Part shown: piece by piece, positions 1-33,631 of the stretch
Layout of the letters: every line of letters begins with the position of its first letter
How positions within the stretch are numbered: the first letter of the stretch is position 1
Source: an uncultured Pirellulaceae bacterium
GTDB lineage: Bacteria; Planctomycetota; Planctomycetia; Pirellulales; Pirellulaceae
Assembly: GCA_964418725.1 (NCBI GenBank)
Contig: CAYQMZ010000004.1
Span: 1-33,631 of the forward strand
Direction of reading: 5' to 3'
Length of the DNA: 33,631 nucleotides
Translations under genes and position numbers: made by a program
Notes under the pieces: model-generated
The model's input: only the letters and a program-made list of their open reading frames with translations
Databases searched by the model: none
What the model was told of the DNA's origin: nothing

Positions 1-2830
1 GTGTAGGAAACAGTTCCTCCTTCGTCGCCCGTTGTGTCACCGGCAAGCGACCACAGTGCACCTTGCTCGGGAGTTCCGCCATCGCCTTGCGTATCGTTGA
101 TCGTTGTGGCAACGCTCGCGTTTCCTATAGAGACTTTGGCACCAGTCGACGACGCTTCGTGCATCAAGTTCATCGTGAAACCTTCAGAGCCTTCGTTGAA
201 ATCGTCGTCTACGATCGGCAAATCAATAAACAGGTCGTCCATGGAGTCGCCATCGTTTGCAGCCGTGAAGGTAATGGTCCGAGATGACTCGTCGAAGGAA
301 ATTGCCCCGTCGCCTGTGTATTCATCGACTGCACTTTGAATCGCATCCAGCACGCTTCCGTAGTCGTCGTTATTCGTGCCAAGATCGGCTAACCCGAGTT
401 GAACCGTGGCTACCTCGTTCTCGCCAAACTCACCAGACAGTGAGACGGAGTAGCGTGCCGTCGAGCCTTCATCGCTATCGGCCGGACCACTGATTGCCCA
501 TTCACCTGGCCCGTCATCGCCATACAGAACAAACCCGCCCAAATTGATCAATTGAGTATCATTGATCTTGGTGGTGACGGAATTGTTCGTCTCGTGAATC
601 GTTGGCGTCAGCCCAACGGTACTTCCGACAGTCGCATCACTCAAAGAGATCCTGAAGAGCTCTTCGCCTTCGATCAACGTGTCATCGTTGATCGCGATCT
701 GCAAGTCGAGACCGGACATCGAATCTCCTTGCGATTGCGATGTGAAGGTCAGTTCGCCCGTCGTTGTATCGAAGTCTAGATCGGAACGAGAACTGACCGC
801 CGCGTCTACCAAGGCGTAGAAGCCTGCTTGGCTACTCAGGTGTCTCCCAAACAGAACGAAATCATTGTTATTGGTTGAAATGTCATCTAGATCGAGTTTG
901 ACCGAAACCTTCTCACCAATACCGTAGAGTCCCGTCAAGGTGATGCGGTAGTCAACGACCCCGTCTTCCGTGGCTGTTGGATCGCCAGTCAGCGACCATT
1001 CGACAACGCCTTCATCAGACCCACCGTCACCTTGAGTATCATTGATACTCGTCGCGATGTTTGCAGTGCTGGACAGTGAGACATCCGCACCAGAAGTCGA
1101 ACCTGCGTTCGTTAGTGCGACGCGGTAGCCTTCAGGCCCTTCAATGAACGGGTCATCGATTAGGCTTACATTGACCGTCAACGGTGACATCGAATCACCA
1201 TCGTTAGCTGCAGTCCAGACGAGTTGCGTTCCGTCGAACGTGAAGGATCCGTCGCCCGAGTAGCCCGCAATTGCTGTGTTCACCGCAGTGACGAAGTTAG
1301 CGTAGTCGCTGCTGTTGGTGTCGACATCCGTCAATCCAAGACCAACCACTGCTGTTTCGTTCCGGCCAAACACAATCGTCCCACCGGCACCATCGTCCAA
1401 CGTAACCGTGTAGGAGACTGTCCCGCCTTCGTCACCCGAAGTGTCACCTGTGATGGACCACTGAGCACCTTGTTCGTCTGGTCCAAATTGGCCCTGAGTG
1501 TCGTCAATCGTTGTAGCAACCGCGTTCGTGTCGATCGTTGGCGTCAATCCGGTTGAGCTTGTGGCACCTGACAGCCCCATCGAAAAGTTCTCGGGCCCTT
1601 CGAGCAAAATGTCGTCGGTAATTGCAAGCGAGAAACCCAATGGAGCCATCGAGGCACCGTTGGTTGGCGAAGTGAAAGTCAGCGTGTTGGTTGACGAGTC
1701 GTACGTCAGGTCAGGGCGACCCAACGCAGCCAATGTCAACGCGGCATCAAGCGAACCGTAGTCGTTGTTGTTCGTGAGCCCGTCGGACAAATCGATTACA
1801 ACCGAGACTTTTTCGCCGGCTTGGTAGCTGCCCGTCAATGTGACTTGGTAGTTCGCGTCCCCGCCTTCGTCGACAGATGCATCACCCGTAATCGACCACT
1901 CTACGTCCCCTTCGGCATCGCCGCTGGCGTCGGTGTCATTGATCGTCGTAGTGACGCTATTGTTCGTAGACAAAACAACGCCGGCATTCGTGAGGCTTGC
2001 TGCTGTCGACAATGCGACCGTGTAGCGTTCCGAGCCTTCGATCAAACTGTCGTCGTTTAAAGCCAAACGAATGTCCAGCGAAGACATCGAGTCGCCATCG
2101 GTACCTGCCGTAAACGAAATCGTTCCAGTCGATTGGTTGAAGCTAACGCTTCCGTCGCCGGAGTAGTCGTCCGCAGCATCCTGAACGGCAGCAATAAAGT
2201 CAGCGTAGTCGTTGCTGTTCGTTTCGAGGTCTGTCAGGCCGATATCAACGTTGACGACTTCACCCGCTCCGTAGCTACCCGATAACGAAACGGTGTACTG
2301 CGGCGTGCCGTTTTCATTGCTGTCGGTTGTTCCCGTGATCGACCACTCGCCCACTTGCTCAGCAGCTCCGCCATCACCTTGGGTGTCTTTGATGGACGTG
2401 GAAACGCTGGCGGCCGAAGCGTTGATTGAGACTGTTTCACCGGTAGAACTTGTAGCCCCACTTAGTGAAACGATATAGTCTTCGGTGCCTTCAAGAAACG
2501 CGTCGTTCGTTGCCGCAAGTGTGATACTAAGGTCGCCCATCGCGCCGGTTCCGTCGCTGGTGAAGGCCAACGTCGTTCCGTCCCATAATAACGACCCCGG
2601 ATTCGCTCCGCTGTTATAGGCGTTGACCGCATTGTTAACGGCTGTGTTGAAATCGCTGTAGTCGTTGGAGCTTGCGAGTCCATTCACCAGCGTCAGATTG
2701 ACCGAGGCAACTTCTCCTGCTTGCAATAGCGGATTGTCCAGCGTCACGGTGTAGCTGACGTTTCCTCCTTCATCGACGCTCGTTCCACCGTTGACTGACC
2801 ACGCTACCGAGGCGGCTGCTTTGGCTACCG
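1..2830 (-). repeat. At least 7 tandem Calx-beta-like repeats (~140-170 aa, period ~440-510 nt), array continues off the left edge
   Basis: Each unit opens with (E)WS[IL][TA]G...DEGG...Y.V.L.G, near 2800, 2345, 1905, 1470, 1010, 500 and 60. Each has a central ..NDY.... segment and closes with I.DD...EG.E.F...L....S....V......TI.DTQGDG. Positions 3-400 and 2340-2830 were checked codon by codon, for example IVDDDFNEGSEGFTMNL. Confidence 0.7.
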
Positions 2831-5800
2831 TGACCGTGCTGATCGCAGTGTTGCTGTCAGACACGCCATCGTTGACTTTGACTGAGAACGTTCTGTTTCC
2901 AGCGGTCGGTGAAGAGTCATCGTTGGCGTATGTCATTCCAGCCAACAGAGCCACTGCATCCACCGTTTCAATGTCACCCGAACTATTGGTCACGACAATG
3001 TCCGAGCCGTCGTACACAACCGTGTAAGTCGTGCCATTGATTGTTATCGACTGTGTCGAAGCCGTGCCGTCCAGCTCGACATCAATCTCGGCTCCTCCAT
3101 CACCCTCTATCGTCAAGAACTCATCGCTATCGACAATCCCGCCAGGGGTGATCGTCAGCGAAGCCAAACTCGTATCGTCAAGGTCGAATATACCCGCGTC
3201 GGGTCCAACGATCGCAACGTCCGGACCGCCTTCGGTATAGTTCGTCGCGTAGTTGCGATTCACATCCGTCGAGCTTGCAGGACTGTTCAGGTCGATGATT
3301 GCTGGATCATCAACCTCTGTCACGGAAATAGTACTGACCGCCGCATCGGACGTGCGCCCCGTTCTATCCGCAACGGTGAACGTCAGTGTTCGCTCTGAGC
3401 CTGGGCCGGAAGTCGGGACTTGCGAATTGTTCGTGTAAGTCATTCCCTTAATGAAGTTGTCGAGAGCAACTTCCGGCAACGGCGTTACTCCATCCGTTGG
3501 CTCAACGGTTAACAGGCCGGTCGCCGCAACAAAATGGATTTCGACAGGAACACCGCCCAGATTCGTCGATGTGTTGACAAAGTCCGCATCCAGCGAAATT
3601 GCCAAGCCGTTGACCGCAAGGATCTCATTCGGTCCATCCGTGACATTGGCGACGACAACTTGCAACGCAACAACATCGTTTTCGTTAAAGTCGTTGACGT
3701 CAGCTAAGCCAACATTAACAACATCGACTGGCGATCCGCCCTCGACAAACGAAGCCGAGTGATCCAACCCGCTCGCGGACTCATTCCCCAAGTCTATGGC
3801 TGGTGGATTCGGCAGATCTCGAAAATCGAGATCATTGACAAGAGGTGTCGCACCAGCACCATTTGCTGCTGCATCGTCATCGGTGTCAGTCAAACTGAAG
3901 TTGCCCGATGCATTTAAGTTCTCATCGTTGACATCGAATCCATCATCTGCATTTGAGCCCTCGTAAGCGTCCAGCAAACCATCGCGATCGGTGTCATTAG
4001 TGTTTGCTGCAGCAGTGAGTCCCGATTCGGCTTGGTCACTCAGTCCGTCGTTGTCGCTATCGGAGTCGAGATAATCGGCAACTCCGTCAGCAGAAGCGAG
4101 ACCGCTGTCGGTATCGACCAGCGTCAGGCCTTTTCCTGAGTGGGTGTAGTTTCCGACCGCATTCTGTCCAACTCCAGTTTGAGAATCGTCGTAGCGGTCG
4201 TCTAAACCGTCGCGGTTCAAGTCAACCATCGCCGCACCAATGCCACTTGGTGCGATGTAATTTGCCGTAGACTGAGCTTCAACGTTATCGGTGATGCCGT
4301 CATTGTCGCTGTCGATATCCAGGTGGTCGAAGATTCCATCGTTATCTGTATCTCGTCCCAAGACATCGGCCGGCGTATCCAAAGTAAAGGCATACCCGCC
4401 TTGGCCGCCTAGGTTTTGAAAGACTATTTCAACTTCGTCGCCGGCTGATACGGCAATATTCACGGGTGTGAACGGCGGATCACCTGGGCGTGGGTCGGGA
4501 GAGCCTGCACCTGGGAAATGATTGAAAACGGTCGTGCCGTTGATGACAACGCGAAGTGCATCGTCAACGGGACGTCCGGCAAAACTGATTACTCCGTTAG
4601 CTGTTACGGTACGACGATGAACTACTTCATAGTGCGTTGGGGTTCCACTAATCGGTGTTGATGACGCGACGAACCCTGGCACCTCGGCGACAAAGCTCTC
4701 GCTACCTAGAACAGTATCATCTGCTCCGCCAATGTTCATGAATGTAGAAGATTGACCAACACCGAAGTAAGCCTCGCCTACGTGAGTGATAGAGGCTGTG
4801 GCACTCGGGCCCCCATCAGGAATTGCAGTTCGCCCTTCATAGTACTGAACAGACCAATACCCGACGGGGAAGCCCGTATCTTCGGTGCCGTCGGGGACGG
4901 GGTTACTGCTAACGTCTATGAGCCCTTCGTCAGTATCCAAAATGCCATCGTTGTCATCATCGACGTCGAGGAGATCAATGATGCCATCACTGTCACTATC
5001 CGCAGCCTCCCGATAGGCGACTTCAGATGCGTCGCCGAATTCATTCGCTAGTTGAGTTGACGGATTATTGACGCTGCCATCAGGATCGGAGTAGCTAGGT
5101 GGATTCGAAACGATGCCTCGTTCTACGGAATCAAGCTTGCTATCTCCATCGCTATCCAAATCCAGATAATCCGGCGCCGAGTCGCTGGCCCCAATCGTCA
5201 TCGCATCCGAATTGACGGGTGTCACAAAAGTGCCACCAAACAGTGCCGCACCTCCGTCCGCGTCATTCGAATCAAACGAGTCGATGACGCCATCGCCATC
5301 AGCGTCATCGTCTGTCACGTCACCGTCATTGCCGTAAAGGCCTTCGTAACTGGCGGTTGGATGGGCTTCGATCACGTCTGCGATTCCGTCGCCGTCGCTA
5401 TCGAGATCCAAATAGTCGGCAACAGAATCGGCGTCGGAGTCTACTGCGTCGGTGCCAAGCGTCCCGCTTGTGTCGAGCGTGTTGTAGTTCGGATCAAACA
5501 CATCCATCAGACCGTCGTCGTCAGCATCACCGGATGTGCCACTGAAGCCCGATACATTTGCCTGCAACCATGCTAGAGACTCGGCATTATTGACCGTCCC
5601 ATCGCGGTTTGTGTCGGCGTCGCGAGCGATTGCCTGCGATTCGAAAAGATCACTGATACCATCATTGTCTGCGTCCAGGTCAACTTCATTTTCGAAGCCG
5701 TCCTGATCCGTATTGCGAGCCTTCTGCACCACACTCGCATCGGCGTACAGGAAGATCTTTCCGTCCGGTCCGTCATTCGTCGGGCCAAAAGAAACTTTGA

Positions 5801-8800
5801 TAGATGAGATTTGCGATCCCAACGTGGCTAGGTTGTCGATGGCGAAAACCGCGATCTCGACATCCTGATGATTGTTGTCCGACTGGTAGCCGGTGCTCAC
5901 GTAGTCCGTTGCCGAATCAACAACCAACGTGCCAAGCGAACTTCCATCGGCATCAAAGGCCTCCAGAACGTAGTCGTTGTTTCCGCCTCGTTCAGAAACC
6001 GCAATGAACCCTCCGGCTGTCGAATAGACGGGACTGGAATACGTCAACGTATAAGACTCATTTGTGAAGTCTCGGCCGTGCAACTGCTGAAAGTGATTCA
6101 AGTTGCGGCTTTGGAACGCATCGAGAACATCGGTTTCATAGTTATCTGGGTCTGTGTTGAAATCACTTACGACCGACAGGCCGTCCTGTTCGATGATCCG
6201 TCCGCCACCGACAGAGAAACCAGAAACGAATCCATCTGGAATGATCAGATCTTCATATCGACCATCGAGGGCAGGATTCGAACTTCCAACAATCTCGATA
6301 GCGTTAAGAATGTGGTCTCCGCCGCGTTCATCTGGGTCAGCAGATTCGATATCAAATGACAGTTGGTCCTCCGAGAAAGCTCCCGAAACGCCGCTTGCCA
6401 CCGCGTCAGGCAGTTGACCGGGCTCGCGACGGTCGATGATTCCGTCGTTGTCGTCATCAATATCAACGGCGTCGAGTACGCCATCGCCATCGGTATCGAG
6501 TGAGGGACCAACGGGATCATGAATGATGCCATTTGCGACGCCATCAGCGTCACCCACACCTCCATCTGTGATTTGATAAGTCACGGTCGTTACGATCTGC
6601 TCGCCGTTGGAGGCCGTACCGTACGTTACTTCGTTCGCAAAACTATAGAACTGCGTTCCATCGAACTTACGGAAGTCCCACTGAGCCGTGTTGTAATCTT
6701 GATCGTAAAAGACAGTAACGGTCGTTGAGCCACCTGGGGCATCACAACGAACTCGGAAATCGGTCAACCCCAAGAAGTAGTCGGCACCGGGATCCTGCAC
6801 CGGCAGATCGTCTTCATGGAAATGGCCTGCTTCAGCAATCAGCTCGCAATTGTCCGCACTCTGAATTTGAATCGTAACGTACTCGCCGGTCACTGGGTTA
6901 GGAATCGAACTCACGTCAGACTGTGTCGAATCCTTAATTCCGTCGTTGTTCCCGTCACCTCCGTTCGGGCCCTCGTCTTCGACGGCGTCACTGACTCCAT
7001 CAAGGTCGGTATCGTGGACGAGCACGTCGACTGTCGCCACGGCTGGTACGGACACATTGCTTCCCGCGTCGGTAAGAGTGAACGCTACGGTTCGCTCACC
7101 TGGGGTCGGCAACAGCAAAGAGTTGCTGTATTGAACACCTCGAATCAATGTCTCCAAGTCGTCTTGGTCCATGGGCTCTGGTTCGCCGCCCACTTGAGAA
7201 TTGTTGACGATTGCGAATAGCCCAGTTGCCCCGTCGTAGGTGACATCGAACAGGGTGTTGCCGACGGTCAGTTGCCTTGGATCAATGACATCCACGGCAA
7301 GATTGAATTCGATCCCGTCGATCCGCAGGAATTCGTAACCATTATCGAGCAGCAACGCTGGGTTCACGCCAATCGTCAGTTGAGCTAGGTCGTTTTCGCC
7401 AAAGGCGGCTATGTCTGTGAGCGAAACATTGGCGACGTGCACAGGAGGGCCGTTATCAGCGAAAGTTGCACTATACCCACGCTCGTTGTCGCTGGATGAA
7501 GCTGCCGAGTTAAGGTCAATAACCGGGGCATCATCGACGGCGACGACTGAAATGGTGGCTACCGCTGAGGGACCGACTCCACCAATCTCGTTCGTTCCAG
7601 TGAACGTAAATGTTCGATCCGGAGTTTCCGTGGCGAACGGTGACTTGTTTTCATAAGCCAATGCTCGAATCAACAGGTCGAGGTCGGCGTCAGGAATCTG
7701 TGTGCTAACACTCGAGTTGTTGGTAAACGTAAACGATACTCCGTCATACTCAATCTTGATCAGCGATCCACCGAAGGCTGCAACACGCGGAGACGCCAAC
7801 GCTTGCGACAAGTCGATCGCGTGGTCGCTGAATCCATCCAGAACGTGCAGGAATTCGTGTCCAGAATCCGCGACGTTTGCGACATCCAAAGTCAATTGGA
7901 AAGTCCCGTCGGTGATATCCAACAAGTCGCCATCGACATCAGCAAGTCGAACGGGAGAATCGCCATCGGTGTAGGTTGCAGAAAAGTCGCGATCAGCATC
8001 CGCGAAACTCGCCGTACTGTTCAGGTCAATAACCGGAACGGGTTGGTCTTCGTCTCGATAGTCCAGATCGGTCGACGGCGGATTCGCATTGCTACCATCA
8101 GCATCCGTGTCTGCGTCAAGGTCGGGTAGTGCAAAGTCTCCAGCCGAATTCAGGTTCTCGTCGTTGACGTCAAATCCGTCTTCAACATCGCTGCCTTCGT
8201 AGTCATCCAGCAACCCGTCCTGATCGGTGTCGGTTGTCGAAGTCGCAGTAGCTATTCCAGATTCTTCCTGATCGGAATTCCCATCGGCGTCACTGTCGTC
8301 ATCCAGATAGTCGGCGATCGAATCCCCCCCCGTCAATGCACCATCGGTGTTAACCGGAGTGAGGCCAGTTCCTATGTGCGTATATGATCCGTCTGCATTG
8401 CTGCCAACGCCAGCTTGCGTATCGTCGTAACGATCATCCAAACCATCACGATTCACGTCAACGAACTCTGCAGTGCCGCCAATTCCGCTTGGAGCAATGT
8501 AGTTGGCGGTTGACTGAGCTTCGACATTGTCGGTGATCCCATCGTTGTCGCTGTCGATGTCCAAATGATTGAAAAACCCGTCACCATCACTGTCGGGAAG
8601 GACGTTGGCTCGCAATTGGCCGCCTGCAACTGCCCCAACATTTCCATCCAAGTATTCGTAACTGATTTTCACAATGCCACCGCCCGAGACGACATTTTCC
8701 AACGCGGTATCTGCAAGGACGACGATGCCGCCAGACTGATGCTGTTCAGACCGAATCGCGTTGAAGCCGCCGTCGGTGGTCACAACGAATTCGGCAATCG

Positions 8801-11800
8801 TGGACCCGGAAGGAGTCCAGGAAGGATCAAGCTGAATCCCCAAGTTGGACATTACCGTGCCGTCAGCGAGTTCCACGGTAAAATTACGAATCACGCTGTC
8901 GTGATATGTTGGATTTCCGGAGTTACTGACGAGTCCATTGATCTCAATCTCAATGTCGAACAACGGAATGCTTGAAGTGAACTCCAAGACGCCAGATCTG
9001 TTTTCAGTGAACGAGTATCTTCCGTTAGTCCACATAGAGTGTGTGTTTCCACCGGAAAATGTCGCCGTGATTTCGGCCCGTACCGAGTCATTGCCCAAGT
9101 ACCCATTGAAGGTGGATACAGACGCCTGATTCGTGTCGGTATTCAAATTGGATCGCGGTGTTTCAACTGCGTCCAGAATGCCGTCATTGTCATCGTCAAT
9201 GTCAAATTCGTTGGCGACATTGTCGCCGTCAGAATCGAGAGCTTCGCGGAAGTCGCTATCGATACCTAGGACGATGGCATTGGTACCGGCGGCGTTTAGA
9301 TCATCGTCGCTGTCGGGCAATGCGATTGAAGTTGCATCGCGATTTTCATCGTTGACAACGAATCCGTCATTGGTGTTGCCCCCTTCGAGTTCGTCAGCGA
9401 GGCCGTCTCCATCGACGTCGTTCATGAAGTCATCGGACGTGTCGCCAGCAGTGCCGTTGTCATTCAAGTCAACGCGACCATCGTTGTTGGCATCGGCTGA
9501 ACCGTAACCTGCTTCGACGATATCAAATAAACCGTCGTTGTCGCTGTCGAGGTCAAGGTAGTCGGCAACGCCATCAGCCGCATTCGTTGACGCATCGGAA
9601 TCAACAGGCGAAAGTCCTTTGCCCATATGCGTGTACGAACCATCTGCGTTTTGTCCAACTCCAGCCATGGAGTCGTCATAGCGATCATCCAAACCATCTC
9701 GGTTCGCGTCAGTAAACGCGGCTGTGCCTCCCAAACCGCTCGGCGCGATGTAGTTTGCGGTCGACTGGGCTTCAACGTTATCAGTGATGCCATCGTTGTC
9801 GCTGTCTAAGTCTTTCGCGTTGTGGACGCCATCGCCGTCGGAGTCGAGATTTGCAATTACGCTCTGTTGGTCAGAGAAAGAACCAGTCACTGTGATTTCG
9901 CCAGGATCATTCGTGCCGGCAAAGAAGTTTTCGGTAATCGTTAGCCCGCCATAATTCGGTGCGACGGCGATCCCGTGGACATATGAAATCCCGTTTGCGT
10001 TCGCACCTGTGAAATCAAAAGCCGTTGCAGCGAGATTTCCGCCGCCAACGCCCAATTGGACGGTGGCAATCAGCAAGTCGGAAGCAATGGGAGTGAACTG
10101 CTTTCGCGTACCAGTGCTGTTGTTCAGTTGATAGAACCAATTGGTGCCGTCAAAATCGGCGGAGACAAACTTTCGGCTGCCAGTTTCTCCAAATCTCGCA
10201 TCAATTCCGTCCGCAACGTATAGAAGGAAATGCTCACCGGTGTCGCCATCCTGGTAATCAACACCTTGGACAAAAGTCGTCGATGTGTCTGGGGCAATCC
10301 AGACAATAGTAGATTCATCAACATCCAGAATGCCGTCGTTGTCGTCGTCGATGTCGACTAAGTCGTGAACATTGTCGCCATCAGTATCGAGGGCTTCTCG
10401 AAAGTCGCTGTCGATATCCAAGGCGATCGCATTGGTCCCGGCGGCGTTTAGGTCACCATCACTGTCGGGTAGCGAGATTGAAGTTGCATCTCGGTTTTCG
10501 TCGTTGACATCAAAGCCATCATTCAAGCTTGTGCCTTCGAGTTCATCGGCCAAACCGTCGGCATCGGCGTCGTTCATGAAGTCATCTGAGATACCCGCCG
10601 TGCCGTTGTCGTTGAATTCAACGCGGCCATCGTTGTTGGCATCTTCCGGAGCATAGCCCGCCTCGACAATGTCAAACGTGCCGTCGTCGTCGCTGTCGAG
10701 ATCAAGGTGATCAGACGTGCCGTCGCCGTCCGTATCGACTGGCGTTAGCCCCGTTCCAGCATGCGTGTATGATCCATCTGCGTTCTGACCGACAGCCGCC
10801 TGCGTATCATCATAGTGATCGTCCAAACCATTGCGGTTATTGTCCTCGATAGTTGCTGCGACTCCGCTTGGCGCAATGTAATGTGCCGTCGATTGAGCTT
10901 CCACATTGTCTGTAATGCCATCGTTGTCGCTGTCGATATCAAGTCGATCGACAAATCCATCACGATCTGTGTCGCGATCTCCTCTTACCTCAAGCCTGAC
11001 CAGGCCGCTATTGGGAAAGCTCGATGCAATTATCTCCCACGATACGGATTTGATCTTTTTGTCAGGATCTAGCCCCAGCAGTTGAACTCGTCCATAAGCT
11101 TGGTTGTTACTGTTGGATGGCTCCGGGTTGTCGATAGCGATGGTCGAACCGACGACGGTTCGTTCAAGCAACAAGAATCCGTTCTGCCCGCCAGCCACAG
11201 CAGGATCGTCAATGATTTGCAGGTCCACATTGGTGACAATGGTCCCGTCGTCGTAAGCAACCGTGAAGTTGCCAAGCACAGTCTGCCTGTTGATGCTGCG
11301 GAACTGTAGATCAACTTGCTCGACGGCTTCGTCGAATGTAAACGTTCGAGTGGTCCCAACAGTTGCGTTCTCGCTGAAGCTCCATTCCGAGGATGAACTA
11401 CCTATGCCGCTGCCACTGAATACCACTCGATTGATTGTGTCATCTAAAACGAATTCACCTTCGTTTCCGGAAGTCGGACTAACCGCAACAACATCCATTT
11501 CATCGGTATCTCGAATGCCATCGTTGTCATCATCAACATCGACTTCGTCGCGGACGTTGTCGCCATCTGTGTCCAGTGCTTCGCGGAAGTCGCTGTCGAC
11601 GTCTAGTGGCAATGCGTTAGTGCCTTCAGAGTTCAAGTCTCCGTCTGAATCTGCCAATGCGATCGAAGTTGTATTGCGGTTTTCGTCATTGACGTCAAAG
11701 CCATCGTTCGCATTGGTGCCTTCGTAGTCATCCAGCAAACCGTCCTGATCGCTGTCATCGTTGGATGTCGCTGCCGCCATTCCTGATTCGGCTTGGTCGC

Positions 11801-14800
11801 TGATTCCATCATCGTCGCTATCGAGATCGAGATAGTCAGCGACTTCATCACCTTCCGATACCAGTCTGGAATCGGTATCAACTGGACTCAAGCCCTTTCC
11901 TTCATGCGTGTAGGAACCGTCAGCGTTCTGTCCCACGCCTACCTGCGAGCTATCGTAGCGATCATCAAGGCCATCACGATTTCCATCGATAAATGCAGAG
12001 GTTCCGCCGATTCCACTGGGTGCGATGTAGTTCGCGGTTGACTGAGCTTCGACGTTGTCAGTGATGCCATCGTTGTCGCTGTCGATGTCAAGGCGGTCGA
12101 CAATCCCGTCATTGTCACGGTCAAGATCGGAATCCGGGTTGGTTGGCGCTACTTTCAAGTCAAAGCCGAACCGCATCGAGATGTAGCCGGTATATGACTG
12201 TGGATTGATTCTCAGGCCGATCCAGTCATTGCCGGTATCGGCGACCATGTTGGTCACTTTTGTATTGCGATCGTTGTTTGCACTGAAGATCGCCCCGCCG
12301 TCGATATCGACCCAAGTCGTGCCGTCCTTGGTGCCTTGCAATTTGTAAGACGTCACCCATTGATTATGGTTGGCTCGTCCTTGAGTTGTAACGCTGGTGA
12401 TTGCACTTGGCTCATCGAACATCATGCCGATGAACTGATTCTGGTTTAGTTGCCCGTTACCCGCAGACCAGCCTTGAGGACTATCCAATGCGGGCGTGTT
12501 GTGATTGGCATCGTAGATACTGCTGACGATGTAATTCGGGCTATTCTGATCCGCGTTCAGGAAGTACTCTTCGCCCGCAAGGCCTCCAGCATCTTCGACG
12601 ACATCCAGAATGCCATCGTTGTCGTCGTCGATGTCCGCTTCGTCGTGAACGTTGTCACGATCGGTGTCGATGGCTTCGCGGAAGTCCGCGTCGATATCAA
12701 GCGTGATCGCGGTTGTTGGGTCGCCACCCAGGTCGCCGTCTGAATCCAGCAGTGCAATCAAAGTCGCACCGCGGTTTTCATCATTGACAACGAAACCATC
12801 GTTGGCGTCAGCGCCTTCGACTTCGTCCATCAACCCGTCACCATCAGCATCGTTGTGCAAGTCAATGGTGGCTTGTGCGACGCCGTGGCCGGCTTCAGCC
12901 GTGTCGCTGATGCCGTCGTTGTCGCTGTCGGTGTCCAAGTAGTCAGCGACTCGGTCGGAGCCCGGCATGGTGCTGTCGCTATCGACCGGCGTGATCGAAT
13001 AGCCAAACGCATCGTTGACGATGCGGACGCTGTCCAAATTCAGATCAATGCCGTTGGAGGTCGGCGAAATGTCCGTGAATCGTAGTTCGGTTTCGGCGCT
13101 TTGTGCTGTAAACGTCAGCGTGAAAGTTTGCACGCCTTCCTGTACTTGAACAGTACCGTCATCGACGGCCAGCTGTGTGATGCCATCCCAGGCTTCGGCT
13201 CGCATCGCTGCATCCACGTTGGCAACACCGTTGGCCCAGATGTCGTAGCTGACCGTGTACGTTTCGCCCAGGACGGTATCGACCGTCTGGCTGACCACGC
13301 CGTTGGGCATTAAGTTCGACCAGTTGAAGTTGATTCGATCGCCGGTGTAGCGGGAATTACCAGTCAGAGTCCAGCCGTCAGCGTTGCCGGCAAAGTTGCC
13401 ATTGACGACTTGTGTCGAATTGTCGGTTGGATCGTAGACATCATCCAGGCCATCGCCATCGAGGTCACGGAAGTCAGCGGTACCGCCCAATCCGGATGGA
13501 GACACGTAGCGCGCTGTCGATTGACCTTCCACGTTGTCGGTGATGCCATCGTTGTCGCTGTCGATGTCCAGGTGGTCTGATACGCCGTCACCGTCGGAAT
13601 CACCCGGGCTTTGCGAAACAGTGAATCGCAGGTTGTCAAATGCCATGTTGGCGCTGGTGGCATTGCCGATAAGTCCGAGTTCAAAACCGATCGTCTGTCC
13701 AATCAGTGGATCACCGGCTGGAATGACCAGTTTATAAGTCCAGGTTTCGTAGACACCGCTGGCGGGTATCGGTTCGGACGACATTGCCGGCGTCACCGCA
13801 GTTCCGGCATCGGTAGTCGTCGTCCCGGAGCGGAAACCGGCAAACACGGTTGTCGGGAACGGAGCGTTGTTGAAGTTACCGACGTCAATGCTGACTTCGT
13901 ACGTTCCAGCTTGAAACGTCTCATCTGACAACCACCAACGACTGGCAGACTGACCTGCTGTAACGTTGCTATTGAAGTGCAGTTGCTGCGTACCTGCGGT
14001 CGGTGTCAGCCCCGCTGTAGCTGTCAGGAAACCGCCTCCCGTTCCATACAATCCAGATGCCGAATCAATCGAGTTGGCCACTCCGAAAGTGCCGATTTCA
14101 ATTGCATCGATGATCCCGTCGTTGTCGTCGTCGACGTCTTGGAAGTTGCCAACGCCGTCGCGATCCGGGTCAAGGTCCATGATGTCGAACCGCAGCACAC
14201 CGGTCGCTTCATCACTCGCACTGGCCGCCGGCTCGATCGTCCTGACATGAATCGAATCCTGAATCGCGCCCAGCGCTTCGTGATCCTGCAAACCGGACAG
14301 CGTGTACTCGTAGTTGACCAGCAGAGTCGCCGGGGCGTAGCTCGTAATCACCAACGAGCCAATGCTGCTGTTGATCGTCAGCGGGTTGTTGACTGAATCG
14401 AGCAGTTCGGCTTCGGTGAACGATACCGTGCCGGTGTCACTGGTGAACTCGATCGTTTCCAGGCCATTCGGACGAATGATCGTGAAGTTGCCGACAAGCG
14501 TCTCACCGGTACCCGCTTCGTTGATTTGACCGGCCAAATCGTTTTCGTGAACAGTGCCTTCAGTCGCGGTCGTCGACGAGCCGCTGGTAGTTACGATCGC
14601 CGGTTCGGTGTGGAAGTCGATTGTCTGCACGGTTTGATCGGCGAACTGCATGTCTTCCACATCGCAGAAGACAATGTCTGTGCCGTCCCGACCGGCGACT
14701 GTGTCCTGAACCGTCAGGCTTCCGTCGCCGTTGTCGGTGATGACGTAGTCGGCAAAGTCGCCGATAAAGACGGACGTATCCTGCCCGTCGCCACCGATGT

Positions 14801-17800
14801 GAGTGTCAGCACCCGTTCCGCCAGTCAGAATGTCGTCGCCATCCTGACCGATCAGCAGGTCGTTGGCTCCGTTACCGTATAGCTCGTCGTTGCCTTCGCC
14901 GCCCCGCAACACGTCGTCGCCTTCGACAGTGATTTCAGTGACGGCTTCGACTAGCGAAACAGTGCCGCCTCCGCCACTAAATGTGACCAACTCGACGTCT
15001 TTGATAATGTCGGTACCGTCACGTCCTTCAACCGTATCTATGATCGTGAAGGAGTTGTTGCCGTTGTCGGTGATGATATAGTCGTCCTGCCGACCTTGCA
15101 GGATCACGCGATCACTGCCGCCTCCACCATCAACGGAATCGTTGCCCCACGTCATCGTGATGACATCGTTGCCCGAACCGCCAAAAACTGTGTCGTTACC
15201 AAAGTTGCCGTTGATGCTCAGGTTTTCAGACTGGCCGCTGCCGTCGATCACGTCATCGCCGTAACCACCGGTGAAGATCTCGATGCCGGTGACGTTGAGG
15301 TCAATGTTGACGTCGGCTGAGTCTGTGGCGGTGCGCACCGTATCGCGTCCAGCACCCATATTGATCGATTCACCGGCTTCATAGTCGTTGACTGTATCGC
15401 TGCCGTCGCCACCATCGAAGCTGTCGACTCCTTCGCCACCAGTCATGTTGTCATTGCCAAGGCCACCGGTGATTTGGTCGTCGCCCTCGTTGCCATTTAG
15501 CGCATCACCTAGTTGGCCGCCAATCAGGATGTCGTTTCCGGCTCCGGCCTGAATGTTGACTGCGAAATCGACCTTGTCAGTGGCGTCGAAGACATCGTTA
15601 CCGGTCGCTTCGTAGCTGGGGATGCCGCTGGATCGAGCAAGCTCAATCACTTCGATACCCTGAGCCGTCATGTCGATGGTGACGCCACCCGAACGAGGAT
15701 CAACACGGACATAGTCGTAGCCGGTGCCGCCGTCGAGCAGCGTATCGGTGTTGTTATACTGGAAGAAGCGATCGTTACCTGCGCCACCACTCAGGCTGTC
15801 CGCGCCCAGACCGCCATAAATGGCATCGCCGCCGTCACCGCCGCTAATCGTATCGGCTCCGTCGCCACCGTTGAGACTGTCGCCAAACTGGCTGCCGATC
15901 AGAATGTCGTCGCCATCTCGGGCTAAGAAACTGACGGACGTATCCAGTACGTTGCTGCCGTCAAGAATATCGTCGCCGCTCCACGTGCTGATTACCTCGA
16001 AATCAATCTGTGTCGAGTCGAGATGAATCGATTGATCTGTCGAGACAAATGACAGTGTGTCACGACCCGAACCACCATCTAAGTCTCCCGGAGTGCCCGC
16101 GATGAACGCGTCGGCGCCCGCGTCAAAGACCAGCCCAACGTCAATTCCCAGCTCGAAGTTCTGAACGTTGTCGGCTCCATCGCCACCATTAAACGTGTCG
16201 CTGCCGCCGCTGCCGTTGAGCGTATCATTGCCATCTCCGCCGATCAGAATATCGTCGCCGCCTTGACCTTGAAGGTTGTCGGCGCCAGCACCACCGGTGA
16301 CTGTGTCGTCACCGTGACCCGCGTAGACCGTGTCGTTTCCGGCTCCAGCATCAATCACATCGTCGCCGCCACCGCTGTTGTCTCTGCCGTGCTGGTCGTT
16401 GCCGCCGTAGATGATGTCGTTGCCGTCGCCGCCGGAGAGGTTATCGTTGCCTTCGCCGCCAATTAGCGAGTCACCCAATCTGGTACCGGTGATAGTGTCA
16501 TCGCCCGACCACCCGTAGATGACTGTTCCCGCGTCCGTTTGGGCCGACCAGTCGATGATATCGTCCTGATAGGTTCCCCGCACACGCTCGAACTCGCCAC
16601 CAAAGATGGTGTCATCGATGTTAATGCCTGGATGAGCCACGTCGTAGCCAAGCGTATCGATGCCACCGCCGATGTTGGTGATCGAGACGTCTTCGATCGG
16701 GTTGTAGTCCGCAACGTAGTCATTGCCGGCTCCACCGCCGATGAATGTGTCGGCACCTGCGCCACCGGTTAGCGTGCCACCTCCGGTTCCCTGATTGAGC
16801 ACGTCGTCGCCGCTGCCGCCGTTGAGGTTGTCGTTGCCGCCTTCACCCAGCAGCGTATCGTTGCCAGCGTGCCCGGCGATGTTGTCGTTGCCTATACCAC
16901 CTTCCAACTGGTCAGCACCACCGTGCCCGCTGATGCTGTCGTTACCGTCGCCGCCACGGATGGTGTCGTTGCCCGCGTAACCCTGCAGGTTGTCGCTGCC
17001 GGCGTTGCCTTCGATCGTGTTGTCACCATAATCGCCCAGGATGGTGTTGTTGTTCGCGTTGCCGACCAAGGTGTCGCTACCGACTCCAAGGTTGTAGTGG
17101 GTTCCGGTAACGTTGATCGATTCGGCAACATCAATGAACTGCACTGAGACTTGCTGAGTCAGTGTTGTTGCTCCGTCGGTCACGCGAACGGTAACAACAT
17201 GAGGTGAATAGCCGGATGTGCCCAGAACGCCATTGGTTGTATCCCCTTCAAGGCTGCCGTTGCCTGTATAGGTCAACTCGCCGGTGCCCGAGTCGATCGC
17301 GAACCGTCCTCCGGCGTTCGAAGTCAGGCTCCACGATTCCGTTCCGGCCAGCGGACTGTTCAGCTGCACCACACCGGCGCTGTCACCAGCTGCCGCGTCT
17401 TCATTGATACGAAATACGGCGAACGAATTGCTGCCAATGTCCACGCGCATTTGCACAACATCCGCCATTGCGACGGTTTGATCCGCAAACTCAAGAAATT
17501 CGACGTTGCGAATCTGAACCGCGTCACTGCCATCTCGGCCAGATACTGAATCGGCGACGACTAGATTCGTATTGGATTGGGTGAGTGTGTAGTCAGCAAA
17601 GTTCCCGATGAAGACAGCCGTATCGACGCCGTAGTCACCTCGGATGACGTCGTTGCCTTCGCCACCTGCCAGTCGGTCATCTCCACCGCCACCGACAAGC
17701 GAGTCGTTACCTGCGCCTCCTTCCAGGACGTCGTTGCCCTGGCGCGGTTCTGAAATGGTGTTGTTGGTGAGTTGGAAATCGCCGTACAGCGTATCGTTGC

Positions 17801-20800
17801 CGTCGCCGCCGCGCACGATATCATCGCCACGCGAACCTTCCAGACGGTCGTTCCCACCGTTGCCCTCAATCAGGTCATCTTCGTCCTGACCACGCAGGTC
17901 ATCATTCAATTCCGAACCGAAAATCTGGTCTTCTCCAGCTCCGGAATAGATGATGATTCGTTGATCTGTCTTGCCGGTCGCATCAAAGACATCATCGCCA
18001 ACCAAGCCCGCTCCGCTGGTAATCTGTTCGATCTCCAGCGCGTTCATATCAAACGTCAGCCCGAAACCGGCAGCATTGGCGTTCATCTCCTGCGCCGCAA
18101 CGCTCATGATGTCGAAGCCATCGCCACCAACGACGATATCGCCATCTGAAAAGCTGACATTGTTGATCGTGTCGTTGCCGTCTCCTGCGTCGATCGTATC
18201 GGCACCGGCATCACCGGAGATGTTGTCGTTACCCGCGCCGCCACTGATTTTGTCGTCGCCTGCCTGACCATCGAGGATATCGTTCTGGGCACTACCAACT
18301 AGCGTATCGTCGCCATAGCCCGCGTAGATCCGTACCGCAGAAGTCTGCGTTGCCGCGTCATAAGTGTCGTCGCCAGATCCTCGGGTCGCGTTGTTGGCGC
18401 CGCTGTTGCCGTTGATGTCGGTGTTAATCCACTCGACGCTAGTCGCACCCATGTCGATGTTGACGGGGACACCATCCGTCGCAACCGACACGGTGTCGTT
18501 GCCGGCTCCGCCCTCGATCGTGTTGTCGTTGTCCGACAAAATGAACTGGTCATTTCCGGCGCCGCCAATCAACGTGTCGGCACCCAGTCCGTCATAGATG
18601 TAGTCTCGACCGCCACCACCTACAATCACATCGTCACCGTCGTAACCGCGCAGGTTATCGAGGTCCTGTTCACTGCCGGTGATCGTGTCGTTCCCCTCGC
18701 CGCCCCAGATATTCACATTGAATCCGGTGACGTTAGAACCGTCGTAGACGCTGTCGGCTTCCAAAGTCGTCCCGTAAACGTTTTCCACGTTGTACGAGGC
18801 AAGATCAAATGTGCCGACCACGATGCTGTTGCGAATCGTGACCGAATCATCGCCCGAGCCAGCATCGAGGGACGTGTCTTCCTGCAGGTTGAAGTCGGTG
18901 ATGTTGTCGTTGCCTGCACCACCAATGAACGTGTCCGCACCGACTCCACCGTAGAACGTGTCGTTGCCGGTATTGCCTTTTAAGAGATCGTCGCCACCCT
19001 GACCGAACAACTGGTCGTTGCCGGCCCCACCGTCCAGGTCGTCGTTGTCATCTTGTCCGTAAAGCCGATCGTTCCCGGCACCGGCCCGAACAATGTCGTT
19101 ACCATCCCCCATGAAGAAATCGTCGCTCGTGTTGTCCGCTGTGTCGTCTACGACATCATCGAATGCAGATCCAACGTAGTCTTCAAAGTTCCGGAAGTCG
19201 GTCGTAACCCAGTTGATCGCTGGCGAACCACTGTCGGCCCGCAGCGCGTCAGTCCCTGAGCCACCATCAATGACAGTATCAGCCGGATCGTAGTAGACGT
19301 TGTCGTTACCTGATCCACCGTATAGCTCATCCGCGCCTAAACCACCGCGGATGTTGTCGTTTCCGCCTCCACCATCGACGATGCCATCGCCCGAGTCCCC
19401 AGTCAGAACCTGGCTGGCATTGTTACCGATGATGTTATCACCCGCATTGCCCCGGTCGGTGTAGTGGCTTGTCGGATTGAGCGTCTCCTTCACATCAAAC
19501 AGGTTCGCCGTGAACGGTTTGATGTGAGTCGCGATGTCGTCGGTAACGCCCAAGGAGAAGCTGTAGAACAGTTTCTCAAAATCCGCGTCATTCAACTGCG
19601 CGCCAGTGCGGACACGCAGTTCATTTCCGACGACTTCCAGCAATGCATCCGGATCATCCTGCACGCTAAATGTGATCGATCCCGAAGTTCCCCTCGCCGT
19701 CAAAGTCGCCAACAGAGTGCCTTCAGGCGACTCCTCATCCCAGTCCAGGTCGCTGGGCGTGATCTCAACCGGCGAATCGCCGTACAAGCGGTTCTCGCCA
19801 GTGTCACCCTGAATCGTGTCATCGCCATTAAGTCCGATGACGGTATCACCCTGGTCACCACGGTCTATATAGTTGTTGTTCCCGTTGTTGAGGAATATCT
19901 CTTCAAAAATGTCCTCAAAGTCGATCGTCACGGTCACGGTGTCGGTGTCCGCTTTGGGATCGGTCACACGCACGGTGACTTGCCAACTGCGATCGCCCAG
20001 GGATTCGAAGTCGGGCATTGCGGCGCCGGGACGCACGATCAGATTGTCGCCACTGACAACAAACAGTCCGTTCGATGTGTCTTTGATGATTCTAGATACG
20101 AGCGGATCACCGTCCGGATCACTAGCTCCAAACGTCGCGACAACGGTTCCACCTGGCAGGTTTTCATCAACATCCTGCGTTTGATCGTTGCCGGCTTCCG
20201 GTTTTCGGTTCGTTGCCGAATCTGAAACGATGATGCTGGCCGTCGACGTCGCTCCAAACGGATCAGACACCGTGTAGCTCACAGAACTTGAGCCACTAAA
20301 GCCCGCGTCCGGCGTAAACACCAACGTGTTGTCGGGCTGAATCACGACGGTACCGTCAGGCGAACTAGCGCTGACGATCCTCAGCGGATCCAGATCAACA
20401 TCGATGTCGTTAATGCCAACGGGGTCGATCACTGTCGACACACCTGGGGAAACCAGAATATCGCCATCGTCAACGGCCACAGGCACGTCATTCACAGATA
20501 CGACGTTGATTACAGCATTGGCAACACGGCTGTAATCACGACCGTTGTTGCTCGCCACGTCTAGCACTTGGAAACCGACGGTGCGGATGCCGTCCGCCGG
20601 ATGCTCGCTGGTATGCGAATACTGAACGGACTCAAAAATTTGCTCGGCTTCCGCCAAGGTAATGCGACCGCCCGATTTGGTGATCGTGAATCCACCAGTT
20701 CCACTGGATCCATGGCGTCCAACGTTGAACGTCGAGCCAGCTATGGCAAAGGTCCCGGTGCCAGTACGCGCGGGGAACGACTCTCCCATGATGGTGATCA

Positions 20801-22247
20801 CTTCTTCGTCGCCATCTGGAAAGCTAAGACTCAGCCGCAACTGCCCTAGGTCGCCGGTACTATTGCTATCGGGGAAAGTGACGACCACGTCGTCGGCGAC
20901 TGTGATAGGCGGATCGTTCTCAGTGTACGTTCCTGCCGTGTAGCCAATCGATTCCATCACCGCCTGAATTTCAAACGTTGGCGACTCAAAGGCAGTGCCG
21001 TCGTTTTCGCCCTCAAATAGAAAATCCAAGGTTCCGTACGGATTGTTCAATTCCAGCCACCACGTTGCGTCGCCCGCCGCGATCGCATCGTCAAAGGTCA
21101 AAGCGTCGGTCGTTAGCACCGAGTCGCCGTCACCGTCACTGGAAATCTGATTGTCCGGATCATGCAGCGTCATTTCGCCTTCAAAAAAAACGGTCAGCTT
21201 GCCGGCTTTCATGGCAACATTTTGAGACGGCCGAAATAGCCATTGCGTGATATTGGTATTCGCTGCCGGGTTGATATCCACGCCGACACGAACACCTTCA
21301 CTCGCTTCAGGCGACACGCCGTCATCCTGCAACGCGATTTCGATCGTGTCATCTGTTGGCACGACAACATCAACAACAATTTCGTCGCTGGCTCCCACCT
21401 GAACGCCACGAGCGACCGTAAAGCTTGCTGCGACCGATTCGCCGTCGCCCAGCGTACCCGCTACTATTTCACCCGTGTTGCTCTGGCTGGTGATTCCCGC
21501 TTGGCTGAACGTTCCAGGATTCACACCGCTGTTATCAGCATCGATGTTGACGGCGGGTGGAAGGTTGAGAGTTCCTGCATAGCTCGCGGACGACAGAGCT
21601 ACTGTTTCGACATTGCCTACGTTGACTTCGAGGTCCCAGTCCCCGCCCTGATTCGTCGCCCCAGTCAAGTCATCAGACGCCGCGACATCCGTCCCCGACA
21701 ACGCGCCAAACAAACTTAGGAGATCTCTTCCGTCTTGGCTTGCGCCCAACTCGCAACCGTAAAACAGTATGTCTGCATCCGAGGTCAGACTTTGATCCCA
21801 CGATGCGATCTCTCCGGCGTAACCCTTCAGGTTGTGGATCGATAGTGAAGTACTACCCAATGCCACTTCTCCTTCGGAGCCGTGAGAAAGAATGTGAATT
21901 GCTTGGTAGCGACTTCGAGATTGCTGCAGTATCTCCGTCACCTGCAAGACGCCGTCCTCTGAGTTCGAAACCAAGCGAATCTCGTACGCGACATCACTTT
22001 TTGCCGTGACCTCCGCAATTAGCAGATGGGCATCCTCAACATCCTGGTCGACCAGAATCAACTGCGTTGGCATGTCTTGTTGAGTTGCGTCGGCGACTCC
22101 AACATCAAGAGACGGCAACTCGCTCGACGCAGCGTCAAATCCTTCCGGAAGCAACAGCGCGGAACCTGGGACTGCATCGAACAGAATACGATCCTCTAGT
22201 TGTTCCATGATGGGCGAAATTCGAGCAGAGAGACTCGGCTTATTCAT
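1..22247 (-). CDS. Giant (>=7,415 aa in window, C-terminus beyond left edge) Ca2+-binding multidomain adhesin-like surface protein: DUF4347-like N-terminus, cadherin-like modules, RTX block, TSP3-like arrays alternating with lectin-type domains, Calx-beta-like repeats
   Basis: The minus-strand phase whose plus-strand triplets start at positions divisible by 3 is open from ATG 22247-22245 to the left edge. The in-frame upstream stop TGA is at 22349-22347. Alternative starts are ATG 22208, TTG 22262 and GTG 22316. I hand-translated 3-400, 2340-2830, 4380-4620, 6480-6600, 12120-12640, 18495-18527 and 21180-22247 and found no stops and recognisable domains, all in the same phase. Every minus-strand ORF listed in 1-22247 sits in a different phase, and an ORF with no stop in the window would be missing from a start-to-stop ORF track. 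I did not check every codon. Confidence 0.9.
   Translation of the reverse strand, partial: [7415 protein letters not shown]
2830..3800 (-). repeat. Two more Ig/cadherin-like IDLN-type adhesin modules
   Basis: First module: [29 protein letters not shown]...[33 protein letters not shown]. Second module: [32 protein letters not shown]...[28 protein letters not shown]. Confidence 0.6.
3800..4375 (-). repeat. TSP3-like Asp-rich Ca2+-binding array, contains 26-aa motif copy 4242-4319
   Basis: Translation is [58 protein letters not shown]...[20 protein letters not shown]...[13 protein letters not shown]...NDENL...DTDDD. Confidence 0.85.
4383..4875 (-). other. PA14-like domain in giant protein
   Basis: Translation is [21 protein letters not shown]...[85 protein letters not shown]. 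Positions 4380-4620 were checked codon by codon. The G.w...yy opening, the DDa.rl.inG core and the aG....i....Q.gG.....l end match PA14. Confidence 0.6.
4910..5725 (-). repeat. TSP3-like Asp-rich Ca2+-binding array (divergent, lacks the 26-aa motif)
   Basis: Translation is [25 protein letters not shown]...[12 protein letters not shown]...[13 protein letters not shown]...[26 protein letters not shown]...[17 protein letters not shown]...[19 protein letters not shown]...[25 protein letters not shown]. Confidence 0.8.
6530..6900 (-). other. Beta-sandwich domain ending in [23 protein letters not shown]
   Basis: Translation is [51 protein letters not shown]...[22 protein letters not shown]......WDFRKF......[28 protein letters not shown]. 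Positions 6480-6600 were checked codon by codon. The DGG.GD.DG..NG.I.DP ending recalls surface-protein choice-of-anchor type domains, but I cannot assign a family firmly. Confidence 0.35.
7030..8040 (-). repeat. About three ~165-aa Ig/cadherin-like adhesin modules of the IDLN...Y.N...P...R..F type
   Basis: The modules open with [31 protein letters not shown] and [31 protein letters not shown]. They end with [29 protein letters not shown] and [29 protein letters not shown]. The same module type recurs at 2830-3800 and ~20560-21000. Confidence 0.6.
8040..8615 (-). repeat. TSP3-like Asp-rich Ca2+-binding array, contains 26-aa motif copy 8484-8561
   Basis: Translation is [59 protein letters not shown]...[20 protein letters not shown]...[13 protein letters not shown]...NDENL...LDADTDADG. 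Confidence 0.85.
9150..9850 (-). repeat. TSP3-like Asp-rich Ca2+-binding array, contains 26-aa motif copy 9735-9812
   Basis: Translation is [41 protein letters not shown]...[20 protein letters not shown]...[14 protein letters not shown]...[13 protein letters not shown]...[23 protein letters not shown]...[31 protein letters not shown]. Confidence 0.85.
10315..10985 (-). repeat. TSP3-like Asp-rich Ca2+-binding array, contains 26-aa motif copy 10863-10940
   Basis: Translation is [40 protein letters not shown]...[28 protein letters not shown]...[14 protein letters not shown]...[13 protein letters not shown]...[23 protein letters not shown]...[32 protein letters not shown]. Its DNA is paralogous to 9150-9850. 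Confidence 0.85.
11500..12140 (-). repeat. TSP3-like Asp-rich Ca2+-binding array, contains 26-aa motif copy 12012-12089
   Basis: Translation is [61 protein letters not shown]...VDTDS...[20 protein letters not shown]...[13 protein letters not shown]...NDENR...DSDGDL...[35 protein letters not shown]. Confidence 0.85.
12150..12570 (-). other. Discoidin / F5-F8 type C (CBM32-like) domain in giant protein
   Basis: Codon-by-codon translation of 12120-12640 gives ...[109 protein letters not shown]. The motifs TQGR....W(V)TSYKL....DG..W and F..N.DRNT.V.N......RY(L)RI.P..W...IS(L/M)R.E(F) are the discoidin signature. Confidence 0.75.
12590..12995 (-). repeat. TSP3-like Asp-rich Ca2+-binding array
   Basis: Translation is [35 protein letters not shown]...[41 protein letters not shown]...[36 protein letters not shown]. 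Confidence 0.8.
13010..13410 (-). other. CBM-like (CBM4/9- or DUF642-style) jelly-roll domain in giant protein
   Basis: Translation is [76 protein letters not shown]...[37 protein letters not shown]. The NGxFexgxxGW opening and a terminal strand ending in an Asp-containing xDxVxv are typical of such binding modules. The assignment is tentative. Confidence 0.4.
13430..13610 (-). repeat. Thrombospondin-type-3-like Asp-rich Ca2+-binding array (short), contains conserved 26-aa motif copy 13491-13568
   Basis: Translation is [61 protein letters not shown], made of DxDxDGxxDxxD units. Confidence 0.8.
13615..14010 (-). other. Unassigned beta-sandwich/jelly-roll-like domain in giant protein
   Basis: Translation is [53 protein letters not shown]...[45 protein letters not shown]. 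It is flanked on both sides by Asp-rich Ca-binding linkers. I recognised no family. Confidence 0.35.
14640..19870 (-). repeat. RTX (hemolysin-type Ca2+-binding) nonapeptide repeat block, dozens of GGxGxDxL/I units
   Basis: Example: 18495-18527 reverse-translates to [11 protein letters not shown]. Runs include [42 protein letters not shown] and [51 protein letters not shown]. Three ~50-aa spacer modules of the form DxAVF.G.FADY.I....G...V.D...GRDGTD....VE...FADQTV lie near 17470-17640, 14930-15090 and 14640-14790. Confidence 0.85.
19915..20500 (-). other. Two cadherin-like / bacterial cadherin-type Ig modules
   Basis: First module: [90 protein letters not shown]. Second module: [37 protein letters not shown]...[26 protein letters not shown]. 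This is the NDxPVAxDD...ND.D.D.D.L...YT.sD pattern typical of bacterial cadherin-like domains. Confidence 0.6.
21624..22208 (-). other. DUF4347-like N-terminal domain of the giant protein
   Basis: Translation is [12 protein letters not shown]...[18 protein letters not shown]...[22 protein letters not shown]...[15 protein letters not shown]...[23 protein letters not shown]. The LExRILFDA start, the HI(L)SHGxxGxxxLG motif and the terminal GGDWxLE match my memory of the DUF4347 family that heads giant RTX/cadherin proteins. Confidence 0.75.
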
Positions 22248-22597
22248 TTTTTCACGTCCCAAGGCGAGAGTTGTAGTAGGGCTTTTGGGTGGGGAATTCA
22301 GTCCAGCAGCGCGCACGGTGCTGGTAGAGTCGGCGCCTTGTAATAATCAGCTAAATATGCGCTGTTGTTTGAGTCAGGTAAGAAGTTCGAATCTGGAATC
22401 CCCTTTGAAAAGACGCCTATTTCTGTTTGAGTCGCCCCGAACCTACAGCTCAAGTACGATCGCATTTGCGGAGGCTTGTCCACTTCTCACCGAAGATATG
22501 CATCAATTTCCGTGCGAATCGAAATTCATGCTGTGTCTTCTAACTTGCTTTTCTTTCGATCAATGCGCGATAGACTGAGCAACTCGGTGCTAGTGCA
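22248..22597. promoter_or_regulatory. 350-bp divergent intergenic region between the giant gene and the PEP-CTERM-type gene; presumed divergent promoters
   Basis: There is no convincing coding potential here; ORF 22207-22578(+) translates to a low-quality peptide. GC is lower than in the flanks, and a 10-bp direct repeat TGTTTGAGTC occurs at 22366-22375 and 22424-22433. I could not call a specific promoter motif. Confidence 0.4.
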
Positions 22598-23386
22598 ATG
22601 GATATCGTGAAGGACTCGCTAATGAAGAAGACAAGGATTTCGACCCTCGTATGGGTAATGGCGTTCGTCAGTGTTGCCAACTCAGCGACTATTGATTTTG
22701 AGCCTACCGCGACGGATACATTTGAAGACAACATCGTGTTTCCCGCGGGAACGGTTGGTGGTGTTACCTACCGGTTCGGCGTGGATGTAGACGCCGATGG
22801 CCTGATCGACTTTCCGGCAAGGCTTGAGCAGCGCGGTAGCGACTCGATCAACGCGTATACACTTGGAAGCGTTGAAGACGACGCAGACTTGGACACCAGC
22901 GTGTCAGGCGGGGAGTGGCTGTTACGTCGCCCTAAGATTACCGAAGAAGGCGCGACGAATAACCTAGATGTAGCCATGGTCTGGGAGTTAGCCACAAAAT
23001 CGCTCCAGCCGCTTTCATCAGTCGGAGGTCAAATCTGGGACGTAGACCTGGGCGAAGAGTTCCTCATCACATTGACGCGACCAAGCGGTGACCTGATTCA
23101 GTCACTGACACTTCCGGTTGGTACCGCCGAAGGTCGTGGTTCCGCAACGAGCTTTCAGTTCGATGAACTCAATGACGCGACTTCCGTGAAACTGAGTGTT
23201 CGCCTACTGAGTGCAGGTCAGAATGCTGGCGGATATGGAATTGACAATGTCACTTTCACGCTGGTACCTGAACCGGCCTGGCCGTCGTATGTCTTCTTGC
23301 TTTTTACCAGTGCCATGTTGCACTGCGGACGTGTGAGGGTACGTAATTATCGTCATATGACTTTCGCAGCAAAAACTCCTCAGTGA
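22598..23386 (+). CDS. Secreted PEP-CTERM-type sorting-signal protein with uncharacterised beta-sandwich-like ectodomain
   Basis: The N-terminus has a signal-peptide shape, MKKTRISTLVWVMAFVSVANSA|T, so the likely true start is ATG 22622. The C-terminus is NVTFTLVPEP-AWPSYVFLLFTSAMLHCG-RVRVRN: a VPEP motif (23264-23275), then a ~17-aa hydrophobic helix, then a basic cluster. That is the PEP-CTERM architecture. Confidence 0.7.
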   Translation: MDIVKDSLMKKTRISTLVWVMAFVSVANSATIDFEPTATDTFEDNIVFPAGTVGGVTYRFGVDVDADGLIDFPARLEQRGSDSINAYTLGSVEDDADLDTSVSGGEWLLRRPKITEEGATNNLDVAMVWELATKSLQPLSSVGGQIWDVDLGEEFLITLTRPSGDLIQSLTLPVGTAEGRGSATSFQFDELNDATSVKLSVRLLSAGQNAGGYGIDNVTFTLVPEPAWPSYVFLLFTSAMLHCGRVRVRNYRHMTFAAKTPQ

Positions 23387-24575
23387 TTGAAACTAGTCGA
23401 ACGACTTTGCGGCAAGCATTGAAGAACGGGATCACGGGAATGATCAGGCAGATGATTAGATCTTCATAGAAGTGTTGACTGTGTGCCAGTATCAATAAGG
23501 ATTGGAATAGGTGGAGTACAAACACGATGAGATACGTCGCAGTGGTCAGCCACAGTAGATCTTGCGGTGTTTGCAGCACTAGGGATATCCAATAAAGGAA
23601 AATCGAGTAGGTGCAAAAGATCTGAAAGAACCAGCAGTTCATCAAGCACAAGAGATTACTAACGCGAAAATTGCCGTACCAGAAGAATGCCAAGTCGACG
23701 TGCTTGCGGCATTTGTAACGGACGGCGCCACGATTCCATCGGCGACGTTGTTTGAGGAAGCTCAGAAGCGTCGCGGGCACGTTTGTGAAGCCGTAAGCAT
23801 GCGGTTCGAACGCAACTCTATAGCCGGCTTTTCTCAGGCGTAGTGTGAGATCCCCATCTTCACCTGGCCCCACGTCCCAACCGCCAATGGAACGCACCGC
23901 TGCGCTTCGAAATGCACTAAAGCCACCGGAAGCAACAACCAACATGTCAAACTTGTCGGCAAGTTGCCGTCCCATGAAAATGCTGTTGGCATACTCGAAT
24001 GCTTGGCACCAAGTTACGATGCTTTCAAACGGATTCCGAACACGAAGCGTAGCCGAAACGGCGCCAACCCATCGATTTCGAAATGGCTGGACGATGCGAT
24101 AGATCGCGTCGCTACGCAAGTGAGAATCTGTATCCGCGATTACGAGTACGTCGGCTGACGTGTAGTTTAGAGCTAGATTTAGCGAAGACGATTTGCCGCC
24201 ACGTTGCGGGCGACTGAGTGACCTAATAAAGCCGTATTGTTCCTGCAGTTTTTCGAGGATCTTCGCCGTACGATCAGTGGAAGCATCGTTGACAACGATA
24301 ATCTCTAGTTTGGGATAGGTCGCGACAATAGACTCCACCGTTGCCCGAATCGTATCCTCCTCGTTGTAGGCAGAAAGCAACACCGCAACGGTCGGCAAGA
24401 ACGGCTCAGTGGATTCTGCTCGATAACGCCAAACGCCCGACAAGCTCTCCCAGAAGACACAAACAAATAGCTTCAAGGCTGTGTATCGAGCACCATCGAT
24501 GAGCAACGTTGCTCCAAACAGTGCCCAAAGTCGCTCCGGATTAAGGCTGAACAGCCAATGCAAAACTTCGGACAT
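23304..24575 (-). CDS. Membrane-embedded processive family-2 glycosyltransferase (PgaC/IcaA/NodC/BcsA/Alg8-like polysaccharide synthase)
   Basis: This is a 423-aa ORF with an ATG start. It has an N-terminal TM helix and GT-A motifs: VVNDASTDRT, IADTDSHL, GGFSAFR, PGEDGDLTLRLRKAGYRV and FLKQRRRWNRG (the Q(Q/R)xRW processivity motif). About 4 C-terminal TM helices follow. Size and topology match PgaC/NodC-type synthases; the sugar polymer is unknown. Confidence 0.85.
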   Translation of the reverse strand: MSEVLHWLFSLNPERLWALFGATLLIDGARYTALKLFVCVFWESLSGVWRYRAESTEPFLPTVAVLLSAYNEEDTIRATVESIVATYPKLEIIVVNDASTDRTAKILEKLQEQYGFIRSLSRPQRGGKSSSLNLALNYTSADVLVIADTDSHLRSDAIYRIVQPFRNRWVGAVSATLRVRNPFESIVTWCQAFEYANSIFMGRQLADKFDMLVVASGGFSAFRSAAVRSIGGWDVGPGEDGDLTLRLRKAGYRVAFEPHAYGFTNVPATLLSFLKQRRRWNRGAVRYKCRKHVDLAFFWYGNFRVSNLLCLMNCWFFQIFCTYSIFLYWISLVLQTPQDLLWLTTATYLIVFVLHLFQSLLILAHSQHFYEDLIICLIIPVIPFFNACRKVVRLVSITEEFLLRKSYDDNYVPSHVRSATWHW

Positions 24576-25426
24576 TACGGTTGCGGCTGAAGTGACGAAG
24601 TTTGCTCTCTACCAACCGGGGCAGCAATACAATGCGTGTCCACTCGGCGCCATTCGGAGATTCGCTCCCAGTTAAACGATCGAGTTCTGTACGTGGGAAG
24701 CCGAACGGTTGGGGCATCCCTTGGTGAGAATGTAGTACTACAGCCGATGCAGTGGCCAAACAGTTCAACCTCGTCCATCTTGTGACCACACCGACAGCAG
24801 ACCTGGCGACCCGCGAGCAACTCAAAGTCAACGCCCACAACAAGATCTCGGGCACTACATTTTGGACATGCGATCGTGTCGCCATCTTGGAATTCGCACT
24901 GCGGCGCGACTGCCGCGCAACGATAGTGATGAATTAACGTTTGCTCCGTTACATCCGACGATCCACACACACCACAGCCGACCGATAGGTTTGGTAGATC
25001 TCTGCAATGCGGACAGACGACCAACTGACTTTCGTGTGCACGAGTTAACGCACCGCTGGCTAAACCTAGGCGAATAGCGGTCGGAGTAACGGGCCACCGA
25101 GTGACTCCCGATTCGTATGTTGCCGCGACAATCGGCGATGCCAACAACTGTTCGTACGCCCCGGAAGTGCTGCATCGCATTTCGATTGGGGTGGTTGAAG
25201 TTGACACGGAGGTAACTTCCACGGCGATGAAGCCTAGGCTTGTATTCTGCCCTAGAACTTCCAATATCCCCGGCACACCGGATGCCAATCGTGAACGTCG
25301 CGATGCGGTAAGGACGACGTGTGCGCGACTGAATCGATCAAGAGAGACGCTCTCGCATAGGCACGAATCCTCGGGCCTCAGGGGAATGTGCCAAAACCGT
25401 CCATACTGTGCATTGAATTGTCGCAT
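24575..25426 (-). CDS. Cys-rich multi-zinc-ribbon protein of unknown function (five CxxC pairs), translationally coupled to the GT2 synthase
   Basis: This is a 283-aa ORF with an ATG start at 25426. Its C-terminal half contains CPHC..(10)..CGVC, IHHYRC, CPKC..(20)..CCRC and CIGC, at roughly nt 24720-24985. Its TAA stop (24577-24575) shares one base with the GT2 ATG (24575-24573), giving TAATG. It starts only 10 nt after the upstream MFP stop. Confidence 0.7.
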   Translation of the reverse strand: MRQFNAQYGRFWHIPLRPEDSCLCESVSLDRFSRAHVVLTASRRSRLASGVPGILEVLGQNTSLGFIAVEVTSVSTSTTPIEMRCSTSGAYEQLLASPIVAATYESGVTRWPVTPTAIRLGLASGALTRAHESQLVVCPHCRDLPNLSVGCGVCGSSDVTEQTLIHHYRCAAVAPQCEFQDGDTIACPKCSARDLVVGVDFELLAGRQVCCRCGHKMDEVELFGHCIGCSTTFSPRDAPTVRLPTYRTRSFNWERISEWRRVDTHCIAAPVGREQTSSLQPQP

Positions 25427-25436
25427 CGGCTAACAC

Positions 25437-27071
25437 TCAATCCCGCGTAGCTGGTCGTGTCTTGAAAGACCAGTGGCTGGACGTCGTGGCCCATAGGCTT
25501 GAAAATTCGCTGTCACGAATCGCCGAAGTCCACGTGCGTTTCATCACAACCGTTGAGGACAGAGGTAACTTGGCCAGCCCTTCTGCGGCGGAAGCGTCAG
25601 GCCTGAGTCGAATGAGTGCGAGTTTTCTTCCACTCCAAAAGAAGTTCTGCAAATTCGCCGGAGGGTGTTGAAGCTGCGGATCGACGTTGACCACTTGGCA
25701 AACGCATCTCTGCCCGGTCGACGAAATGAACACGTTTGCGTCTTGATTCTCGCGGATGCGATTCAGCTCCTTGCTGGACAAGTACAAGTCGATCGTTAGC
25801 GAATCATCTTCGAGCAGAGTTACCACGGGGGAAGTCTCATCGACTGCTTCGCCGACGAACTCGTAGCGACGTACGACGACACCACTCACGGGAGCACGAA
25901 CTTGGCATCTGCTTAGTCGATCCCCGATTGTCGCCAAATCACTGTCGATGGCGGAGATTTTCGCGTCGTATACTGCCGCGATTTGGGTGTCAGACTCAGT
26001 AGACACCGCGATCTGCGATCGCTCGCGCAGCGCAACCAACCCCTTTAGCTCTTGGGCCAAACTGTCACGATAGAATCGTTCTCTGATTACCGTGCGTTTG
26101 AGATCTTGTAGCGGCGCAGCGTCGGTTCGAGCGAGCGATGCTTGCATTTTGCCTTTTTCTTCGAGCACCGACAGCTTGGCCTGCTGTTGAATCAGGTCAC
26201 TCCAAGCCGAGTTGAACTCAGCCTGATAACGAAGCTGCTCCGCGCTACGGGTAGTTCGCCTTGCTTCAGTCTCTGCAAGCTTGAATGCCCTTTCCGCACA
26301 CACGATCGCACGCTGTTTCGTAAGCCGCTCACTCTCAGCCAACAACTCATCGCTACGAATGCTGAATAACAGATCACCCTGCTTCACTCGACTTCCAACA
26401 GCAACGCAAAGTCCCTGCATTGTGCCTTTGATCGGCGGCTGGACATCAATTAGTCGCCCAGTAGTCTCGCCATAGCCCACGTAGCGAAGCCTAGCGTCCC
26501 AAACCGAGTAGAAGAAAATCCCGATCGCTATTAGCAGGGCCAAGCTAACGAGACGCTGTGAAAACCGCCGCGTGGCCACTCCTTTGTCTCGCGGGACGTC
26601 GTAGCCAGTCGCTCTTTGCTTGGTTACCACACCTGCCGATCTTGCTGCGTCGCGACTGACCTTCAAGTGTTTCTCTAGCAACTCGGCCGGCGCAACGGAC
26701 GCTCCCTCGAGGGGAATGACCTTGACGAATTCGCTTTGCAAACGCGGACGGTCGGTATCGGGGTTCTTCGCCACGATTAAGACCGGTGTCCCGGTATCTG
26801 CCGCGAGAAGTTCGACCTGTTCTAACAGGTTTTTCTCGATACGAAGCAGCAAGAAAACCGCCGCGTCGAACCTGCCCGTAGAAAGTTCAAACAAGGCAAC
26901 GTCCGGCGACGCGGCATAGTGGAACACCCAACCAGGACGTTCGGGCTCGGCGACTTCGCACCGAACCAATTCATCGCATACGATAACTCGCACCATCACT
27001 GTCTCGCCGAACTCTGAGGATTCGGGAAAGTGTACCCGCGCGAATACTCGGAGCTTGGCGTGCCACGACAA
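25437..27071 (-). CDS. Receiver-like (probably pseudo-receiver) domain :: TM helix :: HlyD-family membrane-fusion/periplasmic adaptor protein
   Basis: The track ORF is 544 aa and starts at TTG 27071. ATG 26996 (MVRVIVCDE...) is a likelier start and gives 519 aa. Residues 26-125 have a CheY-like beta/alpha pattern (VRVIVCDE, FDAAVFLLL, TPVLIVAKN, FVKVIPL). A TM helix, LVSLALLIAIGIFFYSVW, lies at about 26499-26552. The HlyD hallmarks follow: GRLIDVQPPIKGTMQGLCVAVGSRVKQGDLLFSI (lipoyl-like hairpin), about 170 aa of coiled-coil, then CQVRAPVSGVVVRRYEFVGEAVDETSPVVTL and a beta-barrel. Confidence 0.8.
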   Translation of the reverse strand: MSWHAKLRVFARVHFPESSEFGETVMVRVIVCDELVRCEVAEPERPGWVFHYAASPDVALFELSTGRFDAAVFLLLRIEKNLLEQVELLAADTGTPVLIVAKNPDTDRPRLQSEFVKVIPLEGASVAPAELLEKHLKVSRDAARSAGVVTKQRATGYDVPRDKGVATRRFSQRLVSLALLIAIGIFFYSVWDARLRYVGYGETTGRLIDVQPPIKGTMQGLCVAVGSRVKQGDLLFSIRSDELLAESERLTKQRAIVCAERAFKLAETEARRTTRSAEQLRYQAEFNSAWSDLIQQQAKLSVLEEKGKMQASLARTDAAPLQDLKRTVIRERFYRDSLAQELKGLVALRERSQIAVSTESDTQIAAVYDAKISAIDSDLATIGDRLSRCQVRAPVSGVVVRRYEFVGEAVDETSPVVTLLEDDSLTIDLYLSSKELNRIRENQDANVFISSTGQRCVCQVVNVDPQLQHPPANLQNFFWSGRKLALIRLRPDASAAEGLAKLPLSSTVVMKRTWTSAIRDSEFSSLWATTSSHWSFKTRPATRD

Positions 27072-27106
27072 TGTTGAGGGAATACCAGATCAGGCCGATC
27101 TGAAAT

Positions 27107-27841
27107 TCAAACGCTTGCTCGCCGGAATGAAACTTCTATGGCAACAGCCTTTCCGCCCGCAGCATGCGTCACAGAAAAATCGGTGCCATGCAATGCGGCG
27201 AACTCGGCAAGCTTAGCAAAGTGAAAACTGGACGTCGTTGAACTTCTGTCACTACTTGTTTCGATCAAGTCGTGAACCAGCGAGAACTGAACGTCTTGAT
27301 CTTGAACGTGTAGGTTGCAAGCCACCGAGAATTCGGGCGGCGTTTGTGCGAGCGTCCCGGAAATAAGACTGATAAACAACTCCGTGGTGAGAGTTGGATC
27401 GGCACGAACAAGCAACTCAGTCTCTGGCACACGAAGCGCCAGTCGACTGGTATCGACGTGGGACGAGTACTCTAACGCATCGGCAACGCACCTAGTGAGA
27501 TCGCAACTCGCTATCTGACCTGGATCTCTAGCTTCATCGTATTCCAATGAGTTGCTGAGCACTCGGTCCAAGTATTCGGTAATCCTCTCGATTTTGTCGG
27601 AAGTTCGGCTGATTGATTGACGTGTGGCTTCGGTCGACGTTCGCCCAACTCTCAAATTGTTCTGCAGGATCCATACGAAGCCCAAAAGTGCCTGCAGCGG
27701 GTTACGTAGGTCATGGGCCAGATACCTGAGGTTGGATTGATCTAGCCTAGTAGATTCGAGATCAAGGGAAACGGCATCGTAGTCTTCAACGCATGGTTGA
27801 GTGGGCATCGCATTCGTCCTGAAAAGGTGATCATCGTCCAC
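27107..27841 (-). CDS. Soluble HisKA-domain histidine-kinase-like protein with degenerate HATPase_c (pseudo-kinase / phosphotransfer protein)
   Basis: The ORF is 244 aa with a GTG start at 27841 and an alternative ATG at 27808. The H-box LAHDLRNPLQALLGF is intact. The downstream ~120 aa has the kinase CA-domain length and secondary pattern. By my by-eye alignment the N-box reads ISLISGTLAQ (no Asn), G1 reads VHDLIETS (no Gly) and G2 reads SSFHFAKLAEF in place of GxGLGL. There is no TM segment or sensor domain. Confidence 0.7.
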   Translation of the reverse strand: MDDDHLFRTNAMPTQPCVEDYDAVSLDLESTRLDQSNLRYLAHDLRNPLQALLGFVWILQNNLRVGRTSTEATRQSISRTSDKIERITEYLDRVLSNSLEYDEARDPGQIASCDLTRCVADALEYSSHVDTSRLALRVPETELLVRADPTLTTELFISLISGTLAQTPPEFSVACNLHVQDQDVQFSLVHDLIETSSDRSSTTSSFHFAKLAEFAALHGTDFSVTHAAGGKAVAIEVSFRRASV

Positions 27842-27958
27842 CCACTAGATCGCGAGAGAATTGTCGATGTGCAATTCGCGCGCAATCTTTTTCAAGAATC
27901 TTGGCGACAGCAAGCAAGCAGTGGCGAATTCACGATCACCACCTGAGCTGCTTCTCAG

Positions 27959-29740
27959 CTACTTTTTGACTTGGAACGCAATGGATTGAATGTCTCCGTC
28001 GCACTCTTCTTCTACCCAGCGAATCAAGTCAACAAACGGTTCCGTATTACGCGTTCTAATTTTGTCGCCCCTCTCAACCAGCGACGACACTTGCCTGACA
28101 GCGGAACCCACCGATATCCATACTCCAGTAAGACTACTGTCGCCGGTCCACCCCGTGTCTGATGGTGGGTCGGCACTCCAACTATCCCATTCTTCAATCG
28201 GTTGCTGGCTGCGAACTAGGATAAATGCCTGCACGCCTTTGCCTTCGTTGAGACAAAAAAAGTAGTCTTTGTCTTCGGGAAACACGAACTTCTCAACCTT
28301 GCTGTCCGATTCAGCCAAGAACTGCAATGTCCCATTCGTATTCGCAGCAATTAGCGAACAGTATGTCGGAGTCAGAGACTGATGCGATATCGTTACGAAA
28401 TCTCCATCACGTACGACAAACTCCGAATGGCCAACAGAACCTAGCAACGAAAGGCTGTCGTCCGCGATATCTGCTCGATATGCGTTCAACGTTAGCCGTG
28501 AGGTAACGTTTGCCGAATCCGTGACCGTCCGCGCAGTCACTGACGGAACGAGTGTCGCCCAAACACCTGCCAAGACAGCCAAACCGGTCAACAGGCATCC
28601 AACTTTGGCTAGCAGTCCAACTCTAGTGGGCGTATAGATTAGCTTGCCCTCGTCGCAACTTTGATCGACGGGAAGATTTTCAATTGCACGTTGCTCATTC
28701 GCCCAACGCTCCAATGCGTCGCGGAAACTCTGTGCTGTTTGAAATCTGTGTTGCGGCTCTGCCTTGACTGCCTTCAGACATATTCGATCCAATTCTTCAT
28801 CCACCTCTGGCCGATAGTCACGGCATCTACGTGGTGGTTTTCGAATCGCGTCTGGAGACGAACCGTACGGTCTTGTACCGGTTAGCAGTTCGTAGAGCAT
28901 AACGCCCAATGAGAAGAGGTCGCATAGAAACAATGACTCTACAGGCGACTCACCAAAAAGCTCCGGCGCCATATAGCCAGGTGATCCCAAACCGTAGTGT
29001 GTGTCGTCAGTACGCGACGCCAAACCAAAGTCAACCAACAGCACACGGTCTTCTTCGAGCAGAACATTGCTCGGCTTCAGGTCGCGATGAGCTATTCCCC
29101 GCGAATGCAACTCGGCCACCGCATCTAGCACCTGCAACATGATGTCTACAGTACGTGCAGGCGACAGACTGGGCGGCGTGCGACAGTGTTTTTTCAATGC
29201 ATCGCCGTTGACTAATTGCATTGCCACGAAGGGAAACGGTCCTATTTCTCCCAGTCCATAGATGGCAACACAATTGCGATGATCAATACGTGATAGGACT
29301 TTGCCCTCGCGAATAACTTCGCCTTTTGGCGAAAATGGCACCTTGATCGCGACGCTCCGATTGAGCGACAACTGCTTTGCCTCGTATACGACTCCAGTTC
29401 CACCTCGCCCGATTTCACGAATGAAATGGAAGTCCCCGGATTTGGCCGGCAAGCTTCCCAGTTCATCGGAAACTGGGCAGTAGCACTCGACGAAGTTGGA
29501 AAGTGCGGCAGTGGTAACCTTGTCAATATTGTCCGATAGACTGGGGAACTCTTGCTTCAGCAAACGCGGGGCGTCGAATCGTCCTCTTTTGAACTCGTTT
29601 TCTGCATAGACACCGGCAAGTTCAACAAGCCAGTCGCGACTGACTTCCACGCCAAGCGAGTCAACGAATCTCGAAATTGATACTTCGTGATCCTCTTCCA
29701 ACACCTGCTCAAATTCGAGTAGTAAGTCGGCTAGTCTCAT
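27959..29740 (-). CDS. Transmembrane Hanks-type Ser/Thr protein kinase with C-terminal extracytoplasmic domain (DUF4384-like)
   Basis: This is a 593-aa ORF with an ATG start. Kinase motifs are IGRGGTGVVYEA (P-loop), VAIKV (catalytic Lys), HRDLKPSNVLL, LVDFGLA and GSPGYMAPE. A TM helix, VGLLAKVGCLLTGLAVLAGVWATLV, follows. The ~190-aa C-terminal domain contains VVRDGDFVTISHQS...YCSLIAANTNGTLQFL...FVFPED...GVQAFILVRSQQPI, which resembles DUF4384 as I remember it. Confidence 0.85.
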   Translation of the reverse strand: MRLADLLLEFEQVLEEDHEVSISRFVDSLGVEVSRDWLVELAGVYAENEFKRGRFDAPRLLKQEFPSLSDNIDKVTTAALSNFVECYCPVSDELGSLPAKSGDFHFIREIGRGGTGVVYEAKQLSLNRSVAIKVPFSPKGEVIREGKVLSRIDHRNCVAIYGLGEIGPFPFVAMQLVNGDALKKHCRTPPSLSPARTVDIMLQVLDAVAELHSRGIAHRDLKPSNVLLEEDRVLLVDFGLASRTDDTHYGLGSPGYMAPELFGESPVESLFLCDLFSLGVMLYELLTGTRPYGSSPDAIRKPPRRCRDYRPEVDEELDRICLKAVKAEPQHRFQTAQSFRDALERWANEQRAIENLPVDQSCDEGKLIYTPTRVGLLAKVGCLLTGLAVLAGVWATLVPSVTARTVTDSANVTSRLTLNAYRADIADDSLSLLGSVGHSEFVVRDGDFVTISHQSLTPTYCSLIAANTNGTLQFLAESDSKVEKFVFPEDKDYFFCLNEGKGVQAFILVRSQQPIEEWDSWSADPPSDTGWTGDSSLTGVWISVGSAVRQVSSLVERGDKIRTRNTEPFVDLIRWVEEECDGDIQSIAFQVKK

Positions 29741-30018
29741 CAGAGTTTCCCTCTAGCATCTATTCTACTTGGCCTCATTTTGCGAGGATTCATTCACGCA
29801 TTAATAGGCACGGACGAGTCGGAGTCCTAGTCCGCCGTAGGCCTTTGACCGCACGCCCACCCAGCATACGGCGGTAACCCGTAGGCCGGACATGCCGGCT
29901 TCTAACAATTTCGCGCTAGTGAATCGACATGCGGACAATGTCCTACGTAGTCTGCGGTACGCCGTCGAACCGCGACGGTGTAGCGACGTGATGTTGCAGA
30001 CTACTCACTCGCAAACCA

Positions 30019-30063
30019 CTCACTGGCGAGCACCTCACTGGCGAGCACCTCACTGGCGAGCAC
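30019..30063. repeat. Perfect 3 x 15-bp tandem direct repeat CTCACTGGCGAGCAC, preceded by a degenerate fourth copy (30004-30018, 10/15 matches)
   Basis: Read directly from the sequence; copies lie at 30019-30033, 30034-30048 and 30049-30063. The repeat sits in the 404-bp divergent intergenic region between the STK start (29740, minus) and the response-regulator start (30145, plus), 82 bp upstream of the latter. Confidence 0.9.
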
Positions 30064-30144
30064 TCGGGCCCCTGGGGATTCCCTCAACTACTGCCTGTGG
30101 TCCTTAGGCTGGCGTCCTATGTTTCGTGCAGCGAAATGTGACGA

Positions 30145-30681
30145 ATGCAGAATTCGATTTCAGTATGCGGGTGGGAATTTATGCCACAAACAAACGGTTC
30201 GGCAGATTCAGTCTGCGACAAAAAAGTCGTCCTCATCGATGATGATGAAGTCATGATTGAAATCGTTACTCATCTACTTAACGAAGCTGGGTTCTCGAGG
30301 ATCCATAGCTTCATGAAGTCTACCGAAGCATTGGAAGAGCTCCGCTACCTGAAGCCCGACGTGATCATCACCGACATTCACATGCCTCACCTAAGCGGAA
30401 CGTTTCTTGCCAAATTGGTCAGCGACTTTCCGCAGCTAAATGCCGTGCCCTTATTGGCCATGACCGCTGACGACTCCCACGAAACGCGAGACTTGGCACA
30501 AAAGAACGGATTCTTCGATATCGTTTACAAGCCCATCAATGCCGGAACACTACTTGCAAAGGTCTGCACTGCGATAGCGATTGGAGATCACAGCAAGCGA
30601 GTTCGAGCCGAACTACGCACCTCAGCGGCAGCCGATACGTCAGTGCAGGAAGGCGTCGTTTTCGACCTCTTTCGCAGATAG
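30145..30681 (+). CDS. Stand-alone CheY-like response regulator (receiver domain only, canonical catalytic residues)
   Basis: The ORF is 178 aa, with an alternative ATG at 30181. Receiver residues are all present: VVLIDDDE (acidic pair), DVIITDIHMP (phospho-acceptor Asp), LLAMTAD (Thr) and VYKPI (Lys-Pro). A short C-terminal tail follows, with no DNA-binding domain. Confidence 0.85.
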   Translation: MQNSISVCGWEFMPQTNGSADSVCDKKVVLIDDDEVMIEIVTHLLNEAGFSRIHSFMKSTEALEELRYLKPDVIITDIHMPHLSGTFLAKLVSDFPQLNAVPLLAMTADDSHETRDLAQKNGFFDIVYKPINAGTLLAKVCTAIAIGDHSKRVRAELRTSAAADTSVQEGVVFDLFRR

Positions 30682-30688
30682 TCTTTAA

Positions 30689-30730
30689 AGGTCTCGAGAC
30701 CTGTTTAGCAATCCCGAAAGGCGTGCCTTT
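30689..30730. terminator. Candidate bidirectional terminator region between convergent genes: 14-bp perfect palindrome AGGTCTCGAGACCT (30689-30702) and hairpin AAAGGC-GT-GCCTTT (30717-30730)
   Basis: Both are read directly from the 90-bp gap between the RR stop (30681) and the methyltransferase stop (30772). Neither has a clear U-tract, so the terminator function is a guess. Confidence 0.3.
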
Positions 30731-30771
30731 GCAGCTTCGCTCTATCAGCTAACGACATTTTGAAACTGATA

Positions 30772-32259
30772 CTAAGGACGCGATCCCGGCGTCATATAAC
30801 AAAGGTGGTAGAGTTGAAAAAGGGAACTCTCGGCCCGCCCCCCTTGTCGCTTTAGATGTTCTTGAGCCGTCTCAGTCCTGACATTGCTGAAGCCCATATT
30901 CGATAGCCAGGCGGTTGGGTCTCGCACGCCAAAAACAAACTCTTCGCCGAGCCGTTCCATGGCGGAGAAAAAGGCATTTGCCTCAGGGTACGCGGAACTT
31001 CGATCCAAGACCGCCTGATCGACGAAGTCACACCAGACAATCGATTCGGGGTGCCCCAAAACTTCTCGCAGTGATGACAGAATGCTCTGATTGTCCTGCT
31101 CGTCGAAATACATGGAGCAACCTTCGTAGACGGCAATCGTCTTGGCCGAAGGAACGAATCCATTTTTCAGTAGCTGTTCACCGATATTTTGACGGGTGAA
31201 GTCTGCTGGAATGCAGTAGCGGTTAGCCCCATGCAATCGTCCAGATTCGACTACCCGGTCGCGCTCCGACAACATCTCAGGCAGATCGAGCTCGAAGATA
31301 CGAATACCGGGTTCCAAGCGAAGTCGATACGGACGCATGTCTAGTCCGGCGCCAACGAGCACCAGCTGCTCAAGGTCGCCATGACATCGAATCACCTGAT
31401 CGACGCTCTCGGTGCGAGCCCTCACAAACTGACCGAGCTGAGGAAGTTTCTTACTCAGCTCTTGCGCCAACAGGCGACCGTGTGGCCCCGCAGCCAAATC
31501 ATCAAAACACACGTTGGGCGGATCGACTCGATGCCTTCGACCATCACCTCGTTGAAGCGAGTCAGTCGTTCGAGATTCCGGATTCGCGTACGTCGCGCTG
31601 CGATACTCCCGAGACAATCGTGCTCGTATGCCTGCAATCATGCGAGCTGACGCCTTCAGTTTTTGTGCTGCATGAGTCGACAACCCACCTTCCCCCGCCT
31701 CCTGCAAAGATCGTGTGGACTGTAGAAAGTACCTTCCTTCACCGGAGGCTACCTGTTCTCCATTGGAGAAAAAGTTGATCTCTAGCGTTACGAGGCAGCG
31801 TTTTCCCCGTTCGTATCGCTGACGAATCTTTGAGATCAAATCGGAAGGGACTCTGCACTTGCCATATAAATGTCCAGTGCTTGGCTTCAAGTATCTCATT
31901 TTCAACCCAACGAGCCACAACGATGCTGAAGTCTCGGGGTGACACGGATGGATTCCAGCTAAAGGAATGCCGGTCAATACAGTGGTTAGCGCCATTCCGC
32001 CGGTGTAGTCGGCAGACAACGCGATGATGGCGGCTTGGTGAGTTCCATGCTGATTTGTCGTTTCGTGATTCAAGGGCAACAAGGTCTCAGCGTAGCCAAA
32101 TTCCGTCGAGACGATCTTCCAGTTCGTCGCCCTGAGAGCGTGCACCGAGTTGCGTGCCAATCGCGTCATGTAGTCCGGGTGAATCCGACTTTCCCAATCA
32201 GACTTGAGTTCCTGTTGCCGGGTGAACGTTAGCGCTGCATTTGCGTCAGGGCGTATCAT
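30772..32259 (-). CDS. Fusion protein: N-terminal hotdog-fold (PaaI/4HBT/YiiD_C-like thioesterase-type) domain + C-terminal class I SAM-dependent O-methyltransferase of the LCMT / mycobacterial Omt-like family
   Basis: This is a 495-aa ORF with an ATG start at 32259. The N-terminal ~190 aa reads ...NQHGTHQAAIIALSADYTGGMAL...LWLVGLKMRYLKPSTGHLYGKCRV...CLVTLEINFFSNGEQVASGEGRYFL, a hotdog pattern. The C-terminal ~230 aa has LVLVGAGLDMRPYRL (the GAGLDTR motif I of the LCMT-like family), IFELDLPEM and IAVYEGCSMYF. Confidence 0.65.
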   Translation of the reverse strand: MIRPDANAALTFTRQQELKSDWESRIHPDYMTRLARNSVHALRATNWKIVSTEFGYAETLLPLNHETTNQHGTHQAAIIALSADYTGGMALTTVLTGIPLAGIHPCHPETSASLWLVGLKMRYLKPSTGHLYGKCRVPSDLISKIRQRYERGKRCLVTLEINFFSNGEQVASGEGRYFLQSTRSLQEAGEGGLSTHAAQKLKASARMIAGIRARLSREYRSATYANPESRTTDSLQRGDGRRHRVDPPNVCFDDLAAGPHGRLLAQELSKKLPQLGQFVRARTESVDQVIRCHGDLEQLVLVGAGLDMRPYRLRLEPGIRIFELDLPEMLSERDRVVESGRLHGANRYCIPADFTRQNIGEQLLKNGFVPSAKTIAVYEGCSMYFDEQDNQSILSSLREVLGHPESIVWCDFVDQAVLDRSSAYPEANAFFSAMERLGEEFVFGVRDPTAWLSNMGFSNVRTETAQEHLKRQGGRAESSLFQLYHLCYMTPGSRP

Positions 32260-32606
32260 ATTGGCACCGTATTGATTGAGTGATTCCGAACCAAGTACGC
32301 CGACTCTAACGTACTCGGCTTTTGTTGTGTGGCCTCCGTTACGAAGTTCGCTGAGGGATATCCGCTAACAAATCTCTTACGTAATTGAATTGCGAGAGAG
32401 ACCGCAATCGATGGGCCGCAGTGCCTACCGAACCTTCAAGGTTCAACACCGGGCACCGAAAGAATTACATGTTGCAAGTGGGTGCATGGTGCCGGTGATA
32501 GATACTATTGCCTTGCTTTGGTGCGAACCAACGGCACGTTGCGACTGGAACCGTACCGCTGCAACACGAAAGACGTGCCGCGTTCCATCTCTTACGGAGC
32601 CCGAAT

Positions 32607-33631
32607 TCAGATGCCGCTGTCGGGCTGGAGATTTCTCGACACGACACGCGTAATCTCAGCCGCCAAGTACTCCCCCATCGACTCATCACGAGATCGAATC
32701 TTCGCAACTCCCATTTCTCCTGGTAAGAGATCGAATTCAGCTTTCGCCCGTGGAGCCAACGCGACTTCGACGTGGGGGCGAAGGAACTTCAAACCCTCGA
32801 TGCTCTCTTGAGTTCTAGACAGGTCGTCGGACGCAAATCGCTTCTCACCCTGCGCTGAATCCATCACAGGCAATGGCCCACTGTTGCTGGCGGCGAATGC
32901 CGGGATCTGAATTATCTGTGATGCTCTAGGTGGAATCTGGCTAACGCTACATTCCAGCAACTTACCGACTTGCCCCCAAATCCGAGCCGTGACTTTTGGC
33001 TGTTTCGCTGATCGAAGCCATTTCGCCTCGTCTTGGTCGACAAGGCCAATCAGTTTCGGACGCTCGCTGGAACCGACTTCCATGATCTCCATGCCAGGTT
33101 GAGCGAACATCCCAAGCTTTGAGTCCAGCTCAAATGTCGAAACTGTTCCTGCGATCGGTGCGCGGATGACCAACCGATCAATCAGATCGCCAAGCTCTTT
33201 CACTCGATCGGCAATAACGTCTATTCGATCCAACTGCTTCTGCAATTCAGCAATTTCTCCGTTCGCTTCAAGGCTCCGAGCTTTCAATTGCTCCGATTCC
33301 AGTTGAAGCTTTGTTGCGACGTGCTCTTGCACCAATTCTGTGTTGCGAAGAACAGCCAAAGGTTGATGCTGACCTACCTGCTGGCCGGTGCCCACAAATA
33401 TGCGGTCTACGAATCCATTCGCTTCAGCTCGTACAACTACCAAATCGTCGTATTTGACGATGACAGGAAACGTTATGGCGGCTGGGGCCGGCACAAAGAG
33501 GAGAATTCCCCAGACGCACGCCAACAATAGGGTTGTGGTCAAGCAGAATCGAAGTCTATTCACACCGGACGTTTTGTTTCCACCAACCAGGTACACGCAC
33601 AATCGGCATAGCGGTACGACCAACCAGAACA
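32607..33631 (-). CDS. HlyD-family / RND-type periplasmic adaptor (membrane fusion protein), N-terminus uncertain and possibly beyond the right edge
   Basis: The track ORF starts at TTG 33623, but the frame stays open to the window end. Features are a TM helix (LLLACVWGILLFVPAPAAI), VVVRAEANGFVDRIFVGTGQQVGQHQPLAVLRN (lipoyl-like), a coiled-coil (LQLESEQLKARSLEANGEIAELQKQLDRIDVIADRVKEL), then VIRAPIAGTVSTFELDSKLGMFAQPGMEIMEVG. Confidence 0.7.
   Translation of the reverse strand, partial: FWLVVPLCRLCVYLVGGNKTSGVNRLRFCLTTTLLLACVWGILLFVPAPAAITFPVIVKYDDLVVVRAEANGFVDRIFVGTGQQVGQHQPLAVLRNTELVQEHVATKLQLESEQLKARSLEANGEIAELQKQLDRIDVIADRVKELGDLIDRLVIRAPIAGTVSTFELDSKLGMFAQPGMEIMEVGSSERPKLIGLVDQDEAKWLRSAKQPKVTARIWGQVGKLLECSVSQIPPRASQIIQIPAFAASNSGPLPVMDSAQGEKRFASDDLSRTQESIEGLKFLRPHVEVALAPRAKAEFDLLPGEMGVAKIRSRDESMGEYLAAEITRVVSRNLQPDSGI

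Follow-up and report, generated by a model that had tools for sequence, protein, structure and literature searches.

The genes for a HlyD-type MFP, a protein joining a PilZ-like barrel to a TackOD1 domain, and a membrane GT2 synthase form a module that is conserved across the Planctomycetota, and the kinase genes adjoining it in the window (the whole stretch of 33,631 nucleotides analyzed here, from an uncultured Pirellulaceae bacterium) are not members of this module. Based on sequence comparison, our verdict is that the module would be an undescribed variant of the PilZ-gated synthase-dependent polysaccharide systems, with a "split Alg44" logic, and it supplies the first functional context for the orphan "output domain" TackOD1. 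It is fairly probable that the three genes constitute a unit composed of a GT2 synthase, an MFP conduit, and a PilZ-like::TackOD1 regulatory subunit.

The original prediction placed these genes in a five-gene unit on the minus strand, and the open reading frames, their spacing, and their Pfam domains (Pkinase, HisKA, HlyD_3/HlyD_D23, and GT2) were all recovered. A Hanks-type Ser/Thr kinase (STK; 27959-29740, 593 aa) and a HisKA (DHp) protein (27107-27841, 244 aa), both outside the conserved module, precede the MFP (25437-27071, 544 aa from a TTG, with an alternative ATG at 26996), the Zn-ribbon or TackOD1 protein (24575-25426, 283 aa), a predicted cytoplasmic regulatory subunit, and the GT2 (23304-24575, 423 aa). 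The successive junctions measure 117 nt, 35 nt (110 nt from the MFP ATG), 10 nt, and a 1-nt overlap in which the stop of the TackOD1 gene meets the GT2 start (TAATG), and called module genes of relatives overlap by 44 nt.

The TackOD1 sample comprised 124 non-redundant genes, 64 of which had sufficient flanking DNA. A family GT2 occurs within 3 kb of 62 of these 64 genes and an MFP near 58, and the order MFP, TackOD1, GT2 is found in 52 of the 64 loci. The two genes without a family GT2 within 3 kb are those of loci L103 and L030, the latter with a divergently oriented GT2 copy just past 3 kb upstream. The triad was also present in all seven distinct loci reached through GT2 or MFP homologues, where the flanks are otherwise unrelated, and in 46/46 genome loci retrieved with a TackOD1 peptide pattern, all from Planctomycetota. 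It should be noted that the locus samples were drawn with two peptide patterns and that Planctomycetota dominate them. No outer-membrane component was seen with the module, and no ABC, RND, or MFS pump that could serve the MFP is encoded in the conserved block. The five-gene unit was thus borne out for the MFP, TackOD1, and GT2 genes and not for the remainder: across 136 related loci (1.38 Mb) there was no homologue of the HisKA protein or of the N-terminal extension of the MFP, and no co-directional upstream STK. The only two Hanks kinases near the module (L070 and L092) lie on the opposite strand, approximately 2 kb downstream of the GT2. By this comparison, the STK, the HisKA protein, and the MFP extension are regarded as lineage-specific.

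The protein translationally coupled to the synthase had been described as a Zn-ribbon protein with five CxxC motifs. The five motifs are present, accompanied by an HHxxC and all invariant among relatives, and the protein belongs to a named Pfam family: residues 123-247 (24686-25060, minus strand) match TackOD1 (PF18551; 81.5 bits, cut-off 32, E 7e-23, profile positions 61-187 of 188). Its ligands (C138/C141, C151/C154, H166/H167/C170, C187/C190, C210/C213, and C226/C229) point to roughly three Zn sites, and these Cys and His residues do not vary in alignments of 49 and 88 sequences. The window protein has no TM helix, and Foldseek returned no PDB fold match for the TackOD1 part. In the literature searched, TackOD1 is mentioned only in a paper calling its function obscure, in which Galperin et al. 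2018 (PMC5847659) describe a domain of five CxxC plus HxxC, often downstream of REC and present "in some bacteria", and report that Thaumarchaeota carry REC-TackOD1 response regulators within loci for type IV pili. That paper mentions neither the fusions of bacterial TackOD1 to PilZ and GGDEF nor its near-obligate association with GT2 and MFP genes. The Pfam domain is identical in both settings, whereas the bacterial copies described here stand beside a GT2 and an MFP; because the Thaumarchaeota copies are reported from pilus loci (PMC5847659), TackOD1 may not be synthase-specific everywhere.

In relatives, TackOD1 is joined to a canonical PilZ domain, often with REC, or to GGDEF. The canonical motif RxxxR...[DN]x[SA]xxG lies upstream of TackOD1 in 29/49, 30/88, and 10/64 proteins of three sets, compared to about 2 matches in shuffled-sequence controls, and Pfam places REC on 21/49, 17/88, and 20/64 TackOD1 proteins. 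GGDEF is fused to TackOD1 in 13 of 64 proteins (Pfam), and a separate GGDEF gene is inserted between TackOD1 and the GT2 in loci L056, L057, L059, L062, and L065. Because of these fusions and insertions, the TackOD1 family would be wired to c-di-GMP, and the original proposal, in which phospho-signalling takes the place of c-di-GMP in gating, is incorrect at the family level. Where phospho-input is present, it is predicted to enter through REC on the TackOD1 protein and not on the MFP.

The window copy departs from this pattern. The earlier statement that no PilZ is visible holds by motif and by HMM, with no Pfam PilZ match to the window protein even at E<=10, but fails at the level of fold. 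The first ~85 residues line up with canonical PilZ domains found in relatives (RRxxPR ... DxSxxG), and an AF2 model (pLDDT 88, pTM 0.73) places barrel strands at residues 7-86 of a PilZ-like region of residues ~1-90 (25157-25426, minus strand). The top PDB matches of this barrel in Foldseek are PilZ domains (4xrn, 4i86, 8u0i, and 9b8v_E), with E-values that are weak (0.015-0.1, none <=0.001), and it superimposes on the BcsA PilZ (9b8v_E) at an rmsd of 2.0 over 81 columns (prob 1.0). The barrel has no RxxxR and carries RFSRAH in place of DxSxxG, and the closest relative, P0124, likewise has neither motif. With both c-di-GMP-binding motifs lost, the window copy is probably c-di-GMP-blind, and it is probably constitutive or under other control.

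The predicted membrane GT2 with a QRRRW motif and C-terminal membrane helices is present, with NDAS96, D148xD150, GEDGD238 (ED239-240), and QRRRW276, and three hydrophobic or TM helices at about residues 316-387. It matches the Pfam GT2 families at E 2e-30 and has 842 homologues at E<=1e-20 (~427 aa, 41-52% identity, named sources Planctomycetota). Across the family, the catalytic motifs, ED included, and Q(R)xRW are invariant, TM helices come after the GT domain, and a C-terminal tail (E..R.S..D...P..VR..TW.W) is conserved. The best NCBIfam match is PgaC_IcaA (TIGR03937; 156 bits, E 1e-45), below its cut-off of 422, and the module matches no named EPS locus, in agreement with the original prediction. 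Compared to the PDB, the family profile scored 120 bits with PcManGT (6yv7), 88 with HAS1, 64 with Cv-HAS, and 56 with BcsA; the alignments span residues 104-368 (HAS1) and 66-356 (Cv-HAS), reaching the channel-forming TM region, and the BcsA match likewise extends into the TM region. Processivity is putative because the top PDB sequence match of the GT domain, PcManGT, is a minimal archaeal mannosyltransferase. That match would also fit a GT2 that builds short oligosaccharides or lipid or lipid-linked glycans, with the MFP taking part in DevB-like glycolipid or small-molecule efflux, as would the sub-cut-off NCBIfam matches to NodC, HpnI, and MftF, the MFP matches to the DevB, EmrA, and RND adaptor subfamilies, and a module that has no outer-membrane porin or polymer-modifying enzyme. 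Such a non-polymer role is nonetheless quite improbable given the invariant Q(R)xRW and ED motifs with TM helices after the GT domain, the wide lead of PgaC/IcaA over all remaining NCBIfam matches (<=94 bits), the HAS1 and Cv-HAS alignments that enter the channel-forming region, and the missing pump partner. The c-di-GMP/PilZ wiring of the family speaks against it as well, such gating being typical of exopolysaccharide synthases.

A second alternative concerns control rather than product, and would have all five genes form one operon in which the STK and/or the HisKA pseudo-kinase control polymer synthesis through phosphorylation of, or phosphotransfer to, a receiver-like N-terminal domain of the MFP, replacing c-di-GMP in this lineage. 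The kinases are largely as originally described: the STK matches Pkinase (E 4e-41) and has one predicted TM helix (residues 374-392) and an extracytoplasmic C-terminal domain with no family assigned, and the second protein matches HisKA alone (32 bits), with no Pfam match to HATPase_c and no recognizable ATP-binding domain, consistent with the erosion proposed. The MFP (HlyD_3 and HlyD_D23 in Pfam; RND_mfp, EmrA, and HlyD subfamilies in NCBIfam, all sub-cut-off) has a single TM helix at residues 170-188 and a periplasmic coiled-coil and barrel-sandwich region. It aligns with module MFPs at 20-29% identity, sharing RPKGR...W..FRY.AYG, and is regarded as their orthologue. The predicted cytoplasmic extension (residues 1-165, 26577-27071, minus strand; ~150-165 aa) is missing from the six orthologues aligned. 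It is real and coding, as indicated by its codon-position GC pattern and stop-free frame, but its description as receiver-like finds no HMM support. There is no Pfam or PDB sequence match, and a Pfam threshold relaxed to E<=10 still yields no REC; comparison with a REC alignment in hhalign reaches only 6.9% probability, in a plausible register that places Leu at the acceptor-Asp position, and a single-sequence AF2 model (pLDDT 38) is too low for use. The five-gene operon draws on the co-directional genes with no convincing terminator in the 117-nt or 35-nt gap, on the REC-like register, on a unique coding extension that immediately follows the kinase pair, on the long MFP of P0124 (494 aa), and on the loss of both c-di-GMP motifs from the window PilZ, which makes an alternative input plausible. 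Even so it is unlikely, as homologues of the STK, the HisKA protein, and the extension are never adjacent and co-directional in the 136 related loci, and the Leu excludes classical His-Asp phosphotransfer to the extension. A canonical CheY-like REC gene (30145-30681; Pfam/NCBIfam), divergent from the block, is a more obvious HisKA partner. Planctomycetota genomes encode many Hanks kinases, such that adjacency of the STK is weak evidence. Lineage-specific rewiring may have occurred, since the PilZ motifs were lost and the extension gained beside a kinase pair, but any control of the module by the kinase pair or the extension is a matter of speculation.

For the three-gene unit, family membership points to a GT2 that would be a processive membrane synthase of the BcsA/HAS/PgaC superfamily, polymerizing a nucleotide-sugar and passing the chain through a channel formed by its own TM helices, with the single-pass MFP prolonging the conduit through the periplasm. 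Synteny and domain fusions suggest that the coupled TackOD1 protein would be the regulatory subunit of the synthase, its three-zinc domain the constant part docking on the synthase complex, and PilZ (binding c-di-GMP), REC (subject to phosphorylation), and GGDEF (making c-di-GMP locally) its putative variable inputs. This would amount to the Alg8/Alg44 logic with the two halves of Alg44 split onto separate proteins.

A close parallel is the alginate polymerase and c-di-GMP co-polymerase pair of Pseudomonas, Alg8-Alg44, which likewise combines a membrane GT2, a single-pass HlyD/MFP-type protein, and a cytoplasmic PilZ receptor, and post-translational c-di-GMP control would be expected in both. 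In Alg44 the PilZ domain is fused to the MFP, whereas in the module it resides on the separate soluble TackOD1 protein, the MFPs have only a tail (in the window, an extension of no assigned fold), and the window PilZ has no binding motifs. A TPR protein or porin of the AlgK/AlgE type is also missing from the module, as are modifying enzymes. BcsA resembles the module in its GT2 with QxxRW, processive in BcsA and putatively so here, and in its PilZ barrel, which is among the best structural matches to the window barrel, but its PilZ is fused to the synthase, its periplasmic partner is BcsB with no MFP, and the two GT2 enzymes show weak similarity (56 bits by family profile; 38 bits to the CelA model against a cut-off of 699). 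PgaC/IcaA (PgaCD, IcaAD) is the nearest curated GT2 family, with similar size and TM layout, and PgaCD is directly activated by c-di-GMP; the module, however, has no PgaD/IcaD, PgaB/IcaB, or PgaA genes and instead has the MFP and TackOD1 as partners. The mixed-linkage glucan pair BgsA-BgsB and the cyanobacterial XcsA-XcsB are minimal GT2 and MFP pairs under c-di-GMP in which the synthase itself senses the nucleotide, and we know of no TackOD1 partner described for either. PelD and PssE, degenerate-GGDEF c-di-GMP receptors, are also dedicated cytoplasmic signalling proteins encoded next to a synthase and can be compared to the TackOD1-GGDEF fusions adjoining the family GT2, though the architectures differ.

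The five minus-strand genes of the cluster, and the spacing between them, agree exactly with the original prediction: a Hanks-type Ser/Thr kinase (STK; 27959-29740, 593 aa, Pfam Pkinase), a HisKA-only protein (27107-27841, 244 aa, Pfam HisKA), a HlyD-type MFP (25437-27071, 544 aa from a TTG start, with an alternative ATG at 26996), a TackOD1 protein (24575-25426, 283 aa, Pfam PF18551) and a GT2 (23304-24575, 423 aa, Pfam/NCBIfam GT2). The junctions in this order measure 117, 35 (or 110), 10 and -1 nt, the last being a TAATG overlap that translationally couples TackOD1 to the GT2. A consensus scan gave no informative signal: one promoter-like site where 5.5 were expected, and terminator-like sites at close to the expected number.

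Conservation of this neighborhood was followed through GT2 homologues and peptide-pattern scans; word-index searches were too insensitive, returning a single 99% identical copy for the TackOD1 protein and two weak matches for the MFP. Scanning a genome collection with the TackOD1 peptide pattern yielded 46 loci, all from Planctomycetota (Pirellulaceae, Bythopirellula, Gemmataceae, Phycisphaera, Novipirellula rosea JCM 17759, Novipirellula sp. SH528 and Rhodopirellula maiorica SM1 among them, the last three being cultured organisms), and a metagenome scan added 80 further loci. Family-alignment HMMs were run over all six-frame ORFs of the loci, giving 124 non-redundant TackOD1 genes, 64 of which had at least 2.5 kb of upstream and at least 3.5 kb of downstream sequence. 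Within this set a family GT2 was located within 3 kb of TackOD1 in 62/64 cases, a family MFP was nearby in 58/64, and the same-strand order MFP>TackOD1>GT2 was retained in 52/64, the others being permuted (TackOD1>MFP>GT2, TackOD1>GT2, or a divergent GT2). The same order was found in every GT2-derived locus with enough sequence (related loci L001, L002, L004, L005-7, L008 and L009), with otherwise unrelated flanks; in L001 and L004-L009 the TackOD1 and GT2 genes, as called, share 44 nt.

The conservation of a five-gene system, as originally proposed, was not upheld. Across 136 related loci (1.38 Mb), phmmer identified no homologue of the window HisKA protein or of the N-terminal 175 aa of the MFP, and the window STK matched only two kinases (L070 and L092), both on the opposite strand and ~2 kb downstream of the GT2. 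Conservation thus does not extend to all five genes; what is kept of the neighborhood is MFP, TackOD1 and GT2, a compact, self-contained three-gene EPS module that appears widespread in Planctomycetota. In two loci (L078 and L080, 5148-8540) the TackOD1 match falls inside a 1131-codon stop-free frame that also runs across the MFP gene in a different frame; stop-to-stop ORF calling in GC-rich DNA, rather than a real fusion, probably accounts for it.

The zinc ribbon with five CxxC motifs noted in the original prediction is real, but had already been named as Pfam TackOD1 (PF18551; 81.5 bits, E 7e-23, gathering score 32 bits). The window protein has the pattern of five CxxC and one HxxC, with all Cys and His invariant among its relatives and ~3 Zn predicted per domain, and an exhaustive representative search recovered 1438 TackOD1 cluster representatives (50% identity) at E<=1e-3. 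An alignment of eight members revealed an architecture of an optional REC followed by PilZ, a linker and TackOD1, in which PilZ has its textbook consensus (RRxxPR ... DxSxxG). N-terminal to the zinc knuckles, the canonical PilZ motif pair is found in 29/49 proteins from genomes, 30/88 representatives from the library and 10/64 proteins from metagenomes (~2 in the shuffled-sequence control); Pfam REC is detected in 21/49, 17/88 and 20/64 of them, respectively. A GGDEF domain is fused C-terminal to TackOD1 in 13/64 metagenome proteins by Pfam; loci L110 and L123 encode TackOD1-GGDEF and L121 encodes REC-TackOD1-GGDEF, all three adjoined by a family GT2, and a stand-alone GGDEF gene sits between TackOD1 and GT2 in L056, L057, L059, L062 and L065. 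Together, these fusions and inserted genes point to TackOD1 as the constant element of the family and to c-di-GMP or two-component domains as its variable inputs.

The REC domains themselves are not uniform. Three TackOD1 proteins (L004 8800-10044, L016 1409-2698 and L038 5891-7444) have Gly in place of the phospho-acceptor Asp (DAILLGL, DAVLLGI and DAVLVGL), so pseudo-receivers occur within the TackOD1 family too; the acceptor is retained in the proteins of L012, L027, L015 and L004 5882-7138. The last of these, from a Bythopirellula genome (minus strand, the same as L036 3225-4547), is a second REC-PilZ-like-TackOD1 paralogue, divergently oriented and immediately upstream of the module MFP.

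The original prediction had seen no PilZ in the cluster, which holds for Pfam matches and binding motifs but probably not for the aligned region and its predicted fold. The N-terminus of the window TackOD1 protein had no match to Pfam PilZ (PF07238) even at E<=10 and nothing meaningful in a PDB sequence search. The protein aligns over the PilZ region of its relatives but begins just before the barrel (MRQFNAQYGRFWH), without RxxxR, and has RFSRAH at the position of the relatives' DxSxxG; the c-di-GMP-binding motifs RxxxR and (D/N)xSxxG, found in 29/49 genome-derived relatives, are thus both missing. In an AF2 model built from an alignment of 88 sequences (pLDDT 88, pTM 0.73), residues 7-86 form a beta-barrel, for which the top Foldseek matches in the PDB were PilZ domains (4xrn, 4i86, 8u0i, VCA0042 and the BcsA PilZ 9b8v_E) with a probability of 1.0 and TM-scores to target of 0.49-0.64, yet E-values of only 0.015-0.1. 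At these weak E-values, the BcsA PilZ superposes on the barrel with an rmsd of 2.0 over 81 columns; the TackOD1 part of the model had no structural match in the PDB by Foldseek. The closest relative (P0124, 38% identity), encoded downstream of a 494-aa MFP on a 2.6-kb contig, shows the same degenerate PilZ state, and the PilZ motifs of the Novipirellula and Rhodopirellula copies are degenerate too. Because both motifs have been lost, the window copy is probably blind to c-di-GMP, and it is most likely a PilZ-fold::TackOD1 protein that no longer binds the messenger. Along with the Novipirellula and Rhodopirellula copies, it would offer a natural loss-of-binding variant useful for experiments.

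The identification of a membrane GT2 with QRRRW was confirmed. The GT-A catalytic motifs of processive membrane GT2 synthases (D, DxD, (T/G)ED and Q(R/Q)xRW) are all present, as NDAS96, D148xD150, GEDGD238 and QRRRW276, and residues D97, D148, D150, D240, D242, Q276, R277, R279 and W280 show no variation across 34 family members. Three hydrophobic helices, possibly a translocation channel, are predicted from sequence C-terminal of the GT domain, at 316-387, and the family profile aligns with HAS1 and Cv-HAS through this TM region as far as residues 356-368, and also with BcsA. The 842 homologues at E<=1e-20 are ~427 aa in length and 41-52% identical, and all named source organisms are Planctomycetota. 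The best curated relative is PgaC/IcaA (NCBIfam TIGR03937), at 156.4 bits against an equivalog cut-off of 422.3. Assignment to PgaC, NodC, CelA or another named EPS glycosyltransferase was ruled out, because every score was far below the curated cut-off, and the view that the cluster is no named system holds in so far as it falls outside PgaC, BcsA, Alg44, NodC and the other named EPS families by curated thresholds. As had been noted for a porin and a deacetylase, neither the window genes nor the block conserved in relatives include PgaA, PgaB/IcaB or PgaD/IcaD. The GT2 tail past the last TM helix (residues ~396-423, 23304-23390) is strongly conserved in the family alignment (E..R.S..D...P..VR..TW.W, with an invariant final W) and is a candidate partner-binding motif.

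Alongside the conserved gene triad, its translational coupling, the domain fusions and the conservation of catalytic motifs, a mechanism may be outlined. The GT2 would act as a processive synthase-translocase, as its profile alignments with BcsA and, through the TM region, with HAS1 and Cv-HAS suggest, the MFP would serve as periplasmic conduit, and TackOD1 would dock signaling domains on the synthase complex, by analogy with PilZ in BcsA and Alg44. In its logic the module resembles Alg8/Alg44, but PilZ is there an N-terminal fusion to the MFP, whereas here the two halves of Alg44 are separate proteins, with the window's PilZ-like barrel on the TackOD1 protein, and a new zinc domain would be the coupler. 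This 'split Alg44' module provides a natural comparison for how PilZ signals reach GT2 synthases. A UDP-glucose/GDP-mannose-type dehydrogenase is encoded directly downstream of TackOD1 in L086 (8493-9899) and L103 (8723-11216), the latter also with a downstream NAD-dependent epimerase/dehydratase and no family GT2 within 8 kb; such neighbors hint that the polymer may in some versions contain a uronic acid or modified sugar.

Surface polysaccharides, holdfasts and biofilms of the Planctomycetota are ecologically important, and their genetics are poorly mapped. Since 2018, TackOD1 has counted as an orphan 'output domain', its function described as 'obscure' and its presence in archaeal type IV pilus loci noted (PMC5847659). 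Apart from that paper, no mention of TackOD1 or PF18551 was found in the searchable literature, nor was any work combining PilZ, a zinc ribbon and a glycosyltransferase, and the PilZ-TackOD1 fusion is not listed in a review of PilZ architectures. The near-obligate neighborhood (62/64 loci) and the PilZ, REC and GGDEF partners provide a testable hypothesis, in which TackOD1 would be the adaptor through which second messengers or phosphorylation act on a specific polysaccharide synthase.

The remaining parts of the original prediction concern a phosphorylation input in place of c-di-GMP. At 20-29% identity and with a common signature (RPKGR...W..FRY.AYG..GR), the window MFP is an orthologue of the module MFPs; it has a single TM helix at 170-188 and bears ~150-165 extra cytoplasmic residues that are absent from the others in the alignment. 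This extension is coding (codon-position GC 0.66/0.43/0.64, as in neighboring genes, in a frame without stops). No PilZ was matched at the MFP N-terminus in the manner of Alg44, no relative turned up when metagenomes were scanned with the window MFP as the only query, and no locus with a similarly extended MFP was retrieved with DNA. The extension had been read as receiver-like, but it had no Pfam match at E<=10, REC (PF00072) included, and nothing meaningful in a PDB sequence search. Aligned to REC by hhalign it reached a probability of 6.9% in a plausible register (FDAAVFLLL against YDxVLLDL, TPVLIVAK against PVVVLT), with Leu at the position of the acceptor Asp at the end of beta3, which excludes a classical phospho-accepting receiver. 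For the whole MFP, single-sequence AF2 reached a pLDDT of 38, too low to judge the N-terminal domain, and 'receiver-like' is therefore a tentative reading.

The kinases themselves were described correctly. The STK matches Pfam Pkinase (E 4e-41), with a single TM helix predicted at 374-392; the second protein matches HisKA (32.2 bits, cut-off 26.9) with an H-box (AHDLRNP) and has no HATPase_c match at E<=0.01, consistent with the eroded ATP-binding domain that had been noted. An anti-phage role for the STK was discarded, as PADLOC gave generic kinase matches only. Synteny across the 136 loci lends no support to gating by the STK and pseudo-histidine kinase, which survives only as a lineage-specific possibility. 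A joint reading, in which TackOD1 would be a hitherto unrecognised synthase-docking regulatory domain relaying c-di-GMP (PilZ, GGDEF) or phosphorylation (REC) to the GT2 and MFP machine, and in which the window lineage would have lost the c-di-GMP input and replaced it with a Hanks kinase/pseudo-histidine kinase acting on the new cytoplasmic MFP domain, is considered improbable; if true, it would represent the first Ser/Thr-kinase-gated synthase-dependent exopolysaccharide system. A stand-alone CheY-like receiver (30145-30681, plus strand), divergent from the STK and with complete canonical residues (DDD, the D in ITDIHMP, T and KP), is an equally good and plausible partner for the HisKA protein.

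Several other genes share the window. Downstream of the GT2, a stop-free frame of at least 7448 codons (1-22346, minus) runs off the window start, with an N-terminal DUF4347, 19 RTX nonapeptide stretches, and Big_9/cadherin-like, F5/8 type C and Calx-beta domains; by its domain content the protein is adhesin-like and possibly type-I-secreted. A 262-aa protein (22598-23386, plus) is convergent with the GT2, overlapping its 3' end by 83 nt, and has a C-terminal PEP-CTERM-like signal (VPEP, a hydrophobic helix and RVRVR), for which the NCBIfam match is weak (E 0.002). Beyond the cluster are a TIGR00027/LCM-type SAM methyltransferase with an N-terminal YiiD-like thioesterase domain (30772-32259, minus) and, at the window edge, a second HlyD-family adaptor (32607-33623, minus) that is unrelated to the module MFP and may be connected with export of the giant RTX protein.

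Follow-up and report, generated by a model that had tools for sequence, protein, structure and literature searches.

The window, by which we mean the whole 33,631-nt stretch of DNA analysed from an uncultured Pirellulaceae bacterium, encodes a processive family-2 glycosyltransferase (GT2), a protein with a Cys-rich TackOD1 domain and an HlyD-type MFP. A HisKA-only protein and a Ser/Thr protein kinase are encoded upstream of the MFP, and a canonical stand-alone receiver (REC) is part of the same neighbourhood. The coordinates of these genes and of the features within the MFP are collected in Table 1.

Table 1. Genes and features of the MFP locus. Positions are those of the window and residues those of the encoded protein.
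Feature	Positions	Strand	Basis or remark
Processive family-2 glycosyltransferase, QRRRW motif, synthase of the module	23304..24575	minus	Pfam, NCBIfam, PDB
Degenerate PilZ (residues 1 to ~105) and Cys-rich TackOD1 (residues 123-247)	24575..25426	minus	Pfam and PilZ HMM
MFP ORF, 544 aa: receiver-like domain, TM helix, HlyD-type MFP	25437..27071	minus	
Periplasmic MFP body: lipoyl/barrel-sandwich, long helical hairpin, beta-barrel	25440..26498	minus	Pfam and NCBIfam
Single TM helix, residues 174-191 (LVSLALLIAIGIFFYSVW)	26499..26552	minus	One hydrophobic 18-mer
Putative receiver-like (pseudo-receiver) domain, residues 26-147	26631..26996	minus	hhalign, HMM, likeness to L044, coding signal
A101, conserved Thr/Ser87 column	26769..26771	minus	All alignments
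LLLR, residues L74-R77, end of beta3, expected acceptor-Asp site	26841..26852	minus	MAFFT and profile alignments
Motif LRVFAR, residues 7-12	27036..27053	minus	Weak by-eye match to family tail motif
HisKA-only protein	27107..27841	minus	H-box HDLRNPL kept; 36 nt upstream of the MFP ORF
Ser/Thr protein kinase with C-terminal extension	27959..29740	minus	Pfam Pkinase, 141.6 bits; upstream of the MFP ORF
Canonical stand-alone receiver	30145..30681	plus	Divergent; DDD, Asp, Thr and Lys-Pro all present

The MFP ORF is real. It contains all four beta/alpha peptides quoted in the first-pass annotation (VRVIVCDE at residues 27-34, FDAAVFLLL at 68-76, TPVLIVAKN at 95-103 and FVKVIPL at 115-121), and codon statistics back residues 26-172 in frame, with a log-likelihood of 0.158 that equals the level of confirmed genes and is clearly above that of the other frames. 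The protein is an HlyD/MFP family member by its profile domains and its single N-terminal membrane anchor. HlyD_3, over residues 391-468, reaches 49.9 bits against a Pfam cut-off of 22.2, and HlyD_D23 reaches 40.5 bits against one of 30; none of the NCBIfam matches (RND_mfp, EmrA and HlyD subfamilies) attains its cut-off. The TM helix is preceded by RRFSQR, and these basic residues indicate, by the positive-inside rule, that the N-terminus is cytoplasmic and the MFP body periplasmic. The Alg44-like order of cytoplasmic domain, one TM helix and MFP that had been proposed for this ORF thus holds, and a processive GT2 is encoded next to it. Near the N-terminus, LRVFAR may be the counterpart of the R-x-V-G-F-R tail motif of the family, a weak correspondence drawn by eye. 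For this motif to be part of the protein, translation has to begin at the TTG at 27071; an in-frame ATG encodes residue 26. Contig L002, which is 99% identical, extends over no more than the last 302 aa of the protein.

The MFP belongs to a cassette, defined here as three homologous genes in fixed order encoding an MFP, a sensor-TackOD1 protein and a processive GT2. Such modules were present at 52 fetched loci on contigs from MAGs and metagenomes, almost all of them labelled Planctomycetota. The order MFP / X-TackOD1 / (GGDEF) / GT2 occurs in L001, L003 and L004, at 43 of 44 genome loci and at nine metagenome loci. The window qualifies as well, and its genes match cassette members with E-values of ~1e-31 (MFP), ~1e-30 (TackOD1) and ~1e-110 (GT2). 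The MFP body shares 25-27% identity with its cassette counterparts. The three-gene module is apparently undescribed; our search for a description of a three-gene version of the synthase machinery found none. In the relatives it is the TackOD1 protein that carries the sensing domain: PilZ in some, and in others a pseudo-receiver with an Arg substitution, encoded next to a GGDEF gene. Pfam identified PilZ-TackOD1 and REC-REC-PilZ-TackOD1 architectures among them, and in the receivers of type-A cassettes the Asp57 column holds Arg. In most MFPs of the family the tail is no more than a short, disordered stretch of low complexity.

In the window, the TackOD1 domain of the partner protein is matched by Pfam with 81.5 bits, and a type-B PilZ HMM gives its N-terminus 8.1 bits, a score reached by none of 1000 shuffled sequences. 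The PilZ motifs are lost (RxxxR reads QxxxQ and DxSxxG reads DRFSRA). With these motifs gone and no GGDEF gene between TackOD1 and GT2, the cassette in the window has no intact c-di-GMP input. The suggestion that a receiver stands in place of PilZ at this locus failed, as PilZ sits on the neighbouring TackOD1 protein, here too though in degenerate form. The TackOD1 and GT2 genes abut at 24575. Among NCBIfam models the GT2 scores highest with PgaC/IcaA (156 bits, under the cut-off of 422), and hyaluronan, chitin and cellulose synthases are among the structures that it matches in the PDB. Alginate genes are absent from the neighbours scanned, and no TolC-like gene was seen in the window.

The usually short cytoplasmic tail of the MFP is here probably a divergent CheY-like receiver of ~120 aa without the acceptor Asp or the Thr, and probably also without the Lys. 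This reading draws on profile comparisons. With a REC profile of 38 sequences, hhalign gives a score of 26.8 (P = 2e-4, Prob 46%), which none of 720 shuffles and none of 700 real-sequence decoys reached. When L044, the only other REC::TM::MFP protein found, and all TackOD1-fused RECs were removed from the profile, P was 7e-4 to 1e-3 over 96-98 columns, with 0 of 200 shuffles each. A HMMER REC model gives 5.3 bits, equalled by 3 of 2000 shuffles and 5 of 1600 decoys (empirical p ~0.002-0.003). These scores are the best of about seven REC tests run on the protein, and it took a broader REC profile, aligned anew, and a permissive local-alignment setting for the signal to become clear. Early tests were weak, both in hhalign (Prob 1.9% against a 5-sequence profile and 0.7% against a cassette pseudo-REC profile) and with HMMs (p = 0.03 and 0.3). 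Across the custom REC profiles Prob is 22-46%, below any curated standard.

General searches returned little for this domain. The N-terminus has no Pfam match even at E ≤ 10, so that it falls short of the curated PF00072 threshold, and a PDB search with the domain gave no match. An exhaustive phmmer search of 1.84 billion representative proteins recovered no homologue of the domain and one spurious repeat protein (P0003). Word-indexed homologue searches returned MFP cores only, and two metagenome scans and the first genome scan yielded no further REC::MFP protein. The single-sequence AlphaFold models have pLDDT values of 38 and 50. The latter low-confidence model folds residues 26-75 into five beta strands without helices, and Foldseek searches with these models found only unrelated nucleases (E > 0.03). 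The first-pass annotation had proposed a CheY-like module fused to an MFP. The MFP half of this fusion passes the Pfam cut-offs, whereas the receiver half is seen by custom REC profiles (hhalign P = 2e-4 to 1e-3) and not by Response_reg, PDB or phmmer searches.

The same annotation read the Asp, Thr and Lys-Pro of the receiver active site as apparently substituted in a by-eye alignment. The column of CheY Asp57 is occupied by L74 in the MAFFT alignment or by R77 in the HMM and hhalign alignments, and there is no Asp anywhere in the LLLRIEK stretch at the end of beta3. With the acceptor site free of Asp in every alignment, the domain is best read as a pseudo-receiver. The conserved Thr position is A101. 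At the Lys109 column, I119 (in I119-P120) is placed by eye only, and the computed alignments have a gap. Alignments of beta1 and of beta5, which includes the Lys109 region, are unstable: hhalign pairs C32-D33 with Asp12-Asp13 of CheY, whereas MAFFT takes residues 7-21 as beta1 and sets H14-F15 at the acidic-pair columns.

Among the fetched loci, a single other MFP has a receiver fused to it, and the literature yielded no account of such a fusion, in line with the earlier remark that no characterised REC::MFP protein is known. This second case, L044, comes from an uncultured Planctomycetaceae MAG (contig CAVZLD010000009.1). PF00072 matches it at E = 1.1e-4 in the same position as the domain described here, and a local REC model at 2e-14. 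The two proteins share the cassette type, the REC::TM::MFP order, the absence of the acceptor Asp (DVIVVSH in L044) and a TackOD1 partner with degenerate PilZ, and L044 has REVGAR at the place of LRVFAR. Compared directly, the N-terminal domain matches the L044 receiver with z = 4.4 (3 of 1000 shuffles). Unlike the MFP in the window, L044 has a Pfam-detectable receiver that keeps the Thr. A frameshift interrupts the L044 gene in the assembly, neither HisKA nor Ser/Thr kinase genes adjoin the L044 cassette, and the GT2 there is encoded on the opposite strand. A sister relation of the two is unsupported: the MFP in the window is not specifically closest to L044 but is 19-27% identical to all relatives.

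The N-terminal ~150 aa could instead be a lineage-specific orphan domain with a non-receiver fold, perhaps beta-rich and in part descended from a duplicated piece of the MFP beta-barrel, in which case its resemblance to REC would reflect generic alpha/beta hydrophobic periodicity. The domain's lack of homologues and of Pfam or PDB matches fits such an origin, as do the five consecutive strands that AlphaFold predicts. A barrel contribution is hinted at by an MFP-family HMM that matches residues 17-42 (3.9 bits, reached by 1 of 1000 shuffles and 9 of 1492 decoys) and by BLAST alignments of residues 6-46 to the beta-barrel region that recur across many family MFPs. However, the HMM signal spans just 26 residues, the AlphaFold model has a pLDDT of only 50, hhalign matches the domain over its full length to canonical REC profiles with a score above all shuffles and decoys, and L044 has a real receiver in the same position. 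We therefore consider an orphan domain unlikely. It is less plausible still that the extension is not made, with translation starting near the TM helix, or that it is a decaying remnant without function. Although the stretch from residue 26 to the TM helix has no ATG, GTG or TTG starts are possible there, and the tails of the relatives are short and of low complexity. Furthermore, the only other REC::MFP gene is broken by its frameshift. Yet the coding signal of residues 26-172 is that of a confirmed gene, the open frame continues without a break until 36 nt from the stop codon upstream, and the match to REC profiles is coherent and of domain length.

A divergent Alg44-type PilZ, which would make the protein an ordinary PilZ-MFP receptor of c-di-GMP, is highly improbable. 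Residues 8-16 (RVFARVHFP) are identical to RQFARVKLP of Alg44 (RxxxR; 4RT0) at 6 of 9 positions, strands followed by a helix in the AlphaFold model would suit a PilZ barrel and Alg44 is a precedent for the architecture, but an HMM built from the cassette PilZ domains gives the N-terminus no score and detects both Alg44 (6 of 1000 shuffles) and the N-terminus of the TackOD1 protein in the window (0 of 1000). We rejected the PilZ identity on this result. Pfam PilZ has no match in the protein either, no DxSxxG is suitably spaced (DELVRC is degenerate, and ELSTGR lies 50 residues off), and the family already carries PilZ on another subunit.

On the pseudo-receiver reading, the signalling genes next to the MFP become relevant. 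The HisKA-only protein has its N-box (ATP-lid) Asn replaced in the alignment to KdpD, and no G1 or G2 boxes were found by eye. For these reasons we read it as a pseudo-kinase. A BLAST search (E ≤ 1e-5) with this protein gave no match in any other fetched locus. The adjacency of the HisKA-only protein and the Ser/Thr kinase makes it plausible that the pseudo-receiver signals by contact with other proteins or by being phosphorylated on Ser/Thr. Known pseudo-receivers such as the N-terminal domain of KaiA, FrzS and the plant PRRs have a CheY-like fold without the acceptor Asp and act by protein-protein contacts, whereas the CheY-like fold of the MFP tail is itself a prediction. None of these pseudo-receivers is known to be fused to an MFP or tied to a polysaccharide synthase.

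Synthase-dependent secretion of alginate, cellulose, mixed-linkage glucan and PNAG is a textbook target of c-di-GMP. The locus suggests that this usual control has been replaced by another signal. In our best explanation of the whole, for which we see about even chances, the ORF encodes an exopolysaccharide MFP adaptor whose pseudo-receiver relays the state of neighbouring signalling proteins to the MFP and GT2. The protein would be the periplasmic adaptor of a synthase-dependent exopolysaccharide module. Its pseudo-receiver would be incapable of Asp phosphorylation and could have a docking or allosteric role. Candidate inputs are the states of the HisKA-only pseudo-kinase, of the Ser/Thr kinase and of the canonical receiver, the coupling to the first two being suggested by gene adjacency only. 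Output could pass from the pseudo-receiver through the TM helix to the MFP-GT2 complex. More tentatively, we speculate that a widespread planctomycete synthase receives signals through zinc-ribbon TackOD1, with one PilZ branch and one branch that combines an Arg-for-Asp pseudo-receiver with a GGDEF cyclase dedicated to it, and that here c-di-GMP sensing may have been abandoned for a dead receiver grafted onto the MFP and read by a pseudo-histidine-kinase and/or a Ser/Thr kinase. If true, a polysaccharide synthase would here have been rewired in nature, with protein-kinase control taking over from a second messenger. If the pseudo-receiver reading is true, the protein would be the first case found of a two-component-type domain directly fused to an MFP.

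The arrangement resembles Alg44/Alg8 of Pseudomonas aeruginosa in that a protein with a regulatory domain in the cytoplasm, a single TM helix and its MFP part in the periplasm is paired with a membrane-embedded processive GT2, and polymerisation in that system is controlled post-translationally. However, the cytoplasmic domain of Alg44 is a c-di-GMP-binding PilZ (4RT0), whereas the N-terminus here has neither a PilZ score nor a usable DxSxxG. Alginate systems have no third subunit, and the PilZ-TackOD1 protein is extra here. Since the GT2 is PgaC/NodC-like rather than Alg8, we regard the MFP as an analogue of Alg44 and not as a domain-swapped Alg44-type protein.

The mixed-linkage beta-glucan system BgsB/BgsA/TolC of Sinorhizobium meliloti and the tripartite cellulose system of cyanobacteria, in the passages that describe them, also have an HlyD-type MFP beside a GT2, as a proposed bridge to an outer-membrane channel (PMC13438883). 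BgsA is described as carrying a c-di-GMP site on the C-terminus of the synthase (PMC5567048). These systems are thus similar in that the MFP gene adjoins that of the GT2 synthase, and both are presented as c-di-GMP-controlled. The passages on BgsB/BgsA mention no TackOD1 partner and no receiver on BgsB.

The TackOD1 domain is known from REC-TackOD1 response regulators, which are archaeal, mainly thaumarchaeal, and whose function was called 'obscure' (Galperin et al. 2018, PMC5847659). The same Cys-rich domain is found in the partner gene of the MFP, and the REC-TackOD1 architecture recurs among the relatives. In contrast to the archaeal proteins, TackOD1 is here part of a bacterial GT2 and MFP cassette and is fused to PilZ or a pseudo-receiver. 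The cassette offers a first functional context for the domain, as the above is the only paper naming it. Across the family, the sensing domain shifts in both subunit and kind, from PilZ, true REC and Arg-substituted pseudo-REC to the REC-like domain on the MFP, and the family therefore constitutes a natural series for studying the ways in which a synthase-adaptor complex acquires its regulatory inputs.

The ORF under study is a real gene and encodes a HlyD-type membrane-fusion protein (MFP). Pfam places HlyD_D23 at residues 206-274 (40.5 bits) and HlyD_3 at residues 391-468 (49.9 bits), each above its cut-off, and finds no domains other than these; NCBIfam returns generic periplasmic-adaptor subfamilies, in line with Pfam. 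A single hydrophobic stretch of 18 residues (174-191) follows RRFSQR, which should put roughly the first 170 residues in the cytoplasm and the MFP body in the periplasm. This is the topology described in the first-pass annotation, and the four peptides it quoted are all present in the protein. An in-frame ATG (residue 26) lies immediately 5' of VRVIVCDE. It is improbable that the N-terminal extension is untranslated or decaying: residues 26-172 have an in-frame codon log-likelihood of 0.158 per codon, on par with the window's confirmed genes, while the two other frames score -0.36 and -0.10. The first 25 codons give no information by this measure.

Features of the window and of related loci
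Feature	Location	Strand	Remarks
Target MFP	25437..27071	-	544 aa; listed start TTG
HisKA protein	27107-27841	-	244 aa; 36 nt upstream of the target
Giant open frame	3-22346	-	>7448 aa; runs off the window's left end; directly downstream of GT2
ORF of 262 aa	22598-23386	+	no Pfam match; overlaps the GT2 3' end on the opposite strand
YiiD_C-type thioesterase fused to LCM-family methyltransferase	30772-32259	-	
Second HlyD-type MFP	32607-33623	-	at the window's right edge
PilZ-TackOD1 and REC-REC-PilZ-TackOD1 proteins	L028-L048, e.g. L033 9557-10504, L029 4540-6717		between MFP and GT2 genes

The target is part of a conserved cassette. Ten nucleotides 3' of it on the minus strand is a gene for a 283-aa TackOD1 protein (PF18551, 81.5 bits), which abuts a minus-strand gene for a family-2 glycosyltransferase (GT2; 423 aa) with a QRRRW motif. 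The best named relative of the GT2 is PgaC/IcaA, with a score far below that model's cut-off, and its relatives in the PDB are hyaluronan, chitin and cellulose synthases. The trio of MFP, X-TackOD1 and GT2 recurs in the related loci L001, L003 and L004, in 43 of 44 genome loci and in nine metagenome loci, nearly all of those with a taxon label being Planctomycetota. The analysis shows the target to be the adaptor subunit of a synthase-dependent exopolysaccharide module, and TackOD1, named in one paper that calls its function "obscure" (PMC5847659), gains a functional context as a regulatory subunit of a polysaccharide synthase. A 2.8 kb metagenome contig (L002; ENA contig NAPP22-1_SAMN15346755_METAG-scaffold_26972) matches the window at ~99% protein identity from within the target, whose C-terminal 302 aa it includes, through GT2; its GT2 is two ORFs, reflecting an assembly error or a pseudogene.

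The cassette has two types. Type A, labeled Planctomycetaceae, Fuerstiella or Planctomyces, has the order MFP, REC-TackOD1, GGDEF and GT2 in the three loci with gene calls (L001, L003, L004), where the GGDEF gene is directly 3' of that for REC-TackOD1. Its CheY-like receiver (REC; 25 REC-TackOD1 proteins from L001 and L003-L027, P0004-P0029, alignment A4) carries a near-invariant Arg in the Asp57 column (VLIRM), Val or Ala in the Thr87 column and Asp in the Lys109 column (LIDPF), and is by these residues a predicted conserved, Arg-substituted pseudo-receiver. Type B, which includes the window, is labeled mostly Pirellulaceae or Pirellulales, and also Mariniblastus, Phycisphaeraceae and Gemmataceae. 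It has the order MFP, PilZ-TackOD1 and GT2; PilZ exceeds the Pfam cut-off in L033, L029 and L032, the last two of which encode REC-REC-PilZ-TackOD1. The window's cassette has no GGDEF gene. Its TackOD1 protein is a PilZ homolog, matching a type-B PilZ HMM at 8.1 bits (0/1000 shuffles), with RxxxR changed to QxxxQ and DxSxxG to DRFSRA.

The first-pass annotation had proposed an Alg44-like MFP in which REC takes the place of PilZ. This does not hold, as PilZ in the cassette family is on the TackOD1 subunit and the MFP normally begins with only a short P/S/A-rich tail bearing a small motif. This basic/aromatic motif reads R-x-V-G-F-R in the MFP tails of L029-L048 and A-F-R-F in type A. LRVFAR (target residues 7-12; 27036-27053) and REVGAR (residues 8-13 of the MFP in L044, contig CAVZLD010000009.1 of an uncultured Planctomycetaceae MAG) stand just before the REC-like insert. 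The presence of the short motif ahead of the insert in both hints that a REC-like domain was inserted between the motif and the TM helix.

Whether the target's N-terminus is a receiver depends on the method. Pfam finds nothing there at E ≤ 10, a phmmer search of the PDB returned no REC, and an exhaustive phmmer search of 1.84 billion representatives gave a single hit, a repeat protein whose score summed chance similarities. Because the domain has no detectable homologs, AlphaFold was run without an alignment; pLDDT was 38 for the whole target and 50 for the N-terminal domain alone, and Foldseek with these models gave nothing meaningful. The first REC comparisons with small profiles were also weak. 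A profile of 38 receivers from related planctomycete loci, however, aligned with the domain in hhalign over 88 columns from beta1 to alpha4 (score 26.8, P = 2e-4, Prob 46%). This score was reached by 0/720 shuffles and 0/700 real-sequence decoy windows, the top decoy (25.8) being a REC-like N-terminus in L046. Leaving L044 out of the profile, dropping every TackOD1-fused receiver, or using a set of just 13 receivers, most of them canonical (CheY, RR468, RR02 and the window's own REC among them), gave scores of 24.2-25.2 (P 7e-4 to 1e-3). These alignments spanned the whole domain in 96-98 columns, and in each case 0/200 shuffles scored as high. The signal is independent of profile make-up. A HMMER REC model gave 5.3 bits, equaled by 3/2000 shuffles and 5/1600 decoys; once the roughly seven REC tests run are allowed for, the significance is fairly put at about 0.01. 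The profile evidence makes it probable that the domain has a receiver fold.

It is less likely that the N-terminus is an orphan, non-REC domain, as the total lack of homologs and the beta-rich, low-confidence predicted model would suggest. Residues 17-42 (26944-27023; ESSEFGETVMVRVIVCDELVRCEVAE) also give a weak match to a beta-barrel segment in the HMM of the MFP family itself, at 3.9 bits (1/1000 shuffles, 9/1492 decoys), which is either chance or a duplicated MFP fragment. A divergent PilZ is very improbable and was rejected on a PilZ HMM test.

If the domain is a receiver, it is by its residues a pseudo-receiver. The Asp57 column holds L74 by MAFFT or R77 by profile alignments, the latter inserting three residues in beta3 and deleting the beta3-alpha3 loop; no alignment places an Asp at the acceptor site. 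Every alignment puts A101 in the Thr87 column. To the eye, the first-pass reading of Lys109-Pro110 as I119-P120 is a sensible one, but it was reproduced by no program; the beta5 region is unstable between alignments. D33 lies opposite CheY Asp13 in hhalign.

Among the 52 cassette loci fetched, only L044 and the window have a folded-looking domain on the MFP, and further searches found no more REC::MFP proteins. The L044 domain matches Response_reg in Pfam at residues 25-118 (E = 1.1e-4; 22.7 bits, below the gathering score of 30.2) and a local REC model at 2e-14, and is followed by a P-rich linker, a TM helix and the MFP. Aligned near full length, the two domains give z = 4.4 with BLOSUM45 (3/1000 shuffles) and z = 2.1 with BLOSUM62. 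The acceptor region of L044 (DVIVVSH) has no acceptor Asp either, and L044, like the window, combines a degenerate PilZ with REC on the MFP. The L044 gene (7945-9579) is broken near 8763 and continues in another frame from 8836; the GT2 of that locus, on the opposite strand, is also split.

The H-box of the HisKA protein is intact (HDLRNPL). In an alignment to KdpD another residue stands in place of the N-box (ATP-lid) Asn, and no G1/G2 boxes were evident by eye. A pseudo-kinase, or a scaffold for phosphotransfer or phosphatase activity, is the probable reading. A Ser/Thr kinase gene lies further upstream on the target's strand, and a stand-alone canonical REC with every catalytic residue is divergently transcribed. 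BLAST (E ≤ 1e-5) found no match to the HisKA protein in the other fetched loci, so it is adjacency that links the target to the upstream signaling genes.

By analogy with Alg44/Alg8 of Pseudomonas aeruginosa and BgsB/BgsA/TolC of Sinorhizobium meliloti, the target should link GT2 in the inner membrane to an exit through the outer membrane. We infer that its receiver-like domain would accept no phosphate on Asp. It would act either after Ser/Thr phosphorylation or through contact with a partner: the DHp helices of the neighboring HisKA pseudo-kinase, PilZ-TackOD1 or GT2. Either mode would stand in for a lost c-di-GMP input. The odds of this account as a whole appear to be about even. A processive GT2 with an MFP co-polymerase under post-translational signaling control is a known kind of machinery. 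The domain arrangement of the target appears new: in the literature searched, neither a REC::MFP fusion nor an account of the cassette came up.

The 262-aa ORF is probably not a gene. In its first 2500 aa the giant frame carries DUF4347, cadherin-like/Big_9 domains and no fewer than 21 RTX nonapeptide stretches. It resembles a giant adhesin of the RTX type, which may be co-expressed with the polysaccharide module and for whose type I secretion the second MFP might be used.
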